This document shows positions 1 to 64,000 of a stretch of DNA of 64,000 nucleotides, one piece after another. A program made the position numbers and the translations under genes. Location: IMG/VR virus record IMGVR_UViG_2923084042_000004, positions 1 through 64,000 of that record. One strand, 5' to 3'. The notes below the pieces were generated by a model. That model searched no databases, was not told where the DNA came from, and saw only the letters and a program-made list of their open reading frames with translations. Each line of letters starts with the position of its first letter. Position 1 is the stretch's first letter. Source of the DNA: a virus (Duplodnaviria > Caudoviricetes).

Positions 1-849
1 TTAGGTTGCCTCCTTTATTTCAACAGCTGAATCATCAATCCAGCCAATAAGTTTATCATTGATTTGGAATTGGTACCATACAGACTGGCCTTTCTGTTTT
101 TTAGACACAACCTTTATGTCTTTGCCGACGTAAGATTGGGCAGAGGTAAGCCTTATGGACCGATCATCAGTAGAAGGCTTGGACCATACGTCTTGAACGG
201 CACTGTCTTTAATAGAGGCGTTTAAATCCACAGATTTGAGGGATGGATTTACCTCATCGTACTCATCTAAATCGTATTTTTCCACAATAGCACTGATTTT
301 GTCAGCGTAGTCAGGGTCTGTAGCATATCCTGATGTTTGCAGGGCGGTTGCCGCTTCCTTATAATTCCCTGCCTCAAGCACCGGTTTATACTTCTTTTTA
401 TTCCACGATGTGCCACGGACGAACAATTGGGCGTGATCATCCATAGATTCAAAAAACGTGCTGTATTTTCGAAACTTCGCGCGAATGGTTTTTCTTTTCC
501 CTTTTTCAACTTCGTCCGTTTCCATCGTGACATGATGGCCTTTATAATTCCCTTTTACGCCAAAAAGGTTGTTGGCCTTAGCAGCCAGTTCACTGTTCCC
601 CCAGTCCGATTCGAGAATGGCCTGAGCAATTGTGATGCTGGGGAGAACATGGTATTTTTCATACAAAATTTGGGCATGTCCGGACAGACTGTCTATAAAT
701 ACTTGCTGTTCATCGATTTCTTCAGTTTCTTTGGATATTTCAATCGGTTTTGATAAAGTTGTCGCTAAAACAAACAGAGCTAGCGGAATCGATACAAGGA
801 AAAATAGTGAAATCAAGAGTTTACGTTTTTTAAGTTTTTTACGGGCCAT
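1..849 (-). CDS. lytG: Exo-glucosaminidase LytG (GH73 + GW domain)
   Basis: MARKKLKKRK start at 849 gives 282 aa; AQAILESDWG, NNLFGVKG and YATDPDY glucosaminidase motifs. Confidence 0.93.
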   Translation of the reverse strand: MARKKLKKRKLLISLFFLVSIPLALFVLATTLSKPIEISKETEEIDEQQVFIDSLSGHAQILYEKYHVLPSITIAQAILESDWGNSELAAKANNLFGVKGNYKGHHVTMETDEVEKGKRKTIRAKFRKYSTFFESMDDHAQLFVRGTSWNKKKYKPVLEAGNYKEAATALQTSGYATDPDYADKISAIVEKYDLDEYDEVNPSLKSVDLNASIKDSAVQDVWSKPSTDDRSIRLTSAQSYVGKDIKVVSKKQKGQSVWYQFQINDKLIGWIDDSAVEIKEAT

Positions 850-1009
850 GAAAACCTTCCTTCGAATTAAAAGATTACGAATGTAAAAGAATCTACCTTT
901 TAGAATTTTACTTGCACTTCTAATATTTTTCAATTCTTTAGGGATAAAGTTGGGAAAAGATTGCAAAATAAAAACCTTTTCGCTCAATGAAAAGGTTTTT
1001 ACCATGTTT

Positions 1010-2545
1010 CTATTTTTGTAAATTTCTGAGTGCATTCCGATATTCCGTATCATTTATTACTTTATATGATTTGACAGTTGCCTTCGACAAACCTTGTGCT
1101 GAGACGGCCGGTTTTTCCGGAGCTGTTTTCGCTTTATCATGTGGTTTATGTGCCAGCTTGTGCCCCATTCCAGTGGCATTCATACAAAATGACAGGCAGA
1201 CGAGCAGCACGCTAAGGATAAAAGAAATGAAGAAGAGATCATGATAAGCAGTCATCATAGAATCCTGTACCGAACCACTTTGTCTGGCAGCATCTTTTTT
1301 CGTGAAAAAGCCGATGAGAATGGGAACTCCCATATAGACAAACAATCTTAAAAACTGAACAGCTGTCATTCTCTTGACCAAATCAGGCAGCGGGCCTCCC
1401 ATGGCAGCTCCCATCAGCCCTGCGGCGACTGTCAGGCCTGTTCCCGCTGCAAGCATGATAAACAGTGCCGCGAACATATAAAGAGATGATCGATCCAGCA
1501 TATGCAGCCATTGAAAATTCACAAAAACGAGAATGAGTCCGCCGATAATACCGAGCATCCCTGGTCCGACTTTATCATATAACAGAGCGCTCAAAATGGC
1601 CGCGATCGCCACTCCGATTAAAAGAGTCAAGTTTAAAAAAATGAGATGCTCCTGAGAAATATCATACATTTGACGGAGCAAGCCTTGAAAAGCAGACAGG
1701 CTGACAGCTACCGTTATCGTCCCTGCAGCTATGATCAATAAGCCAAGCACCGGTTTTGGCAGCAGCATCAGTTTAATAGATATGAAGGGGTTTTTCACTT
1801 TATATTCCACAATCAATAGACCAATGAGCAAACATAACGTCACCCCGAAACCAATCCATACATAACCCGATGACAGCCCCCATTTTTGCAGAAAAATGAA
1901 TGAAACCGCTGAGGCTGCGGCAAGGAAAACAGATAAAAGAATTCCCGCACGATCAAGCGGCTGTTCTTGATCCGCCGCTCCGTGATGCTCGTCATGAAGA
2001 AAGAAATAGCTCACCGCGACACCGATCAGGGACAAGGTGCCAAAGTTAAAAAACAGCCATCTCCAATGCCCGCAGCTTGTTGCAATGGTTCCCAGGATTG
2101 TGCCGATGATAACAGAACCATAGAATCCCCCGATCAGCACAAGCAGTGCATAGTTCCTGCGTTCAATCGGGAATGACAGTACAAGCATTGGAATCATAAT
2201 CATCAGCATGACGCCTGTTGCCGCCCCCTGTAAAAAGCGCCCTGCCGCCATCCATGCAATATCGCCTGAACATGCGATGAGCAGTGAGCCTAGTATAAAG
2301 ACAGGTAATGAAGCCAGATAGACGGGACGAGCACCGAATTTTTTCCTCAGCAGCGGTCCTGCCGGAACTAACAAGGCAAAGGCCATATTGCCGATCAATA
2401 TCGGATTTACTGATGTAAAGACACTTGTTCCAACCGCTTTCTGAACAAGGCCTTGAACTGACGACAATGCCGTGTTAGACATCAATCCCGGCCCGACCGC
2501 TAAGACGGCGAGCAAAGAAATCACCCAATAGTGTTTTGTCTTCAT
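1010..2545 (-). CDS. yubD: MFS transporter YubD
   Basis: Many TM helices, GRFLQGA MFS motif; start MKTKHYW at 2545; synteny with lytG and cdoA. Confidence 0.85.
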   Translation of the reverse strand: MKTKHYWVISLLAVLAVGPGLMSNTALSSVQGLVQKAVGTSVFTSVNPILIGNMAFALLVPAGPLLRKKFGARPVYLASLPVFILGSLLIACSGDIAWMAAGRFLQGAATGVMLMIMIPMLVLSFPIERRNYALLVLIGGFYGSVIIGTILGTIATSCGHWRWLFFNFGTLSLIGVAVSYFFLHDEHHGAADQEQPLDRAGILLSVFLAAASAVSFIFLQKWGLSSGYVWIGFGVTLCLLIGLLIVEYKVKNPFISIKLMLLPKPVLGLLIIAAGTITVAVSLSAFQGLLRQMYDISQEHLIFLNLTLLIGVAIAAILSALLYDKVGPGMLGIIGGLILVFVNFQWLHMLDRSSLYMFAALFIMLAAGTGLTVAAGLMGAAMGGPLPDLVKRMTAVQFLRLFVYMGVPILIGFFTKKDAARQSGSVQDSMMTAYHDLFFISFILSVLLVCLSFCMNATGMGHKLAHKPHDKAKTAPEKPAVSAQGLSKATVKSYKVINDTEYRNALRNLQK

Positions 2546-3030
2546 GTTGTCATTCCTTCCTATATGAATACATGCGAAACACATCATTTTTTGAAACCAA
2601 AAGAAGCTAATAGATTTTGCATACCATTAGCTTTCATTCTAATATTCTCCCTTTCAAGGGAAATGATATTATTTTATTATAATTATGTGAATGAATGAGC
2701 ATATAATCAAATATTATTTCAAATCGATTGTGTTTTGTCAATGGAGTAAATTTCAAGCACAACATAGAAAGCTTGAAAGCTTTTCCCCGATATTGTGTTT
2801 TGGAGCCAAGGGGCCTAGAACTGAACTTATGGATCCCTGCTCGTTCCCTCAAGCGAATTAAAGCAGGCCGTTTTAACCCTTTCAATCCACTATTCCCACT
2901 AATAAACTCGAATAAGTTGGTGATAAGACAACATTTTGGCCGCACATTTTTTTGTGTTCACTGGGCATTTGCCGCCTCTAAATTGTATATGGGTAAATAC
3001 CATGAATTAACCTATGAAATACCAATGTAA

Positions 3031-3549
<519 letters not shown>

Positions 3550-3621
3550 TTGACAGATAAACTGCTCACTTTGACTTCGCTCAACTGGAGGATTCAGAGA
3601 ATGAATCTTTTCCTCAAAACA

Positions 3622-3647
3622 AAAAAACCCTTATAGAATAAGGGTTT
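3622..3647. terminator. Intrinsic terminator downstream of the tRNA 3' end and of cdoA
   Basis: AAACCCTTA-TAGAA-TAAGGGTTT hairpin with A tract. Confidence 0.7.
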
Positions 3648-3654
3648 ACAGGTA

Positions 3655-3697
3655 TGGAGCCAAGGGGGCTCGAACCCCTGACCTCTACGCTGCCAGC
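3655..3697 (-). repeat. att site: 3' half of tRNA-Ala(GGC) left by prophage integration
   Basis: Reverse complement GCTGGCAGCGTAGAGGTCAGGGGTTCGAGCCCCCTTGGCTCCA gives anticodon loop, T arm and acceptor strand; the 5' half is replaced by phage DNA. Confidence 0.9.
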
Positions 3698-3715
3698 TTT
3701 CCGAAAGTTTTTTCC

Positions 3716-3791
3716 GGTAAGTCAACCGTTTAGTCATTACGGAAAGTCAAGCGTTTCAACGTTTAGTCACCGTTAGTCAATCGTCAGTTAT
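3716..3791. repeat. Putative integrase arm-type sites
   Basis: Five AGTCA-core repeats (e.g. CGTTTAGTCA twice) immediately inside att. Confidence 0.5.
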
Positions 3792-3831
3792 TAAATTATA
3801 CGATACAGGGGCGCTACGTTGCAAGCAACGG

Positions 3832-4647
3832 TTACTCTACGCTGCTCAACAGCGCCTTAAAACGTTCCATAAGCGATCCCCCACGATTTAAGCGCGCCTT
3901 AACCGTCCAAGCCGCCTTCCTAAACCCAGCGTATAGGTAATCATCGAAACGCTTAATTTCGTGCGATTTCGCTTTCATAATCGTTGCGTGCCACGCTTCA
4001 ACGAAAGGCTCCGCATGATCTTCGAGTCTGATCGTTCTGTCTACGCTTGCCTTAGCGCGCAAAAGAATTCCGTAGTATTTATAAATCTTATCGGCGTCAA
4101 AGTAGCGAGCCATTGCGTTATAGATTTCGCTAGGCAACGCGCCCTTTAACGCTTCAGCCGGGACCGCCGCCGTATCTAATACGTTATTTTGGTTTTTAGA
4201 ACGCTTAATTAAATCCGATGGTTCGTTTTTTGTTTTCGGTGCCTCAGCCGTTGATTCCGTAGGCTTTTCGGCTTGTCCGCGATTGGACATTGTCGACTGG
4301 TCATCCTCGGCTTCACTAGCGTTATTAACCGGCAGGATCACGATGATGTTCGCGCCTTTTCCTCCGTTAATCTTCCGCGTAGTAGCAACCTTCTTTACGA
4401 TGCCGAGCCCCGCTAATTTATTCAGCGCCCGCCGCGCCGTCTTAACGGATTTCTCGATCAGGCCCGCCAACGTTTCCGCTTTAAGATGAGCCGCTCCGTT
4501 AAACTTAACCGCGTACCTTGCGATCATCTTAAGCGCCCGGCGATCCGTATCGTTAAGCTCGTATGTATTGCGTTTGATATGTTCGTAAACAGATTCGTTA
4601 AGTTGATCCGTCGAGTCGAACGTTTGGTGTTCCGCTAAGTAATGCAT
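3832..4647 (-). CDS. Winged-HTH DNA-binding / replication-initiator-like protein
   Basis: wHTH pattern LKAETLAGLIEKSVKTARRALNKL, low-complexity linker, helical C-domain. Confidence 0.65.
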   Translation of the reverse strand: MHYLAEHQTFDSTDQLNESVYEHIKRNTYELNDTDRRALKMIARYAVKFNGAAHLKAETLAGLIEKSVKTARRALNKLAGLGIVKKVATTRKINGGKGANIIVILPVNNASEAEDDQSTMSNRGQAEKPTESTAEAPKTKNEPSDLIKRSKNQNNVLDTAAVPAEALKGALPSEIYNAMARYFDADKIYKYYGILLRAKASVDRTIRLEDHAEPFVEAWHATIMKAKSHEIKRFDDYLYAGFRKAAWTVKARLNRGGSLMERFKALLSSVE

Positions 4648-4665
4648 AACAATTCCGCCTCCCGT

Positions 4666-4757
4666 AATTTACGTTTAACGTAAGTATAATTACGTTTTCC
4701 GAAATTGTCAATTACGTATTGCGTAATTCAGCGAAATAAATTATACTTAACGTAATT
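4666..4757. promoter_or_regulatory. Divergent promoter region with repeated TTACG-N5-CGTAA operators
   Basis: TTACGTTTAACGTAA, TTACGTTTTCCGAAA, TTACGTATTGCGTAA, TTATACTTAACGTAA between the wHTH gene and an XRE gene. Confidence 0.65.
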
Positions 4758-4766
4758 GAACCGGAG

Positions 4767-4970
4767 GTGTTAACGATGAAGCTTCGGCTTAAAGAAATTC
4801 TTAAAGAACGTGATATCGAACAGCAAGACCTCGCCGCAATGACCGGCCTGTCTACGCGAACGATTAGCGAACTTTGCAACAACAAAACGAAGCGCTATCC
4901 ATCGGACGCGCTTGAACGAATTGTATTGGCATTAGAGATTACGGACGCAAACGAACTTTTCGAGATTTAG
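4767..4970 (+). CDS. XRE/Cro-like HTH regulator
   Basis: RLKEILKER...QQDLAAMTGLSTRTISEL. Confidence 0.85.
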   Translation: MLTMKLRLKEILKERDIEQQDLAAMTGLSTRTISELCNNKTKRYPSDALERIVLALEITDANELFEI

Positions 4971-5596
4971 CTGGCCGGTTGAGGTTGCTGCTTTGTTATC
5001 GACTGGATGAACGCAGTAAAGGTCGGCGCCTGGAATACCTTAAATGGAAACGAAGGCAGCCCGTATCGCGTATCCGACAGAATCAATACGTGCGGAAACA
5101 TAATCCGTTCGGGATTCTGCCACGATTCCAGCGCAATAATGCCCGACTGGAAAAACGCTTCGTACCGATCTAACTTTTCGCGCATCTGCTTTTCCGTATA
5201 GACCGACCGCTGCACCTCGATAAAGAAAGGCGTCCGCCGATATAACGCAAATATATCCGGCTCGACCGTACCTTTATCGCCGTACTTCGGCTCCACCAAG
5301 AACGACTCCAACGCCTGCCCTCGCATCTCCTTATATACGTTACCTATCGCAAGAAAATGATCGATCTTGGCGCTGTTCTTTTTCATCGTTGTTTCGCCGC
5401 CAAAGTAAACGTAAGGCTGGCGCGCCGTAGATCGCTGAATATGTCCGTCTCTAAGTAACCGCAGCAGAACGTTATTGGCTGCGTATTTTGGTCTGCGCAA
5501 ATTTCCGAAATGTAGCTCGGCAATCATATCGCGATCCATTACGCGAAATTTATTAAGATCCGCAATGATCGCTTTATCTCGGTTAGTAAGGGCCAT
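4967..5596 (-). CDS. Replication-relaxation (Replic_Relax) family protein
   Basis: N-terminal wHTH (LTNRDKAII), DHFLAI, PD...FFIEVQRS nuclease-like motif; adjacent to FtsK. Confidence 0.8.
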   Translation of the reverse strand: MALTNRDKAIIADLNKFRVMDRDMIAELHFGNLRRPKYAANNVLLRLLRDGHIQRSTARQPYVYFGGETTMKKNSAKIDHFLAIGNVYKEMRGQALESFLVEPKYGDKGTVEPDIFALYRRTPFFIEVQRSVYTEKQMREKLDRYEAFFQSGIIALESWQNPERIMFPHVLILSDTRYGLPSFPFKVFQAPTFTAFIQSITKQQPQPAS

Positions 5597-6737
5597 CGAT
5601 AAACACGTCCTTTTCCGTTAAGGTTTCCGGCTCGGCTGCCGGTGGCGTTACGTCTTTGGTCGGTGATTTCATTACGCAATACGGATTCAGCAGCGCCTTC
5701 GCCTCGTTCATTTCGAGATACGGCGCCTGTAGTTCGTAGGTTTTGTCGGCCGCCATTATAAAGCGCCCACTTACGTCTAGTTTTTCGGCGCCTGGCGTAT
5801 TGACGATTCGGGCCTCCGTTATATCGCGTAGCTTAAAGCCCATGCTTACGGTTAGATTGGCGCGAATCGTCGTATCAAGCGTTTTGGCATTCGGCCGTTG
5901 CATCGAAAGAATCGCGAATACTCCTAGCGTCCGACCTATCGCGACGAGCTCCGCTAATACGTCCATGATCTCGGCGTCTTTTCTTAATAGAAGAAACTCA
6001 TCAATACAGACGACTATATACGGTCGTTTACGGTCATCCGGGAGCTCATCGATATGGCTTATTTCGAACTGCTCCGTTAGGTTGCTGCGCTCATCTAATT
6101 CGCGTTTTATGCTTCGTAACATTCTTCGTATATCTTCCGCGCTCGTTAGAACGCACTGTACGTGTTCAACTTTCCGGAATACGTGAAACTCCGATTTCTT
6201 ACAGTCCGCGAGGTATAACTGCAGCCGGTCGGGTCGGTTCTGTTTTATCAGCGTCGTCAGGATCGATCGTAGCTGCGTTGACTTTCCGCTACCCGTTTCG
6301 CCTGCAATAAGAATATGCGGCTGTGTCAATAAATCGAAGCTTACGTATCGGCCATGGCGATCTTTGCCCGCTATAATGCCGAGCTTGTGGCGCTCAATGA
6401 CCGGCTGGATCTCCGCAAAGTCGTAGCGCAATACGGCCGGCATTTCGGCGCTATAAACCGTAAGCACATAACGCTTTAGATCGCCGCTTAGTTCAACGTT
6501 GCGTCCGAATACTTGCCGGAACACGAACTCTTTTTTCGCGATTTCTTTCGGGTCCATCCCGTTTAAAAGCGTAAATACATATCGCGTTCTCTCTTCGCTA
6601 ATATCAACGTCATGGATTTTCGGATACCGGCGCGCTTCCTTTCCGTTAGACAAACGTTTGGCTGCGTACAGGCCGGCGGCATCAAAGGCGTACTTTAGCG
6701 TCTGCTTGGCGTGAATATTGCGCAAAAACCGTTTCAT
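5583..6737 (-). CDS. FtsK/SpoIIIE-family ATPase
   Basis: PHILIAGETGSGKS Walker A, VVCIDE Walker B, SMQRP motif. Confidence 0.92.
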   Translation of the reverse strand: MKRFLRNIHAKQTLKYAFDAAGLYAAKRLSNGKEARRYPKIHDVDISEERTRYVFTLLNGMDPKEIAKKEFVFRQVFGRNVELSGDLKRYVLTVYSAEMPAVLRYDFAEIQPVIERHKLGIIAGKDRHGRYVSFDLLTQPHILIAGETGSGKSTQLRSILTTLIKQNRPDRLQLYLADCKKSEFHVFRKVEHVQCVLTSAEDIRRMLRSIKRELDERSNLTEQFEISHIDELPDDRKRPYIVVCIDEFLLLRKDAEIMDVLAELVAIGRTLGVFAILSMQRPNAKTLDTTIRANLTVSMGFKLRDITEARIVNTPGAEKLDVSGRFIMAADKTYELQAPYLEMNEAKALLNPYCVMKSPTKDVTPPAAEPETLTEKDVFIDGPY

Positions 6738-7030
6738 ATCGCGTTCAAAAAACGCAGTAGCAACACGGCATACCCCGCAGGTAGGACGAACCGTAAGAGC
6801 CCGTTTACTGCGTCTCCAATATACGCAAATTTACCGCCGAACAAGCGCCCTTCTAGCCAAGCAGCTCCGATGCAGACCAAGCCCACGCCACCCACTAACG
6901 CGTACAAGCCGACTACCTCCGGAGACATATCGAAAAATCCTGCCGCTGTGAATCCGCCGGGCACAAACGAAAATGCTCGCGTGAGCCCCGCCCTGTCGTT
7001 CCTTCGTCTCGCTTCGCTCATCTCTCTCAC
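6734..7030 (-). CDS. Small two-TM membrane protein (possible FtsK anchor); start uncertain
   Basis: Two hydrophobic helices; stop overlaps the FtsK start. Confidence 0.6.
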   Translation of the reverse strand: MREMSEARRRNDRAGLTRAFSFVPGGFTAAGFFDMSPEVVGLYALVGGVGLVCIGAAWLEGRLFGGKFAYIGDAVNGLLRFVLPAGYAVLLLRFLNAI

Positions 7031-7301
7031 TCCTTAACAAATTTCGCAAACGGCTTCGTTATGGGCGTTAAACGCGATAAAGTGCGGTAGGTTAACACGG
7101 TAATAACCGTTACGGAAGTCGTCGCTAAGTGCGGTAACCTTTTCGCAACTCTGCCAAACCTACCCGCACCCTACCGTTTAGCTGCCGTGTAGTTGCCGTT
7201 TAATAAACGTTACGCGATACGGATCGTCCAATATCACAGTTTTTTGCCTACGTTTAACTTTCCGATTTTTTGGACACGCTGATTTTAGGAGGTGTTGTCC
7301 G

Positions 7302-7526
7302 ATGTTTGGACTAGGTAAACGACGCAGCCGATTCGGCCGCTTTTTAGATCGAGAAGGAATCGCGCAGGAGGAAGTTCGCCAAAAGGCCGGCATAGGTCAC
7401 GGCACAATGACGAGCATGTGTAATGATCGCGATTATGCGCCGCGTATTTCAACGTGGGTAAAAGTACAGCGCGCTTTAAGGTCGCTGGGATACGAAGTCG
7501 ATCGAGAGGATTATTTTGACTGTTGA
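7302..7526 (+). CDS. XRE HTH regulator
   Basis: MFGLGKRRSRFGRFLD...HTH; AGGAGG RBS. Confidence 0.8.
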   Translation: MFGLGKRRSRFGRFLDREGIAQEEVRQKAGIGHGTMTSMCNDRDYAPRISTWVKVQRALRSLGYEVDREDYFDC

Positions 7527-7552
7527 TAATCGAACACACATTCGCATATAAT
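7523..7552 (+). promoter_or_regulatory. SigA-type promoter overlapped by a LexA (SOS) box
   Basis: TTGATA-N18-TATAAT with CGAACACACATTCG (7531-7544) in the spacer, upstream of the YolD-like gene. Confidence 0.65.
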
Positions 7553-7562
7553 AAATGCGGAG

Positions 7563-7907
7563 GTGTTCGCCATGGAGATCGAGGATAAACGGTGGGCGAT
7601 GCGCATTATATTACCGGAGCACAGAGCCGGCCTAGCGCGCCAAGCCGAAGATAAACGGAAGGTTGAAAAGCCGCAGTTGGATGCGCAGCAGATCGAAGAT
7701 ATGGAAATAACGGTCGCTGAGTCGATGGAGTTCGGTGCGCCGCTCGCATTCGAGGTTTACGACGATGGTTACATACGCGAAGTAATTGGCGCAGTACATT
7801 ACGTGGACCACATACGGAAGGAGTTTCGCGTGAAGGACGCCAAAGGCGATACAAATATCGTGAGGTTTGCGGATATCATAAACGTAAAAAATGCCCCATC
7901 CGATTAA
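7563..7907 (+). CDS. YolD-like protein
   Basis: ILPEH...KP.LD.QQ motif; SOS box upstream. Confidence 0.85.
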   Translation: MFAMEIEDKRWAMRIILPEHRAGLARQAEDKRKVEKPQLDAQQIEDMEITVAESMEFGAPLAFEVYDDGYIREVIGAVHYVDHIRKEFRVKDAKGDTNIVRFADIINVKNAPSD

Positions 7908-7924
7908 GGACGGGGCTGTTTTCG

Positions 7925-8230
7925 TTAGCCGACGTTTTTCACCCAGTCGACCGCTATATTCTGTTTGCATCGTCGGCAGCTATCGTTAACCTTCCCGCTC
8001 GTTACGAAGTTTTTATCGTGGCCGCAGTTCGGACAAGAATACCGTGCGCCTCCTAACGCGATTGCGAAAAACGGAAGACTAAAGAAGGCCAGTCCGAATC
8101 CCGGAAGAATTCCGATAATTGTGAGGCATAAAAGTACCGAAATCAACATAATAAATGAGCCAACGCACAAACTGATAATCCTACCGAACCCGAACTTTTT
8201 CTTCGCCACAGTCACCGTTTTATACTCCAC
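7925..8230 (-). CDS. Membrane protein with C-terminal zinc ribbon
   Basis: Two TM segments (LCLTIIGILPG) followed by CPNC and CRRC. Confidence 0.7.
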   Translation of the reverse strand: MEYKTVTVAKKKFGFGRIISLCVGSFIMLISVLLCLTIIGILPGFGLAFFSLPFFAIALGGARYSCPNCGHDKNFVTSGKVNDSCRRCKQNIAVDWVKNVG

Positions 8231-8354
8231 GTTAATTCACCCGTCCTTTATATGAGTTAGTAAAATTATACTACGGCGCCAAACTTATCCGCAATGAGTT
8301 TTTATGTACGCGAGCACCTACGTTATCATACGTAAGCACTCGCTAAAAGTTTCG

Positions 8355-8612
8355 TTATTTCGTTGTACCTTCGCGTTTGGCTCCGAGTTCAAAAAGACCT
8401 GTCGCAGCTAATCCCGCAAAGCCGCCGGCCCATAACCGTAGTACCAAGTCGAGGTCGGTAAACGGATAAGCTACTGCGCCTAGACCGATGCCAATTACGA
8501 AGCTTAACGCCGGAATTACATTAGTCGGAAGCTTAACCGTTTTCTTAACGAGTTGAACAAGCGCCGTTAAAATAGGCGCCAGCACAGTCGCGAAAATTAA
8601 AACGTCTTGCAT
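8355..8612 (-). CDS. Holin
   Basis: Three-TM small protein with WAGGFAGLAATGLFE, directly after the endolysin. Confidence 0.85.
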   Translation of the reverse strand: MQDVLIFATVLAPILTALVQLVKKTVKLPTNVIPALSFVIGIGLGAVAYPFTDLDLVLRLWAGGFAGLAATGLFELGAKREGTTK

Positions 8613-8631
8613 AGTATCGTCTCCCTTTTGG

Positions 8632-9576
8632 TTATTTTATTGTTGCGCCGGTTGATTTCGCAGCATAGATATTTACTTTTCCGAACTGATCCGTTTTGAT
8701 CGTATAGACGTCCGTTTGTGGGTTCGCAAGGACTTCGTACTTCAGACCGCCGAATTTCTGAGGGCGCAAGTAGCCGCATTCATTTCCTTTAACCGGCGCT
8801 TTGTTAGTCGGATAGATACGCCAAGAATCGGCCGAAGCCGGAAGGTAAACGTATTTCTTTCCTTTAGAGGTCGACGTTGAACCGCCTTTAAGCTTGAGCA
8901 CCTGGCCGACCGTAATTTTATTCGCGTTCTTGATACCGTTGTACGATTGAAGCTTCGTTACACTTACGCCTGTTTTCTCCGCTATTTCGGAAAGTGTGTC
9001 GCCTTTCTTGACGGTATAAGTAGACCCGGAAGCTTTTGGCGCTGATTTCTTCGCGGATGAAGATGACGTTGATTTTCCGCCGAGCGCTTTAAGTTCCGCC
9101 GCGATTGCCGCCTTTACAGATTCCCAACGTCCTTCAGCGAGCACGCGATGCGGACAATATTTGCCGGACCAATCCTGGTGCTTTCGGACACGATCAACGC
9201 CCCAGCCGCGCTCTTTTAACAGTTGCGCAATAAACTTAATCGCCAGCTTTTCGGCCGCTTTGTACTTAGCGCCTCCTGATTTCGAATAACAAACCTCTAC
9301 GCCGATAGACGTACGGTTTCCGGAATTTGATCCGTTACCGTCTCCGGTATGCCACGCGTTACGATCCGTCGGAATTCCTTGAACGACTTCCTTATCGTCC
9401 ACCGCGAAATGGTAAGATACTTCGTTGTTGTTTCCGATCATATACCGGATTTCTGCGTCTGCTGATGCGTCGTTCGCCGTATTGTGGAACGTAATGTATT
9501 TCGCATCCATAGAATACGGACACTTAACGGAATACTTACTTGATGCGACGAGATTCTTGCGTACTGAAATCGCCAT
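8632..9576 (-). CDS. Endolysin, N-acetylmuramoyl-L-alanine amidase with LysM (XlyA/XlyB-like)
   Basis: HNTANDASA, AWHTGDG, KHQDWSGKYCP; LysM YTVKKGDTLSEIA. Confidence 0.95.
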   Translation of the reverse strand: MAISVRKNLVASSKYSVKCPYSMDAKYITFHNTANDASADAEIRYMIGNNNEVSYHFAVDDKEVVQGIPTDRNAWHTGDGNGSNSGNRTSIGVEVCYSKSGGAKYKAAEKLAIKFIAQLLKERGWGVDRVRKHQDWSGKYCPHRVLAEGRWESVKAAIAAELKALGGKSTSSSSAKKSAPKASGSTYTVKKGDTLSEIAEKTGVSVTKLQSYNGIKNANKITVGQVLKLKGGSTSTSKGKKYVYLPASADSWRIYPTNKAPVKGNECGYLRPQKFGGLKYEVLANPQTDVYTIKTDQFGKVNIYAAKSTGATIK

Positions 9577-9648
9577 TATATCGTCTCCTTTCGAATTTAA
9601 AAAAGCCCGCCGGGACTCTCACCTGACGGGCGCATTGCGTTTATTTGG

Positions 9649-9852
9649 TTATTCTCTTCCGCGAAATTTTTCTTCGAGTCTATCGATCTTATCGATGATG
9701 ACATCATACTTATCGCTAAACTTATCGAGTAGATCCTGCAGCCTTGATTCGCGTTCCCGGTTCGACTTCATGACGTAAATAAGAAGCCACGTAAAAAGGA
9801 CCGCGAAGGGCCCTTGCGTTAAAAAATATTTAATTACGTCTAGTTCGCCCAA
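9649..9852 (-). CDS. BhlA/UviB holin-like protein
   Basis: QGPFAVLFTWLLIYV...RESR motif. Confidence 0.88.
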   Translation of the reverse strand: MGELDVIKYFLTQGPFAVLFTWLLIYVMKSNRERESRLQDLLDKFSDKYDVIIDKIDRLEEKFRGRE

Positions 9853-9876
9853 TTATGGCGCCCTCCTTTCCGTTAA

Positions 9877-10047
9877 TTAAGCAATATCTTCACTAGGCGG
9901 ATTATCCGGATCGTAAGGATCTCCAGTGATATCTTCGTATTGTTCCGGTGTGATCCGTCCTACTGCGACGACGTCGTGGACCTGCTTTTTCGTCCAAAGG
10001 CCGTTCTCATAAAACCCTTTAATATACGTAAACCAATCGATTGTCAT
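9877..10047 (-). CDS. XkdX-family small tail protein (56 aa, not in ORF track)
   Basis: MTIDWFTYIKGFYENGLWTKKQVHDVVAVGRITPEQYEDITG; AGGAGG RBS. Confidence 0.85.
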   Translation of the reverse strand: MTIDWFTYIKGFYENGLWTKKQVHDVVAVGRITPEQYEDITGDPYDPDNPPSEDIA

Positions 10048-10341
10048 TTACGATCCTCCTAACGCGATTAAGTAGTATAGATCCGCCACTTGTTTCTGAA
10101 GGACTTCGATTTCTGACGGCCCGGGGTCAGGAGGCTGTAAGCTGTCGATGTATTCTTGTGTAGCTGTTTCGCGCCATTCCGATTTGCCTTTATCGAACAC
10201 CGGTTTATACATGCCGGAGCCGTCGGGATTAACAGGAGGGATATCTGTGTACCCTTCCGGAATATCCTCGCCGTTATTGATAATCATATTTTCTGACGGC
10301 ACATAATTCATTTTGTTGTCGTATTTGTATATTTGTTTCAT
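10048..10341 (-). CDS. Tail fibre assembly / XkdW-like protein
   Basis: YTDIPP..GMYKPVFD...W pattern; position between fibre gene and XkdX. Confidence 0.65.
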   Translation of the reverse strand: MKQIYKYDNKMNYVPSENMIINNGEDIPEGYTDIPPVNPDGSGMYKPVFDKGKSEWRETATQEYIDSLQPPDPGPSEIEVLQKQVADLYYLIALGGS

Positions 10342-10356
10342 TTGATAACGCCTCCT

Positions 10357-11580
10357 CTACAACGCTTTAAATGCGAAATCAAATTTAATATAGTTCGTGT
10401 TACTGGATACGCTTTCTACGATGACTTCACCAGTAGATTTGTATGCAATCCGAGCAACCTGTGCCGATCCTGATGCTATTTGTATACAACCCATAGATCG
10501 TGGCGGCCGCATGTTTTCAGGGAGTGTAAAAACAGTCGTTCCAACAACGCCTCCTTTTGCTTCCCCTCGCACCCATACTGTTTTCGACGCGTCAATTCCA
10601 AAAACTACATCTTCGCCGCCGTTGTAGTGAGACCAGCCGTTCTGCAAAGTCGCAACAACCCACGAAAAGTTAGATACGTAAGTCTTGGCATCAGCAAGCG
10701 CCTTATCCGCTTTTTCTTGCGCGCCCTTCGTTGTTTCTTTAGCGTTCCAAGCTGTGCGCTCATCAGCCGTGATATGCCGTGTAGTATCGTCGTCATGTTC
10801 CTTAAATTCTATCTTACTCGCCTGCTGCACGTCATCTACATTCGATAAGCCAATCTGCGCTTTTGTCACAGCGTGTGGGTTACTCGTGTCATTGACATGG
10901 TTATCAAACTCAGTTTTCTTCGCTTGTTTGACATTATCGACGTTAGCTAACCCCACCTGAGCTTTCGTTACCTTGTGAGGATTGTCCGTCTTAGCTGCGT
11001 GTTCGTCCGTATAAGCCTTCGCATTAGCTTCCGCTGCATCTGCCTTTTCTTGCGCTCCCTCTTTCGTTTCAATTCGGTCGAGATCAGAGAACTTCGCTTT
11101 TAATTCGTCGAGCATTGCTGTTTCTTCGTCATACATCGCTATGATTAACGCCTTTAATGATTCGAAATCATCGACGTAATATTCTGCGAGAGGTGCGATG
11201 TTTTGATCCGCAAGACTTTGCGATATTTCAAACCCGAATTTGTGAGCAGAGAGTGATTGCCCGTTCGTATATTTCAGAATGAGTTGACAGTTGAATTTGC
11301 CGTACATTTTGATTTCATCCTCATCTAAAACATACTCTGCGATACCTTTCAACGGATCAACTATCGTGACATCTCGTATTCTCTGCTTACCGCTGGACGG
11401 AACGAGGATTACTTTTCCGGTCACGGCTGATAGTGGCAATGGGATGCCGTCCTTGCGTAAATAAAATATCAACTTTGCCGTATTAATATCTTGCGTTGAA
11501 AATATAAAAGATGATTGGTAATTCCCTTCTGTTATTGCGTTTATATCGAACGCGTAAGAGCCGTTTTTATAAATAGCCAA
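10357..11580 (-). CDS. BppU-family baseplate upper protein / tail fibre
   Basis: FSTQDINTAKLIF N-domain, NPHxVTKAQxGL repeats, C-terminal head domain. Confidence 0.85.
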   Translation of the reverse strand: MAIYKNGSYAFDINAITEGNYQSSFIFSTQDINTAKLIFYLRKDGIPLPLSAVTGKVILVPSSGKQRIRDVTIVDPLKGIAEYVLDEDEIKMYGKFNCQLILKYTNGQSLSAHKFGFEISQSLADQNIAPLAEYYVDDFESLKALIIAMYDEETAMLDELKAKFSDLDRIETKEGAQEKADAAEANAKAYTDEHAAKTDNPHKVTKAQVGLANVDNVKQAKKTEFDNHVNDTSNPHAVTKAQIGLSNVDDVQQASKIEFKEHDDDTTRHITADERTAWNAKETTKGAQEKADKALADAKTYVSNFSWVVATLQNGWSHYNGGEDVVFGIDASKTVWVRGEAKGGVVGTTVFTLPENMRPPRSMGCIQIASGSAQVARIAYKSTGEVIVESVSSNTNYIKFDFAFKAL

Positions 11581-11616
11581 TATCCGTTACCTCCCTTTAA
11601 ATAGTCGCCACTTACA

Positions 11617-13194
11617 TTAATTCAAATACCATTCAAAAATAATCGGGTACCAAGAATTTACATCAGGTGTAGGGTGCCGTGTGGACAATACTTTCACTTT
11701 TCCATTAGGTTGGATTTGACAAACGGCATTGTACCCTCCTGATGTTGGAATTGTAAAGGGCAGCACTCTATCGGGCGACCAATCAGGATAATAGCTTATA
11801 TACTCTGTGTCCATAGTTGTTACGCCTTTTAGTTCAGCTTCTAGTCGTATTTTATTTCCTATTCTTCGTATTCTTGGTTTGCGTTCTGGAACGTAGGCAG
11901 TCGCACCATTTAATAATTCTATGTCCATCCATCCCGTATCTTTGCGAGATTGGTTTACGTTTACATCCAAGGAATATCCCAGCATTCGATTATGCCGTAC
12001 AAGAACAACATCGGCGTTATTCACGACCTGAACTGCAACTAAATCTCCTTTGTACACACAGCACGATTCATTTTCAAAGTTATAGTTGTAAATATTCGGA
12101 ATGAAGTTAGAAAACTTTTTATTGATCGCACTAGCGAGTGAGTCTTTTGTGTAAATATAGTAATTCAAAAGCTCCCCAGTTAGGTTGTACACGGATATAG
12201 CTGGTCTCCCGTTGCTTTTACCGTGTGACATGAATAGGAATCCATCATTTAAGGTCATACCTTGTACCTTCTCTAAATGAGGAATATAGTCTACAGTAAA
12301 ATCAGTGTATAGAACGGGATTCCCCGACTTTATCGATTCCCAAGTGTACACATAAGCATGAATGCTGGATTGATTTACGGTTATCGAAGCAAAATAATAT
12401 TTGTTAGCCGCGTATTTACTACTTACATCAGCTATAATTAAATCCGAGAGCTCTCCTGTATCGTAATTAAAAATGTTATATCCAGACATTTTCGAAGCTT
12501 TAACGATAAAGCATAAGTTACCTTGGTCATTATAAAAAAATGACAGCCCCTCAGTGTATGCGCCAGATTCTATAGGGATTGATTTTCTTTCTTTGAAACT
12601 CCCTGTATCAAGATCGCGAATTTCAATTCTCAGTTCTGTTCCTTCATTTTCTTGGGAAGCAACATAGATTTCATTTGTCAACTCGTTTATATTTGCAGAT
12701 TGCGGCCAAAATAAAGCTTCTTCCCGCGCCTTAAATGTAGTCATCGCTTCCACATTATTCAAATAGCTTAAAGCATCCTGCGAATTGGTTATTAATTCAA
12801 CCGTCTTGTACATTTCTGCTAGTTGATTCTTATTTGCTTCCAGTTGAGTCTTAATTTCTCCCTTATCTGCATCCAATCTTTCTTTCAATACAGGATACAC
12901 AAAACCATCATCGTCTACGCGTGCATCCACAACCTCTTTTATGTTGGTTCCGTCAGCATTTAAAATTAAATTGTTTATTCGGTTTTTCGCTTTCTCAATT
13001 TCGTCTGAGACTGTTAATCCGTCAAAATGGATTATTTGCTCGGACGTATGGGCTGCAGGACCTTTAATGTGAGTCCTTAGATCGCCGTATGCTCCGCTAA
13101 TGTCTTCCGCAATATCTTCTAGATTGTCATTATAGCTGTTTCTAAAATTACGATCGAAAGCGCTGCCCGCTTTTTTGTAAGGGTAATTCGGCAT
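11617..13194 (-). CDS. Putative receptor-binding tail protein
   Basis: EVVDAR...LKERLD stem motif, AT-rich beta-rich central domain, C-terminal head domain. Confidence 0.75.
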   Translation of the reverse strand: MPNYPYKKAGSAFDRNFRNSYNDNLEDIAEDISGAYGDLRTHIKGPAAHTSEQIIHFDGLTVSDEIEKAKNRINNLILNADGTNIKEVVDARVDDDGFVYPVLKERLDADKGEIKTQLEANKNQLAEMYKTVELITNSQDALSYLNNVEAMTTFKAREEALFWPQSANINELTNEIYVASQENEGTELRIEIRDLDTGSFKERKSIPIESGAYTEGLSFFYNDQGNLCFIVKASKMSGYNIFNYDTGELSDLIIADVSSKYAANKYYFASITVNQSSIHAYVYTWESIKSGNPVLYTDFTVDYIPHLEKVQGMTLNDGFLFMSHGKSNGRPAISVYNLTGELLNYYIYTKDSLASAINKKFSNFIPNIYNYNFENESCCVYKGDLVAVQVVNNADVVLVRHNRMLGYSLDVNVNQSRKDTGWMDIELLNGATAYVPERKPRIRRIGNKIRLEAELKGVTTMDTEYISYYPDWSPDRVLPFTIPTSGGYNAVCQIQPNGKVKVLSTRHPTPDVNSWYPIIFEWYLN

Positions 13195-13211
13195 TTGTCT
13201 CCTCCTTCATG

Positions 13212-14747
13212 CTAAATTTTAAATTGCGTATTTATCGCGATGAAAGCGTTCGGAGTCGGGTTGGTACTACTCTCTACGCACACATCCCCGTTCGTCTTTA
13301 CAACTCCGGTGAAAATATAACCCGGTCCAGCCGAACCGCAGAAATAATACGGATAAGTAGGTCGATATTCTATAGGCAGCGTATAGATTGGCGTAGATGT
13401 CCCGATCGTCCCATTCGCGACAACACCCCGTAACACTACCGTCCCTACCATATCCTTGCCGAATTGCACTACGGAGGTTCCGCGGGCGTCCGAGTATTGA
13501 CTCCATCCGTTTTTAAAAGTCGGTGCCGTCCAGGTTATATTCGTTAATCGCGCTTCTAGTGCGGCGGCCGCTCCTCCAGCTTCCTTTGAATCCCATGTTA
13601 ATTTTTGCGCTGCAGTTACGTGGATGTCCGTGTTTTTCACGTGAGCATCTAAGTCGCTCTTAAGTGCTAAACCGGACGTGTTGATCGCGCTTGTTTTAAT
13701 GGTACCGGTCGAAGGATCGATTACTTTATCAACCGTTTTCTTAGTCGTATCAAAGTCCGCGATTAAGTCCGAAGCCTTTTTCGTAACTGATCCGAATGTA
13801 AATACCGGCGGCTTTTTATCGTTTGAATAGTCTTCGATAGTTAAGACACGCAGTTGAACGTTTATATCAAACGGCTCAATAACGCACCATAAATAATCGC
13901 CTTTTCTTACGTCTGTAATGCCCATACTTGCGAGTTCAATAGCCGTGAATGTAAGCGATATTTCCATACTGTCGCCAAGTTTGCTTTTCATCTCCGCTAG
14001 TAACGAAGCTTTATCCGTAAATCTCTCGTCCTTGACCGGTTCAGCGTGCTTTATTCCGTAGATCGATGCTAAGGGACTTGTATACTCCGCCTGGACAACA
14101 TAGGTGCCGTCCTCTCTTTGCTTACCATAACCGCGAATGTATGTCGCAAAGCTACTCGTATCAATCTCTTTCTCCGGCTCACTGACGTTGTATTTATACC
14201 GCAGGAAAGGTTCGTCTTTTTTGCTGCCGATCTTCTTCGCAATGAAAATGTGCTTTCCGACGTAATCAAATTCCGCGCCAAACTTTTCGAGAATGCTTCG
14301 CAGTAAAGCTAACGAATTATCCCAACCGAAGTTCTGAACCTCAACCGATGTCGGCAGGTCCGTATTATCCACCTCGTACGTATAGCCGGTGCCCTTTAAC
14401 GCAAAATCGAGCATCGCATTTATTCGCAGCGTGCCCGATTTCTCTTCGTAAACTCGATAGTTTATCAAGTCGTCAAATATGCGATGAAGTGCCGTCACTT
14501 CGACGCCCACACCGTTTTTAAACGTTTTTTCCTTATGCGTTTTGATCACGTACTCCTCGTCTTTATAGATGAGGATATTTTCGTTTTTCACGAGTTTATA
14601 GCCGTGCTGATTAATCTCCGTCTTATAGCCCGTCACACTTAACGTCTTCTCGCCTTCGACACCGTTACTTCGCGTTACATAAAATCCCGGCAGAGGTTCG
14701 GCGATTCCTGATATGTCTTTAACAGCTAATATAGCCATCGCATACAC
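13212..14747 (-). CDS. Tail spike / Tal (prophage endopeptidase-tail family)
   Basis: Follows Dit; ATYIRGYGK and YTSPLASIYG motifs. Confidence 0.85.
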   Translation of the reverse strand: MYAMAILAVKDISGIAEPLPGFYVTRSNGVEGEKTLSVTGYKTEINQHGYKLVKNENILIYKDEEYVIKTHKEKTFKNGVGVEVTALHRIFDDLINYRVYEEKSGTLRINAMLDFALKGTGYTYEVDNTDLPTSVEVQNFGWDNSLALLRSILEKFGAEFDYVGKHIFIAKKIGSKKDEPFLRYKYNVSEPEKEIDTSSFATYIRGYGKQREDGTYVVQAEYTSPLASIYGIKHAEPVKDERFTDKASLLAEMKSKLGDSMEISLTFTAIELASMGITDVRKGDYLWCVIEPFDINVQLRVLTIEDYSNDKKPPVFTFGSVTKKASDLIADFDTTKKTVDKVIDPSTGTIKTSAINTSGLALKSDLDAHVKNTDIHVTAAQKLTWDSKEAGGAAAALEARLTNITWTAPTFKNGWSQYSDARGTSVVQFGKDMVGTVVLRGVVANGTIGTSTPIYTLPIEYRPTYPYYFCGSAGPGYIFTGVVKTNGDVCVESSTNPTPNAFIAINTQFKI

Positions 14748-15566
14748 CTACTTATATAGAAAGTGGAAATCGAAAGATATTTCGAAGCTTCCCGACGTGC
14801 CGGAAAGTTCAACCTCGTTCCAACCGGGCGCAAGCGAAATATAACCTCGATTCGTATTAGCGTATATGGTCGCGCCGTTCTTTAAATGGCGAAGGCCTTC
14901 GAGTGTGATCGTATCGCTAGTTCCGGAGCTCCCCGTATATGATACCGCTTGGTTTGTCGTTTTGTTTGTAATCGCGAAGTTATTTGAAGCGCCTTTATAT
15001 ACGATATTTAACGGAACGTCTTCGGAGGGATCTACGGTAACATTGCCGGCATTATAGACACGAAACCTAGTCGTTGTGAACCGATATTTCATATCGTCAG
15101 ATAAAATCATCCCTTGCGATATTTGCCACTTATCGGAATCAAACGTTAACGGGTCGAGCGTCGAACCTAAAGAAGCCGCAAAAGGAAAAGCAGCCGTAAA
15201 CTCAACCGTAAGTTTCCCGCTCCTGGGCGTGATGTATTCCGGTTCGTACGTGCTGCTTACCTTTACGGACCAAACCTTTCCGGGCTGTCGCGAATCTATT
15301 ATTTCCATTTCGTTCTGCGTCGCGAATAAATCGTACACCTCGTCTAATAGTAAATGATAATCGATATGATCGACGCCTTTAAAAAGAAAGACGGCCGTTA
15401 GCTTACGAACATCGAAGGTCGTACCCATATCGATTGATCCGTTGCGGCCGTCTACTTCCTGAAGATCTGTACGGTGGGTTAACGAGTCCTTGCGAAAACT
15501 AAGGAGACGCAAACCGAAATTACGGTGATCGATCGTTTCACCGTTTTTTATAATTATTAGATGCAC
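14748..15566 (-). CDS. Distal tail protein (Dit)
   Basis: Follows TMP; YNAGNVTVDP and LAPGWN motifs. Confidence 0.85.
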   Translation of the reverse strand: MHLIIIKNGETIDHRNFGLRLLSFRKDSLTHRTDLQEVDGRNGSIDMGTTFDVRKLTAVFLFKGVDHIDYHLLLDEVYDLFATQNEMEIIDSRQPGKVWSVKVSSTYEPEYITPRSGKLTVEFTAAFPFAASLGSTLDPLTFDSDKWQISQGMILSDDMKYRFTTTRFRVYNAGNVTVDPSEDVPLNIVYKGASNNFAITNKTTNQAVSYTGSSGTSDTITLEGLRHLKNGATIYANTNRGYISLAPGWNEVELSGTSGSFEISFDFHFLYK

Positions 15567-18500
15567 TACCGATCACCCCTAAATAATCTTTTCATCGTAG
15601 CTTGTTGCGCTTGCGAGCTGTCGACGTAGTTAGTTAAAGCGTCCTTGTCTACGCGTACGCTCGGATCTTTTTGCGCGATTATATTAAGTGCCGCCAAAGA
15701 TCGTTGCTCAACGCTAACTAAGCGCTCAAGTAGGTTCGCTACAACCGTCTGATCTGTTCCACTTTCTATGCCTAATTTCTTACCAGTTTCTTTATAAAGC
15801 TGAAGCGCTCGTTGACGGTTGTTCTTTAACGGAATAACAGCTTCCGGACCTTCTTCCGCAACCCAAGCAAGCTGTTTCTGCGTTACGATGTCGCCGATTT
15901 TGTAACCTTTATACGGGCCACCTGCGCGCATTGACTTGATGCCCGGCGTATTGAATACTGTTCCGTAGCGCGAAATGATGTACCGGATTGCTGCAACCGC
16001 ATTGTGGACCGGATTCATTATATCGCCCATGCCTTTCATCTTATGCGAATCAAACGTTGTTCTAATTGTCTGCATAAGCCCCATCGACGGTGTTCCGCGC
16101 TTCCAGTTGCTATCCCATTTGTTGATCGTAGAAGGTCCAGTACGTCCTCCTGATTCCTTCATCGCCATGGTCGTTAAAGGACCGAACCAATTGCTTGGAA
16201 CCTTCGTAATCTCCATCGCTTTCCGAATCCACTGCTTAACGTTGCCTGTCGCTTTTTCTCCGCTTCCGAAACCGCCGCCAAAATCATCTATTTGCTTCTT
16301 GACGAAGCCGACCATTGACGACTTAATCTTTTCATAGGCCCCTTTCGCCATACTACCGAATACGCCAGAGATTTCCGGAAGTTTTAGGCCGAGACTGTCG
16401 GCAACTTTCGAGACTAGTTTCTTCGGATCTGAAACGTAATCCCATACGTCAAAAGCGAATTCTTTGACTTTGTTAACGGCACCTTTCGCGACATTAACGA
16501 CGGTGTCTTTCGCACCTGAAACTGCGTCGACGCCTTTTTCGAATAGGTTTTTCTTCTTCGTACCTTTCTTAAAGGCCGGGATACCTTGCGCGATAAGTTT
16601 TTTCGTCATGTTATGCGGAAGGACTTGCGTTCCTTTCGGCAAATTAAATAGCGTATCTCTGCCGGGACTTAGGCCGGTAAATCCGGAAGGTGTACGGAAT
16701 AATTCAGGACCACCACCATCGCCGAGGATTGCTGGACCGCCTGGATGTCCGCCTGCTGACGTACCTTTCGCGTATCTAGGAATCTCTAATTTCGGAATGT
16801 AATGCTTTTTGTCAACGCCGATTAGCCCTAGAACTTTGTTGATTCCGTTCTGCGTTAAACCATTGACAATTCCTTCGATGCCACCAAGAAGTTTATTACC
16901 TAAAGATTTAACTCCACCCATAGCCTTATGCGCCATGTTTTTAATTCCATCGCCTATCTTACCGGGAAGTTCTTTCGCATTTGTAACCATCTTGTCAAAA
17001 GTTTCAACCGCAAAATCTTTTATTCGTTTAAAGAATTTTTTAGTATTTCCCCACAAAGAGTCCCAAGCATTTACCGCACCGTCGACTACTTTTCCTGCCA
17101 GGTTTTTAACAGTTCCCCATATACTGTTCCATATACTCTTCAGAAATCCCCATATCGCATTAAAAACAGAAGAAGTTACAGACTTTATTAGGTTCCACGC
17201 AGTTGTAACAGCTAATAAAACTAAGTTAACGGCACCTTTTATAACAGAACCAATAATTGTCCACACGCTCTTCAGTATCCCTAAAACCGCATTCCAGACA
17301 CCTTCCCAATCCCCTTTAAGTAAAGATGAGAACAGATTGATAATGTTTGTAACAATGCCCAGAGCGCCTTTTATTACACCAACAATAACAGGGAATACTA
17401 TCTGCACGACTTTGAGTATGAATTGTATTGCAGGTATCAAGACATTTTGAATTATAAAAGAAACAGTTTGAAGTATTGCTACAATAACTGGAACTGATGC
17501 TTGTATAACAGCCAAAACTATTGGAAATACTGCCTGCACTGCACTAAGAATGAGTGGAAGTATATTAACTGCTAAATCATTTATTACTGAGGCGAATAAC
17601 TTAATTATCGTTAAGACAACTGGCATAACCGCTTGGATTATTGACAGAATAACTGGAAAAATTGTTTGAACTGCGCTCGATAGCAGTGGTAATAAAACGC
17701 TCGCAATTACTTGAATTACAGGAACAAACGCTTTAATGATACTTAATATTGGTGGAAATACTGATTGAACAATGCTCAGTATCGGTGGAAGTAGTGACGT
17801 AAACCCTTGAACAAGTATCGGAATTACTGCCGTTACGATTTCTGTAACGACCTGTAACAACGTGCCTTGGACCTGCGCCCACACGCTTACTAGTCCACCA
17901 ACCAAGCTTATGATTCCCGGAAGAACCTGCGCAAAAGCACCCGCCAATTCTCCGAGTAAAGGCGTAATTTGAACAACCACATCAGAAAACGCAGCTCCTA
18001 AAGAACCCGCTAAACTTACAAACGTCGTACCTAATTGCGCGAATGCCGGACCGAGCTCTGCAATCGCTGCGCCTAAATCCGCAAATGCCGGCTTTAACGT
18101 AGCAAGACTCGTAACCATAACGTTCATCGTTTCCGCAAACTGTGGCGCTAGTTCAGCCGCAATCTGGCCGAAGTATTGACTAAACGCGTCAAACACCGGT
18201 TGCAACGCCGTCATTGCGCTGCTAATAACGCTTGATACTTGCGACCAAACAGTCGTAACCGAGTTGCGAAATTGTTCGTTAGATTGGTAAAGTCGGAATA
18301 AGAATCCGGCCAAGCTGACCAACGCTGTAATCGCGAAGCCAATCGGCCCAGATACGCCCATTAATGCCAAACCAAACGCTGTGATCGTCGGCGCAACGAT
18401 GGAAATAACGCCGCTTACGCTTGAGAATGCCGTTTTAAGCTGCGCGAAGAACACGCCCGCAGCTTCCGATACTTTAGCTCCGATTCCTTGAGCGAAAAAC

Positions 18501-21058
18501 TCCGATGCTTTCTGGCCGATTGAATAAAAGAACGATCCGATTGCGCTGATAGCCGCATTAAATCCGCTTTGTATTGCGGTACCTATGTTAACTGCTCCCG
18601 CTGCAAACCCGTTCCACATGGCCGGCCCTTTTTCGAGCAAATACGCTGCTACGCGATCGACTGCCGCTACGATTCCGTCAAAAGCTACCTTCGCGCCGTT
18701 ATATGCGACTAAGGCTCCGGCTTTGATTGCGTTAAACACTACGCCGAGAAGTTTCTGTAACTGCTCCGAGTGTTTGTATACGAGAACAAAGACAGTAACT
18801 AGTGCGGCTATGCCCGCTATTGTTAACGAAATTGGACTCGTTAGGGCCGCTAATATCGACGTAAATATTCCCATCATGCCGCCTGCCGCCGCAATCTTAA
18901 CCGACAAAAGCCCCCACGCGATTTGTAAAGAACCTAAACCGACGAGTGCGCCTCCGATTCCGGCTAGCAAAACGCCAAGTACAGTTATAACGCCGAGAAT
19001 GGCCGCAGTCGCCGCTAGCGTGATAGCAACGAATTTCTGCATACCTGGCGATAGATTATTGAACGCGTCAACGACCTTTTGAAGCACGGCAACTAACGCC
19101 GATACGACCGGAGTTAAGGCTTTACCGATGTTAATCTGCGCTGTTTCGAATGCGCCCGAAAGCTCTTCGATCCGACCTTTAAGGTTATTCATCCGCTCAG
19201 CCGCAACATCGGCCGCTTTGATTTTTCCCATCGCTTTCGCCATGTCGTTAAATCCTTTAGAGCCCTCTTTTCCGAGGATCAACGCACCGCGGATTGCGTC
19301 AGAACCGAATATTTTATACAGCGCTTCTTGCTTATCCTTCGCAGTCATGCCGTCAAGGGCTTTCGAAAGCTCTCCGGAGATTTCCGTCATACTTTTGATG
19401 TTCCCTTGCGCATCGAAAAATTTGTTATCCATTATGCCAAGTGCGTTAGACGCCTTAGAAAACGCCTTTTCGAAGCTGTCCGTTCCTTTCTTAAGTCCGG
19501 TACTTTTTTCTACGTACTTGTCTAACGCATTATATACGTCGCCGAGGTTCTTGCTTGCCGGCTTAAATCCTTCCTTAGAAAGGACATCGAACGCCTTATT
19601 CGTATCCAACGTTACTAGACCGAGAGATTCCATCGTCGTATAAGCGCCTTCAGTCATCGGCACTAAACGGCTGAGCATCGTTTTAAGTGACGTACCCGCA
19701 TCCGATCCTTTAAGACCGTTCTGCGCGAAAACAGCGAGCGCCGTCGCCGTATCTTTAAACGTCAGCCCCATTCCGGCAGCAACCGCAGAAGTCATCGATA
19801 ACCCGTACTTCATCTCTTGTACGTCGGTTGCCGAAGAGTTGGCCGCCCCTGCCAGAATATCCGCTGCTTGCGCTACGCTGAGGTTATCGTCCTTAAACGC
19901 ATTAAGCGCAGTCGAAGCGATTTCCGCCGCATCTGCCAATTCAAGACCGCCCGCCGTTGCTAACGATAGCGCTCCGGAAAGACCGCCGTTTATAATATCC
20001 TGCGTAGATACACCGGCTTTAACGAGTTCTTCCATACCCTGCGCTGCCTCTAGCGCGCTGTATTTCGTATCAGCACCGAGTTTGACCGCTAGGTTCGTTA
20101 AAGCATCGCTGTACTTATTCGCTTCTTCCGGATTCATAACCGATTTAACGTTCGACATTTGCTGTTCGAAGTCCATCGACTTTTTAGTCGCAAGGCCGAG
20201 CGCTCCGCCAACCGCTAAGGTAGCCGCGCCGAATGATGTCGCGATTTCCGAGCCGATCGACTGTAAGTTTCCTCCGACCGTCCGAAGGTTTTCGCCACTT
20301 TCTTGGGCTTGCGTTCCCATGCGATGCCATGCGTTGGCTTGCTGATTAATTTGCGTCGTAGTCGATCTTAATTGCGCCTGCGTTTCGCGTAGTTGTGCGG
20401 TCGCTTCGTTCATACGAGCGCTAAGTTCCTGCGTTTCTTGTGCGTCCTCGCCTTTTGCGCGTTTAGATTCGAGATATAAACGGCGAAGGTCTTTAAGGCG
20501 CTGCTGCTGAAGATCAATCGATTTGTTTAAGTGGTCGGCTTTCTGCCTCAGTTGGTCCGAGGTCGATCCGAAGTTATCAACGCCAGCCGTTGACGCTTTG
20601 AACGCAGCATCAAGCGCACGCATTTTCGTCGTGATCGTATTGACGCTCGCGTTTAGCTTAGCGCCTAGCTGTGCGAAACCTGTACTCTGTTCCTTAATCC
20701 GTTTGTTGACGAGATCGAGTTGGTCCTCGGTTTTCCTCATGGCCGCTAACGCTTTGTTGTACTGCGTTAGTAACTTAACGGAGGCAGCCGCATCTTTTCC
20801 TTTTGTCCGCACGCTTTCTTCGTACTGTCGCTTAAGATCGGTTAGTTTCGCTTTGTGTACTTGTAGCGTCCGATTTAGTACGTTCGCTTTCTGATTAAGA
20901 GTATCGAGACTATTATCGAATTTACCTGCGCCAGCCATAGTCGCCTTGAATTCGCTATTAAGCGCACCGAGCTTTCGGTTGATATCTGCAAGGCCACGCG
21001 TTAGGTCTGCGCTTTCTAGTCCGATACTGACTCGCAATGAGCCGAGTGATTCCGCCAT
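15566..21058 (-). CDS. Tape measure protein with C-terminal lytic transglycosylase
   Basis: 1830 aa; TP901-type core (GSDAGTSLK), amphipathic repeats, ESGG...SMGLMQ SLT motif. Confidence 0.95.
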   Translation of the reverse strand: MAESLGSLRVSIGLESADLTRGLADINRKLGALNSEFKATMAGAGKFDNSLDTLNQKANVLNRTLQVHKAKLTDLKRQYEESVRTKGKDAAASVKLLTQYNKALAAMRKTEDQLDLVNKRIKEQSTGFAQLGAKLNASVNTITTKMRALDAAFKASTAGVDNFGSTSDQLRQKADHLNKSIDLQQQRLKDLRRLYLESKRAKGEDAQETQELSARMNEATAQLRETQAQLRSTTTQINQQANAWHRMGTQAQESGENLRTVGGNLQSIGSEIATSFGAATLAVGGALGLATKKSMDFEQQMSNVKSVMNPEEANKYSDALTNLAVKLGADTKYSALEAAQGMEELVKAGVSTQDIINGGLSGALSLATAGGLELADAAEIASTALNAFKDDNLSVAQAADILAGAANSSATDVQEMKYGLSMTSAVAAGMGLTFKDTATALAVFAQNGLKGSDAGTSLKTMLSRLVPMTEGAYTTMESLGLVTLDTNKAFDVLSKEGFKPASKNLGDVYNALDKYVEKSTGLKKGTDSFEKAFSKASNALGIMDNKFFDAQGNIKSMTEISGELSKALDGMTAKDKQEALYKIFGSDAIRGALILGKEGSKGFNDMAKAMGKIKAADVAAERMNNLKGRIEELSGAFETAQINIGKALTPVVSALVAVLQKVVDAFNNLSPGMQKFVAITLAATAAILGVITVLGVLLAGIGGALVGLGSLQIAWGLLSVKIAAAGGMMGIFTSILAALTSPISLTIAGIAALVTVFVLVYKHSEQLQKLLGVVFNAIKAGALVAYNGAKVAFDGIVAAVDRVAAYLLEKGPAMWNGFAAGAVNIGTAIQSGFNAAISAIGSFFYSIGQKASEFFAQGIGAKVSEAAGVFFAQLKTAFSSVSGVISIVAPTITAFGLALMGVSGPIGFAITALVSLAGFLFRLYQSNEQFRNSVTTVWSQVSSVISSAMTALQPVFDAFSQYFGQIAAELAPQFAETMNVMVTSLATLKPAFADLGAAIAELGPAFAQLGTTFVSLAGSLGAAFSDVVVQITPLLGELAGAFAQVLPGIISLVGGLVSVWAQVQGTLLQVVTEIVTAVIPILVQGFTSLLPPILSIVQSVFPPILSIIKAFVPVIQVIASVLLPLLSSAVQTIFPVILSIIQAVMPVVLTIIKLFASVINDLAVNILPLILSAVQAVFPIVLAVIQASVPVIVAILQTVSFIIQNVLIPAIQFILKVVQIVFPVIVGVIKGALGIVTNIINLFSSLLKGDWEGVWNAVLGILKSVWTIIGSVIKGAVNLVLLAVTTAWNLIKSVTSSVFNAIWGFLKSIWNSIWGTVKNLAGKVVDGAVNAWDSLWGNTKKFFKRIKDFAVETFDKMVTNAKELPGKIGDGIKNMAHKAMGGVKSLGNKLLGGIEGIVNGLTQNGINKVLGLIGVDKKHYIPKLEIPRYAKGTSAGGHPGGPAILGDGGGPELFRTPSGFTGLSPGRDTLFNLPKGTQVLPHNMTKKLIAQGIPAFKKGTKKKNLFEKGVDAVSGAKDTVVNVAKGAVNKVKEFAFDVWDYVSDPKKLVSKVADSLGLKLPEISGVFGSMAKGAYEKIKSSMVGFVKKQIDDFGGGFGSGEKATGNVKQWIRKAMEITKVPSNWFGPLTTMAMKESGGRTGPSTINKWDSNWKRGTPSMGLMQTIRTTFDSHKMKGMGDIMNPVHNAVAAIRYIISRYGTVFNTPGIKSMRAGGPYKGYKIGDIVTQKQLAWVAEEGPEAVIPLKNNRQRALQLYKETGKKLGIESGTDQTVVANLLERLVSVEQRSLAALNIIAQKDPSVRVDKDALTNYVDSSQAQQATMKRLFRGDR

Positions 21059-21072
21059 GCTTTACCTCCTTT

Positions 21073-21638
21073 CTAAAAACCGAGTACCTGATCGATATAG
21101 ACTTCCTGCTTCCCGCCGCTTGAATTGCTGCGCTTGTTTTTACCGCTATCGGAATATTGCATGAGCTCGAAGAACCAGCCGATGTCCATTTCGTCCAGGT
21201 AATAGATATCCTGCGGACGTTCCATACTGTCGAGATAAAGCTTTTTAATGTCGTGTTCGAGCTTTTCGAGGAAGTCTAATGGGAAAAGGTACCCCGGCGT
21301 TAGTTTTTTGCCGGAGTCTCCGCAGTGGCTTCGCCTTCACCTTTCGCAGCTTCTGACGGTTCAACGCCTGCATTAACCGTTCCTACGACGCCTTGGATCG
21401 TATCGGAAATAGTTGAGATCATCTTTTCGGAAGAAATGCCGTCGTAGAATTCGTCAAGGGAGAACTGACCGTCATAAACGCGAACAACGTAATCAACGAG
21501 GTTGTCAAGATCGCCAACGTCCAGGTCATCGAAGTTGCTTGTTTTCGAAAGTTTGATAGCTTCGCGAAGCATTCTTCCTTTAATGAATGGCGCGCTAAAT
21601 ACTTTTTCTTCACCGTTGATTAGTAATGTAATTTGCAT
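21073..21638 (-). CDS. Tail assembly chaperone gpG (21300-21638) and -1 frameshifted gpGT (to 21073)
   Basis: gpG ends GCA AAA AAC TAA (A_AAA_AAC slippery site); the -1 frame stays open (KLTPGY...LDEMDIGWFFEL...) to TAG at 21073. Confidence 0.85.
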
Positions 21639-21719
21639 ATAAACACTCTCCTAGTTTTTGTTTTTTAAGTAGTCAAATAAAAAGAGAGCCGGCTTGCGCC
21701 GAACTCTCCGTTGAATCTA

Positions 21720-22322
21720 TTAATCTCCTGTATTTTCTTCCGGCGCAGGTGCAGACGTAGAAGGCTCGTAAACTTTCTTAAACCAATCGTTAATGACCGT
21801 CTGATTAACGCCTTCACCTTTCGTGTAAACTGAACGTCCCCAAACGCCGTCAAATTCACGACGCATAAATGTTCCGGAAATTGAATCCGTCTGGAATTCC
21901 GGACTATCCGTTTTAGTTGCGAATTCTTCTTCTTGAAGCTGGAATTTACCTTTATATAACGCGTAGAGTTTATCGCCGCCGCCCGATACTTGCGACTTAA
22001 AGAGCAACGCACCATATGGCGCCAAGTCAGTGTCTTTCTTTTCGAGTACACCGTCAGCGTTAATCGTGTGGCCGAGCAATAACGCCTGGATATCGTGAGA
22101 TAATTGGTCAACTCCGATTTCTACCTCAACGCCGCCGAAAGCTGTTTCGATTTCTGACGGACCATCATCCGCGTTCAAAGTTTCGCTGTTTGTATTCGGT
22201 GAAATAGATGCCTCGATTGCCTTACCGACCTTAACTGGCGTATCGTAAGTGGCACCTGTAGCATCGTCCTTAATCAATTTCGCAAAGTAAATATCGCGTA
22301 ATCCCATGCGTGTTCCTGCCAA
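21720..22322 (-). CDS. Major tail protein (phi13 family)
   Basis: GLRDIYFA, ADDG, APYGALLF, LYKGKF motifs. Confidence 0.9.
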   Translation of the reverse strand: MAGTRMGLRDIYFAKLIKDDATGATYDTPVKVGKAIEASISPNTNSETLNADDGPSEIETAFGGVEVEIGVDQLSHDIQALLLGHTINADGVLEKKDTDLAPYGALLFKSQVSGGGDKLYALYKGKFQLQEEEFATKTDSPEFQTDSISGTFMRREFDGVWGRSVYTKGEGVNQTVINDWFKKVYEPSTSAPAPEENTGD

Positions 22323-22324
22323 AT

Positions 22325-22669
22325 TTATTCCTCCTCTGTATTTTGCGCATAATAAAAACGGAGCACCTTGTGGTAGATCTCCGTTTCGTTTTCATATAGG
22401 TCGTACTGCCCTAAGCGACCAAAGCCCGCAGCAACGAGCTGTTTCTTAACGCCGGTTTCTAGTCGTGCGTATTCGCTAGGGTCTTTCGTATAAATATCAA
22501 CTTGAACGTAAAAGCCCGTCGCTTCCTCGGCATCTTCCGCATTGAGTGCGCTCTTTTCGTCGTAGAAGAAAAAACGGATATACGTTTCGTCCTCTCCGCG
22601 ATACTTCAGAAAAACAACGGGCACGCCCAACGGTTTAAGCGCCGAATTAACGATTGCCCGTGCACTCAT
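22325..22669 (-). CDS. Tail terminator / completion protein
   Basis: QVDIY and DLYENET motifs; position. Confidence 0.75.
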   Translation of the reverse strand: MSARAIVNSALKPLGVPVVFLKYRGEDETYIRFFFYDEKSALNAEDAEEATGFYVQVDIYTKDPSEYARLETGVKKQLVAAGFGRLGQYDLYENETEIYHKVLRFYYAQNTEEE

Positions 22670-23094
22670 CGCAATAACTCCCTTTCTAAATAGCGTCTAA
22701 TTTCGCGCTGTGCTTCGTTCTTTTTCGCGTTGAAAGACGGCTCAATGAAGGGCATCGCTTGGTGTCCGGGGTGGTCGACTTCTCTTCCGTAAAACGTAGA
22801 ACCATCGCTCATGACTTTTTTGTTCTTCGCTTTCTCTAAGTGAGGACTAGTGCCGAACTCAGCGAATCGCGATATAAAGTCGAGGTCGCTCGGTCCGATT
22901 TCGATAATGTCGTTCTTAACGTCGCTGACTAGGATCTTGCTTTGCGCACTAGGTTTTCTCGCTTCCATCTCGTCAAATACCGGTTTTGCGCCGGCTTCGA
23001 GAGCGCCTTTCTTAACGGATTGCGCTTCGCGCCCCAGCCGATTAAGCCGCGCCATTAGTTCGCGCATTCCTTTTACGTTTGATCTCGAACTCAC
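22666..23094 (-). CDS. HK97 gp10-like neck protein
   Basis: FAEFGTS...PFIEPS motif. Confidence 0.85.
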   Translation of the reverse strand: MSSRSNVKGMRELMARLNRLGREAQSVKKGALEAGAKPVFDEMEARKPSAQSKILVSDVKNDIIEIGPSDLDFISRFAEFGTSPHLEKAKNKKVMSDGSTFYGREVDHPGHQAMPFIEPSFNAKKNEAQREIRRYLERELLR

Positions 23095-23432
23095 TTAACG
23101 TTGACCTCCTCCCCAATAATCGTGAAGGTAACGTTCGCTTCGTTATCGTTGATGATGCTTTTAATCTCGAACTCGCGTCCGCCATATTTAACGCGCATCT
23201 TATTGTTGAGCAGCGAATTCATCCGCTTTGAGTACCGAATGATAAAACGGGTCGTTCTCTCGGCCTGAATCGTAGCCGCCGCGATATATTCCCGGCCCTG
23301 TAACGTCTTTACTGCCGCCCATACCGTAGCAACTGGCGTCCAGCCGTCGATCTCAAACCCTTCGTCATTCGTTGTGTTTGCGTATTGTAAAAACGTGATT
23401 CGCTTGTCTAAACTTCCGATATTTACCGCCAT
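23091..23432 (-). CDS. Head closure (head-tail adaptor) protein
   Basis: LDKRITF, TVWAAV, GRE, FIIRY motifs. Confidence 0.88.
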   Translation of the reverse strand: MAVNIGSLDKRITFLQYANTTNDEGFEIDGWTPVATVWAAVKTLQGREYIAAATIQAERTTRFIIRYSKRMNSLLNNKMRVKYGGREFEIKSIINDNEANVTFTIIGEEVNVK

Positions 23433-23436
23433 AGCC

Positions 23437-23676
23437 TCACCTCAATTGAAGGATCATACCGGCGATTTTTGTGCCGCTGTTGGCTGTCGTCCTATTTTCG
23501 TAGGCATCCGCGACAAAGATTAGCGCCGCCATTTTGTATAGGTCCGATTCGGTATCCTTTACGCCTGCGTTTTCCATGTGCTTGGCTGCTGCGGAAATAA
23601 AAAAGGAGACGAGGTTATCGTCCTCATCTCCGTCAATCCGCAAGTATTCTTTTGCTTCCTCAAGCGTAAGAGCCAT
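23437..23676 (-). CDS. Head-tail connector (gp6-like)
   Basis: LEEAKEYLRIDGDEDD...YENR. Confidence 0.88.
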   Translation of the reverse strand: MALTLEEAKEYLRIDGDEDDNLVSFFISAAAKHMENAGVKDTESDLYKMAALIFVADAYENRTTANSGTKIAGMILQLR

Positions 23677-23678
23677 CG

Positions 23679-24209
23679 TTATTCACCTGCCGGTGGTGTC
23701 GGTTCGTTAACCGTGATTGCTACCGTTTTCTTAACCGAAGGTTTCGACTTAGACGCGATAGTGATCGTGGTTGTGCCGGCCGCTTTAGCCGTTACTAAGC
23801 CTGAGCTTGATACGGTTGCTGTTGCGGTGCTACTAGACGTATAGGTCACGTTTTGGTCTGCGCCTGCTGGCGAAACCGTTGCGTTAATCTGGTACGTATC
23901 GCCGACCGTTAATGTCTTAGATGATTCCGTTACATTGACGCTTGTAGGTTCGGTCGCTAACGTTGTAACCGAAAGCTCGGCGCTAAGTGGTGACGGATCA
24001 CCGACGTTAGGAATTGCGCGAACCTGGTATTTATACGTTGTTAATTGCGTCAAGCCGCTATCTGCAAACGATGTTCCTACGCGTGTTCCGATTGATACTC
24101 CGTCTCTATATACTTCGTATTCTTTGATGCCCCCATTAAAGGTTACGGCGTCCCAACTAAGGGACACCGATGTGTCTTTAGGAGTCGCCGTTAACCCTTG
24201 GGGCGCATT
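23679..24209 (-). CDS. FN3 + Ig-like (Big_2) extension of the major capsid protein via +1 frameshift
   Basis: No RBS; frame opens at the capsid CCC TAA and reads PNAPQGLTATPKDTSVSLSWD (FN3 start), then a Big_2-like domain. Confidence 0.82.
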   Translation of the reverse strand, partial: NAPQGLTATPKDTSVSLSWDAVTFNGGIKEYEVYRDGVSIGTRVGTSFADSGLTQLTTYKYQVRAIPNVGDPSPLSAELSVTTLATEPTSVNVTESSKTLTVGDTYQINATVSPAGADQNVTYTSSSTATATVSSSGLVTAKAAGTTTITIASKSKPSVKKTVAITVNEPTPPAGE

Positions 24210-25362
24210 AGGGCGAAGTTACGACGGACGCGATACGGAAAGCAGATTTAAGTTTGATTTTGTGATCGAACCAAGCAGTCAGTACGAATAAGTTTTCGCC
24301 TGTGCTGATGTCTTTGTCGCTTTCGTAAGTGATCGCTGGATCGTAGTTAAAGTGAGAGTAACGGAAGTCACCGACGATTGGTTTAACCGCAGCATCAGAG
24401 AATACAACCGGTTTACCGATGATTTGCTCTGGCTGAGCGTTGTAAAGAGTTGCGCTGCCGTTCGCAAGAGTTTCGATCATTTCAAGGTAATCAGAGTAGC
24501 GCATCATAACTTTTGCGTTATCACGGAAATCTTCTGCAAGATCAGCGATCGCCGCTTTGATTGCTTTATATGTGCTATCTCCCGGGACTTCTTTGATTCC
24601 AGCACCGTAGAATGACATTTCTTCTTCGCCAGTTTTCGGAGTCACAGCGAAAGAAACTTTCTTTTCTTTGGCAGCCAAACCGGATTGAAGCGCTCTCTCA
24701 ACAGTAGAAACCAAGTCAGTATCAGTTGCAGCCAAAATAGTTTCAGAGATTTTAGCTTTAACTTTGAACTTGCGACGGCCGAAAGTAACGACTGAACCTT
24801 CAACTTCTAATTCCTTAGCAGTCTGTGTATCTTGAATGAAGTCGTCATCATCTAAAGAAAAGTCCACTTTAGGGATCTCAAGATTTGTAACGTTAGTGTA
24901 AGTTGATACACTGCGTAATGGGTTTGTTACAAAAGGCTCGTGTAAAAGCTCTTGTGAAACTGTTTTAGGAAGGAGTTTTTCGCCACCAGTTCCATTGTTG
25001 TCCCCTAAAACCGCTCTAACTTCTTGTGCAGGAACTTCTTTACGTACAGCTGCGCGAATGAATCCGGCTTTAGCTGAGATTTTTTGTACTTCAGGATCGT
25101 TACTGGATAGCCCCGCAGATACGCCGGCTTTTGCTTTTTCTAAGCTCGCTTGGATTTTCGCTTTCTGTTCGCGCTCTAAAGAATCATGTTGGTTTTGAAG
25201 GATGTCCATACGCTCTTTAAGGTCCTCTCTTTTTCCTTTAAGTGCTTTAACATCGTCGATAGAGATAGTTGGATCTGCCGCTTTATCCATGATTTCTTTT
25301 TCAACTGCCGCTAATTGTGTACCTACTGTGTTTAAGTGAGCCTTCAGATCAAATAGTTCCAT
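24208..25362 (-). CDS. Major capsid protein (HK97 fold)
   Basis: Coiled-coil delta domain, GGEKLLP, PIVGDF motifs; follows the protease. Confidence 0.93.
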   Translation of the reverse strand: MELFDLKAHLNTVGTQLAAVEKEIMDKAADPTISIDDVKALKGKREDLKERMDILQNQHDSLEREQKAKIQASLEKAKAGVSAGLSSNDPEVQKISAKAGFIRAAVRKEVPAQEVRAVLGDNNGTGGEKLLPKTVSQELLHEPFVTNPLRSVSTYTNVTNLEIPKVDFSLDDDDFIQDTQTAKELEVEGSVVTFGRRKFKVKAKISETILAATDTDLVSTVERALQSGLAAKEKKVSFAVTPKTGEEEMSFYGAGIKEVPGDSTYKAIKAAIADLAEDFRDNAKVMMRYSDYLEMIETLANGSATLYNAQPEQIIGKPVVFSDAAVKPIVGDFRYSHFNYDPAITYESDKDISTGENLFVLTAWFDHKIKLKSAFRIASVVTSP

Positions 25363-26099
25363 TAAATAATTCCCCCATTTTTGAGTTTTAGTAAGTTGGT
25401 TTGTGCTTCCGCGATTAATTGCTCGCGTTCCAGGCGCTCTCTTTCCGCCTGCTTTTCGTCTTCTTGCGTCTGATTAAGTAAAGCGTCCGGAGTATTCCGG
25501 TAACTCGCGAATAACTTCGTATCTACTTTCGCGGCCACTTGCTTAGGTGCTTCAATGCTGTCGCAAAGCCCTAATTCGAGGCATTCTTGCGCTGTAAGCC
25601 ACGTTTCAGCGTCTAAAAGCGCGATTAATCGGTCGCGATCAAGCTTTTCGCCTGCTTTTCCGAGATAAGCCTCGATAATACTTTCGCGAATACGGTCCAT
25701 GTCATCGGCTTGCTTGCGGAGTTCAGTCGAGTTTCCGATTGCGAATGTCCACGGATTGTGAATCATCATCATCGCGTTTGCGGGCATAAAAATAGCGTCA
25801 CCAGACATTGCGATGACGCTTGCGATACTGGCCGCCAGCCCGTCGACATAAACGTTAACGCGGGCTTTGTGCCGCTTTATAATGTTGTAGATCGAAGTTC
25901 CCTCGAAAACGGACCCGCCAGGCGAGTTAATATAGATATTTAGCGTTGAAACGTCGCCAAGTTCGTCTAAATCCGCCTTAAAAGTCTGCGCTGTTACTTC
26001 GTCGCCCTCAAATTGAGCCGAACTGATTTCGCTGTAAATGTAAACTTCGCCAGCTTTAGCGTCATTCTTCGCCGCTTTGATTTCCCAAAACTTCTTTAT
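25362..26099 (-). CDS. ClpP-type prohead protease (likely ATA start at 26099)
   Basis: INSPGGSV, GLAASIASVI, MMIHNP, ETWLTA motifs. Confidence 0.9.
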   Translation of the reverse strand: MKKFWEIKAAKNDAKAGEVYIYSEISSAQFEGDEVTAQTFKADLDELGDVSTLNIYINSPGGSVFEGTSIYNIIKRHKARVNVYVDGLAASIASVIAMSGDAIFMPANAMMMIHNPWTFAIGNSTELRKQADDMDRIRESIIEAYLGKAGEKLDRDRLIALLDAETWLTAQECLELGLCDSIEAPKQVAAKVDTKLFASYRNTPDALLNQTQEDEKQAERERLEREQLIAEAQTNLLKLKNGGII

Positions 26100-27360
26100 C
26101 GTCCTCACCTCCTTTCGAGTCTTCGTTATCATCTTCGTTAGTTTTTAACGTTGGAGGCGTTGGCGCGTCGGTGCTCGTGATTTTCTGCTGTGCGACTTGA
26201 TCGATCGGGAATAAGTCTTTGCTTAAATAAAGCGTATCTCCGCCCTTTTCTGGCGGTAGATCCTCCCACGCACGCACCTCATTCGGCTTAAACCAGCCGC
26301 TCCGGATGCCTTTTTGGTAGAAATCTCCGCGAGTCCTCATGTCCCCCCGCAATAACGCGTTCATGTTGAACTTAAAATAATAACCGGACTTGCGTTCCTT
26401 TTCGGTCAGCAGCTTCCGGTTAAATTCCTTTTCGTATTGAGCTGCGATAGGCATCAACGTGCCTTGTACATAATCGATGTAAAGTTGCTCCATGTTCGAT
26501 ACGCTGCCTTGCGTTTCACCGAGCATATATAACGGAATGTTAAAAGCCTGCGCAACCCTTGAACGGGTCACTTTTTCGACCTCGAACGCCTTTGTATCGA
26601 TGAATTCCTTCTTTAAATCCTTAATTTCAACGCCAGGTTCTTGAATTAGAATGCCGCCATTGTTCGAATAGAAGTTCCGGAAGTTCTCTAACATCGCTGT
26701 TTTCCGATCATCATCGAGTTGGTTGGCAACTTTGAGAATGAACGATATCTTGGCACCATCCATCTGTTCGAGACTGAACGTCCTTACATCGCGATCAAAG
26801 TCGAGCGCGTTCCGTAGTACCTTTAACGGCGAGATTCCTTTCAGTCCGTCAACTGACGTATACTTAACGTGAATCATATCCATGTTGTGAACTAAGTAGT
26901 TTCCATTGTCTCCGAATATCTCGTACCAGAGCTCACGAGACGTTTCTTCAATGACCGGTTGCACTCTCGAAGGATCTAGAACGTCCAATCCGACGACTTC
27001 GTAACGAATGTTGTACCGTTTTATCGCGTAAGCATTGCCGTAAACAGCTCGATGCGTCTCTAAAAGTCCGATCAATTCACCGGAAGTCATGTTATGGTTC
27101 GGCGCGTACGTTAATAGTTCGGATGCCTGCGACTCAATCGGCTGATAATTTTTGTACGCTTTGATCGGTAAGCTCGCCATCGTATTTGATAGCCGCGATA
27201 CAGCCGAAAAGACCGTTTCGTTATCCGCCAGCGCATGTTCTCCGTAAGTTCCAAACAATGTAGCGCGAGGAATAAACCAACGCGTTAAATCCTTTTTAAC
27301 GGCCGCCTTTGCTTCGGTTGCGCCTCCGAAAAAGCTTCGTACGTTGCTCCAAAAGCCCAT
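26062..27360 (-). CDS. Portal protein (HK97 family)
   Basis: MIHVK, GISP, NEVRAWEDLPP motifs. Confidence 0.93.
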   Translation of the reverse strand: MGFWSNVRSFFGGATEAKAAVKKDLTRWFIPRATLFGTYGEHALADNETVFSAVSRLSNTMASLPIKAYKNYQPIESQASELLTYAPNHNMTSGELIGLLETHRAVYGNAYAIKRYNIRYEVVGLDVLDPSRVQPVIEETSRELWYEIFGDNGNYLVHNMDMIHVKYTSVDGLKGISPLKVLRNALDFDRDVRTFSLEQMDGAKISFILKVANQLDDDRKTAMLENFRNFYSNNGGILIQEPGVEIKDLKKEFIDTKAFEVEKVTRSRVAQAFNIPLYMLGETQGSVSNMEQLYIDYVQGTLMPIAAQYEKEFNRKLLTEKERKSGYYFKFNMNALLRGDMRTRGDFYQKGIRSGWFKPNEVRAWEDLPPEKGGDTLYLSKDLFPIDQVAQQKITSTDAPTPPTLKTNEDDNEDSKGGEDDKEVLGNQSGEE

Positions 27361-27371
27361 TTTCTCACCTC

Positions 27372-29162
27372 CTAACCGTTTAATAGATCGTTAATCGAGA
27401 TAAATCCGACGCTTCCGCCTTCAACCGGCTTCGTCATGTCGAGATATACCTGCGAATGGGCGTTCAGGAACGCAGCAAAGCCGTCTATTTTTCGATAGCG
27501 CGTCTGTTTGGTCGGCAGCCAGTTTCCGTTACGATCTTCGACCAGCTTGACGTTGTTTAAATACCACGTAAAGAGTTTGTTTTCGTTATATACGACTCTT
27601 CCGTCGAGCAGTAATTCTTTAACGTTCTTCAACGGATCACTTAGCGTAATGTAACCCTGCCGCACGACCTCCGTTTGGAAGCCGTAGTTCTGCAGGTCTT
27701 GCACCAACCGCATCGCATTCGCCGGGTCAAACGTGATCTTTTCGATCTGATATTTGCGCGACATTTCCACGAACCAATCGTAAACGTACTCGTATTCAAC
27801 GTATTCGCCCGGAATAATCGTCAAATAACCGTCGGCCTCAAACCCACGGTAGTCAATTTTTTCGTTATCTTTTTGTACTTTTGCCGCCGGGACCCACGAA
27901 TGAGACAAAACAAAAACGCGATTATCCGGCAAAATAAATTCCAGACACGCACTCGTAAAGTCTTCCGTTTGTGATAAGTCGAAGCCGCCAATACATCTCA
28001 TGCCGCGCAACGATTCCGGATCTACATGTCCGTTATTGCGCTTAATGACTTCGAAGTCGATAAAGCTTTCCTCGCCGTTGTCAACGAAGATATTGAACCG
28101 CTTGACCAGCCAATCGTTGTATTCGCGTGGTACGTGGCGATCCGCGTTAAAGTCTTGGATCATTGACGGAATATCCATCGTTACACCGATGTTCGGGTTC
28201 GCTTTGATCCACATTTCTGGGTTTTCGACCTCGGATATGTCGTCTAATTCCGCCATAAAGTAGAAATTTCGTTCTTGAACGTTGCTTCCGTCAAGAACAT
28301 CGGAGGCAATTTCGTAATATTCGACTAAGGGACCGTCCAGCTGATAGCCTGCCGTCGTAATGTAAATGATTAACGGCTGGGTCCGCGCAGCCCTTGAGTT
28401 CTTGATTACGCTTATAAGCTTCGAATCTTTAAATTCGTGAATCTCATCGAAAATACCGAGATGCGTGTTCAAACCGTCCAACTTTTCGCTATCTGACGCC
28501 CGCGCTTCGATTTGACTCATTGACGCGTCGTGATAAATGCCTTTCTGATTCTCGCGAATATGTTTCCGTAGCTTTGGCGATTTTCTAATCATGGCGCGAC
28601 TCTCTTCGAAAAGCACGCCCGCTTGCTGCTTCGAGTTGGCTAAAACGTAGGCTCTGGCGCCTGGTTCACCGTCTTTTGTTATCGCAAAGTTGGCTAATCC
28701 GCTGATTTTCGTTGTTTTTCCGTTCTTACGGCCGACAAATATAAGCCCTTCGCGGAAACGCCGTAGCCCAGTGTCGCGATGAACCCAACCGTATAGCGAT
28801 CCAATTACGAAATGCTGCCACGGCTGAAGCGTTAAGTTTGAATACCGACCTTGCGATGGCTTACAATACCGTTCGATAAATTGTATTGGTCGGTGCCCTT
28901 TTTCCTCATCAAAGACGTAAGGGAATTCGTCTGTGCCGGCGCGTTCAAGATCGCGAAGGTGACGTTTGCAAGCGAGAATGTTTTTCTTACTCGCGACTAT
29001 TTCACCCGACGCTACCTTTTCCGCATACCAAGTCGTTAGCAACTTTTCGGACGGTTTTTCGCGTATAAATCCGGCTATTTTTTGCGTTTTTAGCCAGTTT
29101 TCGTACCATTTTTCGACCTCTGTGGCGTTAGAATTTACTGAAATCGTCGTCATCGTCATCAC
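27372..29162 (-). CDS. Terminase large subunit
   Basis: GRKNGKT Walker A, IFDEIHE Walker B, GFDLS and KIDG nuclease motifs. Confidence 0.95.
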   Translation of the reverse strand: MMTMTTISVNSNATEVEKWYENWLKTQKIAGFIREKPSEKLLTTWYAEKVASGEIVASKKNILACKRHLRDLERAGTDEFPYVFDEEKGHRPIQFIERYCKPSQGRYSNLTLQPWQHFVIGSLYGWVHRDTGLRRFREGLIFVGRKNGKTTKISGLANFAITKDGEPGARAYVLANSKQQAGVLFEESRAMIRKSPKLRKHIRENQKGIYHDASMSQIEARASDSEKLDGLNTHLGIFDEIHEFKDSKLISVIKNSRAARTQPLIIYITTAGYQLDGPLVEYYEIASDVLDGSNVQERNFYFMAELDDISEVENPEMWIKANPNIGVTMDIPSMIQDFNADRHVPREYNDWLVKRFNIFVDNGEESFIDFEVIKRNNGHVDPESLRGMRCIGGFDLSQTEDFTSACLEFILPDNRVFVLSHSWVPAAKVQKDNEKIDYRGFEADGYLTIIPGEYVEYEYVYDWFVEMSRKYQIEKITFDPANAMRLVQDLQNYGFQTEVVRQGYITLSDPLKNVKELLLDGRVVYNENKLFTWYLNNVKLVEDRNGNWLPTKQTRYRKIDGFAAFLNAHSQVYLDMTKPVEGGSVGFISINDLLNG

Positions 29163-29451
29163 CGCCCGCGTTTAATTCCTTGCGTTGTGCCGGCGTTAGA
29201 TCGAGCGACTTCAGAAGGTTATTTAACGTTGTAACCGTCTTCGTAAGCTCAATCGCTAACGGATTTTTGACGAGGTTTTCCGCGCCTGCCTTGTTCGTAT
29301 GCCGCATCATTAAAGGGTTTTCCGCCACTTCCTTTTTTAATCGGCGGTAGAACTTATGCGTATCGATATAAAGTTCGATAAGCTCTTCGTCCGATTCCGT
29401 ATACCTGTCGCCAAGATATTCGCGCAGCCTTTTCGCAGTGGGTACCGCCAT
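29128..29451 (-). CDS. Terminase small subunit (P27 family)
   Basis: TNKAGA.NLVKNP...LTPAQR. Confidence 0.88.
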   Translation of the reverse strand: MAVPTAKRLREYLGDRYTESDEELIELYIDTHKFYRRLKKEVAENPLMMRHTNKAGAENLVKNPLAIELTKTVTTLNNLLKSLDLTPAQRKELNAGGDDDDDDFSKF

Positions 29452-29518
29452 ATGATCGCTCCTTTCATCCGGGGATTTACCCCCTTTAATGTAAAATTTC
29501 CGGTCGCGCTACAAGCGA

Positions 29519-29536
29519 AGGGGCCCCGCCGGTCCC
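29519..29536. other. Candidate cos site
   Basis: GC-rich GGGCCCCGCCGGTCCC between the HNH and terS genes, the usual cos position in HNH-terS-terL phages; cut site unknown. Confidence 0.45.
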
Positions 29537-29572
29537 TACGTTTTTGCCTTCGAAATCCCAAGGTACGGGGGG

Positions 29573-29914
29573 CTATAGCTCCGGATTAGCCTGCGCCTTC
29601 ACCACGTTTATTCTGCGCTTCTTAGCCGTTTTCGCAGCCGATCCAGCGCCTTTTTCCGAGTGCCTTCGGTTGTGGCACGGATTGCACAAACTTACGAGAT
29701 TTTCGAGCGTTAGCGCTAATTCCGGATGATCTCGTAATTCTTTGATATGATGAACCGTCTGAGCCTTCGTTATCTTACGTTCTTTGAGACAGTCTTGGCA
29801 TACGTTGTGGTCGCGCGTAAGAGCCAACGCTCTGCATTCCGTCCATGCCTTCGACTTATAGAACGCTCGCGCTTCGGGATCGCGTTTATGTTTGTCGTAG
29901 TAGTTATGCGCCAT
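29573..29914 (-). CDS. Terminase-associated HNH endonuclease
   Basis: FYKSKAW, CQDC, VHHIK, LCNPCHNRRH. Confidence 0.92.
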   Translation of the reverse strand: MAHNYYDKHKRDPEARAFYKSKAWTECRALALTRDHNVCQDCLKERKITKAQTVHHIKELRDHPELALTLENLVSLCNPCHNRRHSEKGAGSAAKTAKKRRINVVKAQANPEL

Positions 29915-29915
29915 G

Positions 29916-30098
29916 CTATAGATCAGCTCGCAACGTAAAGTCTCGGTATGTTCCCGTTACTTCCGTATCTGTCCTACGCACATACAGATCATAAGTACCG
30001 TCTAGCTCCTTCGTAACTACACACCGGTCTACATCGCCGTCTAGTATCTCGTCTAATACCCCGCGTATATTTGCCTTCTGCTCATCTGATAGATACAT
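29916..30098 (-). CDS. Hypothetical phage protein
   Basis: GGAGG RBS, packed in operon. Confidence 0.55.
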   Translation of the reverse strand: MYLSDEQKANIRGVLDEILDGDVDRCVVTKELDGTYDLYVRRTDTEVTGTYRDFTLRADL

Positions 30099-30100
30099 CG

Positions 30101-30409
30101 CTATCCCTCCGTTTCCTTACGTTTATAATGTAATTCGAATGCTCCATCGCCACTCTTCGTGAAGATAAGCTGGATTGCCTCATCGTTTATTAGAGCGGAT
30201 ACGTACCTTTTAATGAATTCTCGTTCTCCTTCCGTAGTGAATCCCGGAAGCTTCACCTTTCCGTAGTCCTCGTACGCCGAGACAGCTAGTGTAATAGGTT
30301 CTGTATATCCGGGATAAGCCCTAATATATGCAGGCGTTATATCGTAGTTGCGATTATATAAATACCTAACGGAATCGAGCGCATTATTGATCGGGTTATC
30401 CAACGTCAT
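30101..30409 (-). CDS. Hypothetical phage protein
   Basis: GGAGG RBS, packed in operon. Confidence 0.55.
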   Translation of the reverse strand: MTLDNPINNALDSVRYLYNRNYDITPAYIRAYPGYTEPITLAVSAYEDYGKVKLPGFTTEGEREFIKRYVSALINDEAIQLIFTKSGDGAFELHYKRKETEG

Positions 30410-30649
30410 CCTCCGTTCTAATAGATATAAAACCTAGCGCCCATTCCGGTCGCTTACGCTCCCTACATGTACGCAGATATTAATACCTTGATCGCGATTA
30501 GTAATAATAGTGGATTGCAAGATCCACAAGATAAAGAGAAGAAATCAACCGAAAACAGGCGCCATCCTTACAGCGCCAAGGCTTCGATCCACTTTCGATT
30601 GGTGCAGTTTTCGCCTTATATTCGGGCTTATTGGTGCAGTTTTGACCGC

Positions 30650-31474
30650 CTATTTACGATCGGCCCGATGCTGCGCGAACATCTTCCGCACTGATTGCGT
30701 CCAGTCTGTCTCGATAGTCTGACGGAACATCACATCCGGATGCACTAAGTACCGAACCGTCCGCCCACTCTTCGTACTCAGGATCGCGCCCTTACGTTGC
30801 AGCTTCGCAATAGATGCCGTAACTGTATCGCGGTCATGTCCGATCTCCTTTGCGAGTTGGTCGCGTCCAAGGTGTTCGATTACTTCCGGATTCTCTTCGT
30901 CCGGATTAGCGCAAAGGTAGTATTCGCTAAAGTGAAAGAACGGTAGTATCTTATAGAGCAGCCCGATCTCGCTAAGTCCGAGGTCTGCGATAATCTCGTT
31001 CGTCTTTACCTGATATAGCTTCGTAAAGCTTGCGCCTTCTTTCGTATCGCCCATCGTATGGAACTCGGCGCTAATGTAATACTCGTTGCTTCTGCCGCGT
31101 TGCACGACTTTAATAATGCCGAGCGCTTCCAGCCGTCCGAGTATCGTATTAGTTGCCCGCCTCGACTTGCCGATAATGCGTTGTATGTCCGCTTGCTTTA
31201 ACGGCTTGCCACCGTTGATGAGTTGGCCGTCGCTCTTGAAACGCAAATAAGGCAGCAGCTTAACGATAGCCCCCGCCTCAATTAACGATAGATCTTTGAT
31301 GACTGCGCGTATTGGATCGTGATAGCTCGCGACCCAGCGCTTTGTATTAGTCGACTTATAACGTTCTTGCTCGAGCTTCTTACGATAGGCTTCGTCTTGT
31401 TTGCGGCTCCTTAGCGAATACAGATGCGTAAGGTCCTCACCCGTCTCAACGTCAATCAACCGTTTGTCTCCCAA
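30650..31474 (-). CDS. Double winged-HTH, RepL-like replication/DNA-binding protein
   Basis: IDVETGE start, two wHTH repeats, YLVHPDVM ending; direct repeats just downstream. Confidence 0.65.
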   Translation of the reverse strand: MGDKRLIDVETGEDLTHLYSLRSRKQDEAYRKKLEQERYKSTNTKRWVASYHDPIRAVIKDLSLIEAGAIVKLLPYLRFKSDGQLINGGKPLKQADIQRIIGKSRRATNTILGRLEALGIIKVVQRGRSNEYYISAEFHTMGDTKEGASFTKLYQVKTNEIIADLGLSEIGLLYKILPFFHFSEYYLCANPDEENPEVIEHLGRDQLAKEIGHDRDTVTASIAKLQRKGAILSTKSGRTVRYLVHPDVMFRQTIETDWTQSVRKMFAQHRADRK

Positions 31475-31826
31475 TTCCGTTATCCCCTCCCGAATAAATA
31501 CGAAAAGGCTGGCCGGAACATACCCGACCTTGCCTCAGCCCTTTCGGAATTAATCGGTTGGGCTATCGTTGAGACCTATCGTTACTATCTCCGTAGAAAC
31601 TGGACATTGACCGCCCTCTTCATCGATAAGAAAAAACTTTACGACGTCCGTATTTGTACTAATCACTCTGCGCCCCACTCCTTCCGAATCAATCGCTCGG
31701 CTTCTTCGAAAGAAAGGTCGGCGTCATTCGGAAACTCAAACACGGCTTGTGCGCGATTACCGGATTCAAATTCGATAGTGGCTTCGACTTTTGTTCCTAT
31801 ACGCTCCATCTGATTAACGTTTATGT

Positions 31827-32711
31827 TCATCGACGCCCTCCCTTTCCGGAAGCTTTACCGATTTCCTTTCCGTCCAGATAAACCGTAGGCTCCGTGATAG
31901 GTACGACCTTCTCTCCTTCGTCTAACCATACGAGCTTCTTTCCGTCTACCCTTTCGCCGGCGATATAGCCTTTGTACGGACCCTTCGCCTGTTCCTCTCG
32001 CAATTCAGCCAACGCCTGCGTCGCCGCCTTTGCTTCGCGCTGTAACGCTTTTAGTCCGGTTATGGCTTCGGATACCTCTACGTTTACATTTACGTTGATC
32101 TCTCCAGCCGGCGTTGATTCCGGAGCAGTAGCGCAATAATGAGCGTTTACTAACGCGTTGATACCGGCAGTGCTCTCGCTTAATCTTCGTCTTCGTGTGC
32201 CGCGCAAATTCTCTAAACTAGGCTCCCGCATAATCTTAGAGTTTTTGATATACGTCTCAAACAACGTACCGGAGTAAGATATTTTCGGCATTAATTCGCT
32301 CAATGAATAAAGCGTCGGTTCTACGTTACTTCTCGACTGAGTAATCGAGACTGTTTCGAAGCCCTCTTTCTCCAACTCCCGTGCGATGAATGCGCAACTG
32401 TAAGGATCGTATCCAATCGTTTTAATGTCGTAATTTTTACGGATGTCAACAAACCACTCAACGATCGGCTCCCAACTGACGAGATCTTTTTCGACCATAT
32501 CGAGCTGTCCGTCCTCCATATAAGATCTTCGCGCAGGATCTCCTAAGCTTTCTAGGATCGCCTTATTTGTCGCCCAAGAACGCGATAATACCTCGATAGT
32601 TCCGTCTGACTTAAATAATTCGACTACCGCAACGGTAAAGTCGCCTTGACCGTTATACTCCAGACCTCCGACTGCTTTATCGATTTTCTCTTTGATACGC
32701 GTTTCCGCCAT
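31827..32711 (-). CDS. Stand-alone terminase-nuclease-like domain fused to a coiled-coil phage protein
   Basis: Aligns by eye with the C-terminal domain of this phage's TerL (DFT, LS.SW, WFV, YDP/FDP, GF.T...Q); no ATPase domain. Confidence 0.75.
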   Translation of the reverse strand: MAETRIKEKIDKAVGGLEYNGQGDFTVAVVELFKSDGTIEVLSRSWATNKAILESLGDPARRSYMEDGQLDMVEKDLVSWEPIVEWFVDIRKNYDIKTIGYDPYSCAFIARELEKEGFETVSITQSRSNVEPTLYSLSELMPKISYSGTLFETYIKNSKIMREPSLENLRGTRRRRLSESTAGINALVNAHYCATAPESTPAGEINVNVNVEVSEAITGLKALQREAKAATQALAELREEQAKGPYKGYIAGERVDGKKLVWLDEGEKVVPITEPTVYLDGKEIGKASGKGGRR

Positions 32712-32800
32712 TCACATCGTCTCCTTTTCGTTTCTTATTCGCTCGCGTACCGGAAGGCTCGGAAGCCTATTCCGGTCGGCCCGTAGGCTAACGCAAGCAC

Positions 32801-32831
32801 AAAAAGACCCCCGCCGTGGTGGCGGAAGCCT
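32801..32831 (-). terminator. Intrinsic terminator
   Basis: AGGCTTCCGCC-ACCAC-GGCGGGGGTCT followed by a T run. Confidence 0.75.
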
Positions 32832-33009
32832 CGTTCTGATTGCGTTTGGTAGCCGACTGCCTTATATCTATCCGCAGTCAAGACGGGTATAGCGTCCCTA
32901 AGACGAGGGAATGCGAAGCTACCTATCGCAGATATACGCGACAATATTACACGCTTTCCGGTACGTATTTAACGTCCCCACCGGCGGAGAATCCGACGTC
33001 GCTATCGGA

Positions 33010-33143
33010 TATGCGGACGAGGATTTGCACCTCGCATACTGGTTATTCCGGGCCGTGTGTGCTTCGTATACCAGCAAAGGCAGGAGTCTTTCACTCTCTC
33101 GATGCACCCGCGAATTTGCGTCTACCTATTCCGCCACCGCATC
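33010..33143 (-). ncRNA. tRNA-like RNA with expanded anticodon region
   Basis: Acceptor ATGCGG/CCGCAT, Leu-type D arm TGGCGGAATAGGTAGACGC, T arm CGAGG-TGCAAAT-CCTCG, ~80 nt branched insert. Confidence 0.65.
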
Positions 33144-33236
33144 CGTGATTGAATCGCATTATATATGCGTGATTTGCCCGTATATTAACGAGCGAAGTAA
33201 ATACCCTCCGAATGGATTAAAACGGCTGTGGCGCGC

Positions 33237-33401
33237 TTATTTCGCTTTTCTAACGTTAACGATTTCGCAAATGTATATGTCCGTTTCGTCCCAGTAATCG
33301 TCTTTTTCGCGCTCATTAAGATCCGCGAGCGCTTCCTCGTAGGTGGCGTATGAGCACAGCGCCGGATCGATAATAGAATCGCTAAATACTACGTACTTCA
33401 C
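33237..33401 (-). CDS. Small acidic hypothetical protein (54 aa)
   Basis: GTG start overlapping the upstream stop; MKYVVFSDSII...YICEIV. Confidence 0.5.
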   Translation of the reverse strand: MKYVVFSDSIIDPALCSYATYEEALADLNEREKDDYWDETDIYICEIVNVRKAK

Positions 33402-33574
33402 TCGCGAATGCCATTCGGTTGAAAATAACGGAATTCTATCTGCACCACTACTTCGTTGTATTCGTCTTTATTGCAAGTTATACATAGGCTACTATTACGT
33501 TCGAGGAGCTCATCGAATTTCTTCCGTAGAAAATCTTTTTGATCCTCCGGCATTTCTCTGGTTTGTATATACAC
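33398..33574 (-). CDS. Small hypothetical protein (58 aa)
   Basis: GGAGGTG RBS, GTG start. Confidence 0.5.
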   Translation of the reverse strand: MYIQTREMPEDQKDFLRKKFDELLERNSSLCITCNKDEYNEVVVQIEFRYFQPNGIRE

Positions 33575-33707
33575 GCGAACACCTCCGTTTGATATACCGC
33601 CGCAATATGTATTAAAAGGACGCCAAGTTGCGGCTAGTGCCCGTTGTTATTCCGTAGGGGTGGCGTCCTTTACCGTACATACTGCGTGTTGTACGGTTGT
33701 TAAATAA

Positions 33708-34292
33708 TTAAAGGCCTCTTCGTATCATGAGGCCCCGTTTCTTAGCGTATTGCTTTTTCAGTTCGTCTTTGAGTTCTTCTATCCTCCGATTTATATAAAG
33801 AACCTCACCGAGCTGCACTTCGTTTAATGGTTCGCAGTCAGCCGCAACCTTGTAATCGGTGATAAAATCGGTCTCTGCTGCTTCGCCATATGTCTCGGCA
33901 AGTTCCTCCTGTAATTCGTGTATTTCAGCGATTAAGTCCTCCGCACGAACCTCGATTTCTAAAAGCGCTTCTTCAACTTCTTTGCGTCTATGGTACATTT
34001 TCGCTTTGTTGTATAACGGGTCGAACTGGCGAATCATTTCCGTTTCATAAATATCGCGTTCATAATCGTTATCCACTTCGTAAAGTCTTACGTAACTAGC
34101 GAGATAATAAAATTCGCTGTTGCGTGAATGGTCAATGAACCTACGTTTGAAACTAACGGTTTTCCCTACGTAGAGTGGCGTGTCATCTGCGTCAAAGAAT
34201 ACGTAAACACCTGCGCGATCATAATCTTTCTTGTTCTTTATTTCTCTGGGTCTAGCAGTCTTATAATTCTCAGGAATAGTAATTTGGATCAT
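33708..34292 (-). CDS. GIY-YIG nuclease with coiled-coil tail
   Basis: GVY...LYVGKT..FKRRF..H, E...I...DPLYN. Confidence 0.88.
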   Translation of the reverse strand: MIQITIPENYKTARPREIKNKKDYDRAGVYVFFDADDTPLYVGKTVSFKRRFIDHSRNSEFYYLASYVRLYEVDNDYERDIYETEMIRQFDPLYNKAKMYHRRKEVEEALLEIEVRAEDLIAEIHELQEELAETYGEAAETDFITDYKVAADCEPLNEVQLGEVLYINRRIEELKDELKKQYAKKRGLMIRRGL

Positions 34293-34433
34293 ACGGTGCC
34301 CTCCTCGTTATTGATAGAGGTTGTTCGGAGCTTACCCGAATCTGTCATGATCCTCCACCGGGTTTCATAACGTAAGACAGCATATTGGGCACTTTAACAA
34401 GTATTTTTCAAATAAAAAACCAAATTATTTTCA

Positions 34434-34669
34434 TCCAGTAAAAATCACCGGACAACGTAATTTGGCTTCTCTTTGTATTATTAAATTCTAATCGCGATCA
34501 AGGCACTAAGTAATTAATATCTGCGTCCGCTAATGAGCGTTAGCGAATAGTGGCGCTATTATTTAAGTAAGTCTTTATAAGTAAGTATATATAGTAAGTC
34601 TTTATACGCAGTGAAAATCACTGGAACGTCCAGTAAAAATCGCTGTATGATCCAGTGAAAATCACCGGA
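34434..34669. repeat. Putative replication origin: 19-bp iterons plus AT-rich repeats
   Basis: TCCAGTRAAAATCACYGGA-like copies at 34434, 34607, 34629 and 34651 (22-bp period); AGTAAGT repeats at ~34565-34605. Confidence 0.75.
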
Positions 34670-34678
34670 CAAATCAAC

Positions 34679-35614
34679 CTATGACCGCATCGACAGTATT
34701 TTCCCCGCCAAGAACGCCTTCCGCTTTAGCATCGCCAGGTACAACCGACGCGCCAAACTTTCCTCGTGCTGCAACGTTATCTCTACCGCCTTCCCTACGT
34801 TCGGATGCTCGACTATACGTTCAATCAGCGCTAACTTTTCGCGCATCCCTTTATCGCAGCCCGGCTTGAATTCGTTCTGTATACATCCGTTTACCGCGAT
34901 ATAACACTTCCGTCGCGCCAGATCCACCGCAACCTTCTCGTCGTACAAACCCCACCGTTTCGCGTACGTTTCTAGCGTATTGCCGTTTATGTAAGAATCG
35001 AATAGCTGCGGGTTGTATTTGCGCATCAAGCTCTCGTCGTTAATCTGCCGGTAATGATACAACGCTTTATCGATATAATAAGCCGTCTTAAACAGCCAAT
35101 CTTCGCCGAGATACTTGCCGTCAGGGAACGCTAGATCATACGTTTCTAGCCGGCGTATAGAAAATCCGTCAGTATCTCCGCCTTGATCGCGTCACGGTCC
35201 AACGGCGTATTTGCTTTTGCGCTATAGCTTTTCGATGCATCTTCGTATTCCCAACGCATGTCTGTAAATACAATATCGGCGTTATTTTCAAGCGCAGCTT
35301 CGTACATTGTCGCGTAAGTTTCCCGATCGACCCAAAAACGCCATGTACTCACCCTTCGCCTGCTTTAGTGCGTTATTTCGCGCCGTGGCCGGACCTTGAT
35401 TTGCTTGGTAGATCGGCTTAACGCGTTCGTCGGTGGCTTCGTAGTACCTCAAAATAGTACGTGTTGAATCGGTTGAACCGTCGTCTACGATCAAAACTTC
35501 GATATTCTTCAACGTCTGTCCGAGCACACTATCTAAACAGTCGCGCAGGTATTTCTCGCCATTGTATACCGGTATAATAACGCTCACTTTGACTTTCGGT
35601 CTCATTTCGTCCAC
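34679..35614 (-). pseudogene. Family 2 glycosyltransferase pseudogene (three fragments)
   Basis: VSVIIPVYN...VDDGSTD...ARN; frameshift with loss of the DxD motif after GEYMAF; further break before ALYHYRQ. Confidence 0.85.
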
Positions 35615-35702
35615 CCTTTCGGTTCGGGAATTCCCGAACTCATATCGATAGGATAATTATACCAACGCCCTGCCGAATTTCAAGACGAAAAAAAGACGCC
35701 GA

Positions 35703-35933
35703 TTATTCAGCGTCCTCTTCCGTTTCTTTTACTTCGAATAATTCTTCATATTTGGCTCCGGTTGCTTTCATTATCGATGCGACATGCCAATCGTAATGCC
35801 TTTCGGAATTATCGAACCGAGAAATCGACGATTGAGATACGCCGGATCTCCGAGATAATTCGGATTGGGACCACCCTAATTTCGAAAGAACCGCGCCAAG
35901 ACGAGGTTTTACCGTAAGTTTCATTTCGATCAC
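35703..35933 (-). CDS. XRE HTH regulator
   Basis: WSQSELSRRSGVSQSSISRF. Confidence 0.85.
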   Translation of the reverse strand: MIEMKLTVKPRLGAVLSKLGWSQSELSRRSGVSQSSISRFDNSERHYDWHVASIMKATGAKYEELFEVKETEEDAE

Positions 35934-36231
35934 CTCGCGTTAATTATACGCCAGAGAATATTTTTCCGCAATTACTATTGACGTAGTCTATGCGCTAGCG
36001 CATAATAGAATTATAGAAAGGAGGGAAAAACGAATTGAACGCGGAAACGGTACTAATAACTTCGTCATTGCGCTAACGAATTTGGCAACCGCCTGCGTTA
36101 ACGCAAAAAAAAACGCTAATCGCAAAAACGACTAGCGCCAGAAACGTTGATACGGGGATAGATGTGAGAGTCCTCCCCGTGTCTCCTATAGTACCGTATC
36201 AAAAACGAAAACACAAGGAGGCGAGCGCGCC

Positions 36232-36321
36232 ATGTTAACGGCTTTATCAATCGTAATTACGGCGGCGGCCCTGATCGTTGCGGTCGTGGGGTTAACCGTC
36301 GCACTCAAACGGAGGCGATAA
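36232..36321 (+). CDS. 29-aa single-TM peptide with basic tail
   Basis: AAGGAGG RBS; MLTALSIVITAAALIVAVVGLTVALKRRR. Confidence 0.65.
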   Translation: MLTALSIVITAAALIVAVVGLTVALKRRR

Positions 36322-36325
36322 CGGT

Positions 36326-36529
36326 ATGCAGCAGCTTATGATTCGCAAAATATGGTCGGATACACCGGCACTTACACCGCAGCAGGAAGCGCAGATCCTC
36401 GATCTATACGAGCGCCCCGCCGCCAATTTCGGTCGATGTGGGCGCGCTTACCAAATTGGGATCAATTCGATGTTACAATATTTCGGCTATCGGATCGAAG
36501 TCGAAACGGAGGCTATGAACGATGATTGA
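36326..36529 (+). CDS. Hypothetical protein
   Basis: GGAGG RBS, operon context. Confidence 0.55.
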   Translation: MQQLMIRKIWSDTPALTPQQEAQILDLYERPAANFGRCGRAYQIGINSMLQYFGYRIEVETEAMNDD

Positions 36530-36638
36530 ATACGCTTGTAACGAATGTAATTACGCAAGACTTGACGTAAAAATAGAGCCTGACGCGTGCTGCCCTACGT
36601 GTGGAGCGCGCCTGCAGGTCGAGGAGGAAATCGTATGA
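36522..36638 (+). CDS. 38-aa zinc-ribbon protein
   Basis: MIEYACNECN...CCPTCGARL; GGAGG upstream; overlaps both neighbours. Confidence 0.55.
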   Translation: MIEYACNECNYARLDVKIEPDACCPTCGARLQVEEEIV

Positions 36639-37072
36639 AACGTTTATTTAAATCAATCGTAATCACCGCGGCTTTATTGACGAGTACTATCGCCTTAGCA
36701 CCACAAGCAGACGCAGCATGGTCGGGATGGCAGACGGAGAAGTTTGGACATAAAGCGCGCGTTTATACGGATGCGACTACGTATACAAGCAGCGCAAAGT
36801 CGGTCGATTGGAAAGCCGAAAAGAAAGGCGCGGCCACGCTTTATTACACGGCCGGCGTATATAAAAAGCGCTCAGGTGGCGGGCTGACCGATACGGGTTT
36901 AGTGCAGCGCGGAAGCTTTAAGACCGAAACGCCGCTGAAGTCGTTTAGCGTAAAGTCGATTCGCGGTAAGACTGGCGCCGGTAGCTACGTGATCCAGGTC
37001 GATTGTTATACGGATTCGGGCAAGAGCCACTATATCGGAACTTTTGAGTCGGCGCGTTTTAACGTGAAATAA
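36635..37072 (+). CDS. Secreted protein of unknown function
   Basis: GAGGAGG RBS; Sec signal MKRLFKSIVITAALL...ADA then a beta-rich mature domain. Confidence 0.75.
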   Translation: MKRLFKSIVITAALLTSTIALAPQADAAWSGWQTEKFGHKARVYTDATTYTSSAKSVDWKAEKKGAATLYYTAGVYKKRSGGGLTDTGLVQRGSFKTETPLKSFSVKSIRGKTGAGSYVIQVDCYTDSGKSHYIGTFESARFNVK

Positions 37073-37223
37073 GCGTGTGTGAGCCGTTTTAAGCTGCGAG
37101 GTACTTAGTGTACCTGATCGGCGCTAAGGCGGCTCTTTCGCTTTGATTTCGTGGTATAATCGTTCTATACGGAGGTTGAAGCGATGGAAACGAAAGACTA
37201 CGAAAAATATTTAAACGCAAAAA

Positions 37224-37251
37224 TAAAGACGCCTTAACGGGCGTCCTTTTT
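37224..37251. terminator. Bidirectional terminator
   Basis: GACGCC-TTAACG-GGCGTC hairpin flanked by A and T tracts. Confidence 0.75.
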
Positions 37252-37255
37252 CGTT

Positions 37256-37345
37256 TTATGCTCCTCTAACGATACCCTCTAACGGACTAGCTCCTCGCGG
37301 CATTCCGTATAATTGCGGCCCTGCGCCCGGATTTAATTCTCCCAT
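37256..37345 (-). CDS. 29-aa peptide carrying heterologous arbitrium sequences GMPRGA and GIVRGA
   Basis: GGAGGTGA RBS, ATG at 37345; MGELNPGAGPQLYGMPRGASPLEGIVRGA*; TG-N-TATAAT upstream; terminator downstream. Confidence 0.85.
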   Translation of the reverse strand: MGELNPGAGPQLYGMPRGASPLEGIVRGA

Positions 37346-37374
37346 TCGACTCACCTCCGACCTACATAGTAAAA

Positions 37375-37803
37375 TTATACCACGCGCGCTTTCCTTTTCG
37401 CACCTATATTCGACCATATCGCGTCCTGCTTCCGTTTATTCTCGGCAGCCTCCGGAAACATGCGAAAAAACTCGGCTTCGTCTTCGATCGGCTTTCGGAA
37501 ATAATAGACGAGGTTCTTCGCGCCACCTCCGTTCTCTACCGTCTGTATAAGTTGCGCCTGGACTAGCGTTTTGACCGCGTTACGATACGTTGAGTCGCTT
37601 ATAGCCAGCGCCCTAGCCGCCTGTTCTTGCGTCGGAAAGGCGTAACCGTAGTCCGCGTTATAAAACTTCAGCAGAAACGCGTATACCAACACGGCGTTAC
37701 CGTTCAGCTTCGGAAAGTATTGATAATGCGTAAGAATAACGTTAGGTATGCCCGTATAGCCCGCCGCAGTATCAAACGGTAGGGCCTTCGCTTTATCGCT
37801 CAT
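37375..37803 (-). CDS. HTH_36-type winged-helix protein, replication-initiator-like
   Basis: GYTGIPN, LVYAFL, YAFPTQEQAA...VKTL. Confidence 0.75.
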   Translation of the reverse strand: MSDKAKALPFDTAAGYTGIPNVILTHYQYFPKLNGNAVLVYAFLLKFYNADYGYAFPTQEQAARALAISDSTYRNAVKTLVQAQLIQTVENGGGAKNLVYYFRKPIEDEAEFFRMFPEAAENKRKQDAIWSNIGAKRKARVV

Positions 37804-37834
37804 ATAATCGTCCTCCACTTAAATAATATTCGAC

Positions 37835-38014
37835 TTAAGCCGGCTTACGGCGCTGCCACTCCGTCAATAAACGATCGAGTTCGGGCGTACGCGCATATTG
37901 CCAAAACTTCCGTAAAGTATTTTCGTTCAGGCCTACGCAGATATAGCGTTGGTTGTGGTCGCGCAGGAATTCGTATAGATTCGCAGAATAGCAGTAATAA
38001 TAGCCGTTTTGCAT
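37835..38014 (-). CDS. 59-aa phage protein (DUF5659-like), not in ORF track
   Basis: GGAGGTG RBS; MQNGYYYCYSANLYEFL...RKFWQY...LLTEW. Confidence 0.65.
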   Translation of the reverse strand: MQNGYYYCYSANLYEFLRDHNQRYICVGLNENTLRKFWQYARTPELDRLLTEWQRRKPA

Positions 38015-38081
38015 TCGGTCGCACCTCCGTAAATATATAAATAAAAAGGCGCCTATGCGCCCGTATGCGTAATTCCCGCAA

Positions 38082-38546
38082 CTACATGAAATTATATCTA
38101 GTTATCTTATTTTTTAAACTTTTATCGAATTTATTTGTAATATAGTTAAATAAATCCACTGTATCTTCATCAAAATAACACCAATCCCGTTCATTTTTAG
38201 GATCTTCCCTATTCCAGTAATTTCTCGACCACTCATTTAACGATTCTTTTTCAGTTACTTTATATTGGTTTTCTTTAGTAGGAACCAGTAAGTAGACATA
38301 CTCATGATTTCCGCAAACAAAATAATTATCAACAAACAGAAGTAAGTCTGAGTACATTTGCTTTCGGTAATCTCTGTACCTCATGTCTGCGTAGTCGTCT
38401 TTTTCTAGTCCTGCATATTTATTTAGTTTTTTCAGTTCATTAGTATTAATCAATTGATTCTTTTCGAAAACCTCGGTCTGTGAGAACCCGACAATAGGAC
38501 TGTTCTTAACCAATTTATCTACGTGTTTTCTATATCTACTCTTCAT
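38082..38546 (-). CDS. AT-rich hypothetical protein
   Basis: AAGGGGAG RBS; visibly lower GC than neighbours. Confidence 0.65.
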   Translation of the reverse strand: MKSRYRKHVDKLVKNSPIVGFSQTEVFEKNQLINTNELKKLNKYAGLEKDDYADMRYRDYRKQMYSDLLLFVDNYFVCGNHEYVYLLVPTKENQYKVTEKESLNEWSRNYWNREDPKNERDWCYFDEDTVDLFNYITNKFDKSLKNKITRYNFM

Positions 38547-38579
38547 AGGATCTCCCCTTACTTTTTAGGTTTTAAACCG

Positions 38580-39218
38580 TCACCACGCAAGTGAGTTAGG
38601 ATGCTCTACCCTTTCGCCTGTTGCGATATTGACCGTAAACTGGCCGTCCGTACGTCCGTTGATAAAATCGTTGTAGCGCTTTCGACGTTGTTTGTTGAGC
38701 GACTTGGCGCGCGCATCAACGAAAATAGATTCGTAGGTTGATAACGACCGGCGCTTTGGTTCGGCACGATTGCGACCGTTCTGATCGTATTCTTCCGCCA
38801 GCTTGCCGGATCGCTCTCCGTTCTTGCGCGTCGTTTCCAGGCGTTCGCTCATGATCGGATATTCCGCCTTCATTTTATTTTTATTCGTATCGGTTAATTC
38901 TTCGAAAAGTACGAGATCTGCCATGCGATCTAACGCGATGGAGTCCGGTTCTTTGTCAGTCGCGTCCATATAAGCGTCAGTAAGCGCTGTGATTCGTTCT
39001 AAGCGCGCTACACGATCGGGGATATAAATGGACCGCAAGCCAAGGCCGGCGTGATCTTCCGACTTATACGCAACAATTTCGCCCCCAACCAACACGCGAT
39101 CGCCTTCTTGCGGCTGGCCGGAAACGCAGCGCCAAGCTAATGGGCCGCCCGTCTTATAATCGTGTCTGACGTCGAGCTGCAATTCCGTAATCATTTCGTG
39201 CAATAAAGCGTTATCCAT
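38580..39218 (-). CDS. Hypothetical phage protein
   Basis: Coupled to the upstream gene; RBS. Confidence 0.65.
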   Translation of the reverse strand: MDNALLHEMITELQLDVRHDYKTGGPLAWRCVSGQPQEGDRVLVGGEIVAYKSEDHAGLGLRSIYIPDRVARLERITALTDAYMDATDKEPDSIALDRMADLVLFEELTDTNKNKMKAEYPIMSERLETTRKNGERSGKLAEEYDQNGRNRAEPKRRSLSTYESIFVDARAKSLNKQRRKRYNDFINGRTDGQFTVNIATGERVEHPNSLAW

Positions 39219-39601
39219 TAATTCGTCCCCCTTATCGCGTAGCCTTCGCCGTGGCTCGCCCAGTAGTAATAAACATCCGTTAAACTATCGACAGCTGCGT
39301 TTAAGTGAAATACGACGGCTTGTTGCGTAATGCCCATCCGTTCGCCCGCCTCGGCTTGCGTTAGTTCGCCGAAGTAAACGAGCTCGATCGCCTGGCGCTG
39401 GCGGTCCGTTAAATTCGCTAATTCGAGCGCCTTGTGAATATCGATAAGAATCGTAGCCGCGTCGTAATCTCCGCATCGCTTACGGCTGATGAACTTCTGA
39501 TAATCGGCGAGTAATAGCTTAACGCCTTCTGCGTTATCGAGCGCATAGGCTGAGTCGAATTCTCGTTCCTTTCGGTGTAGATCGACTTTTACTGAACCCA
39601 T
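39218..39601 (-). CDS. Sigma-70 region 4-type transcriptional regulator
   Basis: LTDRQRQAIELVYFGELTQAEAGERMGITQQAV. Confidence 0.8.
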   Translation of the reverse strand: MGSVKVDLHRKEREFDSAYALDNAEGVKLLLADYQKFISRKRCGDYDAATILIDIHKALELANLTDRQRQAIELVYFGELTQAEAGERMGITQQAVVFHLNAAVDSLTDVYYYWASHGEGYAIRGTN

Positions 39602-39636
39602 TCGTAATTCCTCCTGTCTGCAATTTAGTAATCGCG

Positions 39637-40860
39637 CTATCTATCGAAATAATTGCGAACGATTTCGTCCTGCCAATCGAAATCAAATGAGCTCACCATA
39701 CGTCCATTCCATTCGATCTCATCACCGGCGCCTAACGTTAACTCGTTCCATCGGTAAGGGCCGTCTGAGAACGTTCTTTCCGCATCCCTCAGTCCGTCAC
39801 ATTGACCGTTACCGTGTGAGAAGAAAAACGCTTCAGTTCCCTTGTCGATTCCGTGCCAGCTCGGTAAATGCGGGTATAGATTTTCGCGCATAAGGTTATC
39901 GTCAGTGAAATCGTCAACAAGTTCGTCAAGTTGCGTTAGACCCTCACCCGACGCATCTGTTGACTTTCCTTTCGCATCCCATCCAATATCTATTACTTGC
40001 GCAAAATAAGCAGGCGGCTGACCTTCGAGAAATTTTGCGTTATATTCCGATATGTCGGTGTCACCGCCTCTTCTGAAATTTGAGCGCCATTTCGTAGTTG
40101 CCGGCGGTATTAACTCCGTTCTAGGTGGTGCTTTACGCAGTATTAATATCTGCGTAGGAATCGTAGTACCTACGTGTTGGAACGTTTCTCCCGGAAGTAA
40201 AATAGTCGCGACCTGCCAGCACGTTTCGTGCATGAGCTTTCGAAGTTTGGTCGCATAATTTCCGTAGGATAATCCCAATGGAAGTACAAACGCAATATAA
40301 CCGCCGGGCTTAACCGTTTTGATAGCGAGTTCGATAAAAGCAACCTCCGACTTGCCTCCGTATTCTCCCTTCTTTTTAGTAATTGACCGCCACTCCTCGC
40401 CTTCTTGCGGCTCGAACTTAACGTTTACTCCATATGGCGGGTTGCCGATTACCAGATCGTAATAATCTCGGCGACCATGTACTAGCGCATTCCCTTCGAT
40501 AATCTCAGCGTCTGGATATAACAGCGTTGTTACTTTCGCGCTTGTACTATCGAGTTCTAACGCTGTGATGTCGGCGGCCTTCGGTGCATGTTCGAGAAAT
40601 ACACCGGCACCAACGGAAGGTTCCAGAACCTTCGGAGTCTCAGGCAGCCGTGGCTTTAACACATCCCATACGAACTTTGCAATGTGAGTAGGCGTGAAAA
40701 AGGCTCCACCGCTAAAGGCATTCGGTAGTAACCCGCCTGCCGACGTATAATTTTGCCGTAAGAATTCGATATCTTCTTCGGTTATTTGGTCGCGATCCTT
40801 CGCGATGATTTCCATCGACTTAACGTTTCCTTCCCAGCGTTTACGATCGGCTTTTCCTAT
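39637..40860 (-). CDS. N6-adenine DNA methyltransferase (start uncertain, likely ATA at 40860)
   Basis: FFTP, LEPSVGAGVF (motif I), GNPPY (motif IV). Confidence 0.88.
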   Translation of the reverse strand: MGKADRKRWEGNVKSMEIIAKDRDQITEEDIEFLRQNYTSAGGLLPNAFSGGAFFTPTHIAKFVWDVLKPRLPETPKVLEPSVGAGVFLEHAPKAADITALELDSTSAKVTTLLYPDAEIIEGNALVHGRRDYYDLVIGNPPYGVNVKFEPQEGEEWRSITKKKGEYGGKSEVAFIELAIKTVKPGGYIAFVLPLGLSYGNYATKLRKLMHETCWQVATILLPGETFQHVGTTIPTQILILRKAPPRTELIPPATTKWRSNFRRGGDTDISEYNAKFLEGQPPAYFAQVIDIGWDAKGKSTDASGEGLTQLDELVDDFTDDNLMRENLYPHLPSWHGIDKGTEAFFFSHGNGQCDGLRDAERTFSDGPYRWNELTLGAGDEIEWNGRMVSSFDFDWQDEIVRNYFDR

Positions 40861-40880
40861 AACAATCGCCCCCTTATCGT

Positions 40881-40909
40881 TTGACTTTCGCCCTGAAAGC
40901 GAATATAAT
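40881..40909 (+). promoter_or_regulatory. Near-consensus SigA promoter
   Basis: TTGACT-N17-TATAAT. Confidence 0.8.
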
Positions 40910-40940
40910 TTCCGTATAATGTATAACCGAGGTGGTTTCC

Positions 40941-41321
40941 GTGGCAATTAATTGGATATCAGCGCAGAATAACGACGCATATATAACGCTTGATTCGCAG
41001 AGAAGAATTTACATATCGTCTGGCGCTCGTAATATTATCGGGCTTCCTAACAAAGCACCGTTTTATTTAACGCTTGGATACGACGAGGAATCACGCCGGC
41101 TTGTTTGCGCAAAGCCCGAGAACGTAAAAGCTGACGTCGCACCGTTCAAATTCGATAAGCGTTCGTATAATAAGGCCGCCAGCAAAGTTCTACAAACCGC
41201 AGGATTCCGCGAAGAAGACTTACCGTTGCGCTTCTACATGGTCGGCGAAGGTGAAGCCGCAAAACAGGCGTACGTGGCGTATCCTGAAGGCGTTTATGCT
41301 TTCGAGTTAAGTCGTATCTGA
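40941..41321 (+). CDS. Counter-oriented moron gene, possibly AbrB/MraZ-like fold
   Basis: Own promoter, GAGGTG RBS, GTG start; ITLDSQRRIYI motif. Confidence 0.65.
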   Translation: MAINWISAQNNDAYITLDSQRRIYISSGARNIIGLPNKAPFYLTLGYDEESRRLVCAKPENVKADVAPFKFDKRSYNKAASKVLQTAGFREEDLPLRFYMVGEGEAAKQAYVAYPEGVYAFELSRI

Positions 41322-42547
41322 TCCGCAAGCGCCCGTCCGATATACCACGCAACGCGCGAAGCAATTCCGTTCCCAACGATCCGATATTGCGCCGTTAAGG
41401 AAATATCGTCTGGCAGGACGTAAGTGTCTGGCGCAGATTGGATTCGGAGACATTCCCGGACGGTGAAACGTCGGATTAGTCCGTCTATATTTGTTATTTC
41501 ATTCGGTTTCTTCGCTGCATATGAAGCCAATACTGTCCTTGCTACGGTAGAACCATCATTAATCGGCATTTTTCCAAAATTCGTCTTAGATTTGCCGTCA
41601 ATCACGTTCTGGACGTATTTAGGAAGTCTATCTTCTGGTGTATGGTTTGGACAAGGCTCCGGCAAATCCCCGATCACATCCCGTAACACCTGCGTTTGAT
41701 AATCGCCTTCTAACGGCTTCGGAAACTCGAATGTGAAACCGAGGTCATTCCGCACACCAACTATAAACACTCGCTCACGCTTCTGCGCTACACCGTAATC
41801 CCATGCGTTTATTACTTGCCAGCTAATCTCGTAACCTATTTCGTTAAATTTCTCGATAAGCGCATCGAATGTAGGACGATGGCGCTTCGTTATCAACCCT
41901 TTTACGTTTTCAAATACGAAGGCTTTCGGCTGCTTGTGTTTAATAATTTCGAGGTAACGCCATACTAATTTACCACGTTCACCGTCAGCGCCGGCGCCTT
42001 TGCCTGCAACCGAGAAGTCCTGACACGGAGGACCACCGAATATAACGTCTGTGTTCGGCAGGTCATCGATATCAATTTCGTTAATGTCCGCCTGTTCTAC
42101 GTAATCACCGAAGTTGTGGCGGTAGGCTTTGACGGCATTCTTATCGAAGTCCAACGCCTTCACGATATGGTAGCCGGCCGCTTTGAATCCGATTGCGCCA
42201 AGTCCTCCTCCGCAGAATAGTTCGAGTACCGTCAGTCCATTTGCCGGCAGTTGCGGCGTTAAGTTAAAGTCGCCCATATATTCGCTCCTTTCGATTGATT
42301 CATTCGGATGTAAGTGGCATGTAGCTTTCGCCATTACCGACGCCGTGATCGTCAAAGCCGGCTCATCCCAAGACATTTTACGAAGATATGTCGTTTGACC
42401 ACCTCCGCTATAAAACGCCCCTCTCATAAACGCCTTCTGTTCTTCTTCCGGAAGATCGCGCCAGTTACCACCATCCGGAATCTTGTGCGCATAGGGTTTC
42501 TCATCATTTCGTAACCCGTATCCGTAATGATTCGGTATATTCATCAA
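41294..42547 (-). CDS. C5-cytosine DNA methyltransferase with an extra N-terminal TRD
   Basis: ELFCGGG, GGPPCQDFS, ENV, QKRER, GN motifs; internal RBS and ATG at 42277. Confidence 0.92.
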   Translation of the reverse strand: MMNIPNHYGYGLRNDEKPYAHKIPDGGNWRDLPEEEQKAFMRGAFYSGGGQTTYLRKMSWDEPALTITASVMAKATCHLHPNESIERSEYMGDFNLTPQLPANGLTVLELFCGGGLGAIGFKAAGYHIVKALDFDKNAVKAYRHNFGDYVEQADINEIDIDDLPNTDVIFGGPPCQDFSVAGKGAGADGERGKLVWRYLEIIKHKQPKAFVFENVKGLITKRHRPTFDALIEKFNEIGYEISWQVINAWDYGVAQKRERVFIVGVRNDLGFTFEFPKPLEGDYQTQVLRDVIGDLPEPCPNHTPEDRLPKYVQNVIDGKSKTNFGKMPINDGSTVARTVLASYAAKKPNEITNIDGLIRRFTVRECLRIQSAPDTYVLPDDISLTAQYRIVGNGIASRVAWYIGRALADQIRLNSKA

Positions 42548-43113
42548 ATCAACACCTCCGCCATCAACGCGTCCAGTTTCGCGTATAATTCATCGATCGT
42601 ACCATCGTTTGTAATTTCGTAATCAACTTCGAAATCCAGCAACGCAAGCTCGGTCGGATGCTTCAACGCCGCCAAGTCGAAGTCATCACCGGCTTTTCTC
42701 GCGCGTTCAATCCGTATGTCTTCCGGTGCCGTGATGCGTATTAACTTAAACCCTTCGGAGCGCAGACGGTTGTATTCGTTTAGCTGCCGGCAGTCCTCGA
42801 CCAGTACGCGGTTCTTTAGCATTGGCGCTAGGCCGCCACCGCAGTCGCAAGTATGACGCGCCAAGTAAGCGTCCACCTTCGTCATAGTTGCGTTAACCCA
42901 GACGTCCTCGCCGAAAGCTTCTCGCGCCCACTGACCGAACTTTTGATAATACGCGCGTGGCTTCGGCTTTTCGGGTACGGTAGGGAATGCGCGATGGAAG
43001 GCGGCTTTGAGTTCGTCGCCGAATGCGAACGGATGGAAATCGTAGTGGAGCGATAAGTAACCGGCGGCTTCCGACTTGCCAGCGCGTAATGGCGCGGTTA
43101 GGGCGAGTTTCAT
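42544..43113 (-). CDS. Deoxynucleoside monophosphate kinase-like protein
   Basis: P-loop TAPLRAGKS, EDCRQ.NE, HPTE, ITNDGT. Confidence 0.78.
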   Translation of the reverse strand: MKLALTAPLRAGKSEAAGYLSLHYDFHPFAFGDELKAAFHRAFPTVPEKPKPRAYYQKFGQWAREAFGEDVWVNATMTKVDAYLARHTCDCGGGLAPMLKNRVLVEDCRQLNEYNRLRSEGFKLIRITAPEDIRIERARKAGDDFDLAALKHPTELALLDFEVDYEITNDGTIDELYAKLDALMAEVLI

Positions 43114-43868
43114 GGGCGCATCAACAACCTTTCGATAATTGCCGCCAATTCATCCGCGGTAAATAACTTTTCGCCTTTAACTCCGGTCACACTTTCCTTT
43201 AACCGCGCCAATTCCTCGCCGAGCGTCAGGTTGTCTTTGTGTAGCGTGTCGATTTCGTTTTCGAGGCGTTCAACTGTGCGCTTCAATTTCGCAACTTCTT
43301 GCGCTACGTTGCCGATAGCGAAAACCGCATCGACTGGCTGCGGTTCGTCGGCTTCGGTGGATTCGATCGGGACGAGTACGCGATAATCTTCTTCAGTTCC
43401 GTCTAAGTACGTCTCACCATTTTCCCCCTCGACTAAATAAACGGAACCATCGACATAGTCGCTATCCACCTCTTTAACTGTATCGACATGCCCAACCGCA
43501 TAATCATAACTAGCTGTTACGATAACCATATCGCCTTTCCGCGCATTGTCATTATCCATTTCGTAGCGCTGACCGCCAATGCGAACGATGTCGGTCGGTT
43601 CGAGTACGTGGTATTCGCGATCATATAAGGCGACCAATTGCCCATTTGCGAGTATAGATTCCGCATAATAACCGAGTCTTGAGTCGTCTTTTACGAATCG
43701 ACTGACAAACGCCATATCACCGTTTCTATATTCGGATTGACAGTCAGCCTTAACAATAATTATTCTTTCGCCAACCTCCGCCTTCCGATCGACCTCTACG
43801 TATTCGCGCTTGATGCCGCCAAGTGTTTCGTCAGCCAGCACGTGGATTTTTTCGTTAGTTTCCGCCAT
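43110..43868 (-). CDS. Hypothetical protein with repeated beta modules and coiled coil
   Basis: REYVEVDRKA.VG repeats resembling 56064-57392. Confidence 0.65.
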   Translation of the reverse strand: MAETNEKIHVLADETLGGIKREYVEVDRKAEVGERIIIVKADCQSEYRNGDMAFVSRFVKDDSRLGYYAESILANGQLVALYDREYHVLEPTDIVRIGGQRYEMDNDNARKGDMVIVTASYDYAVGHVDTVKEVDSDYVDGSVYLVEGENGETYLDGTEEDYRVLVPIESTEADEPQPVDAVFAIGNVAQEVAKLKRTVERLENEIDTLHKDNLTLGEELARLKESVTGVKGEKLFTADELAAIIERLLMRP

Positions 43869-43883
43869 TTATTCCGCCTCCCG

Positions 43884-44441
43884 TTAATTTATTACGCGAA
43901 CCTGAACCGACTGCCGCCCGAACTGAACCGCGTCGGCTTCGTCCGCAACTAATACGTCAATCTTGGCGCCTTTAATGTAGCCGCCCGTATCCTGCGCCAT
44001 GGCTTCAAACGTCGTGCCGTCCGCCTGTTTTATTTCAACCGTCGAACCCAACGCAATCACAGACGGATCGACCGCTATAATACGCTTGCCGGCGTGGTAG
44101 ATCGTTCCGGTTACGTCTAGGCCGGTCGCTGTTACGCCGCTACAACCTTCGGGGCAATCCGCCGTATAAGCCGAAGCCTCGAACGTTTGCCATGCGTTTG
44201 GCGTTTCGTTAACACTTTCGTTATTCACCTTCGGTTTTGAGCGCTCCTTCGGCTTCGCATTGACCTCCGCCTTCAACGTCGCAACTTCGTCCTCAAGCGC
44301 CTTTATGCGTGCGTCCGCCTTCTGCAGCGCCGCCTCTTCTTCGGTAATGCGCGGCGGGTCTGGCGGCGGTGGCTCGGGCGGCTTGGCGGTCGGGTTCGTA
44401 AGTAATTGCGTTGACATCGCTAGATTCGTTAGTATACCGAT
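43884..44441 (-). CDS. 3D-domain cell-wall protein
   Basis: ASAYT, IAVDPSVIALGS, DTGGYIKG.KIDV. Confidence 0.88.
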   Translation of the reverse strand: MGILTNLAMSTQLLTNPTAKPPEPPPPDPPRITEEEAALQKADARIKALEDEVATLKAEVNAKPKERSKPKVNNESVNETPNAWQTFEASAYTADCPEGCSGVTATGLDVTGTIYHAGKRIIAVDPSVIALGSTVEIKQADGTTFEAMAQDTGGYIKGAKIDVLVADEADAVQFGRQSVQVRVIN

Positions 44442-44443
44442 GC

Positions 44444-45265
44444 TTACACCTCCTCGAAAAACTGGTCCGTCCACGGCTCCACGTCGACCACTTCGCGTCT
44501 TAGCGTTTCGGCCAGTTCGGTAATTTCCGCCTGTGCGCCGCGCCCTTTTTTGCGTTTAGAATAAAACGAAAGCAACGCGGTCAGATTCGCAGTCATTACG
44601 AGATTCGTTGCGGCGGCGTTCGGTAGGACAGCGCGGGCATCTTCGGCGGGCACTCCGGCCTCTCGCAATTTATCGTAGGCTTGCTGCGCTATTTCCATAG
44701 CCTCCGCGAATATATCCGTAGCTGGACGATCAGTAATTGGCGCTCCGTATACAAAGTCGTACATGTTCGCTGTTTTATCACTCGTAACTTTATCCGGAAC
44801 CACATAATCAAACCCGCCGATCTTATCATCGCTTCCCATCCGTACATACCGCTGTGACTGGACGCTGAAGCTGAAACCGACTCTGTGGCGTGTAAGCTGC
44901 GCCAATAACGCTCGGCTGACGCCCTCAATCGCAAAGGTGAACGTTAGATGTTCGAGGGTCGACGTATGTTTGGATGCGAAGATATGTCGGAATAACCGGT
45001 CTGCGTCGGTGCCTGCGCCGCCATCTGACGCTTTGGAGCTGAAATACTTGGCGCCTTCCTTTGCGACGATTTCGGTCGGTTTGTTTGCGCTATAGCACGA
45101 TCTGATTGCGGTCAGGGCGACGAGCTTTCCGTCCGTCGTGTCGAGTTTACTGAGATAATTAAAATCGTAGTTACCTACGCTATCTAATTCGTCAAAGCTA
45201 TCGTAAAATTTATCGCTTAATTGCGTATGTGCGATTAGCTGTACGTTCATTTCGGTTTCCGCCAT
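44444..45265 (-). CDS. thyX: Flavin-dependent thymidylate synthase
   Basis: H.STLEH, QLTRHRVGFSFSVQSQRY, EDARAVLP, AQ.EI. Confidence 0.93.
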   Translation of the reverse strand: MAETEMNVQLIAHTQLSDKFYDSFDELDSVGNYDFNYLSKLDTTDGKLVALTAIRSCYSANKPTEIVAKEGAKYFSSKASDGGAGTDADRLFRHIFASKHTSTLEHLTFTFAIEGVSRALLAQLTRHRVGFSFSVQSQRYVRMGSDDKIGGFDYVVPDKVTSDKTANMYDFVYGAPITDRPATDIFAEAMEIAQQAYDKLREAGVPAEDARAVLPNAAATNLVMTANLTALLSFYSKRKKGRGAQAEITELAETLRREVVDVEPWTDQFFEEV

Positions 45266-45753
45266 TTATTCTCCTCCTTATTAACAACTCTTATGAACCT
45301 TCCAGTCTCGCTATCTCTTGGTATAGTTTTATTCCTATTGTGCAACGAAGAGTGTTCTGACCTAGTGACTAACTCAAGATTACTAACGTCGTTGTTAAGT
45401 TTATTTTCGTCTTTGTGATGAACATGCTCACCCTCTTTCAAAGGTCTTTTTAAGTACTCGGACATTACATACCTGTGCTCAAGAATATATCCATCCTTCT
45501 GGGAATTTGGATGATGAGGTTTGTAGATTAGTTTGTACCCATAACGAGAAATCCTCACCCCCGACTTAAATAGAGGATTTTTAGGTCCCCTATTTCCATA
45601 GTTAGGATTACTTGCCCCTCTTTGTGTAAGGCTCTTCCTCTTCGCAGCGCACTCTCGGCTACAGGTTTTTCTTCTCGAATAATGACTAGCCTTCACATAC
45701 ATCTCAGACCTACATATTTCACATATTTTTACGCGCTTATTGCTTAGAGGCAT
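45247..45753 (-). CDS. Free-standing HNH homing endonuclease
   Basis: CxxC, EHRYVM, VHHKDENKLNN..NLE; start likely MPLSNK. Confidence 0.85.
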   Translation of the reverse strand: MPLSNKRVKICEICRSEMYVKASHYSRRKTCSRECAAKRKSLTQRGASNPNYGNRGPKNPLFKSGVRISRYGYKLIYKPHHPNSQKDGYILEHRYVMSEYLKRPLKEGEHVHHKDENKLNNDVSNLELVTRSEHSSLHNRNKTIPRDSETGRFIRVVNKEENKWRKPK

Positions 45754-46102
45754 TGTAACCTTCCTTGCCAGTCTTTCCTTCTTGTCTATCGTGATTCTCT
45801 GCATTTTTCTTCTTGTATATTTCATGAATACTCTCAGGAGTTAATCCAACCACCCGTGACAACGACAGCAAGAAATGCCACATATCAATGACCTCATATT
45901 GCAACGCTTCTTTGTTTACTTCTTTCGGGTTCTTCCACCACTTCCAGTTAATCTCGCGTCTGATTTCATCGATCTCTGATTCCATCGCTAAAGTTATCCC
46001 GATTACCCACTCATCGTGGGTTTTATCGACAGACCTCTCCGAAATCACTCGTTCATCTAATGCAGTCTGCATGGTAAACATCTCATTTAATCTATCGTTC
46101 AT
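45737..46102 (-). CDS. Dimeric all-alpha dUTPase
   Basis: EIDE, WKWWK, EVIDMWHF, KNAENHDRQ. Confidence 0.88.
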   Translation of the reverse strand: MNDRLNEMFTMQTALDERVISERSVDKTHDEWVIGITLAMESEIDEIRREINWKWWKNPKEVNKEALQYEVIDMWHFLLSLSRVVGLTPESIHEIYKKKNAENHDRQEGKTGKEGYNASKQ

Positions 46103-46207
46103 TTCGTTTCCTCCTTCGTAACGTCCTCATATATAACTGCGTATCAACTTTCCGTATGGCACAACGCCTTCATAAATAGATGCGTATAAAGTTCGGAGTC
46201 CGGACGC

Positions 46208-47191
46208 TTATTCCCCGAAATAAAAGTCCGAATCTTTAAGCGCCTCGACCGTCGCCTTCTTATAGCCGTTACCCTTCTGCGAAAAGAAGTCGTGCGATTT
46301 GGTTTTCGTACTAAGTCCGTTCATCACGATCGGATTCGGCGTTTCGTCTTCATAGTACGGATCGAACGCGAGGTTTTGCAACGCTTTATTCGCGTTATAG
46401 CGCATGAATCGTTTAACGTCGTGTGTCAGACCGACCGCATCGTAAAGATCCTCGGCATATGCGACCTCGTTATCGTATAGCTCCGTTAGTAAATCAACCG
46501 CAAAATCGCGTAATTCTAACTGAACGCGATGAGCTTGGCGGTTATAAATTTCCTGCGCGAGCAAGCCGGTATAAACGCCGTGGATCGCTTCGTCGCGAAT
46601 AATAAGCGATATGATTTCGCCGGAGTTCGTTAGCTTGCCTTGGCCCGCGAAATATAACGGATAGTAAAATCCGCTGTAGAACAAGAAGCTTTCGAGATAT
46701 ACCGAAGCGACCAGCGCCTTATACAGCGAAATATCATCGCCCGGCTCAATCGCGTTATACAGGTCGACGATACGCGCCGCTTTCCGCTGCAAGTACGGAT
46801 TGGTCTTAACCCATTCGAAAACTTCGTTAATTGTTTCGGTAGGTGCAAGCGTCATAAAGATATTCGAATAGGATTTCGCATGGACGGCGTTCTCCATCAT
46901 CGCCATGAAATTAAGTACGGCTTTGCGTTGGTGGCCGGTGATGTGTTGCGCGATGATAGGCATACCGGTGTTTCCCTGTTCCGTATCCAGAAGCGTTAGG
47001 CCCGCAAGATCGCGCATGTATACGAGCTGCTCGGTCGGGCTTAGTGCCTTCCACGTTAGGAGATCGCCATTTAGCGAAATCTCTTCCGGAAGCCAGAATT
47101 GCTTAACGTTCTGCGCGTAGAACATTTGCGTAAAGTCGTCTTCATGGCGTGACCAATCGGCCGCCGTATGGATTGCGTTTGCGTTCGTCAA
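46208..47191 (-). CDS. nrdF: Class Ib ribonucleotide reductase beta subunit
   Basis: [27 protein letters not shown]. Confidence 0.95.
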
Positions 47192-47445
47192 TTATTCGTC
47201 CTCCTTTTAGCGTGTCTGCTTTTACGTTTAACTACCGCCAGCACTTCCGACGTTTTAATAACGTCTCTGTAACCTAGTAGGCGATTTAGTATCGGGAAGT
47301 CTTTGTGGCGTACTTCAATGTACCCGCCTTCATACGTTTGAATAACTACCGCTTTAGGCATAGAATATCCAAAGTGATAAAGAATTACGTCTCCACGTTG
47401 GATATTCTTCTGTCGCTCCTCGCTTAAACCACGCATGATAAGCAT
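47188..47445 (-). CDS. Hypothetical protein between nrdE and nrdF
   Basis: Overlaps both neighbours. Confidence 0.55.
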
Positions 47446-50400
47446 CCCTCCTGGCCGGTGTCTTTTGTTCGCGCATAATATAACGTCTTAATCCCTTTGT
47501 GGTGCGCGTATAAATCAATCCGGTTTAGATCGCGCGTCGTCATCGTATCTTTCAAGAACAGCGTAAACGAAATACCTTGGTCGACGTGCTGCTGAATCGT
47601 TGCGATCATATCGACGACCTTAAACATATCCATGTCGTACGCTTCCTTGTAGAAGAACCAATTCTGCGGCGATAACCCCGGCATAGGATAATACGTCTTC
47701 GAATTGCCATACGTACGCTCCTCAATGCGCTCCATAATCGGCATGACCGACGCTGTAGCCGACTGCACATACGAAATTGATCCCGTCGGCGCAATCGCAA
47801 GTCGGTACGAATGATAAAGTCCGTATTTGCGTACGCTGTCTTCCAGCCGAGCCCAATCGATCGGAGCCGGAATCTTCACGCCTTCAAATAGCTGCGCAAC
47901 CTTTTCCGTTTTAGGTCGGAAATCTCCCGCAACATATTTATCGAAGTAACTACCGTCTGCATACGTCGATCCCTCAAATCCCTCGTACGTGCTGCCGGTT
48001 TCTTTCGCTATTTCCATCGAACGTACGAGCGACCAATAATTCACCAGCGCGAAGAATACGTTAGCGAAATCGCGCGCTTCTTCTGATTCATATGCGATGC
48101 CATTCTGCGCTAAATAACCGTGCAAGTTCATCGCGCCGAGCCCAATCGAACGCATCTCACGGTTAGCTCTTGCGACGGCCGGCGCGTTCTTGATATTCGA
48201 AGTTTCCGAGACTCGCGTTAGAGCATCAACGGATAGCTTGACGATTTTTCCAAAGTCGCCGTTTTTCATTACGTTTGCAACGTTGAGCGATCCGAGGTTG
48301 CACGAAATATCGAGGCCGATTTCGTCCGGTTCGCCATAGTCGGTGTATTCGGATACCTGCGACGCTTGAAGCACTTCGCTACAGAGGTTCGAGAACTTAA
48401 CCTTCGAAATGTGATTGTTCGCGTGAGTCGCGTTAACGTTGCCTTCGAACATGATGTACGGATATCCCGATTCGAAGCGCAACATGGCGATCTTTTCGAG
48501 TAATTTCCGCGGGTTGATCTTTTCTTTACGGACCGCCGGATTGTCGACGAGCTTATCGTACATCTCTCCGATATCCATTTCGTCTAAGTGTTGGCCATAC
48601 GCTTTGTAAACGGTGTGCGGATAGAAAACGTAAGCCGGCCGATCTTCTCTCGCTAGTTCAATGAATTTATCCGGAATGACCACGCCGATTGATAACGTTT
48701 TAACGCGTACGTCTTCATCTGCCGAGATTTTCTTCGTATCCAAGAAATCGTTAATGTCCGCATGGAATACGTTAAGGTACGCCGCGCCGGAACCTTGTCT
48801 TTGCAGACCATTCGGACGTGTTCGCTAGGCACGCCCCGCCTTTCGGCTGCTTCGTGTTACCACGAAGATTAGACTATATCTTCGCCCACTTGGGGCGCCT
48901 CCCGTTTCGACCGCCAATCGCTTGCGGCCTACGCCTTTCGGCTAGTCGTTGCACGTTCAAGACGTTTGGTCTAGGTGTTTCCACCGCTGCCTACAACAAA
49001 TTTTATCTACGATAGATTTAGTCGCGTATGAGTGCTTAATTCGCACCTCATTAAGTGAGAGACCACTGTGGTAATCCGAAAGTATTTCTTGCGCTTGTTT
49101 CTCCGTAATTTTTGAAGCCCTATGATGTTCGCCCTTCCGCAAAAGACCGGTTCTAGAGGCATGTTGCGCATTTTCTTTCGGGGTTACCCATTCTAGATTT
49201 TTAATGTCGGCGTTTGCTTTGTTACCATCAATATGATTAACCATCGGTAAGTTCTTAGGGTTTGGGATGAAATGAAGCGCAACTAATCGATGAACATTTC
49301 TTTCGATGCGAACCTTATTACGGAAAAGAACAACTTTTAGATAGCCTGTTCCGTCAATTTTAGGTTTAACTTCAGTCATTGTTCTTAAATTAACAACGCG
49401 ACTATGATTAGTTATTCCGTATTCTGGTATACCAACTATTGGTCTTAGTTCTTCTCCATCTCGCAGTTCAAATGGTATCTTTGTTTTTCTAAGACCCATA
49501 CGTATAACTCGATGATTAATCGCTTCCCTAGACACTCCTAATATCTCACCGATCTCTCTAGCACTCATCTTGTGGTAATTTTCGCGAATAAAATCTTCGT
49601 CTATCTCTAATTTGTTGTGAGGTGTCCGCCTTGCTTCGCTCATGATTGTCCTCCTTTAGTAGTTTGTGGCCCTACCGCTTCGAGGAGTTCCCATGAATTA
49701 AAGAGGTTTTCGATCGCCATTGCTGACGAAAGGGGCCAATTTAACCCATCTGATCCGCATAACGGAACGCATTATCGAGCAGCTTCATAACGCCAACAAC
49801 GCCCTTCGTCGCGTTCTCTACGTCTTTGATCGCCTCGCCTTTCGCTCTGAGCTTCGATAAATTAAGCGACACGCCGCCGCCAAGCTTCGAGAGCTGCATC
49901 GAAACATCAATTGCGCGACTAATATCGTTAAGCGAATCGCCCACTTCGAGCAAGAAACACGAAACTAATTCGCCGCGTCGTTTACGGCCCGCATTCAAGA
50001 ACGTCGGCGTTGACGGCTGATATTCCTGGCGCATCATTAGATCGACGTACTCGAGCGCCTTGGCCACGTCTCCTTCCGCGAAGAACAACGCACAACAAGC
50101 GACCCGATCTTCGTAGCGTTCGAGAATCTTCTTCCCGTCGTTCGTCTTCAGCGCATAGTCGTTATAGAATTTGAACGCGCTCATGAACGAAGGGAATCGG
50201 AACTTGTGCGCATAAGCCGCTTTATAGACCGCCTTTATTTCCTCGAAAGTATAGGCGTCCAGGAATTCGGTTTCGTAGTAATCGTTATCGCGTAGGTAGT
50301 CGAGCTTTTCGCGAAGGTCGTGGAAAAATACGGTGTTTTGATTTACGTAGTCAATAAAATAAGCGCGGACGGCTTCGAGATCCTTTTCGAATTGGAACCG

Positions 50401-50457
50401 GCCGTCCTTCTGTAGCATAATTTCGTTATTAAGTTCGATATAATTCGTCAAGCGCAT
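47424..50457 (-). CDS. nrdE: Class Ib ribonucleotide reductase alpha subunit, split by an intron (exons 49744-~50451 and 47424-48803)
   Basis: Joined exons read YADQMG|QRQGSGAAYLNVFH; SNLCSE, APTGSIS, terminal CLSC. Confidence 0.95.
48804..49743 (-). mobile_element. Group I self-splicing intron in nrdE (940 nt)
   Basis: Exon ends in U, intron ends in G; P1 GGGT/GCCC; core elements GCAACGACTA and AAGATATAGTCT. Confidence 0.93.
48957..49643 (-). CDS. Intron-encoded HNH homing endonuclease (HTH + NUMOD4-like + HNH)
   Basis: VHRLVA..FIPNP...VNHIDGNK.N...NLEWVT; AAAGGAGG RBS. Confidence 0.9.
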   Translation of the reverse strand: MSEARRTPHNKLEIDEDFIRENYHKMSAREIGEILGVSREAINHRVIRMGLRKTKIPFELRDGEELRPIVGIPEYGITNHSRVVNLRTMTEVKPKIDGTGYLKVVLFRNKVRIERNVHRLVALHFIPNPKNLPMVNHIDGNKANADIKNLEWVTPKENAQHASRTGLLRKGEHHRASKITEKQAQEILSDYHSGLSLNEVRIKHSYATKSIVDKICCRQRWKHLDQTS

Positions 50458-50797
50458 TCACCCTTTCGATAAATTGTCGTACATCTGCGTCCGTTCCCGC
50501 TAATTCAAAGCGCCAGATCACCGGCACGCCGTATTGCGCCGCTATCAAATCCGCCGCCTTTGCGTAATTACCGCCCCAGTTGCGATTGCCCGATGCAGCC
50601 ACGCCCGCCAGATACGCGCCATTAGCCGCAAGGAAATCCGCAACCGGCCGCGCCACCTGACCGAAGCCGTACGTCCCAGTCACGCAAACGAACGGTTCGG
50701 ATAGCGTTATGTCAGGCGTGATCCCAACGGCGGGCAAGCCGGTCTTTGCGATGAATCGGCGTACGTTGCCGGTCCGCGAATAATAGGCGATTAGCAT
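50429..50797 (-). CDS. nrdI: Flavodoxin NrdI
   Basis: SRTGNVRRF, TYGFGQV, SGNRNWG, FELAG. Confidence 0.93.
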   Translation of the reverse strand: MLIAYYSRTGNVRRFIAKTGLPAVGITPDITLSEPFVCVTGTYGFGQVARPVADFLAANGAYLAGVAASGNRNWGGNYAKAADLIAAQYGVPVIWRFELAGTDADVRQFIERVNALDELYRT

Positions 50798-50954
50798 ACG
50801 GCGTCCGCCACCAAGACCGCGAGAGGAATCGCGACCAATAGAACGAATACGATCTTTGCCACCTTCGCGCTAACGCTCCCTCCGTTTTTACCTGATACGT
50901 CCGCACTTACTGCAAGCAAAAATAACGCGACCAAACATCCGATTGCTAAGTACG

Positions 50955-51149
50955 TCATCTAACCGACCCCTTCCGTCTCTCGATTTCTTCTTCCAGTGCC
51001 GCTATATTCGCAAGCCGCCGATCCCTTTCGATCCGCAACTCCATTAACTGCCGTTCATGCCGACTGATTTCGTAATCATCTTCGGCAAGTCCTTCGCGAT
51101 GAATCCGTAACATCTGCTGTAGCTGTGCGTCCGTCGCTGATCCCATCAT
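50955..51149 (-). CDS. Small coiled-coil hypothetical protein
   Basis: RBS, overlapping operon arrangement. Confidence 0.55.
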   Translation of the reverse strand: MMGSATDAQLQQMLRIHREGLAEDDYEISRHERQLMELRIERDRRLANIAALEEEIERRKGSVR

Positions 51150-51427
51150 TCGACCGGTCCCTCCGTTTCGCGCTTGGCGTCCGCCTGAATCCGCTTGTGA
51201 TTGCGATAAGGTTCAACGATCAGCCAGTTGATGAATTCGATGATTAACGATACTGCGAGAAGAAGTACGCCCAGTACGAAGATCACCCCAAACGTCGCGT
51301 TAGCAATCGGAAAAGTCGATAGCCAATTGACGAATGAGAAAAACCCTACGAAAATACCAATCAATATCGATAACGCAATTAAGCCAGATATGGACGCAAT
51401 TAGCCTTTCTTTAAACATTCTCATCAT
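51146..51427 (-). CDS. Two-TM membrane protein
   Basis: Hydrophobic helices, GAGGAGG RBS. Confidence 0.6.
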   Translation of the reverse strand: MMRMFKERLIASISGLIALSILIGIFVGFFSFVNWLSTFPIANATFGVIFVLGVLLLAVSLIIEFINWLIVEPYRNHKRIQADAKRETEGPVE

Positions 51428-51621
51428 TCCGCCTCCTCGATAGCCACGTTATCATCGATTCGGTCGACGGTTTTGGTGACATAAAAGATCGAATAGCCCT
51501 CGTGTCTAAGTGAGTTAACAAGGCTCTCTGCATCGATTTCGGAGCCGCAACGAAGAATTTTAGCATCCTCGTAACTAAACCCCTCCGTTTTACCGGCGAT
51601 TAAAAAATATCCTTGATCCAT
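51424..51621 (-). CDS. Hypothetical protein
   Basis: AAGGAGG RBS. Confidence 0.55.
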   Translation of the reverse strand: MDQGYFLIAGKTEGFSYEDAKILRCGSEIDAESLVNSLRHEGYSIFYVTKTVDRIDDNVAIEEAE

Positions 51622-52158
51622 CTATTCGTCCTCCTTCGGTTTATCTATTACGCCTTCACGAATCAGATACGAAAGCCCAATCGCCGCCGCGTCCGATTCA
51701 TCATCCGTACGAAACATAAAGTCATCTGATAGCGCAAGCATACGCCGCACGCCTGCCTCTACTTCGTCCTTTGATGCGCTGCCTTTTCCGGTCACATCCC
51801 GCTTAACTGCGGTCGGCTGTATCTCAACGTCCGCCTTGTATCCGTATTTACCAAGCGCCATATCAATGACCGCCCATGCTCCGAACACTGTTTGCGTCGC
51901 CCTCTTATTTCGCCCGCCCGTGAAATGTTCGCGGACAACCACGTCAAACGGTCCATATTCGTGTAGAACCATCGTCGTTGCGGCTTCGATGTAAGAGTAC
52001 CGATGGCTGTCCGGCGATTGGCTTGTCGTGCTGACAGACGTTACGTGAACGAGGTTGATACGCGGTCCAGACTTTAGGCGCTTAACTTCGAAGACTGCGA
52101 AGCCTGGATTCGTTGATATGTCTAACGCAAGGATGCGGATGGGCTTGACGCTACTCAT
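51622..52158 (-). CDS. RuvC-like Holliday junction resolvase
   Basis: ILALDIS..PG, VVRE, VK..VTGKG.ASK, DDESDAAAI. Confidence 0.88.
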   Translation of the reverse strand: MSSVKPIRILALDISTNPGFAVFEVKRLKSGPRINLVHVTSVSTTSQSPDSHRYSYIEAATTMVLHEYGPFDVVVREHFTGGRNKRATQTVFGAWAVIDMALGKYGYKADVEIQPTAVKRDVTGKGSASKDEVEAGVRRMLALSDDFMFRTDDESDAAAIGLSYLIREGVIDKPKEDE

Positions 52159-52370
52159 CGGAGCTCCTTATAAGCAACTACTAACACTCTCTCGCGAATT
52201 CCACCGTAGCCACCTGAGCCTTCAAACTCTCCATAAACTACACTTTTGTGATCCCGCACTGTAACAATCAATCCTTCAGCTGTACATTCGTCAATAAACT
52301 TTTGTAAGTTTTTATTGAAATTTTCAAAACAGCCCCCTATAACTTTCGCTTTAGCAACTGTCCTCATCAA
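52155..52370 (-). CDS. Hypothetical protein
   Basis: RBS, coupled to neighbours. Confidence 0.5.
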   Translation of the reverse strand: MMRTVAKAKVIGGCFENFNKNLQKFIDECTAEGLIVTVRDHKSVVYGEFEGSGGYGGIRERVLVVAYKELR

Positions 52371-53425
52371 ACCGCCTCCCCTTTGCGTACTTTTTCGATA
52401 AACTCTAACGCCCCGGCGTACTGTTGCTTAGTAGACGGGTACACATTCGATCGCATGACCCGTGAAACTTTATCGCGTACGTCCTCCAGTTCTGCGTCCG
52501 TAAGCGATTTCGCACATTCCGTTTTATATCCGTTAAATGTCCATCCGTTAAGGTCGAGCTCCGGCGGCTTTCCTGCGTTGATAGATGCTTGGATATCTGC
52601 GAATCTATCAAGAACGGAATTAATCTCGGACTCTCCGATCTCTAATCCGAAAGCGCGAATATCCGGTGACTTTTCGAACTCACCTTCGTCATATTCCCAC
52701 GCTTTCTTCGAACCATTAACGTAAAGGATTACGTAAAGATCAACGTCATACATAACCGCGTATGAGTAGCATTGTTTTACGTGCTTTTCGTCCGGCTTTT
52801 TCAGCGAGTAATAAGACGTCCGCGCCGCGCTGGTTTGCTTCGACTTGATTTCGAGGCCGACTCGTAAGACCTCTCCGTCCTCCGTTACATAGCGCATGAT
52901 CCCGTCACATGTTCCGAAAAGGTGAAACGACTGTCCATTATGCGTTACTAAGTGATTCTTTTTCGCGAAGTCCTCAAACATCGGCGTGCCGTCCTTGTTA
53001 CGCTCAAAACTAAACGGACACGGTCGTCCGACTAACTTTTCGAAATGTTTTTCCATGAATAAAATATCGCGTTGAATAACGTCCCCAATTGCGGTACCGA
53101 TTCGTTGCCAGCGTCCTTGATATGGCGGTATCTTGAATTTATCTTTCTTTCCGTACTTTGCTTTATGGTATAATTCGCGAGCACATGCGTTAGCAGACGA
53201 AGGTGAGAAATACGGAAACTTCGGTTTGATATTCGGAGCGTCTGCGTACCATCGGTGTATCTGCGCATCCAAGGCGTTATCCCACGTTTCCGGAAGCGAG
53301 TGCCATTCGTTTAAATATTCGATGAGTTCATCCGCAATCTGCTGCGCGTATGTGGTCGGCTCGGGCGCCGGCGCTAATTGGGCGCGCAGTGAATTTGCGG
53401 CTGATCGTGCGTTTGCGTTCGTCAA
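52367..53425 (-). CDS. PD-(D/E)XK exonuclease (Cas4/RecB-like fold)
   Basis: FSPS..N.C.R, GTCDG...LEIKS, Q...Y motifs. Confidence 0.8.
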   Translation of the reverse strand: MTNANARSAANSLRAQLAPAPEPTTYAQQIADELIEYLNEWHSLPETWDNALDAQIHRWYADAPNIKPKFPYFSPSSANACARELYHKAKYGKKDKFKIPPYQGRWQRIGTAIGDVIQRDILFMEKHFEKLVGRPCPFSFERNKDGTPMFEDFAKKNHLVTHNGQSFHLFGTCDGIMRYVTEDGEVLRVGLEIKSKQTSAARTSYYSLKKPDEKHVKQCYSYAVMYDVDLYVILYVNGSKKAWEYDEGEFEKSPDIRAFGLEIGESEINSVLDRFADIQASINAGKPPELDLNGWTFNGYKTECAKSLTDAELEDVRDKVSRVMRSNVYPSTKQQYAGALEFIEKVRKGEAV

Positions 53426-55711
53426 TTAATCGTCCCCTTTCGTTTTAAACCATTCTTCTAAGGGCACACCTTCGCCCCATTTGCGCATGACTTCGATATC
53501 CGTTCCGTTCGGCACAACGTCACCCCATCGGTAAGAATTAAGCATGATATCGCGAATTTCTTGCGCTTCTTCCCACGTAAAATCTTCCGGAACTTCGAAA
53601 ATTAGTTCGTCATGCACCGTTGACCACAGCGCCCATCCCGGTTTGTTAGCGCAATACTCGTGCGCTTTAATCATCGTGACTTTCGTTTGAATAGACGACG
53701 ATCCCTGCACGCGGGCATTTGTCGCTTGGCGTAAAGCGCGATTAATTCGAGAGTTGTGTTTCCTTGCGGCATCGTATTTCGGATCATTCCATTTTCCATA
53801 CGGAATGTTTTTGCGTGGTAGTTTAGCGTCGGGAAGCCGACGTTTTCGCGCTTTTAGATCTGCCCAAACATATCCGTTCTTTTTCACAAATTCTTCGTTT
53901 TCTTTCAGCCACGCAGATAACTTCGGCATACTTCCGAATAGCTCTTCTTTGAACTCGGTCGCCTCTTTTTTATTAACGCCTAGCATATCCGCGAGAGAAT
54001 AATCACTCATACCGTACAGCGTCGCTAACCATACGACTTTCATCTGCTTACGCTCTTTCGTGTCAGATCCGTCAGGTTTTTTATAGACTTCCTCATACGG
54101 CCGCTTATAGAAGTTGGATGCCATCATTGCGTATGGATCGCGTTCTTCTAAAAACGCGTTTATTAGTACTGGCTCGCCTGATAAGTACGCCACGCATCGT
54201 ATTTCCTGCGCTTTAAAGTCGGCGCCCATTAGCACCTTTCCGGGAGGAGGACGGAACATTGGACGTGCTTCTTGTGGCTGGTTCTGTACGTTAAAACCTT
54301 GTTCCGTCTTGTCTTCTTCGTCTTTACCGGAACTGAATCGACCCGTCACAGTTCCCATAGGATTGAAACGGGAATGCCAACGCTCAGTTGTCGGATTCTG
54401 CTTCGTCGGCAGCGTATCGATATACGTTCCGCTCAGTTTAACGATATTCTTATACTCTAGGAGTTTCGCAATGACATTGTAGTCGTCTTTCAGCGGCTTG
54501 AGTGTTTTCTTCGCGTCCATATTCGGTAGCTCCTTGCCGATTGCCTTAGAAAGTGCGGGGCGCATCTGCTGTGTCGAGTTTAGATTTATCGGTTCGTCTC
54601 CTTCATGAAACGGCGCCAACTCTGCGACCAATTCCCGGCGCAACTCTTCTGCGCGCCTATGCAACTTTTCCCCGTATTCTTTCGCGAAATCCAAGTCGAG
54701 GATATAGCCGTTAGCTTCTAAGTCCACGATTACGTACAGCATCGGAACTTCAACGGTTTGGTAATATTCTAGAATCGTAGGCATTTTCGCCATGTGGTGA
54801 CGTTGAAATTCGTATAGCTTCCACGTTAATTCGGTATCCTTCGCAGCGTAAACTAGCGCTATATCTAAAGGGACTTCTTTAAATTGCGCATTCCTGCCGA
54901 ACAAAGCATCGAAAGTATCTGCCGGTGTTTTTAAATATTTAGGCGCCAGGTCTTTCAATTTAAACGAGCCTGCTCCGCCTAAAGAACGGTCACGCTCGTT
55001 TTCGTTCAGCAAATGCATCGCTATCTGCGTATCCCAAACGACGCCTTTAAGATCGAATCCATGCCGCCGAAGCATCGCAATATCGAATATCGCGTTGTGT
55101 AGTACCTTTCCGATTGATTCGTCGTTAAATACAGGCGCCAGACCTTCGAGTACGTATTCGCGACTTAGCTGCTCGCAGTCAACGTGATCCACCGGTATAT
55201 AAACGTGCCAGTCAGCGTTTGGTAACGTCAGCGAAAGCCCGACGATTACGTCCGTATAAACATCTACGCCAGTTGTCTCGGTATCAACTGCGATTATTGT
55301 TTCGTTACCCAACGCATCGATCAGCGCCTGAAATCGTTCCTCAGTCGTAATTAATGCGTAATTATCCGGCGTATTCTCGACCATCTGCCGCAAGGTTTCT
55401 TCGCGCTGGGCTTCCTGTAGCGTCTTCCAAAGCCGGAGCGCCTCCGCCTTGCTGAACGCTTTAGGGTTGCCGGCCTTATTAACGCAGTCAGCCGGATCGC
55501 GCGCTAGTTTGCCCGCATCCATAGCCGCCTTGACTTCGGTTAGCCGTTTGCGGTCAGCATCCGATAGCTTCATCGCGAATATCTTGCGCCAGCTTTCCTC
55601 GATCGGCTCGGCGGTTTTGGCTTTCGCCTTCCGCTTGGCCGTCGCCTGGACGGCGTCCGTTTTCGGTGCCGCCGACTTAAGCGCGTTCAAGTTTAACCGT
55701 AAGCCTTCCAT
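53426..55711 (-). CDS. Family A DNA polymerase with 3'-5' exonuclease
   Basis: DTETTG, HNAIFD, TGRFSS, ADFKAQEIR, YG, VHDE. Confidence 0.95.
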   Translation of the reverse strand: MEGLRLNLNALKSAAPKTDAVQATAKRKAKAKTAEPIEESWRKIFAMKLSDADRKRLTEVKAAMDAGKLARDPADCVNKAGNPKAFSKAEALRLWKTLQEAQREETLRQMVENTPDNYALITTEERFQALIDALGNETIIAVDTETTGVDVYTDVIVGLSLTLPNADWHVYIPVDHVDCEQLSREYVLEGLAPVFNDESIGKVLHNAIFDIAMLRRHGFDLKGVVWDTQIAMHLLNENERDRSLGGAGSFKLKDLAPKYLKTPADTFDALFGRNAQFKEVPLDIALVYAAKDTELTWKLYEFQRHHMAKMPTILEYYQTVEVPMLYVIVDLEANGYILDLDFAKEYGEKLHRRAEELRRELVAELAPFHEGDEPINLNSTQQMRPALSKAIGKELPNMDAKKTLKPLKDDYNVIAKLLEYKNIVKLSGTYIDTLPTKQNPTTERWHSRFNPMGTVTGRFSSGKDEEDKTEQGFNVQNQPQEARPMFRPPPGKVLMGADFKAQEIRCVAYLSGEPVLINAFLEERDPYAMMASNFYKRPYEEVYKKPDGSDTKERKQMKVVWLATLYGMSDYSLADMLGVNKKEATEFKEELFGSMPKLSAWLKENEEFVKKNGYVWADLKARKRRLPDAKLPRKNIPYGKWNDPKYDAARKHNSRINRALRQATNARVQGSSSIQTKVTMIKAHEYCANKPGWALWSTVHDELIFEVPEDFTWEEAQEIRDIMLNSYRWGDVVPNGTDIEVMRKWGEGVPLEEWFKTKGDD

Positions 55712-56063
55712 CCGTCGTCCTCCTTCCTCGCGAAGTAATTGCGGGTTACTTTTCGTTATTGCCTTCGTAAATTAAGTAAAATCCGTTCAATAGAAGAAGC
55801 ATCACGTTCGTCGCAACTAACGGCCAATTTCCGTCGATTATCCAAAAGACGAGACATATCGTGAATATCACATTCGTCGCGTAGCACAGCGTCCTCATAA
55901 ATCGACCGCCTCCGCCCATCTTCGTTTATACTCCGGTTCGTTTGCCGCATACCACTCCGACCAACACGTCGCATCGCACGCATATACCTCGAAGAGCGAA
56001 TCGTAAATGGCGGATCGCCCTTCGTAGAGGTTAGCGTTGCAATTGGCGCAGACGGCGGCCGGC

Positions 56064-57329
56064 TTAGAGGTCAAAGCGCGCCTCGACTGGCGTAATGAGC
56101 GTTAAATCGCGACTATACTCGGACGTAGTTCCGTATTCAGCGTGCAAATGCTTGAATCCGTAAGTGTTGCCGACTATATGTTCGGTAATCTCACCGAAGA
56201 AAATACCGCCACTTCTGAGTGTTAGTTTTACGAAATCGCCTTTCTTATACTCGCCAACCTCGCGTCCGATTTCCGCCCATTTCTTAAGTTCGGCGGCTTC
56301 CTCTTCGGATAAAATTTCGAGTTGATCCGGCGTTGCAAATCCATATACTTCGCGTGAATCGCCACCTTCGATCGCAATACGTCTTCCCAACCGATGGTTG
56401 AAGTTGATATTGGCAACCTCGTAAATCTTACCGTTCTCGAAACCGTTAAGAGGGTATTTTTCGCCGCCCGATTTCAGTCGAACCTTTGCGCCTTCTTTAA
56501 ATTTCGCTAATTCTGCCGCGCGTTTAGCTTCGGTAACTTCTTCGTCAGTAGCGCGGACGAGTTCGTATTCGTGAAACCATCCTGCACTATTTCCGTTTAA
56601 GTGTTCGGATAAGAACGGGGCTGCCGATTTATCATCCTCGATGATTCTTACGATATCACCGCGTTTAGATACACCATTGCTAACGTCGACCACCTTCGCA
56701 TAATCACCGACCTTCAGACGCTCAGGCTTCGGCTCGGCCTCTACGCTTGAGGCGCTGACTTTGCGGTAGACTTCGTACGTGTCATCCGATTGAGCATAAT
56801 TCTCTTGGTCAATATCGTCAGTGAACACCGGATCGCCATCGCAATCAATCGCTTCAATTTCGTACAGCTTTCCAATTGTTATATCCTCGTCGTCAGTCTC
56901 GATAAACTTTACGTAATCGCCCACCTGCGCTTCGCTTTTGGCGATACGCTCATATTCCGCTTCACCCTTCAACGCAGCCACGTCGGTTTTTAACGATTCG
57001 ATTTCGCCCTCCGCCTTTGCTACGCGTTCTTCTACGGTCGGATTGGTGCTGGCGGCGACTTTGCGGAATATTTTAAGACAATGCTTATATGACGATGCTT
57101 CGCAAGTGTTTCCGTCCATACCGACAATTTGATCGAAAGTGCCGGATCTCGTGTAAGTCACAACGAAAAACTCTCCGACATTTTGGGCGCCCCACGCTTC
57201 CTTAACGAGTACAATATCGCCCTTCTGCGCCTCGCCTTCCACGCGTTCGTATTCCGTACCACAATACGCAACCTTCGTAATTTCACCGTTCACCATATCG
57301 AGAGTCTTAACGCCTTCTAATTTCGCCAT
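56064..57329 (-). CDS. Hypothetical protein with repeated SH3-like beta modules
   Basis: MAKLEGVK start after AAGGAGG; repeated (A/L)xVGDYVK modules. Confidence 0.65.
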   Translation of the reverse strand: MAKLEGVKTLDMVNGEITKVAYCGTEYERVEGEAQKGDIVLVKEAWGAQNVGEFFVVTYTRSGTFDQIVGMDGNTCEASSYKHCLKIFRKVAASTNPTVEERVAKAEGEIESLKTDVAALKGEAEYERIAKSEAQVGDYVKFIETDDEDITIGKLYEIEAIDCDGDPVFTDDIDQENYAQSDDTYEVYRKVSASSVEAEPKPERLKVGDYAKVVDVSNGVSKRGDIVRIIEDDKSAAPFLSEHLNGNSAGWFHEYELVRATDEEVTEAKRAAELAKFKEGAKVRLKSGGEKYPLNGFENGKIYEVANINFNHRLGRRIAIEGGDSREVYGFATPDQLEILSEEEAAELKKWAEIGREVGEYKKGDFVKLTLRSGGIFFGEITEHIVGNTYGFKHLHAEYGTTSEYSRDLTLITPVEARFDL

Positions 57330-57342
57330 CCGTTCGTCCTCC

Positions 57343-57615
57343 TTATTCGAACCAGCAAACAATGGCCGGCTCTTCATATTTAAAATCCGCAAGGAATTCC
57401 GCGTATGTCATGTATTCAAATCCACCCGTTTCCGTCTCGAATTTCTCGACGGTGTCCGTATCAATCTCGGAAACTTCCGGCACTTCATCCACCGAATAGT
57501 GATTCGGCTCGACTAAGCTTAGCTGATGCGCCAGTGCTTGCTCCTCTGTTTCAGCGGCAATAATGTCGTAATCACCGTTTAAGCCGACTTTGAACAGTTT
57601 ATATTCCGCCATCAT
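57343..57615 (-). CDS. Acidic hypothetical protein
   Basis: GGAGG RBS. Confidence 0.6.
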   Translation of the reverse strand: MMAEYKLFKVGLNGDYDIIAAETEEQALAHQLSLVEPNHYSVDEVPEVSEIDTDTVEKFETETGGFEYMTYAEFLADFKYEEPAIVCWFE

Positions 57616-58046
57616 ACCGCCTCCGCTTCCGTTTTTTCTTCGTACATATTTCGGTTGAGTGACAACGGCAGTTCAACCCACCGTTTGCTCGCCTGTATCG
57701 TAGATTTCGCCCAATATTCGCGCTGATTCGGTTCGTTCTCAAACATCCAGACGCGAGGGGGTTCGCCAGGATCGCCCAATACGCCAACAAAATAATCAAC
57801 GTCGGACCGATCGTAGCACTGCCCCCTTCCGTTAGTCGTATAGAGAACGAGCTCGTTATTGCGATCGTGTCTGCGCCGGAACGTTTTCACCTGAACTTTA
57901 TACTCTTTGCCGGTAATAGGATCTTCCGCCTTAAAGTCGTATGGCTGAGCAAGTTGCGGACGGGAAACCGCAAAACCGTTCGCAAGCAGTGCCAGTTCTG
58001 CGACAACCTCCGAATACTTGCCGACAACTTCGGTTAAATGCGCCAT
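57612..58046 (-). CDS. PD-(D/E)XK endonuclease
   Basis: G..SE, PYDF, KVQVKT, VDYF pattern. Confidence 0.75.
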   Translation of the reverse strand: MAHLTEVVGKYSEVVAELALLANGFAVSRPQLAQPYDFKAEDPITGKEYKVQVKTFRRRHDRNNELVLYTTNGRGQCYDRSDVDYFVGVLGDPGEPPRVWMFENEPNQREYWAKSTIQASKRWVELPLSLNRNMYEEKTEAEAV

Positions 58047-58080
58047 CTAAGCGCCTCCTTTTCGTTTGGTTGATACGTGA

Positions 58081-58839
58081 TTAGAACGGTAATTCTTCGG
58101 AAGCAGGTTCGTTAGATTCGGCAGCCGATTCTTTATCTGCTGGAACTGGAGGTAACTTAGCGCGATCAATCTTCGCATCCTCATCAGCCTCGTGTAATAG
58201 ACCGATAATATCCGCTTCTTCTCGGAAGTTGGCGAGTTCTTCGTACCCGTAATCAATTCCGATAAACTTCTTCGCTTCAGCCAACTGTTCCTCCGTCGCG
58301 TCTCCCGATTCGATAGAGAACGTTTTATCTACCTGCTTGATATGGATCGCCTCTCCTACGAGTGAATAATCCGGATTAAACTTGCGGCCCATCTTTTCGG
58401 CTTTGTCATAGTCGGCTACAAGGTTGTTGATGTGGAAATCCTTCGTATCAATTACGCGATATGTTTTATATTCGAGATCATAAACCGGAATCATTGCGTA
58501 AAGCTTACGTGGTGCTCCGACTAAGCAAGACGGGCAAACTTCCGGATTTGGTTTTTTAAATGCGCCGTGATCTGGACGGATTGCTTTCGGCGAGTGCAGA
58601 CAAGTATGCTTACGGAAGTGATAAATATTTCTCTGACCGTTGTAAGTGCTGTGTTCGTGGACGTAATACGCGAACCAATCGTCTGGATCTGCGAGAATAA
58701 CGAATGTACGACCTTCCGCGTTCACTTCTCCGTGCTTACCCATACGAACATATCGAGTTACACCTTCCGGAAATTCACCACCTGATTGCGCCGCTTCACG
58801 TTGTGCCTCACGTTGTTTCAAAGTATCTCTTAAGCTCAT
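58081..58839 (-). CDS. Single-stranded DNA-binding protein (gp32-like)
   Basis: H/C zinc ligands (KHTC, CPSC), acidic tail ending EELPF. Confidence 0.72.
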   Translation of the reverse strand: MSLRDTLKQREAQREAAQSGGEFPEGVTRYVRMGKHGEVNAEGRTFVILADPDDWFAYYVHEHSTYNGQRNIYHFRKHTCLHSPKAIRPDHGAFKKPNPEVCPSCLVGAPRKLYAMIPVYDLEYKTYRVIDTKDFHINNLVADYDKAEKMGRKFNPDYSLVGEAIHIKQVDKTFSIESGDATEEQLAEAKKFIGIDYGYEELANFREEADIIGLLHEADEDAKIDRAKLPPVPADKESAAESNEPASEELPF

Positions 58840-58986
58840 TCGTTTTCCCCCTACGATTTAATATTGAGTGTTAAGCCCTCGCAAAATGCCGGTATCTGCG
58901 CCCGAAACGCCGCCAGCGCTTGGCAGTAGCGACGCGACCCGAATTACTTAACGGCCACCCCGACATTCTCCGAGGGCCTGGCGCCC

Positions 58987-59091
58987 TTACTGCGTTTTCT
59001 TTTCGTCTTCGTCTATTTGCGTCCACATACCGCCGATAATGACCACGCTGATAATCACGACAATAGGAACGATCCATACTGCGTCAGACAT
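58987..59091 (-). CDS. 34-aa membrane peptide
   Basis: AAAGGAG RBS; MSDAVWIVPIVVIISVVIIGGMW... Confidence 0.5.
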   Translation of the reverse strand: MSDAVWIVPIVVIISVVIIGGMWTQIDEDEKKTQ

Positions 59092-59602
59092 ATGCCGCCA
59101 CTCCTTTCGCAGCTTTCGTAAGCTTGCGTTTCAATTCGAAGGACTCGGCGGGTAATTCATCTATCCGCATCTGAACCGCATTGATTCTCGCTTGGTACGC
59201 CATCTTCTTCGCTTTTGATCGCGTTCGTTTAAGCTCGGTCGTCAGCTGCGCAATTTCTTCGTGAAGTTCTGCGGCATAACTCTCGTTATTCTGAACCGCA
59301 GCTTCAACGGTTTTTCTCATTTCGTCAAACGACGCGCGAAGAAATGCTATTGCGGTATGTTTTTCAGGCGGATGAACCGTAACCACATGATCGCTATTTA
59401 GATCTAAAAGGATAACCGCACCTCTACCGCCAAACATACGAGCTTCATTGCCTTTAGTGTCTACGGTGATTCCGAGGTATTTAGCGCGCTTTAATTTAGT
59501 CGCGATCCATTTCCGTGCTGCATACAAATTCGTTACATTGAAATGCTCTTTAAGACGTTGACGGGCGTGGACTGAAAACGTAACCTGTTCGGCTGTAATC
59601 AT
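59084..59602 (-). CDS. Hypothetical protein with RelE-like N-terminus and coiled coil
   Basis: FSVHARQRL...VVTV pattern. Confidence 0.55.
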   Translation of the reverse strand: MITAEQVTFSVHARQRLKEHFNVTNLYAARKWIATKLKRAKYLGITVDTKGNEARMFGGRGAVILLDLNSDHVVTVHPPEKHTAIAFLRASFDEMRKTVEAAVQNNESYAAELHEEIAQLTTELKRTRSKAKKMAYQARINAVQMRIDELPAESFELKRKLTKAAKGVAAYV

Positions 59603-59896
59603 CCGACGCGCACCGCCTTAATGGTCGGATAATAATCGGCTGGGTCTTCGTCGTGCGGCCATGCGCCTTGATAAATAACTTCGGTAAGTTTGCGCTCATC
59701 TAGCGCGATTAGCGTTTGGATTTCGTTAGGATTGGGTAAATTTGAAGTAGTCATAGTACGTTAGCCTCCGTTTAAATTGAGATTATCGTACTAGGTCGCG
59801 GGGATGCGTTCGTATATTGTTCGCTTGAATCCGTTGGCAACAGATTGTATTATAGAGGAGTAACGAACGTCCTCGGACCTAGTTACGTATAGCGTG

Positions 59897-60532
59897 TTAT
59901 ACAGCTAGAAAAGCGTTAAGTTCGCCGTGTTGAGAAGCGTCGTAATTTTTCGCTAAACCTTTGATCACACGTTCTACTTTTTTGTAGTGAACGCCTACCT
60001 TACTGCCGATCGAAGCGTATGTAGGTCGCTCACTCGAAAGATGCTCATTAACGATTGCAGTCGTTATGGCATCGGAATTTACTGTTAGGGCCTTGATAAG
60101 TTGCAGCTTATCTTGGTCCGTTTTTATTTCTCCATCTAATTGAGAAATCACCTTATCTTCTATATGGACAACAGCGCCAGATTCGAATGTTGCAGCATTC
60201 TCTTCTGCGGTTGAATCCATTAATTTATGTCGTTTAACATATGTTCCATTCTTCCCGCGAATAATATCTATAGATGATTTCTTTAGTTCGTAGATTATCG
60301 CGTTTTCCGCGTTTTTTATTTTTTTTGTATCGACTGATGAAGACCACTTCCAAAGTTTTTCGTGTAAGGCACTAAGTATGTCTTCGCGAATAACTTGTCT
60401 AGTTTTAGAAAAATCAGATAAAACCTTAGAAATTAAGTCTCTTGATTCTTCAAATAGTAGGTTGAAGTCCTCATCCTGCCTAGTTATTTGATAGGCGTTG
60501 ATTAGCTGTATTAACTTTTCGTGTTTCTTCAA
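59897..60532 (-). CDS. Phage sigma-70-like factor
   Basis: Region-2-like F..LF...EDILS...EKLWK and C-terminal HTH TYASIGSKVGVHYKKVER; GAGGAGG RBS with TTG. Confidence 0.7.
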   Translation of the reverse strand: MKKHEKLIQLINAYQITRQDEDFNLLFEESRDLISKVLSDFSKTRQVIREDILSALHEKLWKWSSSVDTKKIKNAENAIIYELKKSSIDIIRGKNGTYVKRHKLMDSTAEENAATFESGAVVHIEDKVISQLDGEIKTDQDKLQLIKALTVNSDAITTAIVNEHLSSERPTYASIGSKVGVHYKKVERVIKGLAKNYDASQHGELNAFLAV

Positions 60533-60704
60533 CTAAAATCCCTCCTCATTTATTGATGCGTATAAACTTTCCTTTTTGGACACCATTTCATAAAAGAAAT
60601 AATATTTTCTTTCATGTCCATATATTAGCATGTCTAACATTATAATTATCTAAATAGGAACAATATTTTGATTTAGCAAACTTGTTCAGGTATGTAAACA
60701 AAAT

Positions 60705-60736
60705 AAAAAGCCCACCTACCGTGAGATGGGCTTTAA
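60705..60736 (-). terminator. Terminator after aimP
   Basis: AAAGCCCA...TGGGCTTT stem with T tract on the minus strand. Confidence 0.75.
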
Positions 60737-60739
60737 AAC

Positions 60740-60859
60740 TTATCCTCCGATCGCGTTGATTGCTACTTCTTCACCTGGATCTGATACCTGATTACTATAC
60801 AGCAACCCTAGAGCTAACACACTCACCAATGTTAAAACAACTAATAAAGTCTTCTTCAA
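60740..60859 (-). CDS. aimP: Arbitrium pro-peptide AimP (39 aa; predicted mature INAIGG)
   Basis: AAAAGGAG RBS, TTG; MKKTLLVVLTLVSVLALGLLYSNQVSDPGEEVA-INAIGG: signal peptide, VA processing site, C-terminal hexapeptide. Confidence 0.85.
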   Translation of the reverse strand: MKKTLLVVLTLVSVLALGLLYSNQVSDPGEEVAINAIGG

Positions 60860-62033
60860 AAACAACATCTCCTTTTTTCGATGAGGTTCCCCTCAAGTTT
60901 ATTGTCAGGTTTTTGATGAAATCAGTACATTCGCCTGCCTCCATCAAATCCCTTACAATTATAGATGCGTAATACAAATTAGAATCGGACACGAAATCGC
61001 AAAACTTTTTATAAAGGCTTTTCCGATCTCCTGAAATCGCCTCAAAATATCCGGTAAGGTCAGGGTCGCCCATTTTCCCAACGCAATCTAGTGCATCTTC
61101 ATAGGAGACTTTTCCTTTTCTAAACCCCTCAACCTTTTTCAAAACATCGGGTGCACTTTCTTCAACTTTCTTTGATAAGAGGATTCTAGCAAAGTTATAA
61201 TTATAAACCGCATACCCTTCTAATCGCTCGTTTTTTAATTCTTTAGCTACTTCGACACTGTCTTTTAAGTATCTCAAACAAATTGATTCATCTGTTTGCA
61301 GGTAAGTCATGCCAATGATGTACAAAGCGTCTGAATTCACTCTCTTGTTAATATTAGCATTGAGGAGAATATTTGAGTAGCGTCTAGCTTCTTCTAAGTT
61401 GTTTGAAAAAAGGTGTGCATATGCTAAAATCTCAGATAGCCTATACAAATAACACTCTTTTAAAAACAGATGAGATTTATCATTCAATCCATTTATTTGA
61501 ACTTCGAGTTCTGAAGCTTTGTTTATTACATATGAGAACTGTCTTTTATGAAGTAAAGTGATGCAACCGTAGATGTCTACAAGAATTTTAAGGATTGGGT
61601 CGTTGAGGTTTGATAGTTTGTCTAGTTCTTCGTTCATTGAATCGAACTTAACTTTTCCGTGCATGTACTTACTGATAAAAGAATACACCTTGACGTACTT
61701 CTCGATAATATTCCGCTTTTCGCATTTATAAGTCTCGATATGGTTATCCAGAAGCTCGATATCTCTAGTTATAGCAGCATACTCAAAAGTCTTTCTTATA
61801 CAATCGGAGCTCTCGGTTAATTGAGGGCATACGTCTCTCATAAAGGATCTATAATTTTCAGGATCTGCTAATTGCGAAAGGACAAGAAGGCTTCTTAATG
61901 TCAGTTTCCGCTTTCCAGCTCTAAGGTTTCCTACCTGTTTTGTAGACAGTTTTAAATATGACGCGATTAATGAGTCATTTAAATCATCTCTGTCCGAAAT
62001 ACGATCAAATAGAAAGTTTCTAACTTTGTCCAT
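60795..62033 (-). CDS. aimR: Arbitrium receptor AimR (HTH + TPR, RRNPP family)
   Basis: N-terminal HTH, helical repeats (FEYAA, NNLEEARRY), immediately followed by a secreted peptide gene; likely start MDKV at 62033. Confidence 0.85.
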   Translation of the reverse strand: MDKVRNFLFDRISDRDDLNDSLIASYLKLSTKQVGNLRAGKRKLTLRSLLVLSQLADPENYRSFMRDVCPQLTESSDCIRKTFEYAAITRDIELLDNHIETYKCEKRNIIEKYVKVYSFISKYMHGKVKFDSMNEELDKLSNLNDPILKILVDIYGCITLLHKRQFSYVINKASELEVQINGLNDKSHLFLKECYLYRLSEILAYAHLFSNNLEEARRYSNILLNANINKRVNSDALYIIGMTYLQTDESICLRYLKDSVEVAKELKNERLEGYAVYNYNFARILLSKKVEESAPDVLKKVEGFRKGKVSYEDALDCVGKMGDPDLTGYFEAISGDRKSLYKKFCDFVSDSNLYYASIIVRDLMEAGECTDFIKNLTINLRGTSSKKGDVVFEEDFISCFNIGECVSSRVAV

Positions 62034-62103
62034 GTTGTTCACCCCAGTTTTAAGTAAATGAATGACATTTCCACCACGTTTAAGTATAATTGAATTATAG
62101 CTC

Positions 62104-62127
62104 ATATGTTTACGTATGTAAACATAT
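62104..62127. promoter_or_regulatory. Palindromic operator between aimR and an XRE gene
   Basis: ATATGTTTAC-GTAT-GTAAACATAT; 16/18 copy at 60683-60700. Confidence 0.7.
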
Positions 62128-62148
62128 TATTAGGAGGATTTTTAAAAA

Positions 62149-62358
62149 ATGATCGATTTTTCCCCTTTGATGGAGACTTTAAAAGAAAAAGAAATGAATC
62201 TGAGTGATTTACGTCAGGTTATGAGTTCAGCTACTCAAGCTAAAATAAAGAAAAATCATAAAGTGTCTGACTCTAAAATGCGTTTAGGAACTATTGAAAA
62301 AATATGTTTATTATTAGACGTTCCCGTGGAAAGAGTCATTAGGATTGTCAAGGAATAA
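62149..62358 (+). CDS. XRE (HTH_26-type) regulator
   Basis: IDFSPL..TLKEK...TIEKIC..LDVPVE. Confidence 0.85.
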   Translation: MIDFSPLMETLKEKEMNLSDLRQVMSSATQAKIKKNHKVSDSKMRLGTIEKICLLLDVPVERVIRIVKE

Positions 62359-62410
62359 ATATTGGTAAATGTTCTTTATATAAGTTAAAATGTTACGGAC
62401 ACCTTTACGA

Positions 62411-62656
62411 ATGGAGGTGTTTATTACGTTTAAGGTCGGCAAATGCCGGATACCCGAATTATGCAAAGATATCGGAATTGAACACGCACAACTCGCAGCC
62501 AAGGTCGGACTAGATAAATCGCGTATTTCCGATTACGCCAGTCTTCGCAATATACCGAATATCGAGCTCGCCTATAATATCGCTCGTGCACTCGGCTGTA
62601 GACTCGAAGACTTATACGAATGGGTAGAGGTATCCGGCGACGAAACGGAGGGTTAG
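62411..62656 (+). CDS. XRE HTH regulator (start uncertain)
   Basis: QLAAKVGLDKSRISDY...IARALGC.LEDLY. Confidence 0.8.
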   Translation: MEVFITFKVGKCRIPELCKDIGIEHAQLAAKVGLDKSRISDYASLRNIPNIELAYNIARALGCRLEDLYEWVEVSGDETEG

Positions 62657-63666
62657 ATCCTCCGGCCGACCTGAAGTTCGGAAATTCCCGAACCGACACG
62701 TAATGCAGGACGTACACCCTCCGCACGATCATAAACGTTTCTCAACGCCTCTGCACCGCGCTTTACCAATAGTTCATTAGCGTCTTTCACCTCCGTTATA
62801 TAACCGTGCGCAAGCCGCACCTTTCCGTTTAAATAACGCTCAATCGCCCCACGTAATTTATCGCCAGCTTTGTCGTTATCTGTAACTACCGTTAAATATT
62901 CGATAGGTGACTGCGTAATTATGTCCGCCTTTTTCAAATTAAATGCGCTGCCGCCGGTTCCAATTGCCGGTACCCCCACCGAACGCCACGCCATAGCATC
63001 GATTTCCGCCTCGCAGATCACCGCGTGCTTTAGCCGCTGCGCATAAACGAGGTCCATTCCGTAGACTAAATCACGAATAGGCCATCCGCCTTTTACGTAC
63101 CAAAAAGCCTTGCCGCGCGTTGAACGATATTTCACGTTGGCTAAACGTCCATTCGGCAACCGCCACGGAATCGCGACCGCATTACCTACGAGCCCTACGC
63201 CGGCCTCGCGCTGTACTTCAGCCGATATGCCGCGTCCGGTTAGATAATCGTTAGGTCCGGCCTGAACGTCCACCAGTAAAGATTCCGGCAAAGGTTCCGG
63301 TTTGGATACGGCTTTAAGTTTCGGAAGGCGAAGCGTTAGGCGCCCGTCTCTAGCCGTCGGTGCATACGTTTCCAATAAGTAATCGACGGTTTCGTCTTCG
63401 GTTTCAGCGCGCAGGAAAGCGAGTAATTTAACGAACCCACCGCGCGCAAACTCAGCATCATAAGCGCCTGAATCGCCCCAATAGCCGGCTTTTGCGGACG
63501 CTGTTTCCTCGAGATAAACGTAGAAGCTCGGCGTTCGATCGTAACGGAAAGGACTGGCTGCGAGCAAACGATCTTCCGTCCATGTAGGCCGCGTCCATTC
63601 GAATTGTTCGAGTTCATATCGGATATCTACGTCGACGTGGCGTCCGTTTAGTATTAAAGTCGGCAT
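62653..63666 (-). CDS. DNA primase (TOPRIM)
   Basis: SPFR.DRTPSF, YL.GRGI, ICEAEID, DNDKAG, KDANE. Confidence 0.9.
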   Translation of the reverse strand: MPTLILNGRHVDVDIRYELEQFEWTRPTWTEDRLLAASPFRYDRTPSFYVYLEETASAKAGYWGDSGAYDAEFARGGFVKLLAFLRAETEDETVDYLLETYAPTARDGRLTLRLPKLKAVSKPEPLPESLLVDVQAGPNDYLTGRGISAEVQREAGVGLVGNAVAIPWRLPNGRLANVKYRSTRGKAFWYVKGGWPIRDLVYGMDLVYAQRLKHAVICEAEIDAMAWRSVGVPAIGTGGSAFNLKKADIITQSPIEYLTVVTDNDKAGDKLRGAIERYLNGKVRLAHGYITEVKDANELLVKRGAEALRNVYDRAEGVRPALRVGSGISELQVGRRI

Positions 63667-63777
63667 ACTAACACCTCCTAAAGATGTATTTGTAAAACAT
63701 ATTACACGAATGTTACATTTTATACAGTCGGTTTTTTGTCGAAACTATTCAGAATTTTATATTAAATTCTTTCCATC

Positions 63778-64000
63778 TTAGAAATCGAACTGTGCTGCCG
63801 CTGCTTCTCCGGCTTCTGGCTGTTTCACGACGCCGATTTGCGGTAAGTAGATAATCTCCGCGGACTCTCCTTCGCCACCGTCGCGCCCTTTATTTAAGCC
63901 GATCATGCCGCGCCCTTCCTTTGCGTTCGTATCAACCGCGATCAATAGCGCAGCATCTTCGAGCAAGGCTTTCGTTTTCTTAACGTCTTTACGCTGCGGT
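63778..64000 (-). CDS. Replicative DnaB-like helicase, C-terminal part (truncated by window edge)
   Basis: LLEDAA...KGRDGGEG motif, upstream of primase. Confidence 0.75.
   Translation of the reverse strand, partial: PQRKDVKKTKALLEDAALLIAVDTNAKEGRGMIGLNKGRDGGEGESAEIIYLPQIGVVKQPEAGEAAAAQFDF

Follow-up and report, generated by a model that had tools for sequence, protein, structure and literature searches.

A leaderless phage mini-gene that strings together the arbitrium signals of other phages and probably serves to forge them

Arbitrium is a model for virus-to-virus communication, and passages of two studies from 2025-2026 (Gallego-del-Sol et al., Cell 2026, PMC13220667; Manley et al., bioRxiv 10.1101/2025.10.13.681967) describe cross-talk and manipulation between related phages by means of the signals that each of them secretes. 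The locus described here raises the question of why a temperate phage should encode, in a very short gene, the exact signals of several other phages. It lies in a window of 64,000 nucleotides, positions 1 to 64,000 of the IMG/VR virus record IMGVR_UViG_2923084042_000004 (Duplodnaviria; Caudoviricetes), and the features located below are on the minus strand of this window. A sequence-only reading had proposed that the gene encodes a mimic that silences AimR, the arbitrium receptor, of incoming or co-resident SPbeta-like phages.

The mini-gene occupies positions 37256..37345, with an ATG at 37345-37343, 29 codons and a TAA at 37258-37256. Its product, read from the sequence, is MGELNPGAGPQLYGMPRGASPLEGIVRGA, which resolves into the layout MG-ELNPGA-GPQLY-GMPRGA-SPLE-GIVRGA. 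Three hexapeptide cassettes are thereby set in a row: ELNPGA (37322..37339), the signal of a third phage group; GMPRGA (37289..37306), the SPbeta-type signal; and GIVRGA (37259..37276), the Katmira/Goe11/Goe14-type signal. They are separated by the linkers GPQLY (37307..37321; family alignment A2) and SPLE (37277..37288), the latter conforming to the family consensus x-P-x-[E/Q]. Since GIVRGA abuts the stop codon, the C-terminus of the third cassette is free. When all six reading frames of the window are considered, GMPRGA with GIVRGA plus a stop codon within the next 10 residues has a chance expectation of 3e-11, which agrees with the earlier judgement that the pairing is no accident.

A ribosome-binding site, GGAGGTGA, at 37358..37351, stands 5 nt upstream of the ATG and is conserved in every family member whose upstream DNA was read. 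The in-frame sequence 5' of this site is entirely different between the two upstream contexts in which the gene occurs, which fixes the start at that ATG. Downstream, an intrinsic terminator of nine pairs followed by a T run, bidirectional, spans 37248-37225, so the reading frame, ribosome-binding site and terminator after the stop codon that had first been noticed are all present in the sequence. The promoter is less clear-cut. TG-G-TATAAT at 37374..37382 consists of a perfect -10 hexamer preceded by the TG of an extended -10 and shares bases with the upstream gene's stop codon; it is at this element that the conserved cassette block begins, GGTATAATTTTACTAT, the block being conserved in both upstream contexts. 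The best -35 hexamer upstream of the mini-gene has at most three of six matches, and because none exceeds that, a scan for consensus promoters called none at the mini-gene. The extended -10 that had been claimed is thus present in the window as TGnTATAAT, while just one of the two contexts has the TG. A search of Rfam matched no family within 36500-38200 at E<=1.

The gene upstream, at 37375..37818, encodes a 147-aa HTH_36/DnaD_N-like DNA-binding protein and belongs to the context, outside the cassette. Its place in the second context is taken by a 273-aa gene that is unrelated to it, and the same block, -10 element through terminator, follows both of these genes. Furthermore, the mini-gene is cleanly missing from close relatives that keep the terminator (L003, phi18-2, 268TH007 and 268TH002), and the terminator marks the end of the portable cassette. 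With a terminator and a clean indel observed, and with a conserved perfect -10 and a weak -35 as the evidence for a promoter, the locus is probably a portable, moron-like mini-gene composed of a candidate -10 promoter, a ribosome-binding site, a reading frame and a terminator; it may also be co-transcribed with the upstream gene. The carriers are phi18-2-like temperate phages of the Bacillus subtilis group, 65-70 kb in size. Since these carriers have DNA segments of about 88-90% identity in common with phi3T/SPbeta-like phages, and since the isolates closest to them infect B. subtilis, carriers and rivals encounter one another in the same cells.

That the cassettes are signals of other phages is borne out for all three. 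Passages in the literature give GMPRGA as the arbitrium signal of SPbeta/Goe12/Goe13 and GIVRGA as that of Katmira/Goe11/Goe14; the record of Goe11 contains an AimP that ends in ...GDYQVA↓GIVRGA (the arrow marks the processing site), and the canonical AimP ...GDYEVA↓GMPRGA was found in 18 isolate proviruses. ELNPGA, which had been put forward only as a possible third signal, proved to be the C-terminal peptide of canonical AimPs, ending in ...FKVA↓ELNPGA and provided with a signal peptide, that adjoin AimR in three other proviruses. Across the family, seven cassettes correspond to documented or canonical signals: ELNPGA, together with GMPRGA, GIVRGA, SAIRGA, SIIRGA, SASRGA and SPSRGA, all six of which are documented as arbitrium signals in literature passages. 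The cassettes are identical to signals that AimRs bind, and binding by products of the mini-gene itself is predicted from this identity.

The window phage possesses a separate arbitrium system of its own. Its receptor AimR (60795..62105; PF22871, E 1.2e-24), the only AimR in the 72.8-kb record, lies about 23 kb from the mini-gene and is paired with its own AimP (60740..60868), a protein of 42 aa with a signal peptide that ends in ...EEVA↓INAIGG and is of the same type as in phi18-2, 268TH007 and 268TH002. The mini-protein is without a signal peptide: its maximum Kyte-Doolittle hydropathy over 9 residues is 0.84, as against 2.97 for the phage's own AimP, and none of the 16 variants in the family has a hydrophobic stretch. 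The earlier observations that the gene has neither a signal peptide nor an adjacent receptor, and that the peptide of the carrier's own system bears no relation to the cassettes, therefore stand, and the latter extends to all 11 carriers with a readable AimR-AimP pair, from whose mini-genes their own signals are missing (own signals among the carriers checked: INAIGG, ELRPGG, ANQLGG, DIRVGA and EIKVGG). Co-residence with a GMPRGA-type prophage was not seen in a comparison of IMG genome ids: none of 10 carrier host ids coincided with that of any of the 18 isolate proviruses whose canonical AimP ends in GMPRGA.

Relatives of the mini-gene with exchangeable xxxRGA cassettes, SAIRGA among them, had been predicted, and they were found in proviruses, a metagenome contig and protein-database entries. 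The family comprises 13 IMG/VR provirus records, the window included, one metagenome contig and further protein-database entries, with 16 distinct intact products of two to four cassettes each and reading frames of 17-39 codons. Its cassettes are GMPRGA, GIVRGA, SAIRGA, SIIRGA, SASRGA, SPSRGA, SIVRGA, GPVRGA/V, ELNPGA, ELKPGG and EIKPGA/EIKLGA, and the seven that correspond to documented or canonical signals are exchanged as units. The linkers (GPQLY, SPLE, NPLE, GPAE, GPTE) follow a simple rule, in that nearly all of those between cassettes end in E (Q once) and the N-terminal ones end in Y. GMPRGA directly follows the initiator Met in 9 of the 16 variants, and the extreme C-terminus of the product is always a known-signal hexapeptide. 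Six cassette types, SIVRGA, GPVRGA/V, GMARGA, ELKPGG, EIKPGA and EIKLGA, have no canonical counterpart in the data searched; of these, SIVRGA and GPVRGA may be decayed cassettes or signals of broad spectrum. The pattern VA-SIVRGA gave no matches, and the search for a counterpart of GPVRGA/V gave 24, two being the mini-genes themselves; in 17 of the other 22 the motif was located, and these lie on contigs of 54-68% GC and have no AimP-like leader.

The DNA that encodes the cassettes varies in an informative manner. Among 11 sequences, GMPRGA is written in five haplotypes whose differences are all synonymous, and the two DNA versions of SASRGA disagree at 7 of 18 bases; since GMPRGA changes only synonymously and SASRGA has two codings, the variation indicates that selection acts on the peptide. 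Whole-module indels in the family are in frame, and the 36-nt N-terminal module, consisting of cassette 1 and GPQLY, is an in-frame presence/absence polymorphism. The family also includes one frameshifted copy and a few single substitutions (GMARGA, SLLE). Taken together, the family, the foreign cassettes, the missing leader and the missing adjacent receptor mean that the product's role as a mimic of other phages' signals, as originally proposed, is well supported.

Searches beyond these records recovered little. No member of this small family turned up in 50,697 phage records, in 72,556 plasmids or among the GTDB species representatives. With the 29-aa product, tblastn against the phage collection gave no match, the query being too short to be informative; blastn with the region and with the cassette alone showed that the isolates phi18-2, 268TH007 and 268TH002 share the terminator only, and blastn against plasmids returned nothing. 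The HTH_36 protein has no relative in the GTDB species representatives, where a degenerate GMPRGA-xPL[EQ] pattern had 21 matches, all in unrelated taxa and at about the level of chance. A 17-nt promoter word occurred at 47 IMG/VR loci, only three of which have the mini-gene, all already known, and a pattern combining promoter and ribosome-binding site had no match in the metagenome collection. A profile search with alignment A2 over 1.84 billion representatives gave eight matches at E<=0.001, three of them family members; the other five, proteins of 204-1200 aa matched in 3-9 stretches each, were set aside as presumed repeat proteins on account of their length and match pattern. A census of signals with a canonical AimP as query returned one protein only. 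In the opposite direction, no leaderless reading frame with a carrier-type signal at its end was found at the searched IMG/VR loci of GC 0.5 or less, 18 of which have a canonical GMPRGA AimP, or around aimR in Goe11, phi3T, SPbetaL3 and SPbetaL5.

Sequencing runs were also consulted. Among 24 runs none contained half of the sampled words, and the four that were examined all consist of assembled, unstranded contigs. In a run labelled as RNA-seq, a 337-nt contig (depth 112) is identical to 37206-37303, a span that takes in the final 48 nt of the reading frame along with the terminator; it diverges upstream of the GMPRGA codons, and a further 204 nt of it are similar to the gene that relatives have downstream in convergent orientation. 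The same run holds a contig on the HTH_36 gene at a depth of 4.8, such contig depths being unable to rank genes and RNA libraries being able to contain DNA. In a wastewater run that is probably DNA, 37157-37380 is present identically.

Judged from sequence comparison, the mini-gene is probably a poly-signal gene that forges the arbitrium signals of rival phages in order to push them into lysogeny or hold them there. As sister phages have this gene with different sets of signals, it is probably a tool for sending a false "go dormant" message. A leaderless "poly-arbitrium" precursor, consisting of two to four mature signals of other phages (SPbeta-group clade 2 and the ELNPGA/EIKPGA class), would be cut into hexapeptides; these would occupy the AimR of rival phages and switch off aimX, and an infecting rival would thereby be pushed into lysogeny, or a resident rival kept from inducing, while the carrier's own AimR, being of different specificity, should remain unaffected. 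Passages of the literature report that prophages fail to induce and lysogeny is favoured once a cognate or cross-talking AimP is added, and that an emitter gains from driving a superinfecting phage into lysogeny.

According to passages on published structures, clade-2 AimR grips the hexapeptide at either end, by its free N-amine and by its free C-carboxylate. Since both termini are anchored, the full-length product is unable to bind in the manner known for AimR and has to be cut first, and each internal cassette needs at least two specific cuts. To our knowledge, no protease is known for the linkers of the mini-gene, which are unlike the canonical -V-A↓ maturation site. Two candidate routes may be envisaged. 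Trimming could take place in the cytoplasm, where removal of Met would leave the short forms beginning exactly with GMPRGA, and the last cassette would owe its exact C-terminus to the stop codon; alternatively, the precursor could be released at lysis, with extracellular proteases and Opp uptake completing the path. More tentatively, at somewhat less than an even chance in our estimate, the gene may be programmable and multivalent, with its cassettes swapped by recombination to match the locally competing arbitrium phages of the SPbeta group and others; the communication systems of temperate phages would then themselves be the target of a dedicated weapon, and arbitrium diversity may stem in part from escape from forgery.

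A variant of this explanation differs in route and beneficiary and is rather unlikely. The precursor would act only after lysis, spilled along with the virions and cut by secreted Bacillus proteases, for example after a linker Glu or Tyr; neighbouring cells would import the peptides through Opp, and the rivals within them, reading that "hosts are exhausted", would lysogenise early. A product that has no export leader would suit such a spill, and so would linkers ending in E, once in Q, or, at the N-terminus, in Y. Glu-specific endopeptidase and subtilisin are secreted Bacillus proteases, to which Glu and Tyr at the linker ends are suited. Literature passages add that medium conditioned by one phage alters the decisions of another and that the emitter gains fitness. 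Against this, the peptides would be diluted outside the cell, internal cassettes would still need an RGA↓xP cut to free their C-terminus, and the position of GMPRGA right after Met, seen in more than half of the variants, is useful only if a leader is never needed.

It is quite improbable that the peptides instead act on the bacterium, altering sporulation or biofilm state to the benefit of the prophage. This idea draws on a 2026 preprint, according to passages of which B. subtilis colonies respond to SAIRGA independently of AimR and form more spores, but the host activity reported in these passages concerns SAIRGA only, a cassette that the mini-gene of the window does not contain. Moreover, the cassettes vary at exactly the residues that determine AimR specificity, and two unrelated signal classes (xxxRGA and E-x-x-P-G-A) fit many receptors rather than one host target.

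Jamming is very improbable. An uncut or partly cut polypeptide would here compete with the AimP of rivals for OppA or for maturation proteases, with the opposite outcome, since rivals that perceive less signal would proceed to lysis and not to lysogeny. It is true that the uncut product cannot bind AimR and that it contains several motifs resembling Opp substrates; a competitor, however, needs neither exact hexapeptides, nor an exact free C-terminus, nor an exact N-terminus after removal of Met, and a leaderless cytoplasmic product would meet OppA or secreted proteases only once the cell lyses.

Fainter still is the chance that the mini-gene provides a second input to the carrier's own decision, through its own AimR or another receptor of the carrier. 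Nothing points to this directly, although two carrier records, G013 and G012, have a second AimR-type gene. These second systems, both of clade 2, match no cassette of the carrier concerned: the one in G013 is a GFGRGA system, and that in G012 is SAIRGA beside an aimR disrupted by an insertion, neither signal being among the cassettes of the respective mini-gene. Nine of the 11 complete carriers have a single AimR, whose cognate AimP lies next to it and is of another class, and five different own specificities accompany the same GMPRGA cassette.

A non-functional origin, as a chance reading frame, a decayed aimP fragment or a non-coding element, could appeal to the one frameshifted copy and the few substitutions, but it is strongly disfavoured by the minute chance expectation, the conserved ribosome-binding site, the synonymous variation, the in-frame gain and loss of modules, the lack of any similarity between the mini-protein and the leader or pro-region of AimP, and the empty Rfam search.

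A dedicated gene that copies the signals of several unrelated rivals exactly would be new. If the forging of rivals' signals holds true, the mini-gene would be the first signal-counterfeiting device in phage-phage conflict and would help to account for the fast diversification of AimR-AimP pairs and for their horizontal exchange. With its 17-39 codons it would, in addition, be a compact natural means of making defined temperate phages go dormant. The mini-gene further poses the biochemical question of how a leaderless poly-peptide is cut into hexapeptides.

Among known systems, the closest is AimP itself (NF033802; SPbeta, phi3T, Goe11, Katmira), with which the mini-gene shares the same mature hexapeptides in phages of the same hosts. 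The two differ in several respects. The mini-gene product has neither a Sec signal peptide nor a pro-region, and it carries two to four different signals where an AimP carries one; AimP is encoded immediately downstream of its cognate aimR, whereas the mini-gene adjoins no aimR and encodes signals that are not the carrier's own; and the canonical sites EVA↓, QVA↓, TVA↓ and KVA↓ contrast with linkers of the form x-P-x-[E/Q/Y]. The 29-aa and 39-aa products had no NCBIfam or Pfam match at E<=10, in a profile search where a canonical SPbeta-type AimP, run as control, scored 70.1 bits against a cut-off of 35.

Cross-talk through canonical AimPs, as described in passages of the two recent studies (PMC13220667; bioRxiv 10.1101/2025.10.13.681967), involves the secreted AimP of one phage repressing a similar AimR of another. 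The proposed outcome is the same, in that lysogeny of the rival is favoured, its induction is blocked and the emitter benefits. In those passages, however, the emitter uses its own AimP, and the effect is a by-product of relatedness, whereas the mini-gene would be a dedicated, leaderless and receptor-less gene bearing the signals of unrelated rivals; orphan, decoy or mimic genes go unmentioned in the main texts of both studies as far as these were available. Likewise, no such gene was described in the literature searched on these peptides and on arbitrium.

Several mature peptides in one translation product, joined by short spacers for removal by proteases, are familiar from the precursors of yeast alpha-factor and multi-core RiPPs. 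These precursors contain repeats of the producer's own signal, along with export leaders and known processing enzymes, whereas the cassettes of the mini-gene are mutually different, foreign and without a leader. A precedent for a leaderless peptide signal of a TPR-type cytoplasmic receptor is SIP/RopB of Streptococcus pyogenes, reportedly described by Do et al. in 2017, in which an RRNPP-type signal is said to be leaderless, single, cognate, unprocessed and encoded beside its receptor. There a bacterium sends one peptide to its own receptor, whereas the mini-gene encodes a multi-signal phage product composed of the signals of others.

The mini-gene runs on the minus strand from 37345 (ATG) to 37256 (TAA) and encodes MGELNPGAGPQLYGMPRGASPLEGIVRGA. 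On the same strand it is preceded by the RBS GGAGGTGA (37358-37351), with the ATG 5 nt further on, and by a -10 element, TG-G-TATAAT (37382-37374), that includes the stop codon of the upstream gene for a 147-aa HTH_36/DnaD_N-like protein; a bidirectional, T-tailed terminator of 9 pairs follows at 37248-37225. These elements, proposed by a sequence-only reading, were all confirmed, and GMPRGA followed within 10 residues by GIVRGA and a stop codon has a chance expectation of 3e-11 over the six frames of the whole window. No promoter for the mini-gene was called by consensus scan, the best -35 being a 3/6 match, so that any promoter of its own is weak or putative. No terminator lies between the upstream HTH_36 gene and the mini-gene, so that independent transcription and co-transcription are both possible. 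Just 5' of the orf59/HTH_36/mini-gene unit, at 38047-38118 on the minus strand, there is a strong promoter-like site, TTTAAA-16-TATAAT (10/12), with a hairpin resembling a terminator about 30 nt beyond it (38062-38047); transcription may be attenuated or antiterminated at this point. Rfam returned zero family matches in the mini-gene region. The RNA-run contigs covering the region are unstranded; one, from the RNA-seq-labelled run X6, is identical to window 37206-37303, from the terminator through ...MPRGASPLEGIVRGA, and departs from the window upstream, reading ...MPMTYPWM-G ahead of MPRGA, which hints that the mini-gene family has either a third upstream context or a further N-terminal module.

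The orthologues with variable xxxRGA cassettes that had been predicted, including SAIRGA, were found. A query with the upstream protein identified five related proviruses, of which one carries an identical mini-gene, two carry variants and two lack it; in one of the latter (L003) the terminator is retained and a short ATAA repeat bounds the indel. The window's 53-aa in-frame ORF, used as a protein-database query together with a cluster listing, returned 16 entries, including a frameshifted one. Ten IMG/VR records and one metagenome contig matched the degenerate pattern GMPRGA-xPL[EQ]-xxxRGA, and RGA-xPx[EQ]-xxxRGA-stop added two members, both without GMPRGA. In total, 13 IMG/VR records including the window and one metagenome contig carry a member of the family, whose distinct intact products number 16; it is small, with no members in the phage, plasmid or species-representative collections. 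Its products include M-GMPRGA-SPLE-GIVRGA, M-GMPRGA-SPLE-SIVRGA, M-GMPRGA-NPLE-SAIRGA-GPAE-SASRGA, M-GMPRGA-SPLE-SIIRGA-GPAE-SASRGA, M-GMPRGA-NPLE-SAIRGA-SPSRGA, MG-ELKPGG-FPQRY-GMPRGA-SPLE-SASRGA-GPVRGV and MG-EIKPGA-NPLE-SIIRGA-GPAE-SASRGA.

A conserved DNA block, from GGTATAATTTTACTAT through the terminator, stands behind two unrelated upstream genes at one syntenic place, the end of a methylase/sigma-factor/DNA-binding-protein operon. Since the in-frame sequence 5' of the RBS is wholly different in the two contexts, the start is fixed at the RBS-proximal ATG. Whole modules are gained or lost in frame within the family, and selection acts on its peptides: the 11 GMPRGA sequences form five DNA haplotypes whose differences are all synonymous, and SASRGA is coded AGC GCA AGT AGA GGC GCC in one phage versus AGC GCA TCA/TCT CGC GGA GCA in the others, a difference of 7/18 bases that leaves the peptide unchanged. 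The linkers (family alignment A2; loci L164 and L168) are SPLE, SPLQ, NPLE, GPAE, GPTE, GPQLY and FPQRY, always with Pro at position 2 and with E, Q or Y as the last residue, a regularity that suggests a specific processing rule. SPSRGA and GPVRGA, both of which start x-Pro, are joined to the preceding cassette without a linker.

According to the literature, SPbeta, Goe12 and Goe13 use GMPRGA as their signal, Katmira, Goe11 and Goe14 use GIVRGA, and phi3T uses SAIRGA; SIIRGA, SASRGA and SPSRGA are counted there among the arbitrium signals of clade 2. Canonical AimPs were also identified directly: ...GDYEVA-GMPRGA in 18 isolate proviruses, ...YQVA-GIVRGA in Goe11, ...VTVA-SAIRGA in phi3T and SPbetaL5, and ...IKVA-SPSRGA in SPbetaL3. 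ELNPGA, tentatively raised as a third signal, proved to be the C-terminus of signal-peptide-bearing AimPs (...FKVA-ELNPGA) adjoining AimR in three other proviruses. One of these ELNPGA-type proviruses (L132) comes from a host genome with the same id as that of a canonical GMPRGA SPbeta-like provirus (L121), so one strain contains two of the phage types that the window's mini-gene would target. No carrier host id (n=10) recurs among isolate proviruses that encode a canonical GMPRGA AimP. For SIVRGA, GPVRGA/V, GMARGA, ELKPGG, EIKPGA and EIKLGA, no canonical counterpart was found in the sequences and literature searched.

The window belongs to an IMG/VR provirus record of 72.8 kb, with genes for terminase, portal, major head protein, endolysin, DNA polymerase, ribonucleotide reductase, methyltransferases and a phage sigma factor. 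The record has a single arbitrium system, with AimR at 60795-62105 (minus; PF22871, E 1.2e-24) and a 42-aa, signal-peptide-bearing AimP ending ...EEVA-INAIGG at 60740-60868 (minus). This AimP type is shared by the closest isolates, the B. subtilis phages 268TH007, 268TH002 and phi18-2, to which 20-25% of a 24-kb query aligns at about 89% identity. The carrier's own signal had been described as unrelated to the cassettes, and this extends to all 11 carriers whose AimR-AimP pair could be read: their own peptides (DIRVGA in six, ANQLGG in two, and INAIGG, ELRPGG and EIKVGG in one each) are absent from their own mini-genes. Additionally, one 95.5-kb carrier record (G013; locus L182) holds a second system, with a 320-aa clade-2-type AimR that scores 238 bits against PF22871 and an AimP whose C-terminus is ...FHVA-GFGRGA; GFGRGA is not among that carrier's cassettes. 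In another record (G012), whose mini-gene is the same as the window's, a phi3T-type aimR lies ~2.7 kb from the mini-gene (L177/L181, spanning distances of ~2.7-5 kb), interrupted by a 376-aa insertion-element-like ORF and TGA/TAG stops, and is followed by an intact aimP, ...VVTVA-SAIRGA; SAIRGA is not among its cassettes. No carrier-type AimR was found in this record (83 kb, 65% complete), which has the appearance of a carrier that was fused to SPbeta-like DNA or recombined with it. Segments of 22000-46000 in the window (e.g. 41320-42244), made up of methyltransferase and hypothetical genes, share 88-90% identity with phi3T, SPbetaL5 and further SPbeta-like phages, which indicates that the carrier group and its presumed rivals exchange DNA and thus meet in the same cells.

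Around the mini-gene, a small opposite-strand island (36326-37072, plus), convergent on its terminator, holds a 67-aa ORF, a 38-aa CxxC...CxxC ORF and a secreted-looking 145/161-aa protein (phrog_8287, function unknown); relatives have other convergent genes at this place, including one for a 59-aa Cys-rich protein. At ~37186-37239 (plus) there is a remnant ORF of 17 codons, preceded by a GGAGG of its own. The 108-aa ORF at 35288-35614 (minus), whose Glycos_transf_2 match is confined to the first 85/168 positions, looks like a truncated glycosyltransferase (PHROGs: GtrB-like, O-antigen conversion type).

The proposal that the product mimics other phages' arbitrium signals is well supported by comparative evidence, namely the family, the identity of the cassettes and the differing own signals; the silencing of AimR is a function that we infer. 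Published work shows that clade-2 AimR holds its hexapeptide extended, with Q299/E300 gripping the N-terminal amine and R228 the C-terminal carboxylate, residues conserved clade-wide. When a cognate or cross-talking peptide is added, induction by mitomycin C is blocked and lysogeny favoured, and a prophage gains when a superinfecting phage is driven to lysogeny. Since AimR anchors both termini, the mini-protein would have to be cut, and the AimRs of rivals of the SPbeta group and the ELNPGA type would then be silenced by the released hexapeptides, with no effect on the receptor of the carrier itself. This layout would keep the number of required cuts minimal. GMPRGA directly follows Met in 9/16 variants and initiator Met is removed before Gly, which together would yield an exact GMPRGA N-terminus, and the final cassette ends at the stop codon in all variants. 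If the precursor were trimmed in the cytoplasm, the effect would be private: the lysogen would be protected and, at co-induction, co-resident rivals silenced. Alternatively, spill at lysis, cutting by secreted proteases, alongside which the linkers ending in E, Q or Y are cited, and Opp uptake would make the effect public.

Phage cross-talk, in the texts covered, proceeds via canonical secreted AimPs, and no dedicated, leaderless, multi-signal arbitrium gene is described in the full texts searched or in the accessible parts of two cross-talk papers of 2025-2026 (Gallego-del-Sol et al., Cell 2026, PMC13220667; Manley et al., bioRxiv 10.1101/2025.10.13.681967). That the product is itself an AimP is ruled out by several features. 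As had been noted, it has no signal peptide (maximum hydropathy 0.84, versus 2.97 for the phage's own AimP) and no receptor beside it, the sole AimR of the record being the distant one; nor does it match the NCBIfam AimP_fam profile, to which a canonical control scores 70.1 bits. The mini-gene product also carries several cassettes, and its linkers are unlike the -V-A site of canonical AimP.
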